Part shown: positions 1 through 64,000 of the stretch, piece by piece
Numbering within the stretch: position 1 is the stretch's first letter
Layout: each line of letters opens with the position of its first letter
Assembly (NCBI GenBank): GCA_963703285.1
Contig: OY969807.1
Location: 288,001-352,000 of the forward strand
Reading direction: 5' to 3'
Source: an uncultured Nitrososphaerota archaeon
Lineage (GTDB): Archaea; Thermoproteota; Nitrososphaeria; Nitrososphaerales; Gagatemarchaeaceae
DNA length: 64,000 nt
Made by a program: the position numbers and the translations under genes
Notes under the pieces: generated by a model
The model's database searches: none
What the model was told of the DNA's origin: nothing
What the model saw: only the letters and a program-made list of their open reading frames with translations

Positions 1-5
1 GGACC

Positions 6-296
6 GTGCAGGAGATCAGCGTGGAGCAGGCGATCCCCCTGAGCACGTGCTACAGGAGGGCGAGCGAACTGGCGCACAAGGGTCTCCTTATGATCGAGCG
101 CATCGTGGTGACGGGGGAAGGCAAGAGGTACGCTGTCTACAGGAGCTCCTTCAAGGCCCTGAAGATAACCTCGGATCTCGAGACGGTGTCCGCGACCGCC
201 GAGCTGAACCCCAGTGTGGCGGAGAAGTTCCACAGGATGTGGCTGAACGGCGGGATGCCGACCTCCGAGCAAGATCGCTCGTCTTGGACGAAGTAG
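6..296 (+). CDS. Winged-helix transcription regulator (probably 5'-truncated by window edge)
   Basis: HTH-like EISVEQAIPLSTCYRRASEL followed by wing GLLMIERIVVTGEGKRYAVY. Confidence 0.6.
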   Translation: MQEISVEQAIPLSTCYRRASELAHKGLLMIERIVVTGEGKRYAVYRSSFKALKITSDLETVSATAELNPSVAEKFHRMWLNGGMPTSEQDRSSWTK

Positions 297-445
297 CCAC
301 GCGCGCCCCGGGTCAGGGCCTTCGATTTGACCGTACAATGAACCGCCGGTCGTCATTCGGAAGTTTTATGACTTGGAGCGGGGAACACCGTCTGACCGTG
401 CCTTCCTTGGGTGGGGACCGACGTTCGCTTCTGGGTGATCTCTGA

Positions 446-619
446 ATGGGCATAGTGGTATCGCCTTCCACGTGCGCGGAGTGCCACAGGACCGAGATCC
501 TGAACCTGCTCTGCAGGAAGTGCAGACTCCACTTCTGCGAAGAGTGCGCCAAGGAACTCTCCTACAACTGTCCCGTCTGCAAGGGGAAGCTGGAAAGAAG
601 GGGTTTCGAGCTCTACTAG
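446..619 (+). CDS. RING-like C4C4 zinc-finger microprotein, 57 aa (below ORF-track cutoff)
   Basis: Hand translation MGIVVSPSTCAECHRTEILNLLCRKCRLHFCEECAKELSYNCPVCKGKLERRGFELY*; four CxxC pairs; GC-rich codon usage. Confidence 0.75.
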   Translation: MGIVVSPSTCAECHRTEILNLLCRKCRLHFCEECAKELSYNCPVCKGKLERRGFELY

Positions 620-717
620 GCCTCGGTAGCTACCAGCCCGGATAGTCCGGGGAGCCGCGCCGGGGCCATGTGCGCGCTGTTTTTCTACTGGCCAATGCGA
701 GAGAATCAGGCGATACG

Positions 718-849
718 ATGTCAGCGAAGAGCAAGGCGAAGGCTGCGATGAAGAAGACCGAAGCGGACGTCTCCAAGGTCGGCCACGAGATAGCGAAGGG
801 CGGGAAGGCCGTCGGCAAGGATCTCAAGAAGATCAAGAAGAAGGTCTAG
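718..849 (+). CDS. Small lysine-rich protein, 43 aa
   Basis: Hand translation MSAKSKAKAAMKKTEADVSKVGHEIAKGGKAVGKDLKKIKKKV*; AAG-dominated host-like codons. Confidence 0.6.
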   Translation: MSAKSKAKAAMKKTEADVSKVGHEIAKGGKAVGKDLKKIKKKV

Positions 850-904
850 GTCAGAACACTCCTGCCCGCCTGCCACCTTACCGGGGCGTCTGCCGGATGA
901 GTCC

Positions 905-1675
905 CTAGACCGGGCTCACGACCGTCGTCTCGTATGGATGCGCGCTGTGGGTTGAGATGAAGACGGTGTAGTTCGACTCGGGCCTCCAGGAGAACGGGAC
1001 GGTCACTTGGTCGACGTGCCCAGGGGGAAAGCCCTCGGTGCCGACGGTAGCCGACCCGGCGCTTCCAGCTGGCAGCGTCGTGCCATTGTTCAGGATGTAG
1101 CCGTAAAGCGAGAAGTCGAGGTTTCCTGTCTGGAGCTCGCTCGAGGCCTGGGGGCTGTTCGGCGAGAGCAGGCCATAGACGAGCCAGAGCGACCCGTTGT
1201 TGATCGCCACCGATTCCAACCCATCCTCTAGAGTGCCCTGGTTCGCGACGATCACGACGACGGCCGTAGAATTGGGGAAGCCGATGGCCGTTATCGCCAA
1301 GTCGTACGTCCCGACGGGACCAGCGGGACGAGAGTAGATCTCGTATCCGGCGCCTATGTACACGAACGAGATGAGCAGCCCGATCGTAAAGATTGTCGCG
1401 GCCACCCTAGGATTGTATTTCTTGACCGCCCGGTAACCTATGACTCCTCCGACTACGGCAAGGAAGACCAGGAGGTAGTACCTTGCCGGGATGGTTCCTT
1501 CGGCGCTCCCGGCTTGCACGCTTACCGACCGCGCCTCTCGCCCTGCTTCTGTCGATGCCCCGGGCGCTGCAGCCGAAGGCGGGACCGGCGCCGGTTTGAC
1601 GAACTCGTAGCCGCACCTTGGGCAGAATCTCGGGTCCGGGTCCAGGATCTCGTGCCCACAACCAGGACAGAGCAT
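905..1675 (-). CDS. Zinc-ribbon domain membrane protein
   Basis: N-terminal CPGC..CPRC, two TM helices, Ser/Thr/Asn-rich extracellular C-terminus; start set at ATG 1675 (ORF open to 1735). Confidence 0.7.
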   Translation of the reverse strand: MLCPGCGHEILDPDPRFCPRCGYEFVKPAPVPPSAAAPGASTEAGREARSVSVQAGSAEGTIPARYYLLVFLAVVGGVIGYRAVKKYNPRVAATIFTIGLLISFVYIGAGYEIYSRPAGPVGTYDLAITAIGFPNSTAVVVIVANQGTLEDGLESVAINNGSLWLVYGLLSPNSPQASSELQTGNLDFSLYGYILNNGTTLPAGSAGSATVGTEGFPPGHVDQVTVPFSWRPESNYTVFISTHSAHPYETTVVSPV

Positions 1676-1826
1676 ATCCCCTGCCTTGGGATTCTGTCTA
1701 ATAAGGCCGCCTCGGCTGCCGCTTCTGATGGCCACAACACCACCGGCGGAAGAGGGTACTTGGGCTCGGACCGAAAGCCGTACCCCTCGGTTTGGTTATG
1801 GGCGCATGAGACGCCCCATGTCAGAA

Positions 1827-2513
1827 TTATGTCTTATCCAAGTACTTACGGCCCAGCACGATTAGAACCGCCTTCAAGGCTGAGGAGACCAGGTATACGT
1901 ACGCGAATATTCCCGCAAGGGCGAGGACCACAAGGTATGTGTTGATGACAAAGCCCCCGAGGATGCTGACTACTATCCCGGCTATGCCCGCGGCGCGCGA
2001 CCCACGCAGAAGGAACATCGATATCGACATGTCAACGATCCCGGCCCCGAAGGCGAGCAGCCCCACATCCAGCGCCTGCGAGGCAGGGAATTTGAGCACG
2101 TCGGCGAAGTAAGTGAAGAACGCCTGAAGCACGGGGGTAAAGGAGTAGGAAGCATTCGGCTCATGCCCGACGAGACCGATTACGATTAGGAGGAAGCCCA
2201 CCACGGCGCCCGCGAGGCCGTTCAGGACCGCGAGGACGGCCGCCACATAGATAGCGGCCCTCCTGAAGCGTGTGTGGGGTGTCAGCTGAGCCTTCTTCTG
2301 CAATTTCACCGCGTCCTTGACCTGGAGCGTCTCGGCGTCCGACCTGCAGTAGTTCCTGCCATTGAAGGTCGCTCTGCATAGCCTGCAGACGCCTCTATTG
2401 CATACCGCACAGACCGCGACGGCCCTACGCTCGGGGTGCACGTAGCAGTGTGACTGGGGCGTGCGGGCCCCCGCCTGCGGGTTGGGAGTTTGGCTACCAG
2501 TCGGAGTCGTCAC
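1827..2513 (-). CDS. B-box-type zinc finger membrane protein
   Basis: CYVHPERRAVAVCAVCNRGVCRLC..YC followed by about four TM helices. Confidence 0.7.
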   Translation of the reverse strand: MTTPTGSQTPNPQAGARTPQSHCYVHPERRAVAVCAVCNRGVCRLCRATFNGRNYCRSDAETLQVKDAVKLQKKAQLTPHTRFRRAAIYVAAVLAVLNGLAGAVVGFLLIVIGLVGHEPNASYSFTPVLQAFFTYFADVLKFPASQALDVGLLAFGAGIVDMSISMFLLRGSRAAGIAGIVVSILGGFVINTYLVVLALAGIFAYVYLVSSALKAVLIVLGRKYLDKT

Positions 2514-2669
2514 GGACGACCTTCACGCCTTTCTTCATACGGGAATGGCGGGAAGTAGTCGCGTCTTTATGCTTACTGGATGCAGCCTCCTCGAGTTCCA
2601 AGGCGGGAGAAGACCAATCATCTCGACCGGACGACTGCTTAAATAAGAACCGCGCTTCATTACTCCCAA

Positions 2670-3068
2670 ATGCTCTCTGAATCAGGCACCCACGCGACGC
2701 TGCTGACGGTCCGCAACATGGACCGGGCGGTGAAGTTCTATACGGAGACGCTCGGTGGGAAGCTGCTCTCGAGGGACGAGGGGGAGATGAAGGACTTTTG
2801 GGCTTCCGTGAGGGTAAGCAAATCGGTATTCTGGCTGGTCACGCCGGATCAGAAGGAGAAGCGCGAGCTCGCCTACTCTGTCTTCATCGTCAAGGACATC
2901 AAGGGGGTCGTCGCCGACTTGAAGTCGAAGGGCGTGAAGTTCCAGCGCGCTGAGAAGGACGAGATGACGTCGAGGGTCGAAGGGCCGATAGGCTACTCTC
3001 CGATGGGGGCCACAGCGTTCTTCAAGGACACCGAAGGCAACCTCCTGATGCTGTATCAGGGCGCGTAG
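2670..3068 (+). CDS. VOC/glyoxalase family protein
   Basis: HATLLTVRNMDRAVKFY ... FFKDTEGNLLML motifs. Confidence 0.85.
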   Translation: MLSESGTHATLLTVRNMDRAVKFYTETLGGKLLSRDEGEMKDFWASVRVSKSVFWLVTPDQKEKRELAYSVFIVKDIKGVVADLKSKGVKFQRAEKDEMTSRVEGPIGYSPMGATAFFKDTEGNLLMLYQGA

Positions 3069-3152
3069 CGGAAGAGCCTTCGGAGTCGCTAGCAAGACGC
3101 CTAAAACCTGACACGTTCTTAAGCCCGAGGCTGAGGGGCCGGTCGCAAGGCA

Positions 3153-4295
3153 ATGAAGCCAGTAGATCTGATGTCTGTTTCGATCTCTGAATTCGTCACC
3201 GGTGTCGACGCCTTCTCCCCTACGGACCGAGTCTCGGAGGTGATAGGCTACATGAAAGAGAATCAGTGGTACGAAGCGCTGGTGGAGGACGGCGACCGGA
3301 CATCAATTGTCACCGTCCGCGATCTGCTGGACCTGACGAGCCTCGAGACCCGGCTCTCGAAGCTCATGCACCAGGTGCCGCGGCTCAACCGGCAGAACAC
3401 CGTCAGCGACGCCGCTTCCCTGATGTTCGAGTACAGGACCAGGTCGATGCCGATTTACGACGGTGACAAGCTCGTCGGACAGGCGACTTCGCCGCTGATA
3501 TTGGGCAGGATGTTCGACTCGGAGGTCCCGGTCAGGTTGTCCTCGGTAATGACCAAGGAGCCCAACACCATCCAGTCGGACAGTACCGTGGCCTCCGCCA
3601 GGGAGCTGATGCGCAGGAAGAAGATCGACCAGGTTCCCATCATCGATCAGGGCAGGCTGAGCGGTGTCATCACCTCGGATTCCATCGTCTTCAACATGGT
3701 CCCGAGGACTGACCGAGATGTGAAGGGCGGCAACCGCGGGGGCAGGTTCGCTGAACCGCTCAGGGAGTATGGAACCGGCAGCATCGTGACCAACGAGGTC
3801 ACCGACTCGCTCTTGGACGTGTACGTCAAGATGAAGGAGGAACAGTCAAATTACTCGATGATAGTCAACACAGGCGAGCTTCAAGGCATCGTCACATACA
3901 GAGACTTCATGAAGGTTCTCCTGAGACGGAGCGCGCCGGCTCAACTCCCCGTCTACATAGTCGGCCTCCCCGACGACCCGTTCAGCGCCGCGGCGGTCCG
4001 GCAGAAGTTCACTGAGGCGATACGCACCCTTCGGAAGGGGTTCCCTGAGATGTCGGAGGCCAGGGCCGTGATCAAGTCAGCGGAAGCAGGCGGTCCGAAG
4101 CAGAAGAGCCAGGTCGACGTCTTCATCGCATCCCCCAAAGAGAGGTACTCGTACAGCGTCTTCTCGTACGAGGTTGCGGACGCCTTCGACCAGGTGAACG
4201 CGTGGGCGAAGAAGCTGAATTCCCAGCGCAAGAAAGCCCGGTTGAAGACGAGGGAGAAGCGCCGTCTGCACGCGGTCGAGTTCCCAGAAGAGTGA
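3153..4295 (+). CDS. CBS-domain protein with C-terminal HPF/RaiA-like domain (archaeal ribosome hibernation factor HibA-like)
   Basis: Four CBS repeats (e.g. VMTKEPNTIQSDSTVASARELMRRKKIDQVPII) followed by a ~100-aa domain from VYIVGL with a basic tail, resembling HPF. Confidence 0.7.
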   Translation: MKPVDLMSVSISEFVTGVDAFSPTDRVSEVIGYMKENQWYEALVEDGDRTSIVTVRDLLDLTSLETRLSKLMHQVPRLNRQNTVSDAASLMFEYRTRSMPIYDGDKLVGQATSPLILGRMFDSEVPVRLSSVMTKEPNTIQSDSTVASARELMRRKKIDQVPIIDQGRLSGVITSDSIVFNMVPRTDRDVKGGNRGGRFAEPLREYGTGSIVTNEVTDSLLDVYVKMKEEQSNYSMIVNTGELQGIVTYRDFMKVLLRRSAPAQLPVYIVGLPDDPFSAAAVRQKFTEAIRTLRKGFPEMSEARAVIKSAEAGGPKQKSQVDVFIASPKERYSYSVFSYEVADAFDQVNAWAKKLNSQRKKARLKTREKRRLHAVEFPEE

Positions 4296-4569
4296 CCCTA
4301 GCAAAGGGGTGTCGCGACCGGCGACACGCTCTCTCGCGCACATCAGTGCGATGTTCCCGCTGGTCGAGCAAGGATTCGAACCCTCATTGGACCTTGGGAG
4401 CGCGTGCCACCTCACAGGAAAACAGCCTGGTGGAGGTGATTCTGATCCCGATGGCTCTGACCCACCTGCCGGTGTGACTCCAGGGACTATTAGATATAGG
4501 AGAGCTTTCATCTCCCCCGCGTTGTCGAATCAAGAACCGAGAAGACCTCCGAAGGGGTGGAGGAGAAAC

Positions 4570-4734
4570 ATGGCCGTCTCCGCGCTCCTCTTGATACTTC
4601 TCGCAGCAATCATCGTCTCGCCCTCTCCGAGTTTACCGAGACTCTTGTTCGCCCTTCTCGTCGTTATCATCGTTCTTGGTGCTATCGCAGCCATCTGGCG
4701 TCGCAACTCCCGCCTCGAGCGGGCCAATAGCTGA
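4570..4734 (+). CDS. Small two-TM membrane protein
   Basis: MAVSALLLILLAAIIVSPSPSLPRLLFALLVVIIVLGAIAAIWRR; GGAGGAG SD-like sequence upstream. Confidence 0.45.
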   Translation: MAVSALLLILLAAIIVSPSPSLPRLLFALLVVIIVLGAIAAIWRRNSRLERANS

Positions 4735-4880
4735 AACCCGGAGATGCCGTCATTACTTGGGGCAGCCAAGCAGATGGCTCGCCGATGTCCTGCCTTGCGC
4801 CTTTCCCGGAGTTTCCTGTCAAGGTGCGACGATTACCTCTGCCCCGATTTCCTAGAATTTCGCATGAATGAAGGGTAATT

Positions 4881-5138
4881 GGAATATTAAATACGTATAT
4901 ACCGCTTTATAACATACGTTAAGGCAATGGCTGATAGCAGCAAGCCAATGACCAAGGAAGGAGACCGAAGGACCTTCCTCAAGATTGGCGCCGGCGTGGT
5001 TGCTGGCGCAGTCGTAGCAGGTGTCGCAACAGACGCCTACCTCAGTAGCGTGATAGGAAGCAACAATAGTAGCTCGAGCAGCGCAGTCGCATCCCTCTCG
5101 AATCAGCTCGCATCGACGCAGAACGAGCTGTCATCGAC
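4881..5138 (+). repeat. 258-bp perfect direct repeat, copy 1 (promoter + Tat leader)
   Basis: Identical base for base to 8898-9155 (offset 4017). Confidence 0.95.
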
Positions 5139-6069
5139 TCAAGGTCAACTCTCCTCGACGGCAGCCCAGCTGTCATCCGCGCAGGCGCAGGCAGCGTCTC
5201 TGAGCGGCCAGCTGAGCTCGACGCAGGCGCAGCTCACGAGCGCGAACTCCGCACTGACCAGCGTCAGCTCCCAATTAACCTCGACGCAGCAGGCACTGAC
5301 GAGCGCCAACAGCCAGGTCACCACCTTGAACAGCCAGGTCACCTCCCTGAACTCAGAGTTGAGCCTCGCGAACTCGCATGCCTTTCAATTCTTCCAAACC
5401 ACCGAGATACCGCTTGTGGCTGCTATCGCATCGACCATGATCCCGACGGACAGCAACGGGCCCGGCGCGAATGAGGCCGGTGTGATTTACTTCCTTGATG
5501 GTCAGCTGGCGGGTGATTACGGGACGAGCGCCAACATGTATTTCCAGGGTCCTTGGATCCAGCCGTCTACGGCTGGGCCACTGACGGTCGATGGCGTGAC
5601 CTACTCCGGAGGGAGCGCGCCAGCTAGGCTGACCGCTGGAGGCGGATTCCAGTACCCGTTGACTTGGCAGAACTTTTGGAGGAACTGCCTCACCTATACC
5701 GAGGCCTACGCGAACAGCGCCTACCGAGCGAACTTCGAGGACCTGTCAGCGGCTAACCAGACTGCCTGCCTTACCGACCTGTGGAACAACAAGCCCACGA
5801 ACTTCAACGGTATCGTCCCCCAGGCATGGTTCTCCGAGCTCCACGACATGGTTTGGGCTGGGTTCTTCACCGATCCGCTGTACGGCGGAAACCAGGGCAT
5901 GGTGAGTTGGAAGCTCATGGGGTTCTCGGGCACGAACCAGGGCGACGCCTACGGAGAGGGATACACCACCAAAGAGTTGATGCTAATGACAACCCCATTC
6001 AGACTGCAGCCGCAGAGCCTGACGGAATTCCAGATAGCGGCCGGACAAACCCCCGCGGGGAGTAGCTAG
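4927..6069 (+). CDS. Gluconate 2-dehydrogenase subunit 3-like protein with Tat signal and Ser/Gln/Thr coiled-coil stalk
   Basis: DRRTFLK twin-arginine motif; heptad repeats; IP.D..GPGA.EAGVIYF.D.QL and DPLYGGNQGMVSWKLMGF motifs. Confidence 0.85.
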   Translation: MADSSKPMTKEGDRRTFLKIGAGVVAGAVVAGVATDAYLSSVIGSNNSSSSSAVASLSNQLASTQNELSSTQGQLSSTAAQLSSAQAQAASLSGQLSSTQAQLTSANSALTSVSSQLTSTQQALTSANSQVTTLNSQVTSLNSELSLANSHAFQFFQTTEIPLVAAIASTMIPTDSNGPGANEAGVIYFLDGQLAGDYGTSANMYFQGPWIQPSTAGPLTVDGVTYSGGSAPARLTAGGGFQYPLTWQNFWRNCLTYTEAYANSAYRANFEDLSAANQTACLTDLWNNKPTNFNGIVPQAWFSELHDMVWAGFFTDPLYGGNQGMVSWKLMGFSGTNQGDAYGEGYTTKELMLMTTPFRLQPQSLTEFQIAAGQTPAGSS

Positions 6070-6071
6070 AC

Positions 6072-7868
6072 ATGTCCACCACAATAACCGAGCCGGCAGC
6101 CGACGTCGTCGTGGTCGGCCTAGGAGCGACCGGAGGAATCATATGCGCCGAACTCGTGAAGGCCGGGCTGAAAGTCGTAGGAATCGACAAGGGACCCTAC
6201 CTGGACTACTCAGTCGACTTTGCAGAGTCGCAGAAGTTCGACGAGTGGAAGACCCAATTCGCGCACTTCTACGATCATCACCTCAGCATGTGGACCTACA
6301 GCATCCGAAACGAGCCGACCCAGTTCGCTATCCCGGTAAGGAGGTACACGAAGTCCATCTCCACCGTGCCCGAAGCCCACGAAGTCGGCGGAATGTGTGT
6401 ACACTTCAGCGGCGGCCTCGGGAGATACATGCCCTGGACCTATCAGGCCTATTCCATGACCAACAGCAGGTACGGGACGAGCTTCCTTGACAGCATAGAG
6501 GGTAACATCGACCTCGAAGATTACCCCTTCACCGCCGCGGATCTCGTTCCCTACGCCCAATCTTGGGAGCAGTGTGACGGTGTCTCCGGGACCAACCAAG
6601 AGCCCTTCATTCCCAATTCGACCTATCCTGTGCCGCCCCATCCGACGACAGCGTTGGGTACCTTGTTCAACGACACCGCCTCAGATCTTGGATACCACCC
6701 CTATCCATCACCCACAGGAATCCTGTCCGAGCCCTATGTGAATCAGTACGGCCTCTCCCGCAACGAGTGCGTCTACGATGGCTGGTGCACGACCGCGACC
6801 TGCAACTTTGTATGCGAGACCGGCGCCAAGGGCAGCTCACACGTCAGCGCCATCCCTTATGCCTTGGCATCGAGCAACTTCACCATGGTCACAAACTCCT
6901 ACGTCTTCCGCGTCAACCTGAACTCCGCCCAGACCCAGGCAACGGGAGTCAGCTACTACGACCAAGCAGGGAATATCCATATTCAGCCCGCTTCGGTCGT
7001 CCACATCTCGCAGTGGAGCGGATCGTCCATGAGACAGATGTTCCTTTCTGGAATAGGAACGCAGTACAACTACACCACTCAGACCGGTGCCCTCGGCAGA
7101 GGTTTCGTCCCGACGCCCGTTGGGAACGCCTCGACTTCGGGGACCATTGCCATCGGAGGCAACGGGTATCCAGCCGGTAACGCGTCGGGCGGAGGCTACG
7201 CGTTCGAGGACTGGGCAGGCGACAACGTGGACCACACGGGCCTCAACTTCATAGGTGGAGTAACAGTCTCTGCCGGAGGCTACCCAGGAGGCTCCATAAA
7301 CACTCTCACGCTCGTGAGCCCCGGTGCAACAAACTTCGGGAGCACTTACAAGGCGAACCTGAAGAACCACTTCCTTCCGACTACCCAGACCGTGAGCGTG
7401 GGTGGTTCCGGCATCATTCTCCCCACCTACGACCACTTCACCGACCTTGATCCCCACTACGAGGACATGTACGGGGACCCCATCCTGAGGATGTGCATGG
7501 ACAACGACACCAACGCCCCAACCTGCACCAACTACTTCGCCCAGCTCCCTGAAGCGACGACGCTCCTCCAGAAACTGGGTGCGACGAACATCAAGACCTC
7601 CGTGCCAGCAATCAGCAGCATAGCCCACGTCGACAGATGGAGCGCGCACCAGCGTGGCGGCGCGAGGGCGGGGGCAAATCCAAGCACGTCGGCCTTCAAC
7701 GCGTGGCTCCAATCCTGGACGGTGGATAATGTCTTCACGACAGGAGAGCACCTCCAGATGCTCGGGGACAACGTGACTCCAGGCACCCATGGGATTGGCC
7801 CCTACGCGTATCTGGCTTCGGAGGGAATCCAGATGTATTTGAAGAGTCCAGGACCGCTAGCGACCTGA
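6072..7868 (+). CDS. GMC oxidoreductase (gluconate 2-dehydrogenase flavoprotein-like)
   Basis: DVVVVGLGATGG FAD-binding motif; CVYDGWC..C..C cysteine cluster; DLDPHYEDMYGDP; C-terminal HQRGG. Confidence 0.85.
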   Translation: MSTTITEPAADVVVVGLGATGGIICAELVKAGLKVVGIDKGPYLDYSVDFAESQKFDEWKTQFAHFYDHHLSMWTYSIRNEPTQFAIPVRRYTKSISTVPEAHEVGGMCVHFSGGLGRYMPWTYQAYSMTNSRYGTSFLDSIEGNIDLEDYPFTAADLVPYAQSWEQCDGVSGTNQEPFIPNSTYPVPPHPTTALGTLFNDTASDLGYHPYPSPTGILSEPYVNQYGLSRNECVYDGWCTTATCNFVCETGAKGSSHVSAIPYALASSNFTMVTNSYVFRVNLNSAQTQATGVSYYDQAGNIHIQPASVVHISQWSGSSMRQMFLSGIGTQYNYTTQTGALGRGFVPTPVGNASTSGTIAIGGNGYPAGNASGGGYAFEDWAGDNVDHTGLNFIGGVTVSAGGYPGGSINTLTLVSPGATNFGSTYKANLKNHFLPTTQTVSVGGSGIILPTYDHFTDLDPHYEDMYGDPILRMCMDNDTNAPTCTNYFAQLPEATTLLQKLGATNIKTSVPAISSIAHVDRWSAHQRGGARAGANPSTSAFNAWLQSWTVDNVFTTGEHLQMLGDNVTPGTHGIGPYAYLASEGIQMYLKSPGPLAT

Positions 7869-8395
7869 CCAGAAGATACCAGCACACAATCTCGGATAGG
7901 AAGACGTCGGCCTCAGGGGGCAGTTCTCTGGTCCTGGCTTCAAGGTTCGGAGCACCGCGTAGGAGGACGGCATCTCGGCATCGCCTGATCAGGGAGTTCA
8001 CCTCGTCGGGTGTCTTTTCGAGTATGCAATCGTTCACCAGGAAGTCCCTAGCTGACGGCTCCTCCATGAAACCGATGAGCGGAAGGGCGTCTCGCGAAGT
8101 ATCGGCCACGGTCGTTCGAAGAGACTTCAGCTTCGATTCGATAATAAGCTGAGCGTCAGCTTGCTGTCTCGGGACGGATAGGAAACTGGCGGTCCCTCTT
8201 CGGCCTTCCTGTGAGCGCGGATTGAAGGCCTGACAAGAACCATATAATGTTGGGGTTAGGAAAGAAGGGCAATCAAGTCGTAGACCTAACCAGGGGGCCT
8301 CATTCGACGGTAATCGGCGTCGTAATGAAATCTCAGGCCTGCATCCCCCATTGGGTCGCTTGGTCGAAGGACCGATAATTTTTTCCAAGAGACCG

Positions 8396-8521
8396 ATGAC
8401 TGGACCAGCCATGACGGTGAAAGAGGCCTATGTCTTAGAGGAGAAGCAGAAGCCATCGTTCATCTGCGATTTCTGTGGTCTCGAGAAGCCCGCGGATCGC
8501 TACCTTCGATGTCCCCGCTAA
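8396..8521 (+). pseudogene. Truncated paralog of the AN1-like zinc finger at 12769
   Basis: MTGPAMTVKEAYVLEEKQKPSFICDFCGLEKPAD then diverges to RYLRCPR*; upstream sequence also matches ~12734-12768. Confidence 0.75.
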
Positions 8522-8897
8522 CTTCACGATCTAGGTCTTGCCGCCGTCGCGCTCTAGAACGTGGGACCCCGTCGCGCCGCTGGCAATGCCGAGATCCTCT
8601 AAAGCTCTGACCGCCTTCAGGTGGATCTGCGCATGCCGGATCGGCGGTTTCTTCACGCGCCAACACTTGAGCCTGATGCGAGCCTTTCCGCGCCCGCTCT
8701 CCAACGGCGGCTGCAGATTCCCGCCTTTGAGCCGGGCTGCCAACGCGTTGTCGTTAGTCCGCCCCGAAACCTTATTCAACACAGGCTTGTCGGAAATGGC
8801 GAACTTCGGTTTGGGCCGGACTCAATCGCGGCAATTCTCAACAATGAGCATCGTGCGCGGTCAATATCCTTGCGTTCCGCATAAATGATGAATGGCC

Positions 8898-9155
8898 GGA
8901 ATATTAAATACGTATATACCGCTTTATAACATACGTTAAGGCAATGGCTGATAGCAGCAAGCCAATGACCAAGGAAGGAGACCGAAGGACCTTCCTCAAG
9001 ATTGGCGCCGGCGTGGTTGCTGGCGCAGTCGTAGCAGGTGTCGCAACAGACGCCTACCTCAGTAGCGTGATAGGAAGCAACAATAGTAGCTCGAGCAGCG
9101 CAGTCGCATCCCTCTCGAATCAGCTCGCATCGACGCAGAACGAGCTGTCATCGAC
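8898..9155 (+). repeat. 258-bp perfect direct repeat, copy 2
   Basis: Identical to 4881-5138. Confidence 0.95.
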
Positions 9156-10260
9156 CGCAGCCCAACTAAGCTCCGCGCAGGCCCAGGCGGCTTCGCTCAG
9201 CGGTCAGCTGAGTTCGACTCAGGCGCAGCTCACCAGCGCGAGCTCCGCGCTGACGAGCGTCAGCTCGCAGCTCACCTCGACCCAGCAGGCGCTCTCGAGC
9301 GCGAATGGGCAGGTAGCGTCGCTGAACACCCAGGTCACGTCCCTGAACTCCGCCGTCTCCAGCGCGACCATGCAGGCGACGACCCTTCAGGACAACCTGG
9401 ACACGCAGTCCGCTTTCCTCTCCCTTAGCACGACGGAGCAGGTGGAACTTGAAGCGATATGCGAGTGCATCATCCCGTCCGATAGCACCGGACCCGGGGC
9501 AAAGGAGGCAGGAGCAATCTACTTCATAGACAGACAGCTGAAGGGCGTGTACGGGACGAACGGCCTGATGTATAGGCAGGAACCGTACATCCCCTCGAAC
9601 GTCTCGACCACACTCACGGTGTTAAGCTCGGCCGGAACTCCGATCACTTACCCCGGAGGCTCGGTCACGTACGTGAACGGTCCCAACTCGTTCACGGTGA
9701 AGTACAATCCAACCGCCAACGTCAGGGTCGGCGCAGGGTCCCGGTATCAGTACGCGTTCGACATGAAGGAGTTCTGGACGATAGGCCTCGCAGGCATCCA
9801 GCAGTACGCCAACGCCAAGTACGGCGGAAACTTCGAGACGCTCTCGGCAACGAACCAGACAGCCTGCCTAACCGACCTCTGGAACAACGTGCCAACCTAC
9901 GACGGCGCGGGCGGTGCCATCACGGGTGGATCGCCGAGCAGCAACCAGGGGGTCATACCGAACATCAACGCCCCATCCGGACTCGACAGCAGCGTTGCAG
10001 TCCCCGGAACTCAGTTCGGAGCCGTCCTTCCTTCAGACTTCGCATACGAGCTGTTCTTCATGGTGTGGAACGGCTACTGGGTGGACCCAGTGTACGGTGG
10101 CAACAAGGGAATGGTCGGGTGGTCCTACGTCGGGTTCCACGGTGTCAACCTGGGCGACTTCTACAACGAAGGATACACATCGAAGCAGCTCATGGTCGCG
10201 ACGACACCGATCACCCTCAAGCCAGCGAGCCTCGGGCAGTACCAGAAGGGGTCCGCATAG
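8944..10260 (+). CDS. Gluconate 2-dehydrogenase subunit 3-like protein, paralog 2 (Tat + coiled-coil stalk)
   Basis: Same leader as 4927; IIPSDSTGPGAKEAGAIYFIDRQL; DPVYGGNKGMVGW. Confidence 0.85.
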   Translation: MADSSKPMTKEGDRRTFLKIGAGVVAGAVVAGVATDAYLSSVIGSNNSSSSSAVASLSNQLASTQNELSSTAAQLSSAQAQAASLSGQLSSTQAQLTSASSALTSVSSQLTSTQQALSSANGQVASLNTQVTSLNSAVSSATMQATTLQDNLDTQSAFLSLSTTEQVELEAICECIIPSDSTGPGAKEAGAIYFIDRQLKGVYGTNGLMYRQEPYIPSNVSTTLTVLSSAGTPITYPGGSVTYVNGPNSFTVKYNPTANVRVGAGSRYQYAFDMKEFWTIGLAGIQQYANAKYGGNFETLSATNQTACLTDLWNNVPTYDGAGGAITGGSPSSNQGVIPNINAPSGLDSSVAVPGTQFGAVLPSDFAYELFFMVWNGYWVDPVYGGNKGMVGWSYVGFHGVNLGDFYNEGYTSKQLMVATTPITLKPASLGQYQKGSA

Positions 10261-10272
10261 GAGCTGATGGAG

Positions 10273-12159
10273 ATGTCTACTACAATCACGGAACCGGCGG
10301 CCGACGTCGTCCTGATGGGCGTCGGGGTAGTGAGCGGCACAATCGCGGCCGAGCTCACTGCCGCGGGATACAAGGTGGCGGGTATCGTCAGGGGTCCCTA
10401 CTGGAACTTCGTGACCGACTTCGCGTCCACCAAGTACGACGAATGGGGCATCCAGTGGGAGAGGAAGTTCGACGTCCCATACTCCTGGGGAGCCCAGACA
10501 ATCAGAAACAACTCCAACCAGTTCGCACTTCCCATACGGAGAGCGACCTTCCCCATCCAATACCACAACTTTGGGTTGGGTGTAGGCGGAGCGGCGCACC
10601 ACTACGGTGGGGCCATGGGCAGGAACAGCCCTTGGGGCTTCTCCATGATGTCCTCGACGGTCAACCGTTACGGTGCGAGTTTCCTCCCCTCGATCAACCC
10701 CTTCGATGACACCGAGGACTGGCCGATGACCTATGCCGAGTACGAGCCATACTACTCGGCTTGGGAACAGAACTTCGGTCTCAGTGGCCACACCGCAGGG
10801 AGCAACGGAAACGGCGAAGCCATCACCTCTGCTGGCATCGCCGGCGGACCCGCCATACCCATGAGCAAGGACTATCCACTTCCTGGACATCCAGATACAC
10901 CCCTCGGCACGCTGTTCAAGACAGCCACTGCGGATCTGGGTTACAACCCATTCCCAACGACAAGCTCACTCGCGTCCGAAGCCTACGTGAACCCGTACGG
11001 GGTCACGATCAACGGGTGCGTCTATGAAGGATGGTGCACAGGCGGAGGATGCAACTTCGTCTGCGAGACGGGCGCCAAGGGCAACTCGGCGTTCAGAAGC
11101 GTCCCCGCGGCGGTCAAGTCCGGCAAGTTCACCCTCTCCCTGAACAGCGAGGTATTCAGGATGGACTACGACACAACAACAGGGCTCGTCACCGCTGCAA
11201 GGTACTACGACGCGGCAGGTAACGTCCACATCCAGCCCGGCACGGCCTTCTTCAACGGTCTCCACGGTGGCAACCAGGTCAGGGCGATGCTCACGTCAGG
11301 TGTGGGTGTCCCGTACAATCCGACCACTGTCACGGGGACCGTGGGCAGGGGCTACACCAACGGCTACCTCCCGTTCAGCGGCACCGGAGGCCCGAGCGGT
11401 TCGATCGCGGGGCTGGGCCTCAACTCCATCGCAGGAAACGGGGGCGGAGGCTACACCCTCTACGAGTTCATGGACGACGGCTTCGACCACACGGGACTGA
11501 CCTTCATCGGCGGACCCGAGCAGTCCGCTGGAGGCTACTCAGGAAGCGGTCCCACCAACGTATCCACGGCCGGTGGCGCGAGCTCTGGCAGCCAAGGCAG
11601 CAAGTACAAGGCGACGCTGCAGAACAGGTACATCACGGGCGGCAGCGCCGCACGCGTGGGCTTCGGAGGAATGGGGCCAGACCTTCCCAACACGCTCAAC
11701 ATGTGGGACCTCGACCCACACTACAACGACCTATGGGGAGACCCCATACCAAGAATCACGCACGAGTGGACCCCGAACCCCTATCAGTCGGCCACCTACT
11801 TCGCTTCAGCGCCCGGGAACACGGCTTTCATACCGATCCTGAACAAGTTGGGCGCAACGAACATCTCCGACGGGGGGACCACAATCGTGCAGCCTTACAG
11901 CGCACACAACGACTGGTGGGGACACCACATCAGAGGAGGCAACAGGGTCGGCCTGTCCTCGAGCTCCTCCACATTCAACGCGTACCAGCAGTGCTGGACG
12001 GCACCAAACCTCTTCGCCGCGGGCGAATGCAACAACACGACGGGCGACACGGTTCCATCCGGGACGCACCAGGCAGGGATGCAGTCGGAAGTAGCATCGG
12101 AAGGCATCCAGATGTACCTGAAGAACACGTCTGGCGGCCTGCTAGTAGCGTCGAAGTAA
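10273..12159 (+). CDS. GMC oxidoreductase, paralog 2
   Basis: MSTTITEPAADVV start matches paralog 1 (alternative ATG 10267); GVGGAAHHYGG; CVYEGWC..C..C; HIRGG. Confidence 0.85.
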   Translation: MSTTITEPAADVVLMGVGVVSGTIAAELTAAGYKVAGIVRGPYWNFVTDFASTKYDEWGIQWERKFDVPYSWGAQTIRNNSNQFALPIRRATFPIQYHNFGLGVGGAAHHYGGAMGRNSPWGFSMMSSTVNRYGASFLPSINPFDDTEDWPMTYAEYEPYYSAWEQNFGLSGHTAGSNGNGEAITSAGIAGGPAIPMSKDYPLPGHPDTPLGTLFKTATADLGYNPFPTTSSLASEAYVNPYGVTINGCVYEGWCTGGGCNFVCETGAKGNSAFRSVPAAVKSGKFTLSLNSEVFRMDYDTTTGLVTAARYYDAAGNVHIQPGTAFFNGLHGGNQVRAMLTSGVGVPYNPTTVTGTVGRGYTNGYLPFSGTGGPSGSIAGLGLNSIAGNGGGGYTLYEFMDDGFDHTGLTFIGGPEQSAGGYSGSGPTNVSTAGGASSGSQGSKYKATLQNRYITGGSAARVGFGGMGPDLPNTLNMWDLDPHYNDLWGDPIPRITHEWTPNPYQSATYFASAPGNTAFIPILNKLGATNISDGGTTIVQPYSAHNDWWGHHIRGGNRVGLSSSSSTFNAYQQCWTAPNLFAAGECNNTTGDTVPSGTHQAGMQSEVASEGIQMYLKNTSGGLLVASK

Positions 12160-12362
12160 GCGTCCAAAGAAGAGAGGTGCCTGAACAAGGCACCTTCTTT
12201 CCTCATTTTCTAGGATTTTTGCAGCTGTGTGAAGCCACACTTACTGCTATCAGTTTCGATCAAGGGTTCCAATCGCTGGCACGAGCCCTTCCGATCAGTG
12301 TCGCTCTGGGTTCCAGGGCAGGGCCTAGGATTTATTTAGTGCCGCGGAGGAGAGTTCAGGTA

Positions 12363-12623
12363 ATGGCTGAGAAACAAGCTGACCAGGCTGGAGCCGTCGA
12401 GGGAGGCCGAGCGACCCCGGAATCTCCGGAAGCCGCCCCCGTTCCCGCGAAGGAGCGGCCCACCTTCGTCTGCGAGTCCTGTGGTCCGCAGAAGCCAGTA
12501 CAGGAGGTCTATCAGTGCACGCTTTGCACATTGAGCTATTGTGTCAACCATATCGCCCCCATGGCTCACTATTGCTTCGGCGCACTAGGCAAGCCACAGA
12601 CCATCGGCGTGTCGGGATCCTAG
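12363..12623 (+). CDS. AN1-like zinc-finger protein
   Basis: CESC..CTLC...YCVNH.....HYC. Confidence 0.7.
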   Translation: MAEKQADQAGAVEGGRATPESPEAAPVPAKERPTFVCESCGPQKPVQEVYQCTLCTLSYCVNHIAPMAHYCFGALGKPQTIGVSGS

Positions 12624-12768
12624 GGTCGGCAGGACATCCGCCCGCTGGACTGGGCCCGGAGCTCGGAGTCCCTTCGTTCGAACGTACTCCTCGCTGAGAC
12701 AGATTTCTTCACACGCACGTCAACCGGGTCGACTGGTCGAAAGACCGATAATTTTTTCTAAGAGACGG

Positions 12769-12954
12769 ATGGCTGGCCCAGCCATGACCGTGAAAGAGGC
12801 CGACGTCGCGGGGGAGAAGAAGCCGACGTTCATCTGCGATTTCTGTGGTCCCGAGAAGCCCGCGGATCAAGTGTTTCAGTGTACGGTCTGCCTGAAGGAC
12901 TTCTGCGTGGTCCATCTCGTCACCTGGGCACACGACTGCTTTCACAACGAGTGA
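12769..12954 (+). CDS. AN1-like zinc-finger protein
   Basis: CDFC..CTVC...FCVVH.....HDC. Confidence 0.75.
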   Translation: MAGPAMTVKEADVAGEKKPTFICDFCGPEKPADQVFQCTVCLKDFCVVHLVTWAHDCFHNE

Positions 12955-13090
12955 AATCCAACAGCGGCGGCGCTACGGGCGGAGGACGGCGTTCGCCTTC
13001 CTCCGAATCCTAAGACGTGGACGTCTCTCGACAGAGCTGCTTAGGAAGAGCTAATATCTCCCCTCGAGCGCTGTCGTTGAGGAGATAGAA

Positions 13091-13693
13091 TTGCTCAACG
13101 CGCCCAGGAAGGGTCCGCCCCCGAAGCTCGAAATGTACTCGAGCAGGGTCCCCAAGCCGGAGGAGATTGTGCTAGTCCCCCAGCCGATCCTCAAGACGTC
13201 AATGAAGGTCCTGGATAGGCTGAAGGACAACGTCAGGGCAAAGTGGGCCGTAGGAGGGGATGCGGGCGAGGTGATGTCGGGCGTGAACGTCACCCCGGAA
13301 TACCTGGAGATCCTCACGACAAAGGACGGATGCGACGAGATATGCAAGGAGCTGGCCGAGTATCAGACCTTAGCACCGTCGGTCGTCGAGAGGAAGCTCT
13401 CGAAGGAGGCGGACATAGACGGAAAGATGCTCCCCGTCTACACGAAGAGCTACTATGCCGAACTCACGATCGATGGTGTCAAGGTCGAGGTCCACGGTGA
13501 CGAGCAGATCAAGGTGGGCGAGTGGGAATGGGGAGACCCATTGGACTTCACGCCAGATTACACCTACATCCCGGGTGGGAAGCTCCCGCTCGTCCCCCTG
13601 TCGCTGAAGAGCGAGCTCTACATCGGCTTGGGCTGGCTAGACCGTGTAAGGCTGGTATCCGACGCGGTCCTCGCGAAGCATCACGGCCACTGA
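13091..13693 (+). CDS. Nucleotidyltransferase-fold protein
   Basis: WAVGGDAG..SGVNVTPEYLEILT resembles the pol-beta-like NTase signature (acidic residues diverged). Confidence 0.55.
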   Translation: MLNAPRKGPPPKLEMYSSRVPKPEEIVLVPQPILKTSMKVLDRLKDNVRAKWAVGGDAGEVMSGVNVTPEYLEILTTKDGCDEICKELAEYQTLAPSVVERKLSKEADIDGKMLPVYTKSYYAELTIDGVKVEVHGDEQIKVGEWEWGDPLDFTPDYTYIPGGKLPLVPLSLKSELYIGLGWLDRVRLVSDAVLAKHHGH

Positions 13694-13706
13694 AGTTGGT
13701 CGGGGC

Positions 13707-14054
13707 TCAGGCGCCGCAGAGGAAGCACCTGAGATCGGAACCGGTAGGGCTCGCAGGGTGCGTCTTGTTCTCCAGCTGCCCGCGGAAGTTGTGATACTGC
13801 GCGCATTCCGTCTCGAAGGCTATCTTCGGGTTGCCCAAGCTGAACTTGAAGTAGGCGTACTTCATGGTCGAGAGCTTCTCCGTTATCTCGGCCCTCAGGT
13901 CGGAGTCGGACCTTCCGATGTATCTCGGGATGAACTCGCCTGAATCGTCCTTGAATCCGAGGACGTAGTTGCCTGGCTCCCCCGGCCTGACCATGCGCTC
14001 TATCACGACCTGTTCGAATCTGAACACGTTCGGTCCCATCCAGAGGTCAGGCAT
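13707..14054 (-). CDS. Small GIY-YIG-like protein with C-terminal CxxC
   Basis: PGNYVLG ... YIGRSD ... FETEC ... N..HP ... CFLC. Confidence 0.55.
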   Translation of the reverse strand: MPDLWMGPNVFRFEQVVIERMVRPGEPGNYVLGFKDDSGEFIPRYIGRSDSDLRAEITEKLSTMKYAYFKFSLGNPKIAFETECAQYHNFRGQLENKTHPASPTGSDLRCFLCGA

Positions 14055-14231
14055 GCAATCGTCGGCCCGGACGAGCCGTAATTATAGTTGTGCTCGTATC
14101 TCCACAGAGTCGAAGGCCAATCCGTGTGATTCGTGCCAATCGACCGGGCCTCGAACAGGTATGGCGGTCCTCGCCGACCCGCGACCGTCACCCCAAAACC
14201 TTTTTCTAGGAAGAGACGCTACCGTCGGCAT

Positions 14232-14600
14232 ATGTCTTCTCCGGCGAAGCCAATACTACTCACTGCCAACTATGTGACTGGCTACAAGGTGGATAGGGTC
14301 CTCGGCCTCGTCTATGGGATCACCGTAAGGTCCCGGGGCGTCGGAGGGAACATAATGGCGGGGCTGCGCACGCTCAAGGGCGGCGAGATCAACGAGTACA
14401 CGGAGATGGCCCACCAGGCCCGGCAGCAAGCCCTGGACAGACTCTCGGACCAGGCGGCCAAGATCGGTGCGAACGCCGTAATCAGCGTGATGTTCGACTC
14501 CACCGAGATCGGGAGCACGATGGACGAGATAATCGCCTTCGGCACCGCGGTCGTCGTCACGCCTACCTCAGACCCACAGCAGTTCGTCCGACTCAGCTGA
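14232..14600 (+). CDS. YbjQ/UPF0145 family protein
   Basis: VLGLVYGITVRSR ... GGEINEYTEM ... GANAVI ... FGTAV. Confidence 0.9.
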   Translation: MSSPAKPILLTANYVTGYKVDRVLGLVYGITVRSRGVGGNIMAGLRTLKGGEINEYTEMAHQARQQALDRLSDQAAKIGANAVISVMFDSTEIGSTMDEIIAFGTAVVVTPTSDPQQFVRLS

Positions 14601-14712
14601 TGCGTCTAGTCGGCGCGGAAGGCGCGTGACTCTCCTCCGCGAGCGTCCCGAAATCACTATGGTTATATAACCACTGATTAGTGGGCGTCCAATACGTTCT
14701 GGGGATTTCCAA

Positions 14713-16398
14713 GTGACCGAGCCACAACCTTCTCCCGCCAAGGCGAGTTCTGAAGCCTCACCCTCCGCCGCAGGGTCCGCGCTCTCCCAAACCCAGGCCA
14801 TACCGAGAAGGAACTTCGTCCTGATAATCGCCGGCCTCATGACGGGCCTCCTGCTCGGCGCGCTCGACCAGACGATCGTAGCCACCGCGGGTCCGACCAT
14901 AATCTCCGACCTCGGCGGTCTCAACGTGTACGCGTGGGTCTTCAGCGCCTACATCCTGACGCAGACGGTCGCGATGCCGATCTTCGGGAAGCTCTCCGAC
15001 CTCTACGGTCGCAGGAGGTTCTTCGTCCTCGGGCTCGTCATCTTCATGGCGGGCTCGATTGCCTCCGGGGCGGCGCAGAACATAGACTGGCTCATCGTCT
15101 CGAGGGCCGTCCAGGGACTCGGGGGCGGGGCGTTCTTCCCCATCGCCCTGAGCATTGCCGGCGTCACATTCCCCCCCGAGCAGAGGGGCCGGATAACGGG
15201 CATCTTCTCGAGCGTCTTCGGTATCGCGTCCGTCCTCGGTCCGTCGGTGGGCACCTACATCGTCGACATCGTCAACTGGAGGTGGGTCTTCTACATCAAC
15301 CTCCCCCTGGGCGTCGCTTCGATAATCCTGCTCTTCGCCGGCCTGGCCGAGTCCAAGAGCCCCATCAAGCCCAGGCTCGACCTCCTCGGGATTCCTGCGC
15401 TCGCGGGATGGATCGCGCTGCTGGACGTTGGGTTTCTCAACGGGGGGTCCACCTACCCGTGGGTGTCGTGGCAGGAGTCGGGTTTCTTCCTAGGCGCGGC
15501 CGCCCTCTTCGTGGCGTTCATCCAGATTGAGAGGCGGGCGTCGGAGCCGGTCCTACCGCTGAGCCTCTTCAAGGTCAGGAACATCTCGTCCGCCTCGGGC
15601 GTTTCGTTCCTGAGGGGGCTGATGCTCCTGGCGGTCGTCTCGTACATCCCGCTCTTCGTCGAGGCAGGACTGGGACGCTCCATAAACACCTCGAGCGAGG
15701 TGCTCGACGCCTTCCTCCTTCCAATGATCGTCGCGAGCATCTTAGGCGGGGTGCTCGTCACAAGGCTGAGCTACAGGACCCTCACGGTCGTCGGCCTCCT
15801 GATCGCAACCGCCGGGGCCTACACGCTCACCCTCTTCGATGCGACCGTGGGGACGGCCCAGATAATGGAGTCGGTTGCCATAGCGGGTTTCGGGGTGGGC
15901 ATGACCTTCTCCGCGACCTTCCTCGCCATACAGAACTCCGCGCCGAGGAAGCAGATCGGGATAGCCTCCTCGCTGCCTCAGTTCATGGGAAACCTAGGAG
16001 GGACCATCGGCCTGGCGATTCTCGGGACCATCCAGGTCAACACCTTCGCCTCCAAGGTGCACGGAGTGCTGGCGCAGGTACCCCCTCAGGACCAGCAGCT
16101 CGCCTCACAGTACCTCGGGAATGCCAACCAGGCGGGCCAGATACTCGCCTCTCCGCAGGCGCTGCAGCAGCTCCTCTCGTCCTATCCCTCTCTCGGCTCG
16201 CTGATTCCAGAGCTCAGAGTGGCGTTCGTCGCCTCCATCAGCCCCCTCTTTGAGGCGGGTGTCGTGATGGCCGCAGCTTCCGTCGTCGCCGGTCTGCTCT
16301 TCCGTGGCTCCATGAAGCAGCAGCTTCTGGCGCGGCGGCTCGCCGCCGAAGCCTCGGGCGCGAAGGTAGACGAAACGCCTACCGCGGCGCCGATGTAG
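14713..16398 (+). CDS. MFS transporter, DHA2 (EmrB/QacA) family
   Basis: LDQTIVATA; GKLSDLYGRRR; WRWVFYINLP. Confidence 0.92.
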   Translation: MTEPQPSPAKASSEASPSAAGSALSQTQAIPRRNFVLIIAGLMTGLLLGALDQTIVATAGPTIISDLGGLNVYAWVFSAYILTQTVAMPIFGKLSDLYGRRRFFVLGLVIFMAGSIASGAAQNIDWLIVSRAVQGLGGGAFFPIALSIAGVTFPPEQRGRITGIFSSVFGIASVLGPSVGTYIVDIVNWRWVFYINLPLGVASIILLFAGLAESKSPIKPRLDLLGIPALAGWIALLDVGFLNGGSTYPWVSWQESGFFLGAAALFVAFIQIERRASEPVLPLSLFKVRNISSASGVSFLRGLMLLAVVSYIPLFVEAGLGRSINTSSEVLDAFLLPMIVASILGGVLVTRLSYRTLTVVGLLIATAGAYTLTLFDATVGTAQIMESVAIAGFGVGMTFSATFLAIQNSAPRKQIGIASSLPQFMGNLGGTIGLAILGTIQVNTFASKVHGVLAQVPPQDQQLASQYLGNANQAGQILASPQALQQLLSSYPSLGSLIPELRVAFVASISPLFEAGVVMAAASVVAGLLFRGSMKQQLLARRLAAEASGAKVDETPTAAPM

Positions 16399-16454
16399 CC
16401 CGGGTTGGAGGCCTACGTCGACCCGACCCACGCGAAAGGGAGAAATCCCCTATC

Positions 16455-17915
16455 GTGGCGGCATCCGGGATGCAATACAAGTGGGTTGCGCTCTCCAACA
16501 CCACCATCGGCACACTGATGTCCTCCCTCGACACCAACATCGTGCTGATAGCGCTCCCCACGATAGGGCGGGAACTCTCCAACACCAGCGTGGCCGACCT
16601 GCTCTGGACCCTCCTGGGCTACCAGCTCATCACGGCCTCCGTCCTGGTCAACTTCGGGAGGCTCTCCGACATGTTCGGGAGGGTGAGGCTCTACACTCTT
16701 GGGTTCGCGGTCTTCACGGCGGGGTCGGCCCTCTGCAGCCTCTCCCAGTCGGGAATCGAGCTCGTCTTCTTCAGGATGCTCCAGGCCTTCGGCTCCGCCT
16801 TCCTGTTCTCGAACAGCGCCGCCATACTCACCGACGCCTTCCCTCTAAACGAGCGGGGAAAGGCACTCGGCGTCAACCAGTCGTCCATCGTGGCGGGGTC
16901 TGTCTCGGGGCTCGTCCTCGGCGGTGTCCTGACCTCGACCATCGGATGGCGGTCCATCTTCTGGGTGAACATCCCCATAGGCATCTTCGCTACCGTCTGG
17001 TCGCACTACAAGCTCCGTGAAATCAGCCGGCAGACCGAGCGTCAGCGGATCGACATCGTCGGCAACATCACCTTCGCTGGCGGTATCTCGTCCATACTCG
17101 TGGGCATGACGCTGAACCTCATAGCTGGGCTCAGCCTCGTCATGACCTACGCGCTGATCGGCCTCGGCGCGGCCCTCCTGGTGGCGTTTCTCGTCACGGA
17201 GAGGATCGTGAGCATGCCAATGCTGACGCTCTCGCTCTTCCGTGTCAGGGCGTTCGCGGCGGGCAACCTCGCAATCATCCTGAACTCGCTGGCTCGAGGT
17301 GCGGTAACCCTGGTGCTCGTCTTCTACCTCCAGGGCCCGACCATGCGTCTCAGCGCACTGACCGCGGGGCTCTTCCTCATCCCAACCTCCGCCTCGCTGG
17401 CCTTCTTCGGTCCGATAAGCGGGTACCTCTCGGACCGCTACGGGGCCCGGCTTCTATCTACGATCGGGCTGCTCGTCTCCTCGATCGGGTTCCTGCTCCT
17501 CACGGGCCTCGGCCCCCGGGTGTCATTCCTGGGGTTGGCGGTCCCCCTGATCTTCGTCGGGAGCGGTATGGGACTCTTCGCCGCGCCCAACAGGGCCTCG
17601 ATAATGAACTCCGTCCCGCCCGAGGAGAGGGGCATCGCCTCGGGCATCAGCGTCACCTTCGTCAACCTGGGCTCCACTCTGAGCCTGGCGGTCGCGTTTC
17701 TGGTCATGGCGACCGTCACCCCCTTGAATACGCTCGTCCAGATCTTCCTGGGAACCGGCTCGGGCACAGCGGCTTCGACGGCGAGCTTCATCAGCTCGAC
17801 CCACGTGGTCTTCCTCCTCTCGACCGCTTTTCTCCTCCTTGCACTGATCCCCTCGCTGCTGAGGGGACCGCGGCAGGCGACCGTGGAGATTCCCGTCGAC
17901 GAGCCTGAGCAGTGA
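16455..17915 (+). CDS. MFS transporter, DHA2 family
   Basis: LDTNIVLIALP; GRLSDMFGR; WRSIFWVNIPIG. Confidence 0.92.
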   Translation: MAASGMQYKWVALSNTTIGTLMSSLDTNIVLIALPTIGRELSNTSVADLLWTLLGYQLITASVLVNFGRLSDMFGRVRLYTLGFAVFTAGSALCSLSQSGIELVFFRMLQAFGSAFLFSNSAAILTDAFPLNERGKALGVNQSSIVAGSVSGLVLGGVLTSTIGWRSIFWVNIPIGIFATVWSHYKLREISRQTERQRIDIVGNITFAGGISSILVGMTLNLIAGLSLVMTYALIGLGAALLVAFLVTERIVSMPMLTLSLFRVRAFAAGNLAIILNSLARGAVTLVLVFYLQGPTMRLSALTAGLFLIPTSASLAFFGPISGYLSDRYGARLLSTIGLLVSSIGFLLLTGLGPRVSFLGLAVPLIFVGSGMGLFAAPNRASIMNSVPPEERGIASGISVTFVNLGSTLSLAVAFLVMATVTPLNTLVQIFLGTGSGTAASTASFISSTHVVFLLSTAFLLLALIPSLLRGPRQATVEIPVDEPEQ

Positions 17916-17952
17916 CTCTCCCTTAAGTAACGACGGCTACCCTCCACGGGCC

Positions 17953-18207
17953 ATGGTTTCAAACGAAGAACCCGAGCCGCAGAGGAGCCTGAAGCGCGTC
18001 ACGTGGCAGTACGAGAACTGCCTGGCCTGCGTCTGGTTCAGGCCCAACGACCCTTTGAACGCCGACCTCTTCGAGAGGGGGATGTGCGTCCATTCGAAGC
18101 TCAAGGAGTTCGAGCTCGTCGTCTCCGGGCGAGACTGGTGCAACCTCTTCACCGAGATAAGGCAGAGGCAGATCGACAAGGTTCAGGAGAAGGCCTCGAA
18201 GGGCTGA
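17953..18207 (+). CDS. Four-cysteine small protein (HiPIP-like spacing)
   Basis: CLACVWF ... GMC ... VSGRDWCNLF. Confidence 0.6.
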   Translation: MVSNEEPEPQRSLKRVTWQYENCLACVWFRPNDPLNADLFERGMCVHSKLKEFELVVSGRDWCNLFTEIRQRQIDKVQEKASKG

Positions 18208-18213
18208 CCGGCA

Positions 18214-18699
18214 TCAGCGCGCCAGCGCGCGCCTGATCGCCGCCGCGGTCTCCGCCATCTCGCCCTCGTCGAGCTTGATCCTGTCCATCGGCCTTCCCCT
18301 GTCCTCCATCATGACGGGGATGACGTGCACGTGGACGTGGGCCACCACCTGGTTCGCCGCCTCGCCGTTGTTCTGGACGAACCTGAAGCCGTCCGACCCG
18401 GTGGCCTCCACGACTGCCCTCGAGACCTTGGCGGCCACCGAGAAGAGCCCCCCTATCTGTGATTCCGTCATGTCCCACACAGTTTCTCCGTGCGCCTTGG
18501 GACAGACGAGCGTGTGCCCCCTCGAGAACGGGTTGATGTCGAGGAACGCCAGGTAGTCCTCGTCCTCGTAGACGATGTGGGAAGGCAGCTCTCCCCGCTT
18601 GATCCGGCAGAAGACGCACCTCCCTTCGTCGACGCTGGCGGAGTTGACGATGCGCCTGGAAGCTCCTTTCAATCTGCTCCCCTGCCGGGCCCCGTCCAA
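18214..18699 (-). CDS. HIT family nucleotide hydrolase
   Basis: CVFC; AFLDINPFSRGHTLV; HVHVHVIP histidine triad; true start probably further downstream. Confidence 0.92.
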   Translation of the reverse strand: MDGARQGSRLKGASRRIVNSASVDEGRCVFCRIKRGELPSHIVYEDEDYLAFLDINPFSRGHTLVCPKAHGETVWDMTESQIGGLFSVAAKVSRAVVEATGSDGFRFVQNNGEAANQVVAHVHVHVIPVMMEDRGRPMDRIKLDEGEMAETAAAIRRALAR

Positions 18700-18764
18700 A
18701 AGTTCTAAACGTTTGCCTTGGCTTCAATCCCTCGCGGGTCGTGGCGGGGGGAGGTGCGAGGAGG

Positions 18765-19232
18765 CTAGCTCCACCTGGCGTAGGCGGGGTGGCCCTCCTT
18801 CACCGCGACAAACGTTCCCCTGAACGTCGCTCTGACCTTCCCATCCGCCTCGAGCGTCGCCTCCACGACCGCCCTGTCGCCCCTCAGCTCGACCGCCCTC
18901 GCCCTCAGATGCAGAGTCGTGTCCATGGGGGTCGGCCTCAGCATCTTGAGCTGGAACTCGGAGGTCACCGTCGGCGGCGGGGTCTCCGTCCCGTCCCTCA
19001 CCATCATGGCGTGGACGGCGGTCCAGTTGGAGTGGCAGTCCAGTATCGCTCCTACTATCCCTCCGTTGAGTATCCCTTCGAACGCGTGATGGTGGTCCTC
19101 CGGCTTCCAGTCGCAGACAACGTCGTCCCCATCGACCTTGCTCTTGATTCTGAGGCCGCGTGCGTTGGCCGGACCGCACCCGAAGCAAACGCTCCTAGGC
19201 GCGTACCTCTCCTGCAGGCTTGGCTCGGGCAT
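18765..19232 (-). CDS. PaaI/hotdog-fold thioesterase
   Basis: CFGCGPAN..GL; GILNGGIVGAILD. Confidence 0.85.
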   Translation of the reverse strand: MPEPSLQERYAPRSVCFGCGPANARGLRIKSKVDGDDVVCDWKPEDHHHAFEGILNGGIVGAILDCHSNWTAVHAMMVRDGTETPPPTVTSEFQLKMLRPTPMDTTLHLRARAVELRGDRAVVEATLEADGKVRATFRGTFVAVKEGHPAYARWS

Positions 19233-19272
19233 GCCGGGGATAGGCTCGTCTGCCTATAAATCGGTTGGGCGG

Positions 19273-19758
19273 TCAGGAAGCGGTGCCATTGGTCAGCTTC
19301 ACCGTGGCGGTCCAGGTCGCCGTCTGCTGCAGTGTGTCGGTCAGCGTGATCGTGTAGAGACAGCCGATTCCGGTGGGCTGGCCTGTGGGCCCTATCACGA
19401 TGTAGTTCTTCTTCACGGTCGAATCATAGCTGATTGTGATGTTGGTGTAGACTCGCACCTTTCCCGTGTTGTTCGCAGTAGGGTCCAAGCAGAGTCGGCT
19501 CGCGGTTACCGGAAGCGATACGTCCGTGCCCGGGGGAAGCGAGAAGTAGAGCGATATCGTGCTTGCGTTGGTAGTCTCCAGGTTCAGAACCCCGCTCTTG
19601 AGGGCGACACCCTGGGAGGGGGTTCCCCAAAACACCGAGTTCACCTCCGCGTTCGTTATCCCCTTGCCGGTGACGTTGCCGTAGTTCCCCAGCAGCAGAA
19701 TCAGCACGGCGAGGGCGAGGAACTGGGCGCTCACTATCGCAACCTCTCCCCTCTCCAA
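19273..19758 (-). CDS. Membrane-anchored extracellular hypothetical protein
   Basis: One N-terminal TM then Thr/Asn-rich beta-type domain with two Cys; TTG start inferred to avoid overlap with hisC. Confidence 0.55.
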   Translation of the reverse strand: MERGEVAIVSAQFLALAVLILLLGNYGNVTGKGITNAEVNSVFWGTPSQGVALKSGVLNLETTNASTISLYFSLPPGTDVSLPVTASRLCLDPTANNTGKVRVYTNITISYDSTVKKNYIVIGPTGQPTGIGCLYTITLTDTLQQTATWTATVKLTNGTAS

Positions 19759-19802
19759 TACCCTGACCTCTCTCGGCGCACGGCCAAAGTCCGCTGATAA
19801 GT

Positions 19803-20903
19803 CTACCGCTCGGGCGCCCGCCCCAGAGCGTCCTCGAGCTCCTCGACTACCCTCTCGTTCACCTTCGGCGTCCCAATCGTCGTCCTGAGACAACCCTCCA
19901 GGCCTCTGACCCCGCTAAGATTCCTCACCACGAGTCCCTTCTCCATCAGCCTCTCGTGGACCCGGTCCGGGTCCCCCTTCCGGAGCCTGAAGAGAACGAA
20001 GTTCGTCTTGCTCGGGTATGGTTCGATCCCGGGAATGGCCGCCAGCATGTCCACGAGCCTTCCCCTCTCCTTGACTGTCTCCCGCACGTGCCTCCTCATC
20101 TCGCCGACGTGCGCGAGCGCGAAACGGCCCAGGGCGAGCGACAGCACCGAGAGGCTGTTGGGGGGCCTCACCACGTTGAGCTTCCTTGTCGTCTCGGCTC
20201 CCGCCACAAGATAGCCTATCCTCACCCCCGCCATAGAGAATGCCTTCGAGAGCGTCCTGCAGACTATGACGTTCTCGAGCCTGTCGGTGAGGTCGATGGC
20301 GCTCGTGCCACAGTACTCGAAGTAGGCTTCGTCCACCGCTACGGCGACGTCCGACTCCTTGGCCAGCCTCTCGACGGCAGCTATCGGTGACAGGTCCGCG
20401 GTGGGGTTGTTGGGGTTGCAGAGGAAGATGACCTTGGTCCTCCTCCTGACCGAGGAGAGGATGCCGTCGACGTCGAGGCTGAAGTCCTCCCCCCGCGGCA
20501 CGCCGACGACCTTGGCGCCCATCAGGCTGGCGGCTATCCCGTACATGGAGTAGGTGGGTGTGGCGACGATCGCCTCATCGCCCGGGTCCAGGAACACCTT
20601 CGCTATGATGTCGAGCCCCTCGTCGGCCCCGTTCGTGACGACGAACCTCCCGGAGTCCTTGCCGGTGTACCTCGAGAGGCCATCCCGGAGCGAGCGGTAA
20701 GAAGTGTCAGGGTACTGGTTGACGTCCATCCTTCCCAGGACGCGGCCCAGATCCCTGAGCGCCGACTCCGGCCTGAACGGCGACGTGTTCGTGTCGAGCC
20801 TCACTATCTGGTCCTCCCTGAGGCCCACCCTGGCCGCAATCTCCCAGCTGGGCGTCTCCCACCCGTACTCCTCGAATCCCTCGAAAAGTCTCCTGACCTT
20901 CAT
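19803..20903 (-). CDS. hisC: Histidinol-phosphate aminotransferase
   Basis: RLDTNTSP; NGADE; CNPNNPT; DEAY; RTLSKAFSMAGVRIGY. Confidence 0.88.
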   Translation of the reverse strand: MKVRRLFEGFEEYGWETPSWEIAARVGLREDQIVRLDTNTSPFRPESALRDLGRVLGRMDVNQYPDTSYRSLRDGLSRYTGKDSGRFVVTNGADEGLDIIAKVFLDPGDEAIVATPTYSMYGIAASLMGAKVVGVPRGEDFSLDVDGILSSVRRRTKVIFLCNPNNPTADLSPIAAVERLAKESDVAVAVDEAYFEYCGTSAIDLTDRLENVIVCRTLSKAFSMAGVRIGYLVAGAETTRKLNVVRPPNSLSVLSLALGRFALAHVGEMRRHVRETVKERGRLVDMLAAIPGIEPYPSKTNFVLFRLRKGDPDRVHERLMEKGLVVRNLSGVRGLEGCLRTTIGTPKVNERVVEELEDALGRAPER

Positions 20904-21044
20904 CGTCGATTCTCCCGCCAAGGGCGCGGCCATTTAAGAGCATGACCGTGGCGGCCCTTACTTACGACCGGGATTATCGAGCGCTAGATAGGCCCTCGGA
21001 ACACACAATAGCTCCTTCCACGGGCCCCGCGGCGGCGGGACACA

Positions 21045-21638
21045 GTGCCAAAGTCGTCTCAGGGCTCGGCAGTGATACTCGAGGCCGCCGCCAGGCTCTT
21101 TTCCGAGAGGGGCTACTCCAACGTCTCGATAAGGGACGTCTGCAAGGAGGCCAAGACCTCCCCTCCGATGATATACTACTACTTCAAGGACAAGAAGCGG
21201 CTCTTCGAGGCGGCGGTGAGCTACAGGGTGAGCATACGGGAGTTCATCGCGAGGCTCCGCAAGCAGGCGGACCTGAAGGATCCGGCAAAGGGCGTCGAGG
21301 CCTTCATCCGGATCTACCTCTCCTCCTTCCCGACGGACGCCTTCGAGCCCGGTCTGTATCTGGTGGAGACCGCAAGGCTGGACCGGACCAGCGCGGCCCG
21401 CATAAGCGAACAGCTGGACGAGGTTCACAACGTCGCGGAGAAGATCCTGCGGCGTGGCGTCACCGAGGGCGCCTTCCTCAAGACCGACCCGAAGTCCGCC
21501 GCTGACTGCCTCATGGGGATGCTCAACCACGTCGTCTTCCAGAAGTTCCACTTCGCGAAGACCTGGGACGCCGAGAAGACAGGGCGTTTCATAACGCAGT
21601 TCTTCCTCAGGGCGATGGGCTCCCGGGCCGCCACGTGA
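21045..21638 (+). CDS. TetR family transcription regulator
   Basis: ILEAAARLFSERGYSNVSIRDVCKEAKTSPPMIYYYFKDK. Confidence 0.92.
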   Translation: MPKSSQGSAVILEAAARLFSERGYSNVSIRDVCKEAKTSPPMIYYYFKDKKRLFEAAVSYRVSIREFIARLRKQADLKDPAKGVEAFIRIYLSSFPTDAFEPGLYLVETARLDRTSAARISEQLDEVHNVAEKILRRGVTEGAFLKTDPKSAADCLMGMLNHVVFQKFHFAKTWDAEKTGRFITQFFLRAMGSRAAT

Positions 21639-21643
21639 CGGCC

Positions 21644-24481
21644 TCACCAGAACGGCCGCGTCTCGATGAACTTCAGCTTCGCCTCGAGAAGCTCCCTGTA
21701 GAAGCTCCCCTCGTCCTCCTCCATCCTCGCCAGTATCCTTGCCGCCGTCTGCGGCCCGATCCCGTAGACCGCCTGCGCCACCACAGCCCTCCTTCCATAG
21801 GAGAGGACGAGGTCGGCCGCCCGCCTTGCCTTGGCGAGCTCCGACTTCTCGTCATCGGAGAGCTCCTCGCGCGCCAGCCTCCTCGACATCAGCTTGGCCA
21901 CCTGGCTCGACGTCCAGAACGCTGGTGATAGCAGCCCAGAACCGCACGCGTCGCACTTCGGCTCCTCGGCCAACTCGCCAATCGTCGCGGGGCCCTGCGG
22001 CTGCCCGCACTTCATGCAGACCAGCTCGACGGACGTCCCGTAGATGCTGAGCTTCATCTTCTCGATGGTCGTCTTCGCCAGGGAGTCGGGCGCGACAAGC
22101 TCGGGGACGTCGAGATACCTGTACAGGATGTGGTACGCTATCGGTGTCGGCTTCTCCTCCGAGAGGAACGTCTCGACGTGGACCCTACCCTTCGCCACCG
22201 AGACGAGCAGCTCCTTTGCCCGCGCCATGTCCAGGAGGTCACGCCCCGTCTCCTGCAGGGCTTCCTCGAAGACGGGCGTGTTCTCGAACCTGGTGGGGAG
22301 CGAGCAGAGGTTCGGGTGGGCTATGAACTGGCCCCGCCTCAGCGCGCCGAACCTCTCGGCTATCGCCTTCACCCTGGCCGGGAAGGGGAAGTTCCGCTGG
22401 GCCGCCACCGCGTAGGTCCTCTCGAACTCCTCGGGCGCCATCCCGAAGAGCTGCTCCCCCAGTCCCTTCAGGTCGAGCTCCGCCGAGTCCACGGTCAGCT
22501 CTATCATTATCCTGTATCCGTCGAGGTACCATAGGCGGATGAGGCCCTTGCGGGACAGGACCTCCTCGAACGTGTAGGCTAGGGTCCTGTTGACGTTCTC
22601 TCCACTGCAGGTGTGGATGATGAGGTACTTCTGCCACCCCTCGAGCAGTATCAGGTCCTCGCTCGGGAGGGGCGCCCCGAGCCGGAGGTGTTCGTGCACC
22701 TCGTCAACGACGATTCGGGTCCCCTCGATGGCGACTGGGATCTCGGACGCGAGGAGCTCGGACGACTCCTCCGGCGTGTTCCCGGCGAGGATAGAGGCGA
22801 CCCTCTTCCTCAGGCTGCCCGTCTTCTGGGCGAGGTGGTAGGGTATCGGGAGCATCTCGCCGTCCCATCCTGGCACCGCGGCGAGCGGGTCCTCGACGGT
22901 GGTGACGTAGATCTTCCTGTCGTCCGCTATCTTCTCGATCTGCCATATCCTTCCCTTGAGGATGAAGTGCAGCCCCACCTTCGCCTGGAAGAGGACGAAC
23001 TCCATGCCGAGGATGCCGACGCTCTGGTTGTTCGCGACGTCGATGACCAGGTAGCGCGTCTCGTCCGGGATGGTCGAGAGGTTCTGGAAGTAGTACTCCC
23101 GCGTCCCGCGCGTCCTGTAGAGCTTCGTCCCTTCGACCCTCAGCTTGCGGAGCTGGCCCAGGTAGTCGACCACGCGCTGGAACGTCTCCTCGTCGAGGTC
23201 CCTGTAGGGGTGTGCCCTCCTTACCTCTCGGAAGATCTCGCCCTTCTCGACCGTCTCGAAGTCCATGAGGTAGCCGGCTATCTGGTGCGCCAGGACGTCA
23301 AGCGACTTCGCGTACGGCCTGGTCTCCTCCAGCCGTCCCCCCTTGGCCTCCTCTATGGCGGCTGCAGACTCGAGGACGTCCTCGGCCGAAACTGTGATCA
23401 TCACGCCCTCCGACGTCCGCCGCAGGTCGTGGCCCGACCTCCCCACCCTCTGTATCAGGGATGTGACCTGTCTCGGGGACATGTACTGGAGCACGAGGTC
23501 GACGGACCCGATGTCGATCCCGAGCTCCAGCGTGCTCGTGCAGACGAGCGCCCTGAGCTCGCCCTGCTTGAATGCGCTCTCCACCCTCTCCCTCTCCTCC
23601 CGCGGAAGGGAGCCATGGTGGACACCGACGTCCCCGCGAAGCCTGTTGAGCTTCTCCCCGAGCATCTCCGCCAACGTCCTGCTGTTCACGAAGATGAGCG
23701 TGGACCTGTGCGACTCGATCTGTTCGTCTATGACCGACAGCCTCGCCGCGAGGTCGATCGTGCTGAAGGTTTCCCGGGAGATCTCGCCATCAGCCGAGTC
23801 GGGCGTCGGGTACTCGACCCTATAGCGGAAATCCTTTGGGACGGCGGCCCTCACGATCCTGTGCTTCGCCTCCCCGAAGATGAAGCGCGCCGTCTCCTCC
23901 GGGCTGCCCACGGTCGCCGAGAGCGCCACCAGCTGGAAGTCTCCCGCAACCTTCCTCAGCCTCTGCAGCCCGACCGTCAGCTGGACTCCCCTCTTGCTCT
24001 CCACGAGGTTGTGCAGCTCGTCGACGACAACGGCCTTCACGCAGGCGAGGTTCCTCCTCATCCTAGAGCCAGGCAGCATCGCCTGGAGGGTCTCGGGTGT
24101 CGTGACGAGGACGTCGGGAGGGTCCCTCGACTGTCTCTGCCTCTGCGCCATGGGCGTGTCGCCGTGCCTGACCTCTATCTTCAGCGAGAGCTTGGAGCAC
24201 CAGACCTCCAGACGCCTCAGCATGTCCCTGTTCAGCGCCCTGAGAGGGGTGATGTAGATGATCGAGACCCCCTGCCCCCGCCCCTCCTTCACGAGGCGGG
24301 AGAGGAGGGGGAGCATGGCCGCCTCCGTCTTGCCCGAACCGGTGGGCGCGATGACGAGGACGTTCTCGCCCCTCGCAATCATCGGGGAGGCCTCAATCTG
24401 CGGGGGGGTGGGGCTGCTGATTCCCATCTCCTCCAGCATGCCTCTTATCGGGTCGGCGAGAAACTCAAAGCCTGTACTCAA
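21644..24481 (-). CDS. lhr: Lhr-family ATP-dependent helicase
   Basis: APTGSGKT; DELH; SAT; CTSTLELGIDIG; QRVGRSGH; C-terminal CxxC pairs. Confidence 0.9.
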   Translation of the reverse strand: MSTGFEFLADPIRGMLEEMGISSPTPPQIEASPMIARGENVLVIAPTGSGKTEAAMLPLLSRLVKEGRGQGVSIIYITPLRALNRDMLRRLEVWCSKLSLKIEVRHGDTPMAQRQRQSRDPPDVLVTTPETLQAMLPGSRMRRNLACVKAVVVDELHNLVESKRGVQLTVGLQRLRKVAGDFQLVALSATVGSPEETARFIFGEAKHRIVRAAVPKDFRYRVEYPTPDSADGEISRETFSTIDLAARLSVIDEQIESHRSTLIFVNSRTLAEMLGEKLNRLRGDVGVHHGSLPREERERVESAFKQGELRALVCTSTLELGIDIGSVDLVLQYMSPRQVTSLIQRVGRSGHDLRRTSEGVMITVSAEDVLESAAAIEEAKGGRLEETRPYAKSLDVLAHQIAGYLMDFETVEKGEIFREVRRAHPYRDLDEETFQRVVDYLGQLRKLRVEGTKLYRTRGTREYYFQNLSTIPDETRYLVIDVANNQSVGILGMEFVLFQAKVGLHFILKGRIWQIEKIADDRKIYVTTVEDPLAAVPGWDGEMLPIPYHLAQKTGSLRKRVASILAGNTPEESSELLASEIPVAIEGTRIVVDEVHEHLRLGAPLPSEDLILLEGWQKYLIIHTCSGENVNRTLAYTFEEVLSRKGLIRLWYLDGYRIMIELTVDSAELDLKGLGEQLFGMAPEEFERTYAVAAQRNFPFPARVKAIAERFGALRRGQFIAHPNLCSLPTRFENTPVFEEALQETGRDLLDMARAKELLVSVAKGRVHVETFLSEEKPTPIAYHILYRYLDVPELVAPDSLAKTTIEKMKLSIYGTSVELVCMKCGQPQGPATIGELAEEPKCDACGSGLLSPAFWTSSQVAKLMSRRLAREELSDDEKSELAKARRAADLVLSYGRRAVVAQAVYGIGPQTAARILARMEEDEGSFYRELLEAKLKFIETRPFW

Positions 24482-24517
24482 TCGACGGGACTGATTTCCC
24501 GGGGTTCTATTAAGGGC

Positions 24518-24844
24518 TCACCCGCGATTCGCCAGACAGACGCTGCACTCGCAGAGGGAGAGGAGGTAATCGTAGGGGTATATCCCGGTGCTGTGGCCGT
24601 CGCTCCACGCGAAGGAAAGCGCATAGAGCCCGACCCTCGTGAAGGCCGTCGCCTTTACGTCCGCCGATATGTCCTGCAGCACGCGGAAGGAGCGCCTTCC
24701 TCCCATGGGGCTGACCTCGCCCTTGCAGAGGGCGCACGGACAGGCCTCCCTCAGGGATACGTTCGAGAAGACGCTCGAGTGGCCGTCACTCCAATCGATT
24801 CTCACCCGCTGCTCTCCGAGCTCCACGGACCCCGGTCTGACCAT
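24518..24844 (-). CDS. DUF971/GBBH-N-like zinc-binding protein
   Basis: WSDGH; LREACPCALC; VGLYAL; DGHSTGIY. Confidence 0.8.
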   Translation of the reverse strand: MVRPGSVELGEQRVRIDWSDGHSSVFSNVSLREACPCALCKGEVSPMGGRRSFRVLQDISADVKATAFTRVGLYALSFAWSDGHSTGIYPYDYLLSLCECSVCLANRG

Positions 24845-24933
24845 CCCGAAGCGCCTTCCATCTCGCCGCCATGAAAAGGCTTGGTTTCCAGTCAAAAGGT
24901 TAATCACCGAGCGCGCGCCAACGCGACACCGGC

Positions 24934-25329
24934 ATGGTCAAGCTCAACGAGAAGGCCGCAAGCGTCCTCAAGGGCAAGAACTTCGCATTCATCGCAACGA
25001 TAAACCCCGACGGCTCCCCTCATGTGAGTCCGGTCTGGGTGGACACCGACGGCACGAACGTCTTGATCAATACCGCGATCGCAAGGGTGAAGGAGCGAAA
25101 CGCGAAGAGGGACCCCCGCGTCGCCGTCGCCGTAACCGACGCAGCGAACCCCTACTATCGGGTAGTCCTCGACGGGAAGGTCACGGAGACGATCACCGGG
25201 AAGAGGGCGAACGACAGCATCGATTCTCTCTCCTTCAAGTACACGGGGAACAAGAAGTACCAGGCTGGCGGTTCCGGGGAGAAGCGGGTTCTCCTCGTCA
25301 TAAAACCGACCAGGATAAGAGAACAGTAG
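24934..25329 (+). CDS. PPOX-class (F420/FMN-binding split barrel) oxidoreductase
   Basis: IATINPDGSPHVSPVW; K.RN..RDPRV. Confidence 0.88.
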   Translation: MVKLNEKAASVLKGKNFAFIATINPDGSPHVSPVWVDTDGTNVLINTAIARVKERNAKRDPRVAVAVTDAANPYYRVVLDGKVTETITGKRANDSIDSLSFKYTGNKKYQAGGSGEKRVLLVIKPTRIREQ

Positions 25330-25391
25330 GCGTCGGCCTCGAGAGTCCACAGACGGGACGCGGCCTCGCCATAGGCCGGAGCGGGCCGACG

Positions 25392-26333
25392 ATGCCGAAG
25401 CAGAGGCTCTTCACCTCCGACGGACGGTCTCTCCTCGAGAGGACCTTGGAAGCTCCCGGACGTCTCCGCTGGGCGTGCTGGAACAGGTCCGGCGACACCT
25501 CGCTGATCGTCGGAGACCATGGGACGGTGCTTTTCTTCAGGGACGGCGACTCCAAGGCCCTGGAGTCTGGGACGACCGGCAACCTGAGGTGCGCCGACTA
25601 CGGGAGGGGAGAGACGGTCTACGCCTGCGGGAACAGCGGCCTCATCCTGAGGATCTCCGATGGGCATCCGGAGAGGATGCGCTTCGACGTGCGCGAGAAC
25701 CTTCGGCGGGTCGCGTCGGATCCCTCGGGCGAGAGGTCGCTCTTCGTGGGGAACTACGGCTCCGCCTACCTGCTCGGCCCGTCGCGATTCGAGACCATCC
25801 ACGGCGCGGACACGCACCTCCGCTCCGTCTCGTGGCACCCCGCCGGGGGATACGCGCTCGTCGCAGGGAACTGCTTCAGGGACTCGGTGGGAGGGCTCTC
25901 GCCCTCTCCCAACCTCTTCAGGTTCGAGGGGAGCTCGCTGAGGGACGTCTCTTCCCTGGCCGAGAGCAGGGCCGACCTCGTTGCGGGAAGCTGGAGGCCC
26001 GACGGCTCGTCGTGTCTCCTGACCGGTTTCGACCAGACCTGGCACACCCCCGTCCTGCTGTCCTACGAGGACGAGTCGCTGAGGGAGATTCCCTGGGTCG
26101 GTGGGAGCGTCTTCCCCACGGCCTGTGCCTGGCACCCCTCCGGGGAATACGCCCTGATCGGGACGAGCGCGATTACCTCCGAGGAGGGGACGGCAGCCCT
26201 CTACAGGTTCGACGGGAAGACGGTCACGAAGCTCTCGGGCCTCGGGGGGATGGGCGTTTCTTGCATCGCCTGGTCCCCGGGGGGCCTCGCCCTCATCATC
26301 GGGTCCAGGTCGACGAGGGCGTTCTCCGCCTGA
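25392..26333 (+). CDS. WD40-like beta-propeller protein
   Basis: Repeats LRSVSWHPAGGYALVAG, SWRPDGSSCLLTG, AWHPSGEYALIG. Confidence 0.75.
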   Translation: MPKQRLFTSDGRSLLERTLEAPGRLRWACWNRSGDTSLIVGDHGTVLFFRDGDSKALESGTTGNLRCADYGRGETVYACGNSGLILRISDGHPERMRFDVRENLRRVASDPSGERSLFVGNYGSAYLLGPSRFETIHGADTHLRSVSWHPAGGYALVAGNCFRDSVGGLSPSPNLFRFEGSSLRDVSSLAESRADLVAGSWRPDGSSCLLTGFDQTWHTPVLLSYEDESLREIPWVGGSVFPTACAWHPSGEYALIGTSAITSEEGTAALYRFDGKTVTKLSGLGGMGVSCIAWSPGGLALIIGSRSTRAFSA

Positions 26334-26351
26334 AGCCGCGCCCCGGCGGAG

Positions 26352-27560
26352 TCACGCGGTCGCGAAGAACGACTTCATCCCGTCCATCGCCCTTTCTATC
26401 GTCTCCTCTGGCGCCGCGAAGCAGAGCCGGAGGTGTTTCTCCCCAGAGGGGCCGAAGGCGGTTCCCGGCAGGACCGCGACGTTCTGCTCGCTGAGGAGCC
26501 TCCTCGACAGGTCGCGGGAGTTGAGCTTGAGCGTGTAGCCGGGGAAAGCGTAGAAGGAGCCCTCTATCCTCGGCGGGCGGAGCTTTGGTATCTCTGCCAT
26601 CCTGTCGCTGATCAGCTTCATCCTCTTGACGTACTCCGCCTTGAACTGCTGGACGAATCTGTCTCCCTTCCTCAGCGCGAAGGCCGACGCGCTCATTATG
26701 AACGGCGGGAAGCAGGTGACGGTGTGTTCGAGCAGCCTGTTGGCCAGCTTGATCCTCTCTTCGGATCCTACTATGTAGCCTGCCGTCCAGCCGGGCATCG
26801 AGTAGCTCTTCGAGAGCGTGTAGAGCGACATGACCAGTCGTGGCTCCTTCTCCAGGGAGCCGATGGAGACGTGTTTCTTGGCGTACACGAGGTCCTCGTA
26901 GGCCTCGTCGCTGAGCACGTACATCCCCCTCTCCGCGCAGAAGTCATAGAGCTCACGAAGCTCCCGCGATCCGTAGACCGTCCCGCAGGGGTTCGAGGGC
27001 GTGTTGATCACGATCGCCCTGGTCTTGGGACCCGTCCGCCTCCTGATCTCGTCCAGGTCGAGACCGAAGGTCGGCGACAGCCCGTAGCGGACGGGACGTC
27101 CCCCGGTGAGGATAACGGGCTCGGAGTAGAAGTACCCGGGATCGGGGACGAGGACCTCGTACGACCGCTGCGAGACGGACGCGAGGGAGGCGAAGACGGC
27201 CATCTTGGCGGTGACGAAGATGGTGTTCTCGACCTTCGCCCTTATGCCGTTCTTCCTCCTGACCTTCTCGACTATCGCCTCCCGGACTTCGAGCGTGCCG
27301 TAGGAGTGCGCATAGTGGGTCCCGCCGCTGAGCATGCTTGCGTGGGCCACGTCCGCTATCTCCTTCGGGGTGTCGAAGGAGGGGTCTCCGGGCGCGAGCG
27401 AAATCACCTCCTCTCCTCTGCTCTTCTTCTCAAAGACGAGGTTTATCATCTCGAGCGAGGGTGAGTCGCCCAGTTTCTCGAGGAACAAGGATGGGGAGGG
27501 CGGGGAGTGGAATCTTAAATGTTCTTCAGAACCCCGCCGGAAGCCCCTCGCCCCTGACAT
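26352..27560 (-). CDS. PLP-dependent class I aminotransferase (aspartate aminotransferase-like)
   Basis: GDPSFDTP; INTPSNPCG; SDEAY; SKSYSMPGW. Confidence 0.9.
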   Translation of the reverse strand: MSGARGFRRGSEEHLRFHSPPSPSLFLEKLGDSPSLEMINLVFEKKSRGEEVISLAPGDPSFDTPKEIADVAHASMLSGGTHYAHSYGTLEVREAIVEKVRRKNGIRAKVENTIFVTAKMAVFASLASVSQRSYEVLVPDPGYFYSEPVILTGGRPVRYGLSPTFGLDLDEIRRRTGPKTRAIVINTPSNPCGTVYGSRELRELYDFCAERGMYVLSDEAYEDLVYAKKHVSIGSLEKEPRLVMSLYTLSKSYSMPGWTAGYIVGSEERIKLANRLLEHTVTCFPPFIMSASAFALRKGDRFVQQFKAEYVKRMKLISDRMAEIPKLRPPRIEGSFYAFPGYTLKLNSRDLSRRLLSEQNVAVLPGTAFGPSGEKHLRLCFAAPEETIERAMDGMKSFFATA

Positions 27561-29028
27561 CGCAGACGCCCTTCAGGCAACCCTCCATGAGCTCTACGCC
27601 CTGCGCGACCCCCGTGGGTCCGGGATAGGCGACCACCTCGTGCTTCGCGCCCAGACCTTCGAGACCCGAGTATCCCTCCTCGACCCTCAGCCCCGCCTGG
27701 CCGTCCCAGAGGAACCGGGGGAAGTCGATCGCCCTCTCCAGGCTCATGGCGTGGTCCACGAGGTTGGTCACGAGGAGCGCGTGCTGCTGGGGCCTGTACT
27801 CCCCGCCGCTGCAGCCCGCCGCGAAGGTCGGCCGGCCATCCCTGAACAGTATGAGCGAGGAGAGGGTGTGGAGGGGCCTCTTCCGGGGCTCGAGCTTGTT
27901 CGGTCCAGCCATCGCGAAGGCCGACCCCCTGTTGTTGAGGAAGAAGCCGCAGTCCTCCAGGAACACCCTCGAGCCGAAGTGGTGGAAGAGGCTCTGGATG
28001 CACGAGAGCAGGTTCCCCTCCCGGTCGGCCACTGCGAAGTAGGTCGTGTCCGCCTCGTCTATCCGCCTCTGCGCACCAGCCGCTCCACGAGACCCAAGGA
28101 AGTCCTCTAGGTCGAACCCCACGAACCTCGGATCACCCAGCATCCTGTCCCTGGCGGCGTAGGCCTCCTTCGCTGCCCCGACGGTCGCCCCGACCCTCTC
28201 TGCGGTCGCCGGTCCGTACCTCCCAATCCCGTCATCCTCCAGAATCTTCAGCATCAGCAGTGTCGTGGCTCCCATGCTGTTCGGGGGGACCTCGAAGACC
28301 TCCGACCCCCCGTATGGCATCCTGAGCGGGTCCGTCCACTCGGGTTCGAACGAAGCCACGTCCTCCTCGCTCGCCTCGAACCCGCCGGAGGCGAAGGCCT
28401 CGCGGATTGACCTGGCGGGTCCGCCGCCGTAGAAGACCTCCGGCCCTCCTCGGGCCACCTCTCGAAGCGTCGCGGCCAGCCTCGGCTGCCTGAGGACGCT
28501 GCCGACCGCAGGTAGAGTCCCATCCGCGCCGAAGACCTTCCTGGCGCTCGGAGCGAGCTCGGCCCCGACCGCGGCGAGGGACCTCACGAGCCCCGGACCG
28601 ATGGGGAACCCCTCCTCTGCGAGACGCGTCCCGTCCTCCAGGGTTCTCGAGAACTCTAGGACTCCGAACCTTCTCTGCATATGGTGGACGCCCCTGAGAT
28701 AGCCGGGGATCACCGCGCTCCCGGGACCGAAGAGTGGCACCCCCTCGCGACCCGACCTCCTCATCCCATCCACCGTCATGGACGAGGGAGCCCACCCGCT
28801 AGAGTTCAGACAGAGCACCTTGCCTTCGCTCGCGTGGTAGAGCAGCGCGAAGAAGTCACCGCCGAGCCCGCTCAGGTGGGGCTGGGTAACGGCGAGGGCG
28901 AAGCTTGCGGCGGCCGCTCCGTCGAACGCGTTACCTCCCCGCTCGATCGCTTTGCAGGCCGCCATCGAGGCAAGGGGATGTTCCGTCGCCGCTACGGCTC
29001 CTCCGGCCATCATCACCTTCCCGGGCAA
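27526..29028 (-). CDS. ggt: Gamma-glutamyltransferase
   Basis: GGNAFD; SGLGGDFF; PPNSMG; DTT autocleavage site; LNNRG; KRPLHTL; start inferred (TTG 29028 or ATG 29013). Confidence 0.88.
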   Translation of the reverse strand: MPGKVMMAGGAVAATEHPLASMAACKAIERGGNAFDGAAAASFALAVTQPHLSGLGGDFFALLYHASEGKVLCLNSSGWAPSSMTVDGMRRSGREGVPLFGPGSAVIPGYLRGVHHMQRRFGVLEFSRTLEDGTRLAEEGFPIGPGLVRSLAAVGAELAPSARKVFGADGTLPAVGSVLRQPRLAATLREVARGGPEVFYGGGPARSIREAFASGGFEASEEDVASFEPEWTDPLRMPYGGSEVFEVPPNSMGATTLLMLKILEDDGIGRYGPATAERVGATVGAAKEAYAARDRMLGDPRFVGFDLEDFLGSRGAAGAQRRIDEADTTYFAVADREGNLLSCIQSLFHHFGSRVFLEDCGFFLNNRGSAFAMAGPNKLEPRKRPLHTLSSLILFRDGRPTFAAGCSGGEYRPQQHALLVTNLVDHAMSLERAIDFPRFLWDGQAGLRVEEGYSGLEGLGAKHEVVAYPGPTGVAQGVELMEGCLKGVCDVRGEGLPAGF

Positions 29029-29125
29029 GGGACCCCAAGACCGTGCCCGCCCAATAAAAGCATGTCCCGTCCGGGGTCGCGGGAGCGGCTCAAGAGATAA
29101 ATCTCGTACAACGGTCCTCCCCACG

Positions 29126-30115
29126 ATGAAGAGAATCGGTTTCATCGGTCTCGGCATCATGGGAAGGCCGATGTCGCAGAACCTGCTCAGTGCAGGATAC
29201 CCCCTTACGGTCTTTAACAGGAGCAAGGGCGCCTCCGACGCGCTCGCCTCACTCGGAGCAAGGGTCGCAGCCTCGCCGAGAGACGTCGCGGCAGAGTCTG
29301 ACGTGGTGATAACGATGGTGACGGACACTCCCGACGTGGAACAGGTCATCCTCGGGCCCCGGGGCGTCATCGAGGGCGCCAGGAAGGGCCTCGTCGTGAT
29401 AGACATGAGCACCATCTCGCCGAAGGCGACCCGCGAAATCTCTTCGAAGCTGGCCGGGGTCGGCGCGCAGATGCTGGACGCCCCCGTGAGCGGCGGGGAC
29501 AAGGGCGCCCGCGAAGGCACTCTCACTATAATGGTCGGCGGGCCGGAGGAGGCTTTCAATGACTGCCTCCCCGTGCTCCAGGCGATGGGGAAGAAGGTCG
29601 TCCTGATGGGCGGTCCGGGCTCCGGGCAGCTGACCAAGCTCGCCAACCAGATCCTCGTGGCGGGCAACATGATGGGCGTCTGCGAGTGCCTCGTCTTCGC
29701 CAGGAAGGCGGGGCTCGACCCGAGGACCGTCATCGAATCGCTCTCGGCCGGGGCTGCCTCGTCATGGAGCCTCGTGAACCTGGGTCCCAGGGCTGCGGAC
29801 GGGGACTTCGCGCCCGGCTTCAAGGTCAAGCTCCTGCAGAAGGATCTCAGGCTCGTCCTCGGCACCGCCGATGACCTAGACGTCTCGCTCCCCAACACCA
29901 GCCTCGCCCACCAGCTGTACAACGCACTGGACGCCGCCGGGGAGGGGAATAAAGGAACCCAGGCTCTGATAAAGGTATACGAGCGCTTGTCGGGGTTCTG
30001 CTTCGTTAGCGGGGTGATGGGTCGGGGTGGTTCATTTGGGGTGATTCGTCGCACCATGAGCGATTTCCGAGATTGCTTCGGTTCCTGTAACTCCTCGTCG
30101 GAATCGTCTTGGTGA
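29126..30115 (+). CDS. NAD(P)-dependent beta-hydroxyacid dehydrogenase (GarR/MmsB family); C-terminus replaced by transposon-end sequence
   Basis: GFIGLGIMG; DAPVSGG; KLANQ; after ..YERLSG the frame reads through the TIR starting at 29994. Confidence 0.88.
   Translation: MKRIGFIGLGIMGRPMSQNLLSAGYPLTVFNRSKGASDALASLGARVAASPRDVAAESDVVITMVTDTPDVEQVILGPRGVIEGARKGLVVIDMSTISPKATREISSKLAGVGAQMLDAPVSGGDKGAREGTLTIMVGGPEEAFNDCLPVLQAMGKKVVLMGGPGSGQLTKLANQILVAGNMMGVCECLVFARKAGLDPRTVIESLSAGAASSWSLVNLGPRAADGDFAPGFKVKLLQKDLRLVLGTADDLDVSLPNTSLAHQLYNALDAAGEGNKGTQALIKVYERLSGFCFVSGVMGRGGSFGVIRRTMSDFRDCFGSCNSSSESSW
29994..30045 (+). repeat. Left TIR GGTTCTGCTTCGTTAGCGGGGTGATGGGTCGGGGTGGTTCATTTGGGGTGAT
   Basis: Exact reverse complement of 33231-33282. 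Confidence 0.95.
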
Positions 30116-30369
30116 TAACTGTCGTCGGATTTGACCGCCGCCTTCTTTGGGTGCCTGAAACGGTAGTTGCTTTCTGATTGGTAGCCCGCCAGTGCGAGTC
30201 TTTGCATCACCCGCTCAGGAAGAATGTGCTTGTGCCAAAAGCCGTCTCTTCCTCTGAGGTAAAGGATGTTCCCTTCCAGTCGGTAAGGTCTGGTGCAGAT
30301 GTGCTCTTCCATCTCTTCAAGAATGACCCTCGCCCCGCATCTGGGGCACAGGACGATTGAATCCATCAA
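29994..30369 (-). CDS. Cargo zinc-finger (CPRC..H.C) protein lacking a stop codon inside the element
   Basis: MMDSIVLCPRCGARVILEEMEEHIC; TTGA overlap with upstream gene; frame runs out through the TIR. Confidence 0.5.
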
Positions 30370-31085
30370 GGGCCTTGCACTACTTCGGTCTCGGTGAGTA
30401 GTTCATCCAGCATGATTTCGAAGAAGTGCAAGTCCTTCGCGTTGAGGGCGACAGACTTGATGAGGCTGTTCTCATTCCTTTTGAGCCTCTTGTTTTCCTT
30501 GCTCTGAGACTTGAGTTGCTTCTGCATTTCGTCGCGTTGACTCTTCAGTCTGCCCACGTAATCTCTGAGTTGCATCAACTCCTCATTCAGCATCTTCGCT
30601 GTCTGGGCGGGACTCTGAACCTCTTTGCTGTCCGAATCGAGTTCTTCAAGGTCTTCCTCGATTACCTCAAGGTCTGCGAGGTCAAATCCTGCTCTCAGCA
30701 GTTCGGTTTCTGCCTGTTCCAAGGTGCCGACTCTGTGTACGGTGAAGTCATAGAGGCCACCTTCTCCATCCCATCCCATCTTGCTGAGTTTTGAAAGCGC
30801 CTCAGCCGTAAATTCTAAGCGCTCTTTGAGTTCTTGACCCTTGCTCCGCATTTCAGCGATCAGTTCAGTCGTGAGAACGCCGTTTTCAAATCCCTGAATT
30901 TCCCAACTGGGTTTGCCGAAAAGGAAGAGTGTGGTCGAAATCACGATGCTTGGTGACTTTTGCTTCTTGATTCGGGGTGGCGCTTCTGAGACGAGGGTTT
31001 CTGAGATTCCTGTGTGAGAGGACATCATCTGCTCCTCGTCCATCTCATCAAAGGCTTTGGCGGCTCGCAATGCTTCTTCCTTCAA
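30366..31085 (-). CDS. Cargo hypothetical protein with acidic linker and C-terminal coiled coil
   Basis: 239-aa ORF translationally coupled (4-nt overlaps) to both neighbours. Confidence 0.65.
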   Translation of the reverse strand: MKEEALRAAKAFDEMDEEQMMSSHTGISETLVSEAPPRIKKQKSPSIVISTTLFLFGKPSWEIQGFENGVLTTELIAEMRSKGQELKERLEFTAEALSKLSKMGWDGEGGLYDFTVHRVGTLEQAETELLRAGFDLADLEVIEEDLEELDSDSKEVQSPAQTAKMLNEELMQLRDYVGRLKSQRDEMQKQLKSQSKENKRLKRNENSLIKSVALNAKDLHFFEIMLDELLTETEVVQGP

Positions 31086-31273
31086 TGCTTCTCTCCCTTT
31101 CTATGCCTCTTCATGGCCTCGGTGACTTCCTTGGGTAAAGCGTCTCTTCTGGGCTTATTCCAATACGGTGACTTGCACTTCGGGCAAATCACAGGCTCCC
31201 CTTCCGTAGTCGCCCTCGGCACCCAAGTATGACCGCACCTCTCGCACTTGTATCCTTCCAGCATCAACTTCAT
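31082..31273 (-). CDS. Cargo zinc-ribbon microprotein
   Basis: YKCERCGHTWVPR ... CPKCKSPYWNKPR. Confidence 0.75.
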   Translation of the reverse strand: MKLMLEGYKCERCGHTWVPRATTEGEPVICPKCKSPYWNKPRRDALPKEVTEAMKRHRKGEKH

Positions 31274-31419
31274 TAGTTGTGTGCACTTACCTTTTACATA
31301 TATACTTAGTGCATAGGCTTTAGCACATATCTGCTAATAAGCCACCCCCAAAACATCTCTCTATGGGAGTAGTGTTATATACCCGTTGGGTGATACCTAT
31401 TAGGTATGAGCCCAGAACA
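31274..31419. promoter_or_regulatory. AT-rich divergent promoter with several inverted repeats
   Basis: TATA-like CATATATAC and GTTATATA; TTAGCA-N6-TGCTAA (31320-31337); ATACCTA-T-TAGGTAT (31393-31407). Confidence 0.5.
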
Positions 31420-32616
31420 ATGGCGAAAGGTCAGACGCATCCGAAGGAGAAGGGGATTTTGAGCAACCCCTCACCTTCCGACGCGCGAATGACAAGGGGT
31501 CTTGAGATTGCCAAGATGAACGTCATAGCAGAGAATCCTGACGGCTCTTTCAGCGTTCCTTCGCAATCGGTTGAGGAAATAGCATATCTGGTAAGGGCGA
31601 TTGACGGTGAGTATCTCTGCAACTGTCTGGACTTCAAGCAGAGGCGCGAGCAAATCAAGGCGTGCAAGCACATCCACGCGGTTCGATTCTGGGTCGCTGC
31701 ACAGGTCGAGTTAGAACAAAAGCCCAAGCCCAAGGTCTTCGCGGACGACGCGACCCAATGCCCCAAGTGCGGCTCAATCCGAGTAGTCAAGTGCGGAAGG
31801 AGCAGGGGCAAGCAGGCTTTCAGGTGCAACGACTGTCTGCACAGGTTCAGGGAGCAGAGCCTGATCCGACGGTCGAGGTATTCGCCAGAGATGGTCAGCC
31901 TCACTCTCGACCTTTATTTTTCTGGAATGTCGCTCAGGAAGATTTCTCGGACAGTGAACAATCACTTTGACCTGAACCTCGGAAATGCGACAATCTATCG
32001 CTGGATTCAGAGGTTCATCCCTCAAATCTCCGAATATGTCAATTCCCTGACTCCACAACTCTCCGACACTTGGCACGCAGATGAGCTGTTCGTCAAGATG
32101 AAGGGCGGGGTCAAGGAGAGCCAGTACGGTCAGAAGAACATGGCCTTCCTTTGGAACGTGATGGACAGGAAGACGCGGTTCCTTCTCGCCTCCAAACTGT
32201 CTGAGAAGCGGTGCGTGGTCAGCGCGGCAGGCGCGTTCAGGGAGGCGATTCAGAACGCCCATGAGAGCAGACCGGAGAGAATCTTCACCGACGCGCACAA
32301 GTCATACAAGGATGGAATCGAGATTGCCTTCGGTCAGGAGCGCCCCGAGCACATCGCCAAGGCGGGCATGGGCAAGCCCCACGCCAACAACAACCGCATA
32401 GAGCGGTTGAACGGGACGCTCCGCGAGAGGGTCAAGGTCCAGCGCGGATGGAAGAGCATGACTTCACAGATCGCCGAAGGTCAGCGTATCCAGTATAACT
32501 TCGTCAAGCCTCACATAGCCTTGGATGGGCAGACACCTGCGCAAGCGGCGGGTGTCGGCATAAACGGGAGAGACAAGTGGATGGAACTGCTTAAGAAAGC
32601 CATGATACAGGGATGA
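31420..32616 (+). CDS. IS6-family DDE transposase with N-terminal SWIM finger and zinc ribbon
   Basis: CNC..CKH (SWIM); CPKC..CNDC; HTH (SLRKIS..ATIYRW); WHADE, IFTDA, NNRIERLNGTLRER catalytic motifs. Confidence 0.88.
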   Translation: MAKGQTHPKEKGILSNPSPSDARMTRGLEIAKMNVIAENPDGSFSVPSQSVEEIAYLVRAIDGEYLCNCLDFKQRREQIKACKHIHAVRFWVAAQVELEQKPKPKVFADDATQCPKCGSIRVVKCGRSRGKQAFRCNDCLHRFREQSLIRRSRYSPEMVSLTLDLYFSGMSLRKISRTVNNHFDLNLGNATIYRWIQRFIPQISEYVNSLTPQLSDTWHADELFVKMKGGVKESQYGQKNMAFLWNVMDRKTRFLLASKLSEKRCVVSAAGAFREAIQNAHESRPERIFTDAHKSYKDGIEIAFGQERPEHIAKAGMGKPHANNNRIERLNGTLRERVKVQRGWKSMTSQIAEGQRIQYNFVKPHIALDGQTPAQAAGVGINGRDKWMELLKKAMIQG

Positions 32617-32628
32617 TGCAGGTAAGCC

Positions 32629-32841
32629 ATGAGAATGTCCGTCTCGGAGGTGGTCGAGATAGCCAAGAAGTTTGTAAGATCACAAGCGGGCTACTCCAGT
32701 GTAGAAATTGCATCCGTAGACGCTCTCACACAGCAAGGGAGATGGAAGGTGCTCGCTGACGTGGGATTATTTGCGACCATGAGAAAGGAACTGATAATTG
32801 ATGATAGCGATGGAAACATCCTCTCCTACAGGCAAATTTGA
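32629..32841 (+). CDS. Cargo small PepSY-like protein
   Basis: SVSEVVEIAKKF ... WKV ... IIDDSDGNILSY. Confidence 0.55.
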   Translation: MRMSVSEVVEIAKKFVRSQAGYSSVEIASVDALTQQGRWKVLADVGLFATMRKELIIDDSDGNILSYRQI

Positions 32842-33226
32842 AAGAATTTCTGAGTATCTAAAGATGCGGGACCAGTATTACAAGAACGCTGAAGAGTTCA
32901 TAGGGCGTGGGGAGCTAAGAAAATCATCAGAATTACTCTGGGGTGCAATCTCGCAGAGCATCAAGGCGTTGGGTATACTTGCAAATCAAGAACTCGTCAG
33001 TCATAGGGACTTCTTTCCGTTTATGCAGCAGCTTTCTAAAGAATTAGGCGATCCCAGCTTATACGAGGATTTTGTCGACCTTAACACTCTACACAGAAAT
33101 TTCTATGACGAGTTTATTCCTCCTGAAGCATTTCCACTTTTTTTCAGAAAGGCCACTCTTTATGTCAAGAGAATCAATGACCTGATTCAAACCAAAGTAG
33201 GAAGACCAGCCAGGGAGAAAGGGTAA
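32810..33226 (+). CDS. PaREP1/HEPN-like protein
   Basis: AEEFIGRGELRKSSELLWGA ... SH ... LHRNFY. Confidence 0.75.
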   Translation: METSSPTGKFERISEYLKMRDQYYKNAEEFIGRGELRKSSELLWGAISQSIKALGILANQELVSHRDFFPFMQQLSKELGDPSLYEDFVDLNTLHRNFYDEFIPPEAFPLFFRKATLYVKRINDLIQTKVGRPAREKG

Positions 33227-33230
33227 CGCC

Positions 33231-33282
33231 ATCACCCCAAATGAACCACCCCGACCCATCACCCCGCTAACGAAGCAGAACC
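33231..33282 (-). repeat. Right TIR of the IS6-family element
   Basis: Exact reverse complement of 29994-30045. Confidence 0.95.
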
Positions 33283-33404
33283 CTACGACCAATTATTCGG
33301 CAACTGTGGGCCATACTACTGTCAGCACCATCGGCCCCAAGGCCGAATTTGGGACAGCCGAAGTGTATATCACCAGTTCTTGCACCTTCGTAAAGTAATC
33401 GTCT

Positions 33405-33434
33405 GACCCGTCACCCCGCTAACGAAGCAGAACC
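33405..33434 (-). repeat. Orphan third transposon end (right-end orientation)
   Basis: GACCCGTCACCCCGCTAACGAAGCAGAACC, 29/30 identical to the terminal 30 bp of the right TIR. Confidence 0.9.
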
Positions 33435-33559
33435 GGGCCGTTCGGACAAGACTATCAATCGTGAAACGCGACCTTGATATGAATGGTGGGAATGTTGATT
33501 TCAGAACGCCTTATAACGCCATGAATACTCGCCGCGCCAGCAAGCAAGGGTTGGAAGAG

Positions 33560-34534
33560 ATGACCGAGTTTATGCTTTCATTGACGGGAGTGCACGCGAG
33601 GAACGAGTCGACCATCCAGGCGACCCAGGACTGGGAGAGGGCAAGGATTGACTCCAGGCGACTGCGAGCCGCGTTCAGGGAGGACGCAGACTCGCTGGTT
33701 CGGCTGCAGAAGCAGGTCGGCGCGGACTACCTCTCCGACGGCCAGCTCTCCGCATCGTGGCAGGACTTCCTCACCCCAATAACCGAGGGCTTCGAGGGGG
33801 TGAAGAAGGGGGCGATGGTGAGGTGGTACAACACGAACACGTTCTATCAGACTCCCGTGGTCGACGGTGCGATATCCAGCAGCGGTAGGGTCGTCTGGGG
33901 GAAGCTGGAGCGCAGGTTCGCTCGCGGAGGCCGGTTCAGGGTGGCCCTCCCCGACCCGCTCACGTTCTCAGAGCTGGCCGAAGACAGGTACTACCATGAC
34001 ACCGGGAAGGTAATGTTCGGCTATGCCGAGGCTCTCAACGGAGAGCTGAGGACGCTCCAGGCTAACGGCGTCGCATACGTGCAGTTCTCCTCGCCCGCCC
34101 TCGTGGCGAGGTTCAGGAAGAAGCCGCTGACGCCCGAAGGTCTCAGGCGGCTGGGCGACGCGCTCAGCGTGAGCACGAAGGGCACGACGATCCGGACCGG
34201 GTTCCACACGTTCTTCGGCGACGCCGCGCCCTACATCCCGGAGCTCTTCGACGCGCTCCCTACGGACGAAGTGGGGTTCGACTTCACTCAGACGGACCCC
34301 TCGCGACTCTCCCCGACGAAGAAGGGGATAATCGCCGGGGTCGCAGACGCCCGGACCACCTACCTCGAGGGCGTCGCCGACCTTCGGGAGAAGGTCGAGC
34401 AGATCGCCGAGAAGACCGGTTCGAGGTCGATAACGCTCGCGCCTTCCTGCGACCTGCGGTACATCCCGCGAGTCTCGGCCGACGAGAAGCTGAGGCTCTT
34501 GGGCTCGGTCAAGGCGGAGCTGGAGGCGACCTAG
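33560..34534 (+). CDS. MetE N-terminal-half-like subunit (split cobalamin-independent methionine synthase)
   Basis: DYLSDGQL..QD; VRWYNTNTFYQTP; LPDPLTF; GVADAR; no complete Zn-ligand set. Confidence 0.75.
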   Translation: MTEFMLSLTGVHARNESTIQATQDWERARIDSRRLRAAFREDADSLVRLQKQVGADYLSDGQLSASWQDFLTPITEGFEGVKKGAMVRWYNTNTFYQTPVVDGAISSSGRVVWGKLERRFARGGRFRVALPDPLTFSELAEDRYYHDTGKVMFGYAEALNGELRTLQANGVAYVQFSSPALVARFRKKPLTPEGLRRLGDALSVSTKGTTIRTGFHTFFGDAAPYIPELFDALPTDEVGFDFTQTDPSRLSPTKKGIIAGVADARTTYLEGVADLREKVEQIAEKTGSRSITLAPSCDLRYIPRVSADEKLRLLGSVKAELEAT

Positions 34535-34536
34535 AG

Positions 34537-35736
34537 CTGGCCAAGCCGTTCCCGACCCAGGAGATAGGGAGCCTGCCCAAGTTCGCCTGGAGGACCAAGC
34601 CCTTCAGGGGGATGGAGCTCTCGGACGCGGACATCGAGTCCGCGCGGTCGTGGGGCGAGCGCCTCCAGGTGCGAGGGCTGCGGGGCCTTCTGGGGATCCT
34701 CTCGAAGAGGGCGGACTTCTCGGACGCAGATAAGGCGTCCATCGTCGACTTCTCTCTCCTCTACGCCATCAGGATGGGGGAGACCGCGGGGAGCGGCCTG
34801 GCGAAGCAGACCGGGCTCGACCTCGTATGGTCGGGGGAGCAGGCGAGGACCGAGATGTACGAGACGCCCGTCTCGAGCATCAGGGGATTCGAGTTCATAG
34901 GGAAGGTCAGGAGCTTCGACAACAAGTACTGGAGGATGGCCTCGATCAGGTCCCCCCCGGCCTACGAGAGCAACTACCACCTGGACGAGCTCCTCTTCAC
35001 GCAGAAGCACGCCAGGCGCAAGATCAAGCTGCCCGTGACAGACGCCATAACCATCATGGCTTGGTCGGACAACAACTACTACACCTCGAAGTGGGCGGCG
35101 GAGAAGGTCGCGCCGCTCGAGAGATTGTTCAACGCGAGGCGCGAGTTCACCCTCGACCTCGCCAGGATAATCAGGAGGGTCATCCGCGAGCTCATAGCGA
35201 AGGGCGTCGAGGAGGTGCAGATCGACATCCCGGCCGCCACACAGTACCAGTCCCGGGAGGACATCGCCCTCGTGACGGAGGCGTTCAACGAGACGACGAA
35301 GGGGCTGAGCGCGACCTTCAGCGTCCACAGCTGCTTCCCGCCGAGCGTCGGCTACGGCATCCTCTTCCCTGAGATCCTCGAGATGAGGAAGTGCGAGCGC
35401 TTCTCCTTCGAGTACGGCAACAGGGACTCCTACGGCCGGGGGGTCACCGACGGCAGCAGGCCGGGCTTCGCGGACCTGAAGCTCTTCAAGGAGTACGGCT
35501 ATTCCCGAGGCCTGGGGGTCGGCGTGATACACATCCACACCGACCGGCTCCCGTCCGTCGACGTCGTGAGGGACAGGGCGCTGTACGCGGCCAAGGTGAC
35601 GGATATCGATCCGGAGGACCTGTACGTCAACCCGGACTGCGGGCTGCGCACCAGGCGGCCGGAGGTCGCCCAGGCCATGCTAGACCTCGTCGTGGCCGGG
35701 GCGGAGAAGGCGAGGGGTGAGCTGGCCGCATCTTGA
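34537..35736 (+). CDS. metE: Cobalamin-independent methionine synthase catalytic (core) subunit
   Basis: FPTQEIGSLPK N-terminus requires a CTG start at 34537; Zn ligands VHSC, FSFE, NPDCGLRT. Confidence 0.82.
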   Translation: MAKPFPTQEIGSLPKFAWRTKPFRGMELSDADIESARSWGERLQVRGLRGLLGILSKRADFSDADKASIVDFSLLYAIRMGETAGSGLAKQTGLDLVWSGEQARTEMYETPVSSIRGFEFIGKVRSFDNKYWRMASIRSPPAYESNYHLDELLFTQKHARRKIKLPVTDAITIMAWSDNNYYTSKWAAEKVAPLERLFNARREFTLDLARIIRRVIRELIAKGVEEVQIDIPAATQYQSREDIALVTEAFNETTKGLSATFSVHSCFPPSVGYGILFPEILEMRKCERFSFEYGNRDSYGRGVTDGSRPGFADLKLFKEYGYSRGLGVGVIHIHTDRLPSVDVVRDRALYAAKVTDIDPEDLYVNPDCGLRTRRPEVAQAMLDLVVAGAEKARGELAAS

Positions 35737-36980
35737 TTCCCAAGACGACAACCATCGGAAGCTACCCCACGTTCCCGAAGCCCGAGGACATCGAGTACTA
35801 CCTCGCGATTTCCAGTCACGGGCTCGGGGACGAGGTCATCGACCCCTACCTCTGGTCGATCGACGAGGCCCTCGAGGATTTCACCTCGGCGGGCATAGAG
35901 GTCCCGTCGACGGGCCAGTCGCGCGGCGACCTGTACTCGCTATTCCTCGACCCCAAGTTCGTCAAGGGCCTCAGCTGGAACGGTTCCGAGGCCTTCGTGG
36001 ACGGCAAGATATCGAGGCTCGGCCCGTCAAGGCTGGCGGACGTCATTCACGCGCGTAAGACGCTCCCATCCAACTACGAGATCAAGGAGCCGATTACGGA
36101 CGCGTACACGCTCGCCAGGTTCGCGAAGATCAACACCACGGCGTACGCCGACACGCGCGAGCTCGCGGTCGAGATAAACAGGAAGATCATCATCCCCGAG
36201 ATAGAGCAGCTCCAGCAATCAGGCGCCGTCTCGTGGATACAGCTCGACTCGCCCGCGGTCGCCTCCGACTCGTTCGTCCCCGACTACTTCATCGGCCTCT
36301 ACGAGGAGGTGGCCTCGGCCGCAAGGCTCCCCGTCGTGCTTCATGCGTGCGGCGACGCGTCCAGGGTCTTCCCCGAACTGACCCGGACCAGGGTCCACAC
36401 CATCTCCCTCGACTTCTACCACTATCCGCGCCTCTTCGACGAGACGAGCCGGAGGAGCTACGACCAGCTCATAGGCCTCGGCTGTACCGACAGCCAGGGT
36501 CTCAGGGTGGAGACGGCCGAGGAGACGGGGAAGATGATTGACTTCGCACGCAGCCGGCTGGGCGAGGACAGGATACAGTTCGTCCACCCCCACTGCGGGC
36601 AGAGGAACCTCAACAGGGAGGTGGCCTACTCGAAGAACGTCGTGCTGACGCTCGCGAGGGACGACGTCTACTTCGGTCGCCCCGAGGAGGCCCTCCCGTC
36701 CAGGCTCGCCTCCGACGAGTACGACCCCCAGGGCTACTTCCTCGTCTCGATACTCCGGGAGACGAAGGAGATACTCGTCACCTACTACTCCTACCAGCAC
36801 GTCCCGAAGAGGCGCTTCAAGTCGAGGTCCGCTGAGCGCATATTCCAGTCGCTGAACGACGAAGCCGACGGCCTGGGCGTGTCCCGGCGGCATCTTGCCT
36901 ACCTGACGCTCGAGCTCGGGAGGGCCGAGGCGTCCCTGCAGTCTGGCGCGCAGGTCTACCGCCAGAAAGTGATCGAGTAG
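35733..36980 (+). CDS. MetE-core-like protein fused to a C-terminal DUF4346-like domain
   Basis: TTTIGSYP; STGQSR; LHACG; HPHCG; then DPQGYFLV ... HLAYL..ELGRAE ... YRQ. Confidence 0.7.
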   Translation: MIPKTTTIGSYPTFPKPEDIEYYLAISSHGLGDEVIDPYLWSIDEALEDFTSAGIEVPSTGQSRGDLYSLFLDPKFVKGLSWNGSEAFVDGKISRLGPSRLADVIHARKTLPSNYEIKEPITDAYTLARFAKINTTAYADTRELAVEINRKIIIPEIEQLQQSGAVSWIQLDSPAVASDSFVPDYFIGLYEEVASAARLPVVLHACGDASRVFPELTRTRVHTISLDFYHYPRLFDETSRRSYDQLIGLGCTDSQGLRVETAEETGKMIDFARSRLGEDRIQFVHPHCGQRNLNREVAYSKNVVLTLARDDVYFGRPEEALPSRLASDEYDPQGYFLVSILRETKEILVTYYSYQHVPKRRFKSRSAERIFQSLNDEADGLGVSRRHLAYLTLELGRAEASLQSGAQVYRQKVIE

Positions 36981-37853
36981 TTGAGGCTCAACGAGAGGAT
37001 GAGCAGGGGCATCTTCACGACGCTCATAGAGGTCTTCCCACCTAACTTCAGCCTGGAGACGGCTAGGGAGCCCCTGATAGGGATAAAGCAGAAGATGCGC
37101 GACATGGTGGCCAGGGTGAGGAAGATAGAGGACCTGGCCGACGCCATCCTCGTCGCCGACATGAAGGACCCGGGTCGCCTCCAGCTGGCTTCGGTCTACA
37201 CCTCCGCCGTCCTGAAGGAGGAGCTCGGCACTGAGGTCATACCGGTGGTCCCCATGAGGGACATGAACCGCAAGGCGGTGCGGACGACCTTCCTCACGTG
37301 CCTCTCGCTGGGGCTCGAGTCCGTCTCCCTCGTGTGGGGGGACAAGTACGGGGAGGGCGAGGGCTCCAGGAACGTCTACGACTTCAAGACCCTCGCCGAA
37401 GCCCTCTCCGAGGTGAGGGCCCTCGCAGAGAGGTCAGACGTCAACGCGACTTTGCTCTCGCCCGTCGACATCTCGACCCTCGACGGGAACCGGGGGGCGA
37501 GGATTGCAGAGGGCCGGTTGAAGTCCGGCGCGGACGTCCTCCTGGCGCAGCCGCCGACCTCGGATGTCGCCCGAACGCTTCAGACGCACGTAGCGAAGCT
37601 GAGCGCCAACCACCTGGAGGGTAAGGTCCTCCACAATATCTTCCCGTTCAGGAGCCTCGAGGACGTCCGGAGCTGCAGGGCGAGGTTCGGGTGGGACCTG
37701 CCAGCGGAACTGGACGCGATCGCGGCCGAAGGGGAGCCGGCCCTGCTCAAGGAAGCCCGCGCGGTGGCCGAGGCCGTGAGGGACCGCGGCCTTCCCGGGA
37801 TATACGTCTCGACCCGCGGGAAGCCCGAGCTGGCCCGCTATCTGCTCGACTGA
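36981..37853 (+). CDS. Methylenetetrahydrofolate reductase-like protein
   Basis: EVFPP; IPVVPMRDMNR; SLVWGD; GADVLLAQP; in operon with MetE genes. Confidence 0.7.
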   Translation: MRLNERMSRGIFTTLIEVFPPNFSLETAREPLIGIKQKMRDMVARVRKIEDLADAILVADMKDPGRLQLASVYTSAVLKEELGTEVIPVVPMRDMNRKAVRTTFLTCLSLGLESVSLVWGDKYGEGEGSRNVYDFKTLAEALSEVRALAERSDVNATLLSPVDISTLDGNRGARIAEGRLKSGADVLLAQPPTSDVARTLQTHVAKLSANHLEGKVLHNIFPFRSLEDVRSCRARFGWDLPAELDAIAAEGEPALLKEARAVAEAVRDRGLPGIYVSTRGKPELARYLLD

Positions 37854-37955
37854 ACTCCTCCAAAAGCCTAAATATCGTCCGGAGTCCGGCGGCCAACAGA
37901 GTCCCATGCAAGACTCAGCTCCTCTCTTGAGTTCCTCCGCTCGGGTGAGTCGGTC

Positions 37956-38672
37956 ATGAAGGCCCTCATTCTCGCAGGAGGGCAGGGTCTGCGCCTGAGG
38001 CCCCTGACGGACGACAGACCGAAGCCCCTAGTCCTCGTCAACGAGCGTCCCATCGCGGAGTGGCAGATAGACTGGCTGAAGAGGGAGATCCCGCTGGACG
38101 AGGTGGTCTTCCTCAGCGGATACAAGTGGGAACGGCTGAAGGACCACTTCGGCTCCACCTACAACGGCGTCCGTGTCTCCTACAGCGTCGAGGAGACGCC
38201 GCTGGGCACGGGGGGCGCGATCAGGAAGGCCCTCGACGGTCTGTCCTCGCCGGGCGAGAACATCGTCGTCATGAACGGAGACATCATAACCTCCCTCCCG
38301 CTGAAGAACATGCTCGAATCCCACCAGACGCCAGGGACGCAGCCTACCGTCACGATGGCGCTCGTCCCCTACAAGTCAAGGTTCGGGATAGTCCACATCG
38401 ATAAGCTGAAGGTCGTCAGGAAGTTCGAGGAGAAGCCCGAGTTCCCGGACGTCTGGATCAACGGAGGGGTCTACATAATCAACGTTCAGAAGATCGCCAA
38501 GCACCTGCCGGAGGAGGGCGACATCGAGAGGGAGACGTTCCCCAAGCTCGTCCAGTACGCCGAGATAGTCTCCTACCCGTTCTACGGGTTCTGGTCGCTC
38601 ATCGACTCGATCAAGGACCTGCACGAGGTCGAGACAGAGATGAAGGCCCAGCAGGCCGAGCAACGGGGTTAG
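37956..38672 (+). CDS. Sugar-phosphate nucleotidyltransferase
   Basis: ILAGGQGLRLRPLTDDRPKPL; PLGTGGA; FEEKP. Confidence 0.92.
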   Translation: MKALILAGGQGLRLRPLTDDRPKPLVLVNERPIAEWQIDWLKREIPLDEVVFLSGYKWERLKDHFGSTYNGVRVSYSVEETPLGTGGAIRKALDGLSSPGENIVVMNGDIITSLPLKNMLESHQTPGTQPTVTMALVPYKSRFGIVHIDKLKVVRKFEEKPEFPDVWINGGVYIINVQKIAKHLPEEGDIERETFPKLVQYAEIVSYPFYGFWSLIDSIKDLHEVETEMKAQQAEQRG

Positions 38673-38681
38673 GGCTCCGAA

Positions 38682-39266
38682 CTGGTCCGGGAACCCCTTA
38701 GGCTGGCCGGATCCCTCCTCTTCGTCGGGGGTGCCCAGTTCCTCGTGGCCCTCGTGATCGCCGAGGCGGTCTTCCCCGGCTACAGCGTCTCGGCGAACCA
38801 CATAAGCGACCTGGGGGCGGACTGCACCAGCACCTGCATCGTGAACCAGCCTTCTGCCGGCGTCTTCGACGTCAGCGTCTTCATCCTCGGCGTCCTCGGG
38901 CTCGCCGCCGGCTACCTGGTAGTCTCCGGCCGCCACAGGGTCACGGGAGTTCTCACGATGATCGGCAGCATCGGCGCTATGGGGGTCGGTGTGTTCCCCG
39001 AGTCGACGGGAGGGCTCCACGTCCTCGTGTCGTTCATCGCCTTCTTCTTCACCGGTGTCGCGGCCATCTCTTCCTTCCGCCTGCTCGCCCGCCCGATGTC
39101 CTACTTCGCCGTCGTCCTGGGGGCCTTCACCCTCGTCGCCCTGGTCCTCTACGCCAGCGGGACGTACCTGGGGCTGGGCCCGGGAGGGATGGAGAGGATG
39201 GTCGCCTACCCCGCGCTGATCTGGGTGGTCGCAGCTGGGGGTAACCTCGCGGGCCGCGCTGGATAG
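38682..39266 (+). CDS. DUF998 family membrane protein
   Basis: AEAVFPGYS...ISDLG; GVGVFPE; GGMERM..YP; first TM helix extends upstream of GTG 38745 to CTG 38682. Confidence 0.8.
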   Translation: MVREPLRLAGSLLFVGGAQFLVALVIAEAVFPGYSVSANHISDLGADCTSTCIVNQPSAGVFDVSVFILGVLGLAAGYLVVSGRHRVTGVLTMIGSIGAMGVGVFPESTGGLHVLVSFIAFFFTGVAAISSFRLLARPMSYFAVVLGAFTLVALVLYASGTYLGLGPGGMERMVAYPALIWVVAAGGNLAGRAG

Positions 39267-39326
39267 GACTCCACAATCCTTATTATAGCACCTTGGAGTG
39301 CTTCTTTTGGCAAGGACTACAAGACC

Positions 39327-40436
39327 TTGCCCCTAAGTTTCGTCTCAAAACTGAAGAACGCTTCCAATGTCTTCACCTTCCGGGATTTCATACTCCTCCC
39401 GGGTAGGAGCGAGGTCGAGCCGCGCGACATCTCGCTCGCCTCCCATCTGACGAAGAAGATCGCGCTCGAGCTCCCGTTCGTCTCTTCCCCGATGGACACG
39501 GTCACGGAGTGGAGGCTGGCCCTCGAGATGGCGCGTCTCGGTGGCGTCGGCGTGATACACCGGAACCTCTCCATCGAGGACCAGGTCGCGCAGGTAACCA
39601 GGGTGAAGGCATCGAAGGTCCAGGTCAGGTCGGCCGACACCCAGGGACGTCCCCTTGTCGGTGCGTCCGTCTCGCCGATGGATGCCAAGAGGTGCGAAGC
39701 GCTCGACAGGGTCGCTGACTTCCTCGTCGCTGACGTCGCCCACTTCCACAACTCGAACGTCCTCAGGGCAGCCGCGAAGGTCCTCCCTAATCTCAGCAGG
39801 GACTTCATCGCAGGGAACATAGGGACGAGGAGGGCGGTCCACGACATCGTCTCCGAGCTCCCCAGGGTCGACGGCTTTCGCGTGGGGATAGGCTCCGGGT
39901 CCGTCTGCATCACGTCAGAGGTCACGAGGGTCGGCGCCCCAACGCTCTTCGCGGTCGCGGAGGTCGCGACGGCGGCGAGTGAACTCAACGTGGACATCCC
40001 GATAATCGCCGACGGCGGAATAAGGGGCTCCGGGGACGCCTCCCTCGCCTTCGCGGCGGGCGCCTCGACCGTCATGCTCGGTTCGGTCCTGGCGGGCACA
40101 GACGAGTCGCCCAGCAAGGTCATCACGAGGAACGGGAGGAAGGTGAAGGTGCACAGGGGGATGGCAAGCGCCGCGGCCCGGAGGGCCAGGTTCGCGCTCG
40201 ACAGGTACAGCGTGCCCGCGAAGGGGCTCGACGAAGGCGTGGAGGCCTACGTCAACTACGCCGGGAGCGCCGAGGACGTCCTGGGGGGGATGGCAAACGG
40301 GCTCCGGGCCTCGTTCGGGTACGCCGGGGCGAAGAGCATACCTGACCTGTGGGGCGTCGCATCCTTCGGGCTCGTCTCGGCTGTGGGTTACACAGAGCTG
40401 GGGGTCCATTCGTTGACCCTGAAGGGGGGGACCTAG
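39327..40436 (+). CDS. guaB: IMP dehydrogenase (CBS-less)
   Basis: SSPMDTVT; GIGSGSVCIT catalytic Cys; IADGG; RGMAS. Confidence 0.9.
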   Translation: MPLSFVSKLKNASNVFTFRDFILLPGRSEVEPRDISLASHLTKKIALELPFVSSPMDTVTEWRLALEMARLGGVGVIHRNLSIEDQVAQVTRVKASKVQVRSADTQGRPLVGASVSPMDAKRCEALDRVADFLVADVAHFHNSNVLRAAAKVLPNLSRDFIAGNIGTRRAVHDIVSELPRVDGFRVGIGSGSVCITSEVTRVGAPTLFAVAEVATAASELNVDIPIIADGGIRGSGDASLAFAAGASTVMLGSVLAGTDESPSKVITRNGRKVKVHRGMASAAARRARFALDRYSVPAKGLDEGVEAYVNYAGSAEDVLGGMANGLRASFGYAGAKSIPDLWGVASFGLVSAVGYTELGVHSLTLKGGT

Positions 40437-40437
40437 G

Positions 40438-41988
40438 CTGGACGAGGGTCTCCTCGAAGGCGGGATAGCGGTACTCGACTTCGGCGGACAGTACTCGCAC
40501 CTGATCTGCCGGAGGCTGAGGGGACTGGGCGTCTACGCCTCCCTCTTCAGGCACGACACGCCGGTCGAGGAACTGCTCAGGCTCAAGGTCGCGGGCGTCG
40601 TGCTCTCCGGCGGCCCCGCCAGCGTCTACGCCCCCTCCTCTCCACACCCTGACGAGGCGCTCCTTCGCAGTCCCATCCCAGTCCTCGGCATCTGCTACGG
40701 CTACCAGCTCATCGTCCAGGCGCACGGGGGCGAGGTCGAGAGGGCGGCCAGGCGCGAGTACGGCAAGTCCAGCCTCACGATCCTCGACAGGTCGGGCATC
40801 TTCGGCGGCTTCTCCCAGAGCAAGATATCCTGCTGGATGTCCCACGGCGATTCCGCCACCCGCTTGCCGGAGGGGATGTCCGTTCTCGGCGTCAGCGAGA
40901 ACTCCCCCTACGCCGCCGTCCGGTCGGCCGACGGGAGGCAGTACGGCGTGCAGTTCCATCCCGAGGTGGCGCACACGGAGAACGGCAACGCCATCCTCTC
41001 GAACTTCGTCTTCGACGTCTGCGGGGCGAGCAGGAGGTGGAGCATGTCGAGCTTCCTCGAAGACCAAGTGGCCGGGCTGGCCGCCACCATCGACGGCAGG
41101 GTGCTCTGCGCGGTCTCCGGCGGAGTCGACTCCTCGGTCGCGTCGGTCCTCCTCAACCGAGCGGTGGGCGAAAAGCTCCAGTGCGTCTTCATAGACACGG
41201 GCCTCCTCAGGGAGGGGGAGGGAGCCGAGGTCTCCAAGTTCCTCAAGGAGGACCTAGGCGTCCCAGTGGATTCGGTCGACGCCTCCCGGACGTTCATAGA
41301 GGCCCTGCGCGGCGTCTCCGAGCCGGAGGCCAAGCGCAAGGTCATAGGGCGAGTCTTCGGCGACGTCTTCGAGCGGTACGCAAGGGAGCGGGGGCCCTTC
41401 CGCTACCTCGCCCAGGGGACGCTCTATCCCGACGTCATCGAGAGCGGCCACTCGTCCGCTCCTGCCTCCGTGATCAAGACACACCACAACGTGGGCGGCC
41501 TCCCGAAGGATCTCTCTCTGGAGGTGGTCGAGCCGCTCCGCGCACTCTACAAGGACGAGGTCCGCTCGCTCGGGGCCCTCCTTGGCCTACCGGCGAAGGT
41601 CCTGCAGAGGCACCCCTTCCCGGGGCCTGGCCTAGCGGTGAGGATAATCGGCGAGGTGACGCCCGAGAAGCTCAGGGTCTGCCGGGAGTCGAACAGGGTG
41701 GTCGAGGGCGCGCTCCTCGAGGAGGGCGTCTACAACAAGGTCTGGCAGGGCTTCGCCTACGTCGGTGACGACAGGGTGACGGGAGTGCTCGGGGACGAGA
41801 GGAGGGTCGGATACCAGGTCACCGTCAAGATCGTGGAGTCGATCGACGCCATGACGGCCGACTGGTACAGGGCTCCCCACGCCCTCCTCGAGAAGATCTC
41901 CGCGAAGATCACGAACGAGGTGGAGGGCGTGGTGAGCGTGGTCTACTCGATCTCCTCCAAGCCTCCGGCGACCATAGAGCCCCAGTGA
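40438..41988 (+). CDS. guaA: GMP synthase (glutamine-hydrolysing)
   Basis: VLDFGGQYSHLI lies upstream of GTG 40600, implying CTG start 40438; GICYG; QFHPE; SGGVDS; HPFPGPGL. Confidence 0.92.
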   Translation: MDEGLLEGGIAVLDFGGQYSHLICRRLRGLGVYASLFRHDTPVEELLRLKVAGVVLSGGPASVYAPSSPHPDEALLRSPIPVLGICYGYQLIVQAHGGEVERAARREYGKSSLTILDRSGIFGGFSQSKISCWMSHGDSATRLPEGMSVLGVSENSPYAAVRSADGRQYGVQFHPEVAHTENGNAILSNFVFDVCGASRRWSMSSFLEDQVAGLAATIDGRVLCAVSGGVDSSVASVLLNRAVGEKLQCVFIDTGLLREGEGAEVSKFLKEDLGVPVDSVDASRTFIEALRGVSEPEAKRKVIGRVFGDVFERYARERGPFRYLAQGTLYPDVIESGHSSAPASVIKTHHNVGGLPKDLSLEVVEPLRALYKDEVRSLGALLGLPAKVLQRHPFPGPGLAVRIIGEVTPEKLRVCRESNRVVEGALLEEGVYNKVWQGFAYVGDDRVTGVLGDERRVGYQVTVKIVESIDAMTADWYRAPHALLEKISAKITNEVEGVVSVVYSISSKPPATIEPQ

Positions 41989-41992
41989 GAGT

Positions 41993-42980
41993 ATGTCGCA
42001 CTTCCTCGGCCCCCAGACGAAGCTCGCCGAGCTCCACGTCCACCTGGGGAGCTCCGTCGACCCCTCGGTGATGTGGGAGATAGCCCACGCCCAGGGCATC
42101 AAGCTGCCCACCAAGGACTACTGGCGCTTCACGGACATGATCACCGTCAACCCCCGCAAGGTCAAGTCCTTCGACGACTACCTCGAGATGTTCAAGTGGA
42201 CCGAGCTGATCCAGTCCAGCCCCCTGGCGATAGAGCAGTCCGTCTACCACACTATTGCCGGCGCCTACAGGAAGAACAACATAACCCTGCTGGAGCTCCG
42301 CTTCAACCCCATGAAGCGGAACAGGGGCGGAGAGCAGGACCTGGACCAGATAATGATGGCGGCGATCCGGGGGATCGACAGGTCCTCGCTCGAGTATCCC
42401 GTTCGCACAGGGCTGATCGTCTGCCTCGACAGGACGTTCAGCCACTCCCAGAACGAGATACTCCTGGAGAAGGCGCTCCGATACCGTTCCAGGGGCGTCG
42501 TCGGCATAGACATAGCGGGGCCGCACAGCAAGCGGTTCCGCTACTCCGAGTGCAAGGACCTCTACAGGCGCGCGCAGGGACGAGGGGCTCGGGCTCACAG
42601 TCCATGCAGGCGAGGACGAGGGGCACAACTCCGTGAGGGAGGTCATCAAGCAACTGCAGCCCGACAGGATCGGCCACGGCGTCAGATCGATAGAGAACGA
42701 CCGCACCCTCGAGATGGTCAGGCAGGCGGGGGTCACCCTCGAGGTCTGCCCATCCTCGAACCTGAACACCCGCGTGATCAAGGGGGTGGGACACATGAAG
42801 CAGATCTTCAGGGCTTTCGAGTCCCGCCACATCAAGTACACCATAAACACGGACGGTCCCGAGATGCTCATGACCAACCTTAGGGGCGAAATCGACTTCC
42901 TCCTCCGCAACGGGATCCTGAACGAGGAGGACGTGCTGCGGGCAAACCGCTACGCGTTCGCGGCCTCGTTCATCAAGTGA
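41993..42980 (+). pseudogene. add: Adenosine deaminase, frameshifted
   Basis: ELHVHL in the first frame; TVHAGE, RIGHG, CPSSN and INTD in a second frame; one extra base near 42575. Confidence 0.8.
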
Positions 42981-43141
42981 CGCAGACGGAAGTTCCTCCC
43001 TGGCGCCTTCTGGGACCGGGCGCTCAAGGACAGACCTCGCTGCGGGCCGAGAGGGTTCTTCATGAGCACCTACGGCATAGGCTAAAGGGTCTTCCCGATG
43101 GTAACGTATATCGGCACCCCCTAGGTGCCCGGAATGAAGCC

Positions 43142-43666
43142 TTGGTCTCGAAGAGTCCGCCGGAGGGTCCTGACGAGGTCGACGACGCGCTCGACGAAGG
43201 ATGCTACTATCTCTCCATCCTGGGACTCAAACCCGAGGAGGTCGGTGAGAGGTTCGAGATATCTGGACAGGAAGTCCTGAGGCGGAAGACGCGGTTCGAG
43301 ACGAGGGTCAGGAGTGGCGAACTCGCAGAGGAGAGCGTCTCGCTCGAATTCTGGAAGAGCGTCAGGGAGGAGGCGGAGGGCAACGTGAAGGTCACCTTCG
43401 TCAGCGGGAGGGGTTTCCACCACGCCTGGCGGTCGGACCTGAAGAAGTTCGACGGGCCCACGCTCCTGGCCATCTACGAGTCCTGCAAGGAGTTCCTGAA
43501 CCTGGACCCCAACGCGCGCTTCCTCCAGTACGATGCCCCCAAGAACTACGACCCGCTGGCGATGCAGAGGGAGATCTCCAAGGCGGTCGTCGTCGTGGGG
43601 AACCTCCTCGAGGAGAGGTGGAAGCAGGAGGGCGCTGAAGGGTCGCGGACGGAGCCTGGGCGCTAG
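43142..43666 (+). CDS. Hypothetical protein, possible HTH
   Basis: Host-like codon usage; GLKPEEVGERFEISGQEV; TTG start inferred. Confidence 0.55.
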   Translation: MVSKSPPEGPDEVDDALDEGCYYLSILGLKPEEVGERFEISGQEVLRRKTRFETRVRSGELAEESVSLEFWKSVREEAEGNVKVTFVSGRGFHHAWRSDLKKFDGPTLLAIYESCKEFLNLDPNARFLQYDAPKNYDPLAMQREISKAVVVVGNLLEERWKQEGAEGSRTEPGR

Positions 43667-44718
43667 CGCACGGTGATGCGGACCCTCTCGACCGCGTTGT
43701 AGCCGTACTGGAACCTGTTCTCGAACGGCTCGGGGGGCTGGACGTTCCCGAGTTCGTCGGCGGCCCTGGCTGAGATCACAAGCCCGCCCCGCCTCTCCGG
43801 CGTCCATTTCATCCTCCAGGGCACCCAGGCGTACCTTCCCCCCTTCGTACGGCCGAGCACCGCTCTCTCCCACCCCCCTCCCAGGTCGACCTCCACGGTG
43901 GTAACCCTCCCGCTTCCCGACCACGCCATCCCCGTCACCTCCGTCGGCTTGCCCAGCCCGAGCTCTTCACCCTCCAGCGGGCGTGTGATCAGGGACTTCA
44001 CCCTCATCTCCCTCACCGGTTCCCGCCTCTCCCGCGACCCCGCCCCGGTGACGTAGACGTACTTCACGCCGTTGAAGTACGGCGGGGTCCCCCGCCCCGA
44101 GACGACCCCCACCCTGCCAATCCACTTGACAGAAGCCATGCCGTACCAGCCGGGGACGATCAGCCTCGCCGGATACCCGTGCTCCCTCGTGAGCGTCCTT
44201 CCGTTCATGCGAAGCGCTACAATGGTCCCCGCGTCCAGTGCCTTCTCAATTGGGAGGGAACGCGCAAATGCGACGCGGCCTGCGCCTGGGACCTCACCCG
44301 AGTCCGAGCCCTCTGTCACGACTTTGGTCGCGGTCTTCCTCGGGCGGCAACTGCCGAGGACCTCGCGCAGCGGCACCCCCGTCCAGATCGCCGTACCGAC
44401 GGCGCCGTGACCCCACCGCACCTCTCCCTCTGCGGCCGTCGCGAATCCCTTCCTGCCGTTGCCCGCGCACTCGAGCGTGACCGGGATTGTCACCGTCGGC
44501 ATGGCGAGGAGCTCGTCATAGGTGAAATCGCGCGGGGAATCGACGTCCCCATCAACCCTGAGCTTCCAGGTCGCGGCCTCCAGGCTCGGCATGTCGAAGT
44601 GGGTTCTGACGAAGAACGACGAGGTTGGGGTCGTCGGGGTACGGAGCACCGTCCTGGGCGCCTCCGCGTTCAGGGGAGAGTCCCTCACTACGATCATCCG
44701 CGCTTCGGCCTTCTTCAT
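43663..44718 (-). CDS. Sulfite oxidase-family molybdopterin oxidoreductase
   Basis: FFVRTH; LECAGNGR; HGYPARLIVPGWYGMASVKW. Confidence 0.9.
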   Translation of the reverse strand: MKKAEARMIVVRDSPLNAEAPRTVLRTPTTPTSSFFVRTHFDMPSLEAATWKLRVDGDVDSPRDFTYDELLAMPTVTIPVTLECAGNGRKGFATAAEGEVRWGHGAVGTAIWTGVPLREVLGSCRPRKTATKVVTEGSDSGEVPGAGRVAFARSLPIEKALDAGTIVALRMNGRTLTREHGYPARLIVPGWYGMASVKWIGRVGVVSGRGTPPYFNGVKYVYVTGAGSRERREPVREMRVKSLITRPLEGEELGLGKPTEVTGMAWSGSGRVTTVEVDLGGGWERAVLGRTKGGRYAWVPWRMKWTPERRGGLVISARAADELGNVQPPEPFENRFQYGYNAVERVRITVR

Positions 44719-44829
44719 GCCCCCCGAGCGTGCCACGCCCGGCCCTTATACGCGCTTGCGGACGCCTCGCCACCAAAGTCTTAAAATGAGGCCATCACCG
44801 GGCAAAACTCAAGAGGGCCAGCAGTCAGC

Positions 44830-45864
44830 ATGGAAGTTCTCTCCGTCGAACGGCTTGCCTCGGTCCTCTCCAGATTTCAGGGCAGGCGGATACTCGTCGT
44901 GGGCGACCTCATAGTGAGCAGGTTCGTGGAGGTCTCCGCGCGGAAGCTTGCGCGGGAGGCCCCGGTTCCGGCTGGCGACTACGTCGGAGAGACGCTTCTC
45001 CCCGGAGGGGCGGCGAACCTGGCCAGGGAGATTTCTTCGCTGGGAGCCAACGTCTCGGTCCTCGGGGTCGTGGGCGACGACGCCCAGGGAGCGTGGCTCA
45101 GGGAGGACCTCAACAGGAACGGGATCGGCACCGCAGGGATCGCTGTCGACAAGAACAGACCCAGCTCGCTCCGCACGTGGGTGATGGTGAACCGGCTGCA
45201 CTACCTCAGGATCGACCAGGAGACGCGGAAGGACATCCCCCCTGTGACGACGCGGGCGTTCATCGAGGCCGCCACGGGGGAGATCCCCAGCGTCGACGCC
45301 GTCGTCCTCTCGGACTACGACAGGGGGGTGATCGGCCCCATGCTCATAGACGGAGTCGTCTCCGCCGCGAAGGAGTCGAAGAAGATCGTAGTCGCCCAGC
45401 CCAAGATGCGCCACTACCTCGACTTCTCGGGCGTGACCTACATCAAGTCGAACATGGAGGAGGCGACGCACGCCACCGGCATGAGCATGGTGAACGAGAC
45501 GAGCCTGCGGAACATGGGCGTCAACCTGATGCAGAGGCTCGACTGCAAGGGGATGCTCATCACGAGGGGCGAGCAGGGGATGACAGTCTTCGAGAGGGAC
45601 CAGATAACGAACTACCCGCCGATCTACGGCAGGAGGAACTTCTTCAGTAAGGTGGGCGTGAGGGACGCCATGACAGGGGTCTTCGCCCTGGGGGTCGCGG
45701 CGGGAGGGTCCATCACGGAGGCCGCCTGCCTCTCCAACATCGCGGGGCCGCTGAGGTCGGACAAGGCGCGCAACGTGACGCTGACTACCTCGGACTTCCA
45801 AGCGGGATTCGACGAGCTTGGTGACTTTTTACAGCGGATTTCCCAGGCCCCCGTGAGGAGGTAG
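44830..45864 (+). CDS. PfkB-family kinase, RfaE/HldE domain I-like
   Basis: VVGDL; REAPVP; GGAANLA; LSDYDRG; ITRGEQGM. Confidence 0.82.
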   Translation: MEVLSVERLASVLSRFQGRRILVVGDLIVSRFVEVSARKLAREAPVPAGDYVGETLLPGGAANLAREISSLGANVSVLGVVGDDAQGAWLREDLNRNGIGTAGIAVDKNRPSSLRTWVMVNRLHYLRIDQETRKDIPPVTTRAFIEAATGEIPSVDAVVLSDYDRGVIGPMLIDGVVSAAKESKKIVVAQPKMRHYLDFSGVTYIKSNMEEATHATGMSMVNETSLRNMGVNLMQRLDCKGMLITRGEQGMTVFERDQITNYPPIYGRRNFFSKVGVRDAMTGVFALGVAAGGSITEAACLSNIAGPLRSDKARNVTLTTSDFQAGFDELGDFLQRISQAPVRR

Positions 45865-45870
45865 AGCCAG

Positions 45871-46689
45871 ATGGAGACAGCCCACGAGGCCGCCAGGCTT
45901 CAGGAGATATCGAGGAACACTAGGAAGCTCATCCTGGGGACGCTGGCCGAGGCGGGGTCGGGCCACCCCGGCGGCTCGCTCTCTGCCGTCGAACTACTGG
46001 TGACGCTCTACTTCTACAAGATGAAGCACGACCCGAAGAACCCCCACTGGCCCGACCGTGACCGGTTCATCCTGTCGAAGGGTCACGCCGCACCCCTGCT
46101 CTACTCGATTCTCGCCCAGGCGGGATACTTCCCCGCACAGGAGCTACTCTCCCTCCGCAAGCTCGGGGCCCTCCTGCAGGGCCACCCCGACCTCAGGATC
46201 CCGGGGGTGGAGATGCCCGCCGGCTCAGAAGGCATCGGCCTCTCCGTGGGCGTGGGCGAAGCCCTCGCCGGGAAGCTCGACGGCAAGTCCTATCGCACCT
46301 ACGTTCTCATGGGTGACGGCGAGCAGCAGGAGGGAGAGGTGTGGGAGGCAGCGATGTCGGCCTCGAAGTTCAAGCTCGACAACCTGACCGCGATAATCGA
46401 CAGGAACGGCATCCAGCAGGACGGGCTGACCGAGCAGATAATGCCGCTGGAGCCCCTGGCGTCGAAGTGGCGCGCGTTCAACTGGAACGTCATAGAGGTG
46501 GACGGCTATGACTACCTCCAGCTCATAGACGCCTTCGACAACGCGGAGATGACCAAGCACCGGCCGACTATGATCATCGCGCACACGGTCAAGGGGAAGG
46601 GCGTCTCGTTCATGGAGTGGTCACCCACCTATCACGGCACCGCGCCCTCCAAGGACAAGATGACGGCCATCTACGACGAGTTGAAGTGA
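45871..46689 (+). CDS. Transketolase N-terminal subunit
   Basis: SGHPGGSLS; DRFILSKGH; GDGEQQEG. Confidence 0.92.
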   Translation: METAHEAARLQEISRNTRKLILGTLAEAGSGHPGGSLSAVELLVTLYFYKMKHDPKNPHWPDRDRFILSKGHAAPLLYSILAQAGYFPAQELLSLRKLGALLQGHPDLRIPGVEMPAGSEGIGLSVGVGEALAGKLDGKSYRTYVLMGDGEQQEGEVWEAAMSASKFKLDNLTAIIDRNGIQQDGLTEQIMPLEPLASKWRAFNWNVIEVDGYDYLQLIDAFDNAEMTKHRPTMIIAHTVKGKGVSFMEWSPTYHGTAPSKDKMTAIYDELK

Positions 46690-46691
46690 CC

Positions 46692-47378
46692 ATGAGGCCC
46701 ATCAAGATCGCCCCCTCCATCCTCGCCTCCGACCTGAGCAACCTGAGGGAGGGCCTCGAGATCGCATCGCGGGGCGGGGCGGACCAGATCCACCTCGACG
46801 TCATCGACGGACGGTTCGCCCCCAACATAACCTTCGGGCCCGGGACCGTCAAGGCGCTCCGCCCGCGCAGCAGGATCAAGTTCGACACTCACCTCATGAT
46901 TGCCGACCCGCAGCTGTACGTCGACAAGTTCCTCGAGGCAGGGTCGGACCTCCTGACCTTCCAGGCCGAGGTGCTCGACTCGGCTGCCTTCGACGCTCTC
47001 CACTCCAGGATCAGCTCGAAGGGCAAGGAGATGGGGCTCGCGCTCAGACCCGAGACTCAGCTCCCGAAGTGGGCCGAGGACCGGCTGCACGCGCTCAGCG
47101 CTCTCCTCCTCCTCACGGTCAACCCGGGCTTCAGCGGCCAGGCCATGGAGGTAGGCGTCTTCCCCAAGATAGAGAGGATGAGCGCGCTCGTGGCCGAGAG
47201 GGGACTGGACCTGGACCTCGAGGTCGACGGAGGCATCGACGAAGGGAACGTCGGGGAGGTAGCGAAGCGCGGGGGGAACGTCTTCGTGGCCGGCGCAGGC
47301 GTCTACGGAAAGCCTGACCCGGTACGCTCCATAGGCGAGCTGAGGGCGAGGGCCCAGGCGGCGAGGGGTGGGAGCTGA
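46692..47378 (+). CDS. rpe: Ribulose-phosphate 3-epimerase
   Basis: IAPSIL; HLDVIDG.F.PN; DTHLM; VNPGFSGQ; EVDGG. Confidence 0.93.
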   Translation: MRPIKIAPSILASDLSNLREGLEIASRGGADQIHLDVIDGRFAPNITFGPGTVKALRPRSRIKFDTHLMIADPQLYVDKFLEAGSDLLTFQAEVLDSAAFDALHSRISSKGKEMGLALRPETQLPKWAEDRLHALSALLLLTVNPGFSGQAMEVGVFPKIERMSALVAERGLDLDLEVDGGIDEGNVGEVAKRGGNVFVAGAGVYGKPDPVRSIGELRARAQAARGGS

Positions 47379-48376
47379 TGCTCGAAAAGCTGGCATCGAT
47401 GCGGTCGGCCTACGGGGAGGCCCTGGTCGAGCTCGGGGAGAGTCACCCGAACCTCGTGGTCCTGGGCGCCGACACAACGGAGTCGATCAAGTCGGGGATG
47501 TTCGGCTCCAAGTACCCAGAGCGCTTCTTCAACGTCGGGATAGCGGAGCAGAACCTGGTCGGGGTCGCGGCGGGGCTAGCCCTCGCGGGCAAGACGGCCT
47601 TCGCAGGGACCTACGCCATCTTCGTCCCGGGAAAGTGCGTCGACCAGATCCGGAACATCGTCGCCTACGCAGACCTTGACGTCAAGCTGATCTGCTCCCA
47701 CGGCGGGATATCGGTGGGGCCGGACGGGGCGTCCCACCAGCAGCTCGAGGACATCGCCATCATGCGCGCCATCCCCAAGATGCGCGTGATCGTGCCCTCC
47801 GACTCCGTCTCGACGAAGGGCATAGTCAAGGCGATCGCGGACATCCGGGGTCCCTTCTACGTCCGCCTGACGCGGGGCGTCGTGAAGGGGTCCTCAGTCC
47901 CGGTGATATACGAGACGGGATTCGAATTTAGGCTCGGGTCGGCCAACGTCCTGAGGGACGGGAGCGACGTGGCGATCTTCGCCTGCGGCGTGATGGTCGC
48001 GGAGGCCCTCAGGGCCGCCGACTCGCTCGGAGCCCGCGGGATAAACGCCGCGGTGATAGATTCCCACACCGTCAAGCCCATCGACGAGGCGCTCGTGCGG
48101 AAGTATGCGAGGCAGTGCGGCTCGATAGTGACCGTTGAGGAGCACAACGTCCTTGGAGGGCTCGGGTCCGCCGTCTGCGAGGTAGTGACTGACGACCATC
48201 CCGTGAGGGTCAAGAGGGTCGGGGTGAACGACAGGTTCGGAGAAAGCGGCGAGGCCCCCGAGCTCTTCGAGAAGTACGGGCTCACGGCCCGCAAGATAGA
48301 GGAAGCGGCCGTCACGGTACGCGGCGAGAAGGGACAAACCGATTCCTCCGTTGCCTCTATCGGTACCAAAACTTAA
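47378..48376 (+). CDS. Transketolase C-terminal subunit
   Basis: GIAEQN; GPDGASHQ; TVEEH. Confidence 0.92.
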   Translation: MLEKLASMRSAYGEALVELGESHPNLVVLGADTTESIKSGMFGSKYPERFFNVGIAEQNLVGVAAGLALAGKTAFAGTYAIFVPGKCVDQIRNIVAYADLDVKLICSHGGISVGPDGASHQQLEDIAIMRAIPKMRVIVPSDSVSTKGIVKAIADIRGPFYVRLTRGVVKGSSVPVIYETGFEFRLGSANVLRDGSDVAIFACGVMVAEALRAADSLGARGINAAVIDSHTVKPIDEALVRKYARQCGSIVTVEEHNVLGGLGSAVCEVVTDDHPVRVKRVGVNDRFGESGEAPELFEKYGLTARKIEEAAVTVRGEKGQTDSSVASIGTKT

Positions 48377-48405
48377 ATCGGGTAAGGGAGCCGCGGGCTG
48401 ACCTC

Positions 48406-50985
48406 TTGCCGCGGTCTCGATTCGAAGCCTTCAACTCGTTCCTGAAGAGGCGGCGCAAGCTCATCATCGTAGCATGGATCATCGCCCTGATAATCGCGGG
48501 GACGCAGGTCCCCACGTTCTTCGGAGCCGTGTCCTACAACGTCGCAGACCAGAGCTTCGGCGGACCGACGAACTCCGAGTCGCAGCAGGCGCAGAACATC
48601 ATAGATGCGCAGTTCCCCTCCTCCAACAGCTCTGGACTGAACACGATCATCGTGGTCCTCCAGAACGACGAGATGTATTCCGCCTCGGTCCAAGCCGCGG
48701 TCCTAGGGCTGAACCGCACCCTCGCATCCGACCCCGCGCTTTCGCCGAGCTTCACAGGGATCGAGAGCATCTACTCCACCGAGTATTCGTTCCTGGAGTC
48801 GGTGGTCCCCTCGCTCCTGCAGCAGGTCTCCCAGCTCAACGAGAGCCTGGCCTCCGCGGGCATGGCGTCGACCTGGCAGACGGCCTCGGCGCTTGTGGCG
48901 AACGCGACCGCGGCCTCGTTCGCCTCGTCCCCCCTGTTCACCGCCCGCGTCGCCCCGCTCGCGTCCCTCCTCTCGTCCCTCGCTTCGGGCTACGCCCCGT
49001 CACAGGTCAGAGCCGCCATAGAGAGCGCAGTCGTCTCTGAGGACTACCAGCAGTACCCGCTCGCGCTCTCCCCCTCGATCACCAGGAACTTCGTCAGCCC
49101 CGACAACGGCACGATGATAGTGGTCTACAGCTTCTCCGTCCCGCCCACCTCGGCGATGATCGCCGCCTTCCGGTCGGACATCGTTGCCTCGGCGCTTCCC
49201 CCTCTCGGCACCTATTACGTGACCGGGTCGGCGGTCCTCACCCAGGACATCTCGAAGGTCTTCGGCCCCGTGGTGGGCATAACGGTGGTCCCCGGGGTTC
49301 TGGCCTCGCTCGCCATAGTCGGAATTCTGCTGCTTGCGCCCCTGGCGGCGCTGATCCCGGTGCTCGTCGGCGGGATAGCGATCGCGATAGCGCTCCCCAC
49401 CATATACTACGGCGTCGACATCCTCGGCCACGGGACCCTCACGTTCCTGACCCCCGCCCTCACCATCCTCCTAACGCTCGGCCTCGCCGTGGACTACTCC
49501 GTGCTCCAGCTCAGACGGACCAAGGAGGAGAGGAACAACGGAAGGACGACCGATGAGAGCGTCTCCGTCTCCGTCAAGTGGGCCGGCCAGGCGGTGCTGA
49601 CCGCCGGCGTCACCGTCGTCGTGGCGTACATAGTCATGGCCGTCGCCAACGTCCCGCTCTTCAGCGGCGTCGGCACCGCGATAGCAATCGCCGTCTCAAT
49701 CCTCATCCTGGCCTCCCTAACGCTCCTCCCGGCGCTCGAGTTGACGCTCGGCGACAGGCTCTTCTGGCCGGGCCTCAACAGGCGGAAGAACGTCCAGCGG
49801 TCCAAGATCAGCCGGCTGAACCGCATCGGGGAGAAGACCCTCAAGAACAAGGTCGCAGTCATCGCGGTCGTCTCGGTCTTCGCCCTGGGCGCGGTCTTCG
49901 TGGTGGCGGAGACAGCGACGGGGTCCGACATACTGAAGCTGTTCCCGAGCTTCGAGAGCAACGTGGGGCTCAACGTGATGGAATCGGCGCTGGGAAGCTC
50001 CACGGTGGATCCCTCCATCATCGTCATCACGACGCCCACGCCCATAGTCTACGGGCAGGACCAGTTCAACCAGACCCTGCTGAAGCAGATAGAGCTGATC
50101 AGCTCCACAGCTTCCTCGGTCCGGGGTGTCTCCACCGTCTCGGGTCCCACGCGCCCGTACGGTTCGCCGTTCAACTACTCGGGCGTGCAGCAGCTGCCGG
50201 AGCCCGAGAGGTCGCAGTACCTCGCCGGCATGCTCTCGACGATCGGCAAGAACAACGAGACCGCGCAGGTCGTCGTGGGGCTCGGCAGCGACGCCATGGG
50301 CCAGAGCTCCATCGACACGCTCCTCAAGGTGGAGTCTGCGGTCGCGGCGCTTCCGGGCGTGAAGGGCGTCGCGCTCTACTACGGCGGGACCACCCAGTCG
50401 ACCTACGACAGTCAGGCATTCCTGAATGGGATTCTCCCCGAGGTGATAGCAGTCCTAGCCGCCTCCGTCTACGTCATACTCCTGATCCAGCTCAGGTCCG
50501 CGTTCACCCCCGTAAGGCTCGTCTTCACCATCCTTTGCAGCGTCGCCTTCGCGAGCGCTCTCCTAATCGTCCTCTACTACTACATCCAGGGGCTGCCAAT
50601 CCTGGACTTCGCGCCCCTCTTCGTGGTCGTGACCATGCTCGGGGTCGGCATCGACTATGACATCTTCTTCGTCACCAGGATCAGGGAGGAGGTGCTCAAC
50701 GGCAAGTCGGACGACGACGCCATCAAGACCGCGCTGAACAAGATCTGGGTGACCATATTCGGGCTCGGCCTGGTGCTGGCCACGGTCTTCTCTTCGTTGA
50801 TAGCCACGAGGATCGCTCTCCTGGGGGAGATAGGCTTCGTCGTGGCGGCTGCGGTCCTAGTTGACGTCGGAGTCGTGATCCTGCTCTTCGTCCCGGCGCT
50901 CATGGGACTAGCGGAGAGGTTCAACTGGTGGCCCTCCAAGCTCGGGAGCCGCGAGGCCCAGGGGGCCTCCGAGACCAAAGACTGA
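48406..50985 (+). CDS. MMPL/RND family transporter
   Basis: Two TM bundles with GLAVDYS and GVGIDYDIF..RIREE. Confidence 0.88.
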   Translation: MPRSRFEAFNSFLKRRRKLIIVAWIIALIIAGTQVPTFFGAVSYNVADQSFGGPTNSESQQAQNIIDAQFPSSNSSGLNTIIVVLQNDEMYSASVQAAVLGLNRTLASDPALSPSFTGIESIYSTEYSFLESVVPSLLQQVSQLNESLASAGMASTWQTASALVANATAASFASSPLFTARVAPLASLLSSLASGYAPSQVRAAIESAVVSEDYQQYPLALSPSITRNFVSPDNGTMIVVYSFSVPPTSAMIAAFRSDIVASALPPLGTYYVTGSAVLTQDISKVFGPVVGITVVPGVLASLAIVGILLLAPLAALIPVLVGGIAIAIALPTIYYGVDILGHGTLTFLTPALTILLTLGLAVDYSVLQLRRTKEERNNGRTTDESVSVSVKWAGQAVLTAGVTVVVAYIVMAVANVPLFSGVGTAIAIAVSILILASLTLLPALELTLGDRLFWPGLNRRKNVQRSKISRLNRIGEKTLKNKVAVIAVVSVFALGAVFVVAETATGSDILKLFPSFESNVGLNVMESALGSSTVDPSIIVITTPTPIVYGQDQFNQTLLKQIELISSTASSVRGVSTVSGPTRPYGSPFNYSGVQQLPEPERSQYLAGMLSTIGKNNETAQVVVGLGSDAMGQSSIDTLLKVESAVAALPGVKGVALYYGGTTQSTYDSQAFLNGILPEVIAVLAASVYVILLIQLRSAFTPVRLVFTILCSVAFASALLIVLYYYIQGLPILDFAPLFVVVTMLGVGIDYDIFFVTRIREEVLNGKSDDDAIKTALNKIWVTIFGLGLVLATVFSSLIATRIALLGEIGFVVAAAVLVDVGVVILLFVPALMGLAERFNWWPSKLGSREAQGASETKD

Positions 50986-50993
50986 GCCGCTGC

Positions 50994-51563
50994 TCAGGAC
51001 GCCAGCCAGGTGACCTTCTCGCGGAAGGGGGTCCTCTTCCCCGGAGCGACCGCTCCCGAGGCGTATCCGACCTGGACCATCGCGACGAGCACCTCGCCCT
51101 CAGCCATGGCGAAGAACCTCTTCACCACCTCCGAGTACGAGTGCATCCCCGTCCTCACCGAGGTCGCCAGCCCGAGTGACCGCGCGGCAAGGAGCATGTT
51201 CTGGAGGGCCGCTCCGGCAGCTACGATCTCCTCCTGGGGGACGACGTTCCCCCCGGTCCCCGGGGCCCCTATGAGGGCGATCAACACCGGTGAGGAGAGC
51301 GGCTTGGACCTCTCCTTCTCGAGCCGTTCCGACGGAAGGGGCTCCGGGGAGGATCCTTCCAGCGCCGCCGCCAGCGCTTCCCCCAGTCTCACCCGCGCGC
51401 CCTTCTCAAGGACGACGAACCTCCAGGGCTCGGTCAGGTGGTGGTTGGGGGCCCAGGTCGCCGCCTCGATAATCTCCTCGATGAGGGCTCGGGGAGGCTC
51501 TCCGTCCGGGTCCATCCTCTTGACGTTCCTCCGCGACCTGATCGCCTCGATGACCTCGTTCAT
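50994..51563 (-). CDS. Nitroreductase family protein
   Basis: IRSRR; APNHHLTEPWRF; QNMLLAARSLGL. Confidence 0.9.
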   Translation of the reverse strand: MNEVIEAIRSRRNVKRMDPDGEPPRALIEEIIEAATWAPNHHLTEPWRFVVLEKGARVRLGEALAAALEGSSPEPLPSERLEKERSKPLSSPVLIALIGAPGTGGNVVPQEEIVAAGAALQNMLLAARSLGLATSVRTGMHSYSEVVKRFFAMAEGEVLVAMVQVGYASGAVAPGKRTPFREKVTWLAS

Positions 51564-51645
51564 CGCGTCAGCCGCGCGATCCCGACCCTAGATAAGCGGG
51601 TCTCTACCTAGAACTTAAATAGAAAAAACAGTCGTCGTGAGAACG

Positions 51646-52311
51646 ATGAAGTTCTACCTCGACACAGCGAACCTTGCCTCGATCCGGAGGTACAACCAGA
51701 TGGGCCTGGTGGACGGGGTGACGACGAACCCCTCCCTCGTGGCCAAGGAGCAGGGCGACTTCGAGGAGATCGTCGTCGCGATATGCAAGGAGGTCAACGG
51801 CCCGGTATCCGCCGAGGTCGTCAGCACCGACCACGACGGTATCGTCTCAGAGGCGAAGCACCTCTCGAAGCTCGCGCCGAACGTCGTCGTGAAGATCCCG
51901 ATGATTCCCGAGGGTCTGAGGGCGACCAGGACCGTGAGCTCGATGGGCATCCCCGTCAACGTAACCCTCATCTTCTCGGCGAACCAGGGCCTCCTCGCCG
52001 CCAAGGCTGGCGCCTCGTACATCAGCCCCTTCATAGGGAGGCTCGACGACATCGGCCAGAGGGGCATGGGGGTGATAGAGGACCTCGTCAAGATAAAGCG
52101 GAACTATGGCCTGAAGGCGGAGGTCCTGGTCGCGAGCATCAGACATCCGCAGCACGTCCTCGAGGCCGCGAAGCTGGGCGCGGACATAGCCACGATGCCG
52201 GCCGAAGTGATGGAGAAGATGATGATGCACCCGCTCACCGACGCGGGCCTGAAGAAGTTCCTCGAAGACTGGTCCAGGGCCAAGAAGGAGAAGCCGTCGC
52301 TTACGGTCTGA
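51646..52311 (+). CDS. tal: Transaldolase / fructose-6-phosphate aldolase family
   Basis: YLDTA; GVTTNPS; VKIP; SPFIGRLDD. Confidence 0.88.
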   Translation: MKFYLDTANLASIRRYNQMGLVDGVTTNPSLVAKEQGDFEEIVVAICKEVNGPVSAEVVSTDHDGIVSEAKHLSKLAPNVVVKIPMIPEGLRATRTVSSMGIPVNVTLIFSANQGLLAAKAGASYISPFIGRLDDIGQRGMGVIEDLVKIKRNYGLKAEVLVASIRHPQHVLEAAKLGADIATMPAEVMEKMMMHPLTDAGLKKFLEDWSRAKKEKPSLTV

Positions 52312-52339
52312 GACCTTCGGTGACGTCAGGGTCCACCGC

Positions 52340-52630
52340 ATGAAGTACATGACGGACGCCAACGTGAGCGGTCTCGCGAGGGAGCTGAGGGCGCGGGGGG
52401 TCGACTGCGAGACGGTCCACAGGCTCATGCTGGGGAACGAGGACTCGCGCGTTCCGATATCCGACCCCCAGATCGTCAAGTTCCTTTCTGACAAGGGCGG
52501 CTCGATAACCCTAATCACGCTCGACAGCGAGCTCGCCTCCTACTGCGCCGCCTTCGGAATCTCGTGCATCCGGCTGCAGGACCTCGTCATCGAGCACATC
52601 TCCCCCGCAGGAACAAAGCTACCTAAGTAA
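52340..52630 (+). CDS. DUF5615/Mut7-like PIN protein
   Basis: MKYMTDANV ... ISDPQI ... LITLD. Confidence 0.7.
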   Translation: MKYMTDANVSGLARELRARGVDCETVHRLMLGNEDSRVPISDPQIVKFLSDKGGSITLITLDSELASYCAAFGISCIRLQDLVIEHISPAGTKLPK

Positions 52631-52790
52631 AGTAGCGGTTCTGTCAACTCTTCGGCTCATGTCCGAAGGAGTCAACTTCCACCCATCTGCTCGGAGGATT
52701 ACCCGCCTTCTCCTGCCTTCGGGGTTCCCCTTCACCGCTTCTTCTGGGTGGCCGAGCCGCACGAACCTGTGCGGCCATCATGATGTTCCT
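52617..52790 (-). ncRNA. Predicted omegaRNA (reRNA) scaffold + guide of TnpB; boundaries approximate
   Basis: Overlaps the tnpB 3' end as in known TnpB loci; hairpin GCCGCAC/GTGCGGC (52756-52775), CCACCCA/TGGGTGG pairing, terminal hairpin 52643-52676. Confidence 0.55.
52629..52636 (+). repeat. 8-bp target-site duplication AAAGTAGC, copy 1
   Basis: Abuts the TIR at 52637; identical to 53873-53880. Confidence 0.9.
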
Positions 52791-53872
52791 CGATGCGTTC
52801 GCGTCCCTATCCTCGGTCTTGCCGCAAGAGGGACAGATCACCGTCCGTCCCTCGAATCTCTGAGAGGAGCCACACTTCGAGCAGTTTCGGGACGTGTAGC
52901 GCGGGCTCACGTATGTGACGGGGAGACCCTCCCATCTTGCCTTGTACTCGATTTGCCTTTGAATTTCCCGGAAGGTCCAGGAGTTCATCCTGCCTCTGTA
53001 GACGGCATCCTGCCAATTCCCTTTGCGGTAGAGCTTCCGTATCCCTTTCAGCCTCTCCATGACCGCACCGAATCGCTTCCGTTTCGCCTCCTGAACGATG
53101 GCCCTGCTGATCAGGTGAAGTCTGTGAACCGTCCTGTCCTTTTCCCTCCTTCCGTACTTGCGATAGAGGCGCTGGCTGACTCGTCTGTCCTGCCTTGTCC
53201 GATTTCCTATCTTCGCCCTAATGTCCCTATATCGCTCCCTGAGCTCGGAAATCTCGGAGGTGTCGTACCGGGCCACGCGTCCAGACGCGTCTGACGTGGT
53301 GACGTTCCTCTCGTTCACGTCTAGTCCTACGTTACCTGCGATGTCAATCGTCGCGGATTCCTTCGAGAACGCGATCGAGAGGCCCTGAGGCGTAAGAGTG
53401 ATGGAGCCTTTCCTGAGGCTTGAATCGTCGATGAACGCGAGGTGGTACCTGGAGCCCTGCAGGACAAGGTAGACGAACTGCCTGGGCCTGGTCGGGATCC
53501 TCAACACCATGTGGTTCAGGAGGTACGACTGGCTGTCTAGCTTGAGAAAGACGCGCTTCACGTACGGTCGTGACCTTCTCTCCTTGTTGCGATATATCGA
53601 GAATGCGACTTCGCAGGCCGAAAGCAGGTAGTGAGTGTGGAGACCGTACTCCTTCAGGCGGGAGTATGCGAGCCTGATTAGAGCGAACCTATTCTTGGGC
53701 TTCTCCTGCAATGCTATCCTGATGGCGTCGTTGCACATCAGGCGGAAGTCCTCCAGGAGGGAGCCCAGCTCCTGGGAGTAGGCGTAACTGAACCGGACGG
53801 CCCTGACGGCTCGCACATCTTCTCTGTTCCGCCGAATACTTAAGCGCCATGAGCCGAAGGGGTACTAGAACC
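52637..53872 (-). mobile_element. Non-autonomous TnpB element with IS6-like TIRs and 8-bp TSD
   Basis: TIRs 52637-52661 and 53848-53872 (20/25 match, both ending GGTTCT); TSD on both sides; only tnpB inside. Confidence 0.88.
52644..53816 (-). CDS. tnpB: RNA-guided endonuclease TnpB
   Basis: RuvC-I GLDVN, RuvC-II MERL, Zn finger CSKC..CPSC, RuvC-III DRDANASRNI; all three catalytic residues present. Confidence 0.92.
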   Translation of the reverse strand: MRAVRAVRFSYAYSQELGSLLEDFRLMCNDAIRIALQEKPKNRFALIRLAYSRLKEYGLHTHYLLSACEVAFSIYRNKERRSRPYVKRVFLKLDSQSYLLNHMVLRIPTRPRQFVYLVLQGSRYHLAFIDDSSLRKGSITLTPQGLSIAFSKESATIDIAGNVGLDVNERNVTTSDASGRVARYDTSEISELRERYRDIRAKIGNRTRQDRRVSQRLYRKYGRREKDRTVHRLHLISRAIVQEAKRKRFGAVMERLKGIRKLYRKGNWQDAVYRGRMNSWTFREIQRQIEYKARWEGLPVTYVSPRYTSRNCSKCGSSQRFEGRTVICPSCGKTEDRDANASRNIMMAAQVRAARPPRRSGEGEPRRQEKAGNPPSRWVEVDSFGHEPKS

Positions 53873-53880
53873 AAAGTAGC
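53873..53880 (+). repeat. 8-bp target-site duplication AAAGTAGC, copy 2
   Basis: Directly follows AGAACC at 53872. Confidence 0.9.
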
Positions 53881-53914
53881 AAAGGTTTTAACGAGTCGGG
53901 CCGGCCAAACTCTC

Positions 53915-54520
53915 ATGGCTAAGACCTACACTCTTCCGCCGCTGCCGTACGCCTACAACGCTCTCGAACCGTACATATCGCAGCAGATAATGACGCTGCA
54001 TCACGACAAGCACCACAACGCCTACGTGACGGGCGCGAACGCAGCCCTCGACAAGCTCGAGAAGGCGCGGGCGGGGCAGATGCAGATTGACGTGAGGGGC
54101 GTCCTCAGGGACCTGAGCTTCAACCTGGACGGCCACAAGCTCCACTCTCTCTTCTGGCCGAATATGGCCCCCGCAGGAAAGGGAGGAGGCAAGCCCGGAG
54201 GGAAGCTGGCCGACAAGATCGACGCCGACTTCGGGGGGTTCGACAAGTTCAAGCAGCAGTTCGGAGACGCGGCCAAGGCCGTGGAGGGTGTGGGATGGGC
54301 CCTCCTATGTTACGATTCTGAACTGGGTCAACTCATGATGACACAAGTCGAGAAACAAAACGTGATGCATCTGGCCGAACTCCCAATTCTGCTGGGCTGC
54401 GACGTTTTTGAACACGCATATTACTTGCAGTATCTGAACGACCGAGGAAAGTACGTCGACGCTTGGTGGAACGTGGTGAACTGGGACGACGTCGGGAAAA
54501 GGCTGGACAAAGTGAAGTAG
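53915..54520 (+). CDS. sod: Fe/Mn superoxide dismutase
   Basis: LPYAYNALEPYI; HHDKHH; DVFEHAYY; BRE/TATA-like AAAGGTTTTAA at 53881-53891. Confidence 0.95.
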   Translation: MAKTYTLPPLPYAYNALEPYISQQIMTLHHDKHHNAYVTGANAALDKLEKARAGQMQIDVRGVLRDLSFNLDGHKLHSLFWPNMAPAGKGGGKPGGKLADKIDADFGGFDKFKQQFGDAAKAVEGVGWALLCYDSELGQLMMTQVEKQNVMHLAELPILLGCDVFEHAYYLQYLNDRGKYVDAWWNVVNWDDVGKRLDKVK

Positions 54521-54766
54521 TCCAACAGCTAATCTGCTACCTAGTTCGGAAGCTCTCGGTAGGTCTCACGCAGTAGACCTTGCCGGCGACGAAACCGATC
54601 AAAAGCAGGGCCGGGGGGTCGAGAAGGAAACTCAGGGACTACACGCGCGCCTCTGGAGAGGACTTCGTATTTAGGCGCTCCCTCGTCAGAGTGAAGAAGC
54701 CCGACGTCAAGATTCCTGAGATGTCCGGCAGGCTATTTATAGCGAGTTCGACCCGTTCAAGAGCCG

Positions 54767-55690
54767 ATGGGCGAATTCACCATCAACACCGAGGGCGTCC
54801 CCTTCAGCCTCCGCTACACCCTCGAGAGCGGCCAGTCCTTCCGGTGGGCGCAGAGGGGCGACTGGTGGGTCGGCGTCGTGGGCCCGGGCGTCGTCCGCAT
54901 CAGGCAGGACGGCGCGTCCCTCGTCTGCGCCTCCAGCACCGAGGCCCTGGACTCCCACGCCCTCTTCGGCTACCTCGGCCTCGAGGACGACCTCGAGCGC
55001 ATCCTCGCCTCCATAATGAAGGACGAGAAGATAACCGAGGCCGTCCAGGCCCTCTACGGCCTGAGGCTTATGAAGCAGGATGTCTGGGAGTGCCTGCTCT
55101 CGTTCGCCCTCGCCCAGAACTCCAACATCCCGAGGATCAGGACGATGATATCGAGCCTCTGCGGGCTCCTGGGAGAGAGGGTCGATTTCGAGGGTGAGGC
55201 CTACTCGCTCTTCCCCACGCCGGAGTCGGTCGCGTCCGCCGAGGTCTCCGCGCTGACGGCCTGCGGCCTCGGGTACAGGGCGAGGTACGTGAAGGGCATA
55301 GCGGAGGCGGTCAACCTGGGCTATCGGAACCTCGACGAGCTGCGCCTCTACGACTACCCCAGATCGAAGGAGCTTCTCATGGAGGAGGTCCTCGGAAAGA
55401 AGACGCTGATGGGGATCGGTCCCAAGGTCGCCGACTGCGTCCTCCTCTTCTCGTGCGGCAAGTACTCTGCGTTCCCCATCGACGTCTGGATCGCCAAGGT
55501 TCTCGCGGGCTACTACCCCCACCTGTTCGCCCCGGAGCTGAAGGAGAAGCTCGCGTCAGCGGTCTCGGGCAAGAGCAGCCTCTCGGAGGCCACCTACGAG
55601 GCTCTCGCGGCCGACGCCAGGGGGTACTTCGGGGAGTTCGCGGGCTACGCTCAGCAGTACCTCTTCCACAACGAAAGGACGCGGACCTAG
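54767..55690 (+). CDS. 8-oxoguanine DNA glycosylase (OGG1-like)
   Basis: TLESGQSFRW; QNSNIPRI; GLGYRA; GIGPKVADC; FPIDVW; AGYAQQYLF. Confidence 0.9.
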   Translation: MGEFTINTEGVPFSLRYTLESGQSFRWAQRGDWWVGVVGPGVVRIRQDGASLVCASSTEALDSHALFGYLGLEDDLERILASIMKDEKITEAVQALYGLRLMKQDVWECLLSFALAQNSNIPRIRTMISSLCGLLGERVDFEGEAYSLFPTPESVASAEVSALTACGLGYRARYVKGIAEAVNLGYRNLDELRLYDYPRSKELLMEEVLGKKTLMGIGPKVADCVLLFSCGKYSAFPIDVWIAKVLAGYYPHLFAPELKEKLASAVSGKSSLSEATYEALAADARGYFGEFAGYAQQYLFHNERTRT

Positions 55691-55694
55691 GGCT

Positions 55695-56126
55695 CTAGTC
55701 TTCCTTCGACTTTCGGGCCTTCTTCGGCCTAGACACCTTCTTCTTCTTCTCCTTCTCCTCTCGGGCCTCCTCGGCCTTCCGCGTCTTCGGCTCGGGGACG
55801 TACCACCCCCTCAGGCTGCTTACGTTCCTCTCGAGCACCGACCTCCTCTTGCTATCGACACGGACATCGTTCCTCCTCGCGAAGAGCACACCCACACCGG
55901 CGCTCTCGAGCTCGCCCAACGAGTAGCCCCGCGCGTCCCTCTCCTTCATCTCGCGATCGTGCCTCGCTAGGACGACCGGCGTCGGCGCGGGCCCCGGGTC
56001 CGCCCTCGCAGCCGTGACCTCGGCGGCGGGCTCCGCCTTCTCCTCCTTGGGCGCCTTCTTCCTCGCCGCGGCCCTCCTGGCGGACGTCTTCTTGGCGGGG
56101 GCCTTCTTCTCGTCCCTGTCGCTCAT
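55695..56126 (-). CDS. rpl13e: Ribosomal protein L13e with Lys-rich extensions
   Basis: ARGYSLGELESAGV ... VDSKRRS...NV. Confidence 0.8.
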   Translation of the reverse strand: MSDRDEKKAPAKKTSARRAAARKKAPKEEKAEPAAEVTAARADPGPAPTPVVLARHDREMKERDARGYSLGELESAGVGVLFARRNDVRVDSKRRSVLERNVSSLRGWYVPEPKTRKAEEAREEKEKKKKVSRPKKARKSKED

Positions 56127-56270
56127 GTTCTGGTGCCGCCCGGCCCGCGGACTTTAAAAGTCGTTCCCCGCGCCTCGTCCTGACGGCGGTCCTCGCCATC
56201 TGCGACCTCGCAGGCTGCGCCACGGAGACCTCGGAAACGCTTAAGAAATGCGGGGCGGGCGCGCCGTCGT

Positions 56271-56408
56271 CCCGGAGTAGCTCAGCCTGGTAGATCCTCG
56301 TGGGGAACCAACAGCTTCCGGCTGTAGCGGTCGGCCATCGGCTGACCCGATCAGCCTACTCAGGCCACAGTAACCGGAGTGTCGTCGGCTCAAATCCGAC
56401 CTCCGGGA
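56271..56408 (+). tRNA. tRNA-Tyr(GTA) with two BHB introns (56294-56312 and 56328-56372)
   Basis: Acceptor CCCGGAG/CTCCGGG-A; D stem GCTC/GAGC restored after splicing; anticodon arm TCCGG-CTGTAG^A-CCGGA; T arm GTCGG-CTCAAAT-CCGAC; TATA CTTAAG near 56240. Confidence 0.9.
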
Positions 56409-56431
56409 CGTATTCCTATGTGACTAATCCA

Positions 56432-57340
56432 TCATTGCCAATTATGCCTACCAGTAATCTTTGCCCACCTTCGGTTTCGAAGTGTATAGCTCGAGAGAAA
56501 TGCGACGTATCGACCCTTGAGAGGAACCTCGTTGATTATTGCAATCATGTCGTCGAGTTTGTCCTTCTTGCTGGGAACCGAGAACCCCACGACTGAATGG
56601 TAACGAAAAGCGTTCTGGATGCCGTCAATTCTGATCTGGGATACCTCGTGCCTCCTCGTGAAGGTCTTGCCGCGGCTAGTCATTGCCTCGCCAATCTTGT
56701 GAGTTTTGGCCAGACGTGACTCGATACCCAGACCCGTAAGGAAATCGCTCACCAGCGCCAAGTAGTCCAAATTCGTGTTTGCCGCTCCTATCTCGATTCC
56801 ACTGAACAACTGTTTCTTGTGATTGAGCTTGGGCGAGGCGAAGCCCTCGGCATCGAAGAAACCACGGAGAAAATCGCTTGGAAATGATTCGATCAACTTC
56901 GAGAATTCGTGAATGGGCTGTTGCAGAAAATCATAGAGAACCGCAGAATCGTAGCTGACGGAATAGAATCCTCCGTCTACTGTCACGGTCTTCAGGGTTG
57001 CCCCAAGAACCTGCGCGACCAATTCGTTAAGCAGATTTGCAAATGCTGAATCTGCAAGATTGAACCTCACCCTCTTGTCTTTAGGTCCGGCTGTCCTTCC
57101 ATCCCCAAGATACGCGCCGACGAGGTAGGACAGATCCGGCCTCGGCGTGAGGTCAGGACTATAGACGGTCCTCGAAGGCCGGTTAACCCTGAACCAGTAG
57201 CTCACGTCGCGCCTGCTGATGCCGAGACTTTGCGCAATGTCCCTGATTCCGAGGCCTTTCGACCTCAACTCGTGGACCTTAGAATACAGCTCAACTCTCT
57301 CCTCGAGAGGCCTATGCCTGTAGATTCTCGGCGTCCCCAC
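56432..57340 (-). CDS. Free-standing LAGLIDADG endonuclease with N-terminal HTH
   Basis: YLVGAYLGDG and FLRGFFDAEG motifs; GLGIRDIAQSLGISRRDVSYW; lower GC than flanks. Confidence 0.85.
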   Translation of the reverse strand: MGTPRIYRHRPLEERVELYSKVHELRSKGLGIRDIAQSLGISRRDVSYWFRVNRPSRTVYSPDLTPRPDLSYLVGAYLGDGRTAGPKDKRVRFNLADSAFANLLNELVAQVLGATLKTVTVDGGFYSVSYDSAVLYDFLQQPIHEFSKLIESFPSDFLRGFFDAEGFASPKLNHKKQLFSGIEIGAANTNLDYLALVSDFLTGLGIESRLAKTHKIGEAMTSRGKTFTRRHEVSQIRIDGIQNAFRYHSVVGFSVPSKKDKLDDMIAIINEVPLKGRYVAFLSSYTLRNRRWAKITGRHNWQ

Positions 57341-57443
57341 ATCCTGAGAGCATTGCCGCTCTCATAAGGGCCACCCGAGTATTCGTCCCTCGTCCCTTCA
57401 CTGGAACGATTAAAGCCACATCGTCCGTGCACCCGGCTCGGCA

Positions 57444-58700
57444 TTGAAGCTAAGCCTGGGCGGGAACCTCGCGCACCACAGGGACTTCGCGAGGCTCTGG
57501 CTCGGCGAGACGATAAGCTCATTCGGCGCGCAGTTCAGCTCCATCGCCATCCCCGCTCTCGCCATACTCCCCCCGTTCAACGCGCCTCCCCTCTACGTGG
57601 GCCTACTCACGTCCCTGGCGATCTTGCCCTACCCCCTCTTTGGCCTCTTCGTGGGCGTCTGGGTCGACCGGTTCAGGAAGCGGAGGATAATGGTCGCCTG
57701 CAACGTCGGGAGGATGGCATCGCTCGCCACGATACCGATAGCCGCCGCTCTGGGCCGACTCACACTCGACCAGCTCTTCGTGGTCGCCTTCGTCACAGGT
57801 GTCTTCTCGGTCTTCTTCGACATCTCATACCAGGCGTTCCTGCCTATTCTCATCGAGAGGAAGGACCTGATCGAGGGGAACCAGAAGCTCCAGGTGAGCG
57901 CCTCGGGGGCGTCGGTGGCGGGGCCGCCCGCCGCTGGCTTCGTATACGGCCTGATTGGTGGCGCCCTCACGTGCCTTGGCGACGCCATCGGCTATGCCAT
58001 GGCCGCGCTTGCGCTGCTCGACATCAGGCGGGTCGAGGAGAAGCCGAAGGCCCCCCGCCGCGACTTCTTCCTGGAGATGAGGGAGGGGCTCCACTCGGTG
58101 CTCTCGAACCGCCTGCTCTGGACCATCGCCGGGAGCACGGCCACGAGCAACCTAGGCTCGTACATGGTGGGAACTCCCCTGTACATCTTCGTGCTCAGGG
58201 CGCTCCACCTGTCTGTGTTTGACTATGGGATTATCGGCGGGTTCGGGGCGCTGGGCTTCGTCACCGGCGCGATCGTCGCGGCGAGGTTTACTCGAGTGTT
58301 CGGGCTCGGGAGGACCCTCGCGGTCTCCGTCTCGGTTGCGGGCCTCGCCGTCCTCTATCCGTTTATGAGGTTCACATATCCCATCGTCTTCGCGTCCCTC
58401 ATCGCGTTCATCATAGGGACGAGCTCTCCCATCTACAACATCGGCCAGGTCAGCCTGAGGCAGGCGATAACCCCCAACAGGCTCCAGGGCCGGATGAACG
58501 CGACCATGAGGGTAATAGTCTGGGGGACCATCCCTGTGGGTTCGATCCTGGGCGGCTATCTCGGGGGGGCCATCGGGCTTGTCGACACGATGTACCTGGG
58601 CGGGGCCGTGGCCGCAGCGGCGGGCCTGTGGATAGCGCTCGGACCGGTGGTCCGGCTGAGGACGCAGCCAGAGCCTCTCGAGGAACCGCCCGGCTCCTAA
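57444..58700 (+). CDS. MFS transporter (DHA3/H+ antiporter-like)
   Basis: FARLWLGETISSFG; GVWVDRFRKRR; LQGRMNA. Confidence 0.88.
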   Translation: MKLSLGGNLAHHRDFARLWLGETISSFGAQFSSIAIPALAILPPFNAPPLYVGLLTSLAILPYPLFGLFVGVWVDRFRKRRIMVACNVGRMASLATIPIAAALGRLTLDQLFVVAFVTGVFSVFFDISYQAFLPILIERKDLIEGNQKLQVSASGASVAGPPAAGFVYGLIGGALTCLGDAIGYAMAALALLDIRRVEEKPKAPRRDFFLEMREGLHSVLSNRLLWTIAGSTATSNLGSYMVGTPLYIFVLRALHLSVFDYGIIGGFGALGFVTGAIVAARFTRVFGLGRTLAVSVSVAGLAVLYPFMRFTYPIVFASLIAFIIGTSSPIYNIGQVSLRQAITPNRLQGRMNATMRVIVWGTIPVGSILGGYLGGAIGLVDTMYLGGAVAAAAGLWIALGPVVRLRTQPEPLEEPPGS

Positions 58701-58762
58701 GGGACTCCGTCCGTGCGGAACTCATTTAAGCAGAGAACGGGGCCGCGGCCACAGCAAGCAGA

Positions 58763-59620
58763 ATGGCTTCGAAGGCCCTGATTGTCGGACTGGTCTCCCT
58801 CGTCGCAGGAGCCTCGATAGCGTTCTTCAACATGTTCAGGTGGTCATCCGCCCAGGACTCCATTGGCTACGCCGCGAAGGACCCCGGGGCCGTGGTTCTC
58901 GAGTTCTACCTTGCTCAGGCCCTCTCCACGGTCCTTGTGGTCGTTGGGCTTTACGTCGTCTACAAGTTCATCCTCACGAGGCGCGGGGCGGCGAGCCCCA
59001 CCATAAGGTCGGTCATGGGCGAAGCGCTGAGCTCCAGAAGGGCGCTACGGATTGCGACCGTCGTCGCAATCCTTTATGGCATCATCTATGCGTTCTTCTC
59101 GAGCCTGCTGACCTTTCAGCCGACCGTGGATTTCGCCAAGGCCTACGGTGTCACCCAGCCGAGTTGGGTCTACTTGACTTGTTGCGGCGACACGGGCACA
59201 GTCCCCAAGCTGGTGGTCTACCTGTCTCCTTGGCTGCACCTGGGGATGGTGATCCTGCCACTCACCCTCCTCTTCGTCTTCGTCGTACCCCTCCTCTTGG
59301 GGTTCAACGTCGCGCTCAGCTACTACGCCTTCAGGCAATCGTCGTTTCCCATGTCGGAGCGCTGGATTCTGGGCTCGGGGGCCATCGTGGGCCTCTTCAC
59401 TGCTTGCCCGACGTGCGCAGGGCTCTTCCTCGCCAGCTCCATCGGCGGGATCGGCACTACGCTCGCCATCGCCCTCGCACCCTACCAGCTCCTCTTCGTC
59501 GCCGTAACCATCCCCGTCCTCCTCGTAGGCCCGTTTCTCACCGCCCTGACCGTCAAGCGGTCATACGAGGCCTCGTGCAGGGTCCCCGGCGCGCCCGCCA
59601 CAGGGAAGGTGCGGGCCTGA
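58763..59620 (+). CDS. Multi-TM membrane protein with CC and CPTC motifs
   Basis: About six TM helices; TCCG; FTACPTCAG. Confidence 0.7.
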   Translation: MASKALIVGLVSLVAGASIAFFNMFRWSSAQDSIGYAAKDPGAVVLEFYLAQALSTVLVVVGLYVVYKFILTRRGAASPTIRSVMGEALSSRRALRIATVVAILYGIIYAFFSSLLTFQPTVDFAKAYGVTQPSWVYLTCCGDTGTVPKLVVYLSPWLHLGMVILPLTLLFVFVVPLLLGFNVALSYYAFRQSSFPMSERWILGSGAIVGLFTACPTCAGLFLASSIGGIGTTLAIALAPYQLLFVAVTIPVLLVGPFLTALTVKRSYEASCRVPGAPATGKVRA

Positions 59621-59675
59621 TACAGTTAAATCGCCTTCCGGAGGGCTCCGCCAGATTCAAAGGACCGTATTGTGA

Positions 59676-60536
59676 ATGACGCTTAGGGACTACCTGCGCC
59701 TCGTCAAGCCGAGGATCATCCCGCTCCTGGTGCTCGTCGCTCTGGCCTCCGCAATAATCGCCGGGAGGTCGATCCCCTCAGCGCGGACCCTGGCGGGTCT
59801 GGTCGCCGGGGGGACGTTCACCTCTGCGGGGGCGCTGGCGACGAACAGCTACCTCGAGATCGGGGTCGACTCCATGATGAAGCGCACGAAGGGCAGACCC
59901 CTGCCCACCCGGCAGATACCCAAGTCGCACGCGCTCGCCTTCGCCGTCGCCCTCCTCGCCCTCGGGATCCTGGTGGCCTTCCTCACGCTGAACGTCTACG
60001 CGACGGTCTTCATCGCGCTGGGGGCCCTCGTCTACATAGAGATCTACACCATCTGGCTGAAGCCGCGCACGACGTGGAACATCGTGCTCGGCGGCTTCGC
60101 CGGCAGCTGCGCCGCGCTCGCAGGTTGGTACGCAGTCACCTTCGCCGACCCGCTCATAGCGTGGGTGCTCGCGGCGCTCGTCTTCGTCTGGACCCCGAGT
60201 CACTTCTGGTCGCTCGCCGTGATAACGGAGTCGGACTACTCGGCCGCCGGGATACCCATGCTCCCCTCCGTCGTCGGCAAGAAGAGGGCCGCGCAGTTCA
60301 TAGTCGCCAACACGCTGCTCCTCATCCCCATCAGCCTCCTCTTCTACCTCTACCTCTCCGGGACGGGGGGCATAGTCTACCTCGCCGGCGCAGTCATCTT
60401 CGACGGCGGCCTCCTCGCCACGAACATCAAGCTGCTCCTCGCTCCGACCAAGGAGAACGCCTTCCTCGCGTTCAAGTTCTCCAGCCCTTACCTCGCGGTG
60501 ATCTTCGTCCTCGGCTGCGTCGCGGCGATCCTCTAG
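59676..60536 (+). CDS. cyoE: Heme o synthase (protoheme IX farnesyltransferase)
   Basis: LVKPRI; D..MKRT..RPLP; YT.WLK.RT; WTPSHFWSLA. Confidence 0.93.
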   Translation: MTLRDYLRLVKPRIIPLLVLVALASAIIAGRSIPSARTLAGLVAGGTFTSAGALATNSYLEIGVDSMMKRTKGRPLPTRQIPKSHALAFAVALLALGILVAFLTLNVYATVFIALGALVYIEIYTIWLKPRTTWNIVLGGFAGSCAALAGWYAVTFADPLIAWVLAALVFVWTPSHFWSLAVITESDYSAAGIPMLPSVVGKKRAAQFIVANTLLLIPISLLFYLYLSGTGGIVYLAGAVIFDGGLLATNIKLLLAPTKENAFLAFKFSSPYLAVIFVLGCVAAIL

Positions 60537-60577
60537 AAAGTTATAACTAATCTGCCGGGGGCGCGGCCGAGACGGCC

Positions 60578-61072
60578 ATGAGCCTGGGGAAGTATCTCGT
60601 CTACGCAACGATACTCTCGACCTTCGTCCTGATAGTCTGGGGGGCGTACCTCACCGCAGGCAACTACGGGGGCGACTGCGGGACTAGCTCCGGCCTCGTC
60701 AGCGGCGACTGGCCGTTCTGCAACGGGTCCCTCGCGATACCCAACCCCGCCGTCAACTACGGCGCGCTCGTGGAGTACATCCACAGGACGCTCAGCGTGG
60801 TGACGACGGTCTTCCTCGTCGTCACGCTGGTGGTGGTCTGGAGGATGAAGCCGCGGCCGGTCGAGCCGGCCAGGGCCCTGCTGCTCGCCATGTTCCTCCT
60901 GCTCGTCCAGATAGCGCTCGGGGACTTCGTGATAAACTCCAACCTCAACTCCGTCGTCACTGCGATCCACCTCGCCAACGCGACAGCGCTCTTCGCGGTC
61001 ATTGTCTTCGCCGGGACCCTGATGTACGTGCGCGAGAGGGTCCAGACGCAGCCCGGTGTGACCGGAAAGTAG
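60578..61072 (+). CDS. COX15/CtaA family, half-size heme A synthase-like
   Basis: C...DWPFCNG; EYIHR; QIALG; AIHL; four TM helices. Confidence 0.8.
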   Translation: MSLGKYLVYATILSTFVLIVWGAYLTAGNYGGDCGTSSGLVSGDWPFCNGSLAIPNPAVNYGALVEYIHRTLSVVTTVFLVVTLVVVWRMKPRPVEPARALLLAMFLLLVQIALGDFVINSNLNSVVTAIHLANATALFAVIVFAGTLMYVRERVQTQPGVTGK

Positions 61073-61099
61073 AAGGGCGCGAGAGCCCCTCCCGCCCGC

Positions 61100-61582
61100 A
61101 TGGCCGAGGGTCCCAAGTTCATCGCGGACGCCATGCTGGGGAGCCTCGCGAGGAAGCTCCGTATCTTCGGCTTCGACACGGTCTACTTCCGGGAGGGTCC
61201 AGACAGCGACCTCGAGCGCATCGCGAGGAGCGAGGGGAGGGTGATACTCACCTCCGACAGGGCCCTCCTGGAGCACTCGAGGCGGCGCGGCCTTAGGGCT
61301 CTCTGCGTTACAGGGAAGAGCGAGCGCGCGAGAATCGAGCGGCTCCGCGAGGAGGCCCGGGCCGCGGGGACGGAACTCAACCCTGGCGCGCCCCGGTGCG
61401 CCCTCTGCAACCGCGTCCTCGCTAGGGTCGCGAGGGCCGAGGTCGAGGCGGACCTCCCTAGCTCCATAGCGAGGCGCCACAGGCTCTACTTCAGGTGCAC
61501 CGGCTGCGACAAGTTGTACTGGAGGGGAAGGCACTGGTCGCGGCTGCGGGGCCTCTCGTCGCTGATGGCAGGGCGACAATAA
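61100..61582 (+). CDS. Mut7-C RNase domain protein
   Basis: FIADAMLGSLARKLRIFGFD; RC..CN; C..C.KLYW.G.HW. Confidence 0.9.
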   Translation: MAEGPKFIADAMLGSLARKLRIFGFDTVYFREGPDSDLERIARSEGRVILTSDRALLEHSRRRGLRALCVTGKSERARIERLREEARAAGTELNPGAPRCALCNRVLARVARAEVEADLPSSIARRHRLYFRCTGCDKLYWRGRHWSRLRGLSSLMAGRQ

Positions 61583-61613
61583 CAATTTATGCGGACTCCG
61601 GGTCGCCGCGTCC

Positions 61614-62216
61614 ATGGCCCTCACAGGTGAGCAGGGTGAGGAGATGGTCCGTCTCGCGAGGGCGACCGTCGACGCCTTCGTGAGGGGGGAGGATATAGCA
61701 GGCGCCTACGCGCCGACGGGGGACTTCCTGCAGGAATCGCGGGGGGCCTTCGTCACGTTGAAGCGGCAGGACGGCGAGCTCAGGGGCTGCATCGGTTTCA
61801 CCCAGCCAATAATGCAGCTCGGCGAGGCGATCAGGGAGGCCGCCATCAGGGCCGCGGCCTACGACCCCCGCTTCCCGAAGGTCGAGCCTTCAGAGCTCGA
61901 GGGGCTGCTCGTCGAGGTGAGCGCGCTCACCAGGCCAGAGAGGATAGCGGTCAAGTCCCCCAAGGAGCTTCCCAAGCACGTCCGCATAGGAGTGGACGGG
62001 CTGATAGTCAGCTCGTTAGTGACCAGCGGGCTGCTGCTGCCGCAGGTGGCGACGGAGTACAAGCTCTCCGCCGAGGACTTCCTCGTGCAGACGTGCCTGA
62101 AGGCGGGCCTTCCTCCCGACGCCTGGCTGACCGACAAGGTGAAGGTCGAGAGGTTCCAGGCCGAGGTCTTCTCAGAGACCTCGCCGAGGGGGAAGGTCAA
62201 GCGCGAGCTGGACTAG
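61614..62216 (+). CDS. AMMECR1 domain protein (TIGR00296-like)
   Basis: GAFVTL; LRGCIG; DPRF; GLLLPQV; CLKAGL. Confidence 0.92.
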   Translation: MALTGEQGEEMVRLARATVDAFVRGEDIAGAYAPTGDFLQESRGAFVTLKRQDGELRGCIGFTQPIMQLGEAIREAAIRAAAYDPRFPKVEPSELEGLLVEVSALTRPERIAVKSPKELPKHVRIGVDGLIVSSLVTSGLLLPQVATEYKLSAEDFLVQTCLKAGLPPDAWLTDKVKVERFQAEVFSETSPRGKVKRELD

Positions 62217-62273
62217 GGACGAAGCTGCCCGCATACCGTCCCCCGTCTCTGGCCGCGCGCACCGGACCGGGCC

Positions 62274-63266
62274 CTAGGTCTGGATAGAATCCAGGACGGC
62301 GTTCTGGTCCGCCTCGAGTCCCCCGAAGGACCTCGTGGTGAAGGCCGTCTTCCTCCTCGAGACCTTCAGCCCGGCGACGCTGTCCGACGGCTTGGTGCGG
62401 AGGCCCAGCTCATCGAGCTTCGCCCTCACCTCGGGCTCCTGGAGGAGGAGGAGGGGGAAGAGGGCGGACTTGTAACGGCGCAGGAGCCCCAACCCCCCCG
62501 CCCCCCTGCACTGCGGGTGGACTCCGGTGAAGGCTTCCGCGTTCGCGCGCTCAAGCCACGCCGCGACGCGGTCGCCTGTCGGGCCGTCCCCTTCGAGCAC
62601 CGTCAGCGTCAGGTTGGACGCGTCCATCCTCCTCGAGAGCTCGGCGTAGAGGCGGGCGACCTGCCTGAGCGACTCGTCGTCGTCCCTCGCGTGGACCATC
62701 GTAAGTGTGTAGCCGGAGACCGCGGCCATCCAGGCGGTGACGGAGCTGTGATACCCGCCCGAGACGAGCACCGATGCCCTAAGCTTGCGCGACGTCGGGA
62801 CGCCTCCCACCCCCTCCCTCAGCTGGACGCCGCAAGCTCCGCTCCCTCCCACCATCACGATCCTGAACCGGACCCTAGGATTCTTCTCGTCCACCGCGGT
62901 CCCCCCCGCCGCCTTCAGGATGGCCGTCGTGGCCTCGATCAGGACGTCGCCCTCCTCCTTCCCCCTCCCCTCCACCTCGGCGGTCACCTTGAAGCTCTCC
63001 CCCGGCCGCAGGTATCTCGAGGCGAGGACGGAGAGCCTGTCGATGCACGACTCGAACGACCCGAATTCGTAGCCGACCGCGATCCACGCGATCCCCGGGA
63101 GGTGCGCCAGCCTGCGTGCCACGGCGATGGGGTCCTCGCCCCGGACCGTCAGCGACCTCGCGCCGTTCGTGACACGCGCCCCCCTGGGGAGCTTGGACCT
63201 CGTCGTTCTCGACAGGTCGCCCAGCGCCCCGCGTCCCGTCCATCCCAGTATGGCTGCGCCCTTCAA
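62274..63266 (-). CDS. ThiI-like THUMP-domain protein with degenerate PP-loop
   Basis: LAHLPGI; SFKV; VDEKNP; GVGGVP; LVSGGYHSSV in place of SGGIDSPV. Confidence 0.65.
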   Translation of the reverse strand: MKGAAILGWTGRGALGDLSRTTRSKLPRGARVTNGARSLTVRGEDPIAVARRLAHLPGIAWIAVGYEFGSFESCIDRLSVLASRYLRPGESFKVTAEVEGRGKEEGDVLIEATTAILKAAGGTAVDEKNPRVRFRIVMVGGSGACGVQLREGVGGVPTSRKLRASVLVSGGYHSSVTAWMAAVSGYTLTMVHARDDDESLRQVARLYAELSRRMDASNLTLTVLEGDGPTGDRVAAWLERANAEAFTGVHPQCRGAGGLGLLRRYKSALFPLLLLQEPEVRAKLDELGLRTKPSDSVAGLKVSRRKTAFTTRSFGGLEADQNAVLDSIQT

Positions 63267-63330
63267 GACTCCAGCGATGGGTGCACGACGTTTTTAAGCC
63301 GATTAGGGGCGCGCCTTCAGGAGCTACTCG

Positions 63331-64000
63331 ATGGAGAGTCAACCAAAGCGCGTGCGGGTCAGACAGGTCTTCGGCTCGAACGCCGGCGAGGCCGTCGAGG
63401 TCAGGGGATGGGTCGCCTCCAAGAGCGCCATCGGGGGCCTCGTCTTCGCGGTGGTAAGAGACGGAACGGGGTACGTCCAGGTCTCGGCGAAGGGCGGCGT
63501 CACACCACAGGAGCCCATGGACGCCATCAGGTCCGTCACCAAGGAGTCGGCCGTCTCTGTGACCGGGATCGTGAGGGAGGACAAGCGCGCCCCCGGGGGG
63601 AAGGAGATTTCCGTCCGCGGGTTCAGCGTCCTCTCTCGGGCCGAGACGTGGCCCATCACAAAGACTGCGGCGAAGTCCGCGTCCTACCTCTATGACATCA
63701 GGCACCTGAGCATAAGGAGCAGGAAGGTCGCAGCGACTATGAAGATACGGAGCGAGATCGTCGCCGCAACCTTCGACTACTTCCGGGCCGGAGGGTTCAC
63801 CCTCATCAGCGCCCCGTCCTTCGTCCAGGCGGCAGTGGAAGGCGGGTCCACGCTATTCGGGGTCGACTACTTCGGGAAGAAGGTCTACCTCAGCCAGAGC
63901 GCACAGTTCTACGAGGAGGCGGCCCTCGCAGCCCTGGAGAAGGTCTGGATCTACCAGCCCGCGTTCCGCGCCGAGAAGTCGAGGACCCCCAAGCACCTCA
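63331..64000 (+). CDS. asnS: Asparagine--tRNA ligase (3'-truncated by window edge)
   Basis: Hand translation: VRGWV; RDGTGYVQ; RHLSIRS; VEGGSTLF; YLSQSAQ; FRAEKSRTPKHL. Confidence 0.85.
   Translation, partial: MESQPKRVRVRQVFGSNAGEAVEVRGWVASKSAIGGLVFAVVRDGTGYVQVSAKGGVTPQEPMDAIRSVTKESAVSVTGIVREDKRAPGGKEISVRGFSVLSRAETWPITKTAAKSASYLYDIRHLSIRSRKVAATMKIRSEIVAATFDYFRAGGFTLISAPSFVQAAVEGGSTLFGVDYFGKKVYLSQSAQFYEEAALAALEKVWIYQPAFRAEKSRTPKHL

Follow-up and report, generated by a model that had tools for sequence, protein, structure and literature searches.

A 1236-bp element carrying one intact tnpB gene lies at positions 52637-53872 of the window, the window being the whole 64,000-nucleotide stretch of archaeal DNA that was analysed. 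The element is quite probably an IS6/IS26-type transposon that is non-autonomous, is moved in trans by a helper, has the end of an omega RNA at its right end (RE), and may be capable of homing. This reading draws on the anatomy of the element, 8-bp duplications across its family, ends similar to those of IS6 elements, a site preference shared with them, and a bias in orientation and flanking motif.

Anatomy of the element

The host of the element is a soil archaeon. In direct reading, the inverted ends are RE, on the 3' side of tnpB (GGTTCTGTCAACTCTTCGGCTCATG, 52637-52661), and the left end (LE), on its 5' side (CATGAGCCGAAGGGGTACTAGAACC, 53848-53872). They match at 20 of 25 bases. An exact 8-bp repeat, AAAGTAGC, abuts both of them, at 52629-52636, where it overlaps the stop codon of an upstream 96-aa ORF, and at 53873-53880. 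A repeat search over 52400-54100 places the end pair first among 94 inverted pairs (25 nt, 80%). As a rough estimate over 300 x 300 end positions, the chance of a 20/25 inverted repeat with an exact abutting 8-mer is about 2e-8. Both direct reading and repeat search confirm an earlier note on this DNA, which had described a tnpB element with such ends and such a duplication.

In the portions of the IS6 review cited here (Varani et al. 2021, PMC7986276), IS6/IS26 insertion sequences and MITEs have GG tips, a cTGTt (CTGT) motif, ends of ~15-25 bp and 8-bp direct repeats, and non-autonomous derivatives exist. The review leaves TnpB unmentioned and lists a passenger gene for just one member. The present element is alike in its features, having a GG tip and a cTGTt-type right end (GGTTCTGTCAAC..); its left end is more degenerate (GGTTCTAGTACC). 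The only gene between the ends is tnpB, and no DDE_Tnp_IS240 or transpos_IS6 transposase is encoded, so that the element is at most a non-autonomous IS6/IS26 derivative. It differs from IS6/IS26 insertion sequences in having no transposase, and also in that one inverted repeat would at the same time terminate a guide-RNA scaffold.

The tnpB gene (52644-53816, minus strand, GTG start) was identified as an ORF with profile matches. Its 390-aa product scores 83.7 bits against Pfam PF07282 (cut-off 26.3) and 116.9 bits against NCBIfam NF040570, guided_TnpB (cut-off 100). The motifs GLD166VNE, VME254RL and D336RD338ANAS are present, as are the zinc-finger cysteines C312/C315/C328/C331 (CxxC..CxxC). 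In an alignment with solved Cas12f/TnpB chains, the region around E254 falls on their MERL motif, and the zinc finger is matched too. Residues D166, E254 and D336/D338 are thus the likely catalytic D-E-D of the RuvC domain, and the gene is intact. A TTAAGTAT box lies at 53836-53843 (minus strand), ~24 nt before the tnpB start codon, and probably serves as an archaeal promoter belonging to the element. Related copies keep a GCTTAA(A/G)T block in their left ends.

A conserved structured region resembling an omega RNA occupies 52637-52751 on the minus strand. The 3' end of tnpB falls within it, and it stops exactly at the element boundary. An RNAalifold consensus of 17 copies predicts 21 pairs, 14 of them with compensatory changes, and the DNA of the region is 82% identical between copies with only 35% identical proteins. 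No Rfam family matches 52400-54000 at E <= 1. The right-end terminus ..GACAGAACC is kept across divergent tnpB copies. An RNA is presumably transcribed from this region, with the right inverted repeat doubling as the 3' end of its scaffold; AAAGTAGC, read on the tnpB strand, would then supply the guide's first 8 bases.

Beyond the right-hand duplication lies AAAGGTTTTAAC (53881-53892, plus strand), a BRE/TATA-like core promoter. It belongs to a superoxide dismutase gene (sod), identified by Pfam, with its ATG at 53915. On the tnpB strand the complement of this promoter (..CCTTT) forms a T-rich motif immediately 5' of the duplication.

Related copies and the candidate helper

The earlier note had suggested looking for homologues with GGTTCT..AGAACC-type ends and variable 8-bp duplications. 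Such homologues were found in relatives and metagenomes; they end in GGYTCT...AGARCC and have copy-specific 8-bp duplications. Among 39 non-redundant loci, 13 repeat the 8 bases beyond the right end without change near the left end, and 24 repeat at least 7 of the 8. For control 8-mers from 10-38 nt further out, the corresponding figures are 2/307 and 58/307. Exact duplications are about 50 times commoner in tnpB loci than in controls, the related genomes being non-independent samples. The duplicated sequence varies from insertion to insertion. Two loci, L045 (CGAGGTTC) and L049 (TGCTGAAG), combine perfect 24-bp inverted ends with an exact duplication.

The genome itself contains six tnpB copies (A-F) linked to the omega-RNA-like region. 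Copies A, C, D and F have an exact duplication, E has one that agrees at 7/8, and in B it shows an indel. Four divergent copies in this genome, apart from the element itself, share its anatomy, and a 311-bp derivative reduced to the RNA part is flanked by an exact duplication, TAGACCGA. Copies within the genome are only 84-90% identical and so give no sign of recent bursts.

The pattern is not universal. About one third of the loci have no duplication, and the left ends of L065, L082 and L186 bear little likeness to the right end. A phylum-wide BLAST search, too insensitive to describe distribution, matched the 104-nt RNA region in 2/401 genomes. The sole foreign match, L256, is a degraded tnpB at which no duplication was found.

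No transposase was found inside or beside tnpB in 146 loci, the single IS6 match being a fragment at a locus edge, so that the enzyme is named here by resemblance only. IS6-type DDE transposases occur in 37 of 61 relatives. Twenty-one IS6 elements that encode a transposase, L233 and L165 among them, are bounded by GG..CTG.. ends and show 8-bp duplications. In the same genome, similar ends belong to IS6_2, a 4.6-kb IS6 element at C1:1251536-1256161 with ends GGTTCTGTTAACTCTYCGTCATCG and an exact 8-bp duplication, CGACAGCG. They match the tnpB right end at 13/14 bases, at 17 of the first 18, and at 18/24. The ends of L233, an IS6 element of a relative (GGTTCTCCTAACTCTTCGGC), share the inner motif of the tnpB element as well, and the L165 IS6 end GGTTCTGGTAACTC compares with GGCTCTGGTAACTC, the left end of the L192 tnpB element. 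The inner motif that the earlier note proposed to look for in IS6 elements is thus present in IS6_2 (17/18) and in L233.

The earlier note had also pointed to an IS6 element ~20 kb away. There is one, a cargo-carrying IS6-type element of 3289 bp at 29994-33282 (plus strand), with a 417-aa DDE_Tnp_IS240 protein at 31363-32616. Its ends, located by a search for the GGTTCTG pattern, are long perfect inverted repeats starting GGTTCTGCTTCG, identical over the 40 bases compared and over ~52 by eye; no 8-bp duplication is present at its current flanks. It is a poor match to the tnpB element, agreeing at only 8/14 bases. The best helper candidate in this genome is the 406-aa transposase of IS6_2 (C1:1254934-1256154), ~910 kb away. 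The note's view of a non-autonomous, IS6-type tnpB element is supported by these comparisons, and mobilisation in trans is its likely route.

Insertion beside promoters

Elements with tnpB and IS6 elements both sit ~5 bp upstream of TATA-like promoter boxes. With a TATA score set after inspection of the data, such a box is found at +5 to +14 past the duplication on 20/33 left-end sides and 4/33 right-end sides of tnpB elements. The two sides of IS6 elements have it at that spacing in 9/21 and 6/21 cases, and random positions in 76/1590. A fixed orientation, left end toward the promoter, is seen for the tnpB elements and not for the IS6 ones. A published description of IS6-type insertion at a fixed distance upstream of archaeal TATA boxes was not found.

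The flanking bases differ in addition. In the closest subfamily (at least 59% protein identity; L022 was assigned by 72% DNA identity), 14/14 events have TWT, read on the tnpB strand, as the three bases beside the duplication, against 4/15 IS6 promoter-like sides (Fisher 5e-5), with motif classes, too, set after data inspection. Events were chosen by eye: L047, L060, L108, L113 and L206 were excluded as chance matches, and secondary matches in L089, L127, L192 and L197 were likewise kept out of the motif counts as chance. Other tnpB subfamilies mostly have TTA on the tnpB strand, which is TAA on the opposite strand. From its position, the T-rich motif is a candidate TAM.

It is at least arguable that the motif is nothing but a promoter. 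IS6-type mobilisation would hold in this case too: the transposase would pick the site, the T-rich motif would be only a BRE/TATA promoter, TnpB would be cargo or have some other role without a part in siting, and the orientation would reflect selection on transcription. This account, judged likelier to be wrong than right, has the following in its favour. The motif overlaps the promoter of the neighbouring gene, and relatives that lack the element keep the sod promoter as GCAAAGGTTTTAAC. IS6 elements that carry no tnpB are inserted at like sites, so that much of the T-rich signal needs no TnpB. Of these, 15/21 have a TATA-like box at this spacing on one side or both, where the rate for random positions is 4.8%, and IS6_1 (ATACG CATAAATA) and IS6_2 (ATACC GTTATATA) are examples from this very genome. 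The orientation bias could come from selection against transcription into the host promoter.

However, the left end faces the promoter in 20 versus 4 cases in tnpB elements (p = 8e-5), where IS6 elements have 9 versus 6. The triplet discussed above, AWA as seen from the opposite strand, accompanies every closest-subfamily event and a minority of IS6 promoter-like sides, and other subfamilies prefer TAA. If the preference of one shared transposase set the site, the motif would not be expected to differ from one tnpB subfamily to another.

In relatives without the element, the orthologous spacer before sod has one such stretch, ..GTAGCAAGG.. or ..GCAAAGG.., and lacks a second 8-mer, which agrees with the single-copy empty site that the earlier note had envisaged, although a near-identical empty allele was not found among the relatives examined at this spacer. 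Contigs that skip the element were also absent from four sequencing runs of one study, possibly the assembly's own source. The contigs from these runs show only the occupied allele, with X1 and X3 spanning the left junction and X2 the right one.

In the IS6-type reading preferred here, an IS6-family DDE transposase supplied in trans most likely inserted the element. Its 8-bp staggered cut of the target would have produced the AAAGTAGC duplication. One insertion machinery would place IS6 and tnpB elements alike ~5 bp upstream of TATA-like boxes, in this instance at the sod promoter. TnpB cleaves far from its TAM. A staggered cut by TnpB was considered as the source of the duplication, and rejected because the duplication abuts the T-rich motif.

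Given that RE would be the 3' end of the scaffold, the guide in a read-through transcript would be made up of the 8 duplicated bases and the flank that follows them. In the uninterrupted allele this guide sequence would directly follow the T-rich motif (TTT or TAT in the closest subfamily), and the TnpB RNP could therefore cut the empty allele and not the occupied one. Such a cut would favour copying of the element into that allele, which would amount to homing.

A more specific proposal, whose chances are put a little short of even, is that TnpB has been refitted to a duplication-making transposon. Its guide would start with the 8 duplicated bases, its TAM would derive from a promoter, and it would home into empty alleles. 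TAM and target would co-evolve as in IS605, with a DDE enzyme acting in trans. The TAM would then be the complement of BRE-like promoter bases, as supplied by the promoter preference of the IS6 transposase.

Other transposon families and published TnpB systems

It is very improbable that another DDE family with 8-bp duplications, for example IS1595, moves the element. This genome does have two IS1595-type transposase genes, but the ends of these copies, CGCTCATGTGACTGATTAGTAGGAT, bear no likeness to GGTTCTGTCAAC, and a search of the genome for the ISL3, DDE_Tnp_1 and Mutator families found no match.

An ordinary IS200/IS605 (IS1341-group) or IS607 element, served by a Y1 or serine TnpA, is scarcely credible: the inverted repeat would have to arise from subterminal hairpins and the 8-mer by chance; a right-end hairpin (CTCCTTCGG..CCGAAGAG) could through its palindromy explain part of the end similarity, and the genome does have one IS607-type pair of serine recombinase gene and tnpB (C1:684.7-686.3 kb), but the exact 8-bp duplications are variable and ~50 times above control frequency, these families are described without inverted ends or duplications in the parts of PMC13565253 and PMC6188088 cited here, and Y1 was absent from the genome search and found in 2/61 relatives. 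Membership of IS200/IS605 (IS1341), a group that inserts 3' to a short motif with a Y1 TnpA, is accordingly contradicted by the inverted ends, the variable duplications and the lack of a Y1 match in the genome; IS607 membership is contradicted by the duplications, and the only resolvase-type gene adjoins a different tnpB (C1:685.9-686.3 kb).

The solo tnpB elements of the IS1341 group in haloarchaea, as far as they are treated in the cited part of PMC3119063, resemble the present element in having a single gene, an omega RNA over the tnpB 3' end, low copy number and very diverged copies. They differ from it by their subterminal hairpins, the lack of inverted ends and duplication, and the need for a Y1 TnpA.

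TnpB in DDE-type elements is not new, and the novelty is narrower than the earlier note had supposed. The cited text of Altae-Tran et al. (2023, PNAS, PMC10691335) defines the DDE-associated branches DDE-1 to DDE-6 and reports solo TnpBs with ends matching those of transposase-bearing relatives. A 2026 review (PMC13565253), in the part cited, gives the transposases as ISL2, IS630 and IS1031, calls the prokaryotic TnpB-DDE association rare and offers tentative reasons. As in these branches, tnpB here lies between inverted terminal repeats and not between IS605/IS607 ends, and the TnpB 3' end is near one transposon end. Unlike them, none of the copies here has a transposase in cis, the likely helper being a separate and often cargo-carrying IS6 element, and the duplication is 8 bp long with variable sequence. 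The IS6 family is unnamed in the cited portions of both texts. A literature search found no published TnpB-IS6 link, with the proviso that the supplements of PMC10691335 may list one; co-mentions were resistance or genome surveys by title or abstract.

Eukaryotic Fanzors in DDE transposons are a further parallel, since they too place a TnpB-type nuclease on a duplication-making transposon. The 2026 review (PMC13565253, section 6.2) assigns the 5' duplication of Fanzors to the TAM and places the 3' one in the RNA scaffold. Here, by contrast, the duplication is variable, the conserved motif is upstream of it, and the duplication would start the guide.

The association of TnpB with DDE enzymes being already known, the link to IS6 would be the narrower new part. 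TnpB is the ancestor of Cas12, and its accepted role is the restoration of IS605/IS607 elements after scarless excision. IS6-family elements transpose through cointegrates and are not known to excise. What is described here is a set of archaeal TnpB subfamilies in target-duplicating IS6-type elements that, by known IS6 behaviour, stay where they are. Duplication without excision would require homing into naive alleles instead of repair after excision. The elements offer a concrete geometry for this, namely motif, then 8 duplicated bases, then element. They also offer compact 390-aa nucleases whose TAM can likely be read from the flanks.

The tnpB element and its family

The intact tnpB gene (390 aa, 52644-53816, minus strand), the sole gene inside the element, is indeed enclosed by IS6-like inverted ends and an exact 8-bp target-site duplication, as the earlier note claimed and as re-reading of the sequence confirmed. 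On the 3' side of tnpB, the terminal inverted repeat GGTTCTGTCAACTCTTCGGCTCATG (the right end, 52637-52661) directly follows one copy of AAAGTAGC (52629-52636). On the 5' side, the left end (53848-53872) matches it in inverted orientation in 20/25 bases, and is followed by the exact repeat of AAAGTAGC (53873-53880). In a repeat search of 52400-54100, this inverted pair ranked first of 94 repeat pairs. The chance of such a pair with an abutting exact 8-mer is roughly estimated at 2e-8.

The protein exceeds the curated cut-offs of PF07282 and NF040570 in a profile search, and part of it aligns with solved Cas12f/TnpB chains. It carries the motifs GLD166VNE, VME254RL and D336-R-D338-ANAS, and two CxxC pairs. 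On one side of the element lies a conserved 96-aa ORF that runs with its stop codon into the left AAAGTAGC, and on the other a Fe/Mn superoxide dismutase gene (sod). This ORF (52340-52630) has no Pfam match. It is kept beside transaldolase and sod in many relatives and is absent in several others, where transaldolase abuts sod.

Close tnpB homologues are found in the Thaumarchaeota/Nitrososphaerota, including 'Candidatus Gagatemarchaeum', and the genome itself has about nine tnpB genes. A second copy (positions 2133252-2134474 of the genome's contig, C1) is 84% identical and shares these ends, with a single-base insertion in its duplication. Four further divergent copies (30-36% protein identity) have a common ..ACAGAACC terminus and imperfect inverted ends. 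In three of them the duplication is exact (GAAAAAGT, CAGCACCT and GAAGAGAA), and in the fourth it reads TCTGAAA[A/T].

Homologues were taken from relatives, public genomes and metagenomes, and right ends were called by an nhmmer profile. The 8 bases after the right end were then sought up to 350 nt upstream of tnpB. They recur exactly in 13/39 non-redundant loci and with at least 7/8 bases in 24/39, versus 2/307 and 58/307 for control 8-mers lying 10-38 nt further out. The duplicated 8-mers vary between copies, which bears out the expectation that homologues would have IS6-type ends with variable duplications. Two loci (L045, L049) have perfect 24-bp inverted ends, and another 28 loci, drawn from other subfamilies, add exact duplications in L192, L198, L201 and L211. 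No duplication was detected in about a third of tnpB loci, and some left ends scarcely resemble the right end. Inverted ends with an 8-bp duplication are a family trait of these elements.

The final ~115 nt of the element overlap the 3' end of tnpB. They are conserved far beyond the protein's needs: their DNA is 82% identical between copies with proteins that are 35% identical. The predicted common fold across 17 copies has compensatory changes in 14/21 pairs, and the element boundary is exactly where the predicted RNA structure stops. The right inverted repeat would therefore also form the 3' terminus of a presumed omega-RNA scaffold. No Rfam family matches this region.

The genome also contains a 311-bp miniature (C1:1229977-1230287) with IS6-like ends, the left one of tnpB type, an omega-RNA-like region, no gene and an exact 8-bp duplication. 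A 500-bp miniature (C1:141349-141848) has IS6-like ends and an 8-bp duplication, with no recognisable RNA part.

Transposases and a candidate helper

Inverted ends together with variable 8-bp duplications indicate a DDE transposase and exclude the Y1 and serine pathways, for which neither feature is reported (PMC13565253, PMC6188088). The window sits on a single 2.25-Mb contig, and a profile search of the genome gave no match to the Y1 transposase family. It does contain three IS6-type DDE genes and a single serine recombinase gene, the latter next to another tnpB. Across this genome and 60 relatives, Y1 occurs in 2/61 and IS6 DDE in 37/61. The other DDE families tested had no match in the genome or, for IS1595, unrelated ends.

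An IS607-type pair of serine recombinase gene and tnpB (C1:684734-686262) is the genome's only resolvase-family match. Two identical 1314-bp IS1595-type elements lie in inverted orientation at C1:1214-1245 kb. Their flanking 7-8-mers are swapped between the copies (TTCATTA / AAAACCG), the footprint of an inversion of the intervening ~29-kb segment.

The IS6 family is characterised by GG tips, a cTGTt motif and 8-bp repeats (PMC7986276, available text). Outside the window, the genome has two IS6 elements with the same kind of footprint as the tnpB element, IS6_1 (C1:1357534-1360318, 2785 bp, ends GGTTCTGCTAACTCGG, duplication CCCCGAAG) and IS6_2 (C1:1251536-1256161, 4626 bp, ends GGTTCTGTTAACTCTYCGTCATCG, exact duplication CGACAGCG). 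IS6_2 has its transposase gene at the right end, ~3.4 kb of cargo to the left and a TATA-like box adjoining. The end of IS6_2 matches the tnpB right end in 13/14, 17/18 and 18/24 bases; for the IS6 element inside the window (29994-33282), only 8/14 bases match.

The IS6 survey covered 47 loci, 41 newly examined and 6 from an earlier set. In 21 of these, the IS6 element encloses a transposase gene, has clear inverted ends and is flanked by an 8-bp duplication, which is exact in 20 and 7/8 in one. Several also carry the inner motif of the tnpB ends, among them L233 (GGTTCTCCTAACTCTTCGGC) and L165 (GGTTCTGGTAACTC); the L165 sequence is comparable with GGCTCTGGTAACTC, the left end of the tnpB element in L192. 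An intact IS6 gene lies beside 0/146 tnpB loci, and therefore mobilisation would be in trans. The proposal of a non-autonomous IS6-TnpB element is supported, and we infer from sequence that an IS6-type enzyme mobilises it.

The IS6 element in the window is 3289 bp long, with long perfect inverted ends. Its 417-aa transposase has an N-terminal extension ahead of the IS6 domain, and the element also carries a 239-aa ORF that matches no Pfam family, together with a PaREP1-family gene (32798-33226). The end sequence occurs a third time, on its own, 152 bp beyond the element, and this solo copy stops at 33434. The element's present flanks show no 8-bp duplication, so it may have been rearranged.

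Promoter-proximal insertion

Read on the tnpB strand, the sequence immediately 5' of the left duplication is rich in T. Among events picked by eye, leaving out as chance matches L047, L060, L108, L113 and L206 and likewise secondary matches in L089, L127, L192 and L197, position -3 is T in 19/21 and position -1 in 16/21. At the corresponding position on the opposite side, the same events show no base bias. On the host-gene strand, the order is duplication, ~5 bases, TATA-like box, and a start codon some 25-35 nt beyond. In the window this flank reads AAAGG TTTTAAC ... ATG of sod.

The T-rich motif could simply be the neighbouring gene's promoter, at a site chosen by the insertion machinery, and this explains much of it. 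A TATA-like box at +5..+14, counted over events likewise picked by eye, is present on 20/33 tnpB left-end sides and 4/33 right-end sides, versus 76/1590 random positions (4.8%). IS6 elements have it on 9/21 sides at the transposase 5' end and 6/21 at the 3' end, and 15/21 (loci L215-L254 and the genome itself) have it on at least one side, so that these elements lie about 5 bp upstream of such boxes far more frequently than the 4.8% of random positions. Promoter-proximal insertion is therefore common to IS6 and tnpB elements, which supports a common insertion machinery.

The promoter alone leaves two features that are specific to tnpB elements, an orientation bias and a subfamily-linked 3-base motif. 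Orientation toward the promoter is 20 vs 4 for tnpB elements (p = 8e-5) and 9 vs 6 for IS6. In the closest subfamily (at least 59% protein identity, with L022 included by 72% DNA identity), the 3 bases beside the duplication are AAA or ATA in 14/14 events, versus 4/15 IS6 promoter-like sides (Fisher 5e-5), for motif classes chosen after the data were seen and in genomes related to one another. Other tnpB subfamilies mostly have TAA there. A preference for a fixed distance to promoters was not found described in the available text of the IS6 review PMC7986276.

Flank geometry and known systems

At the orthologous spacer, relatives that lack the element have a single ..GTAGCAAGG.. or ..GCAAAGGTTTTAAC.. 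stretch, which fits one AAAGTAGC before insertion. A near-identical empty allele was not found. In four runs of a single study, contigs span each of the two junctions and no contig skips the element.

From the observed anatomy and statistics we infer a mechanism involving RNA production, a TAM role (the motif needed 5' of a TnpB target) and TnpB cleavage. An IS6-family transposase of the IS6_2 type would bind both ends and insert the element immediately upstream of a promoter, cutting the target with a stagger of 8 bp. The transcript of tnpB and RNA would leave the element through the right end, so the guide would consist of the 8-base duplication followed by ~10 bases of flank. In an uninterrupted allele, the guide-matching sequence would directly follow the T-rich motif, and the TnpB complex could cut. 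The occupied allele would escape on its left side, where just 8 matching bases separate the motif from the left end. At its right end it would also escape, given that the full match is preceded by ..AGAACC and no motif. The element would then spread through repair templated by an occupied copy. Since IS6 elements are described as transposing via cointegrates, not excision (PMC7986276), the process would amount to homing into naive alleles and would not serve to restore an excised element.

TnpB in DDE-type elements with inverted ends is already known. Altae-Tran et al. 2023 (PMC10691335) describe six DDE-transposase-associated TnpB branches, each having inverted terminal repeats, as well as solo TnpBs with the same ends; their main text names IS630. 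A 2026 review (PMC13565253), in its available part, lists ISL2, IS630 and IS1031, and calls TnpB-DDE associations rare in prokaryotes. IS6 is not named as a TnpB partner in either of these texts, nor is TnpB mentioned in that of the IS6 review (PMC7986276). A literature search for TnpB with IS6 returned only unrelated papers and no link. For Fanzors, the same part of PMC13565253 places the 5' duplication in the TAM and the 3' duplication inside the scaffold, a geometry that differs from the one here.

The evidence supports a non-autonomous IS6-type TnpB carrier with a shared promoter-proximal preference. Its flank geometry suggests how an RNA-guided nuclease can serve a target-duplicating transposon.
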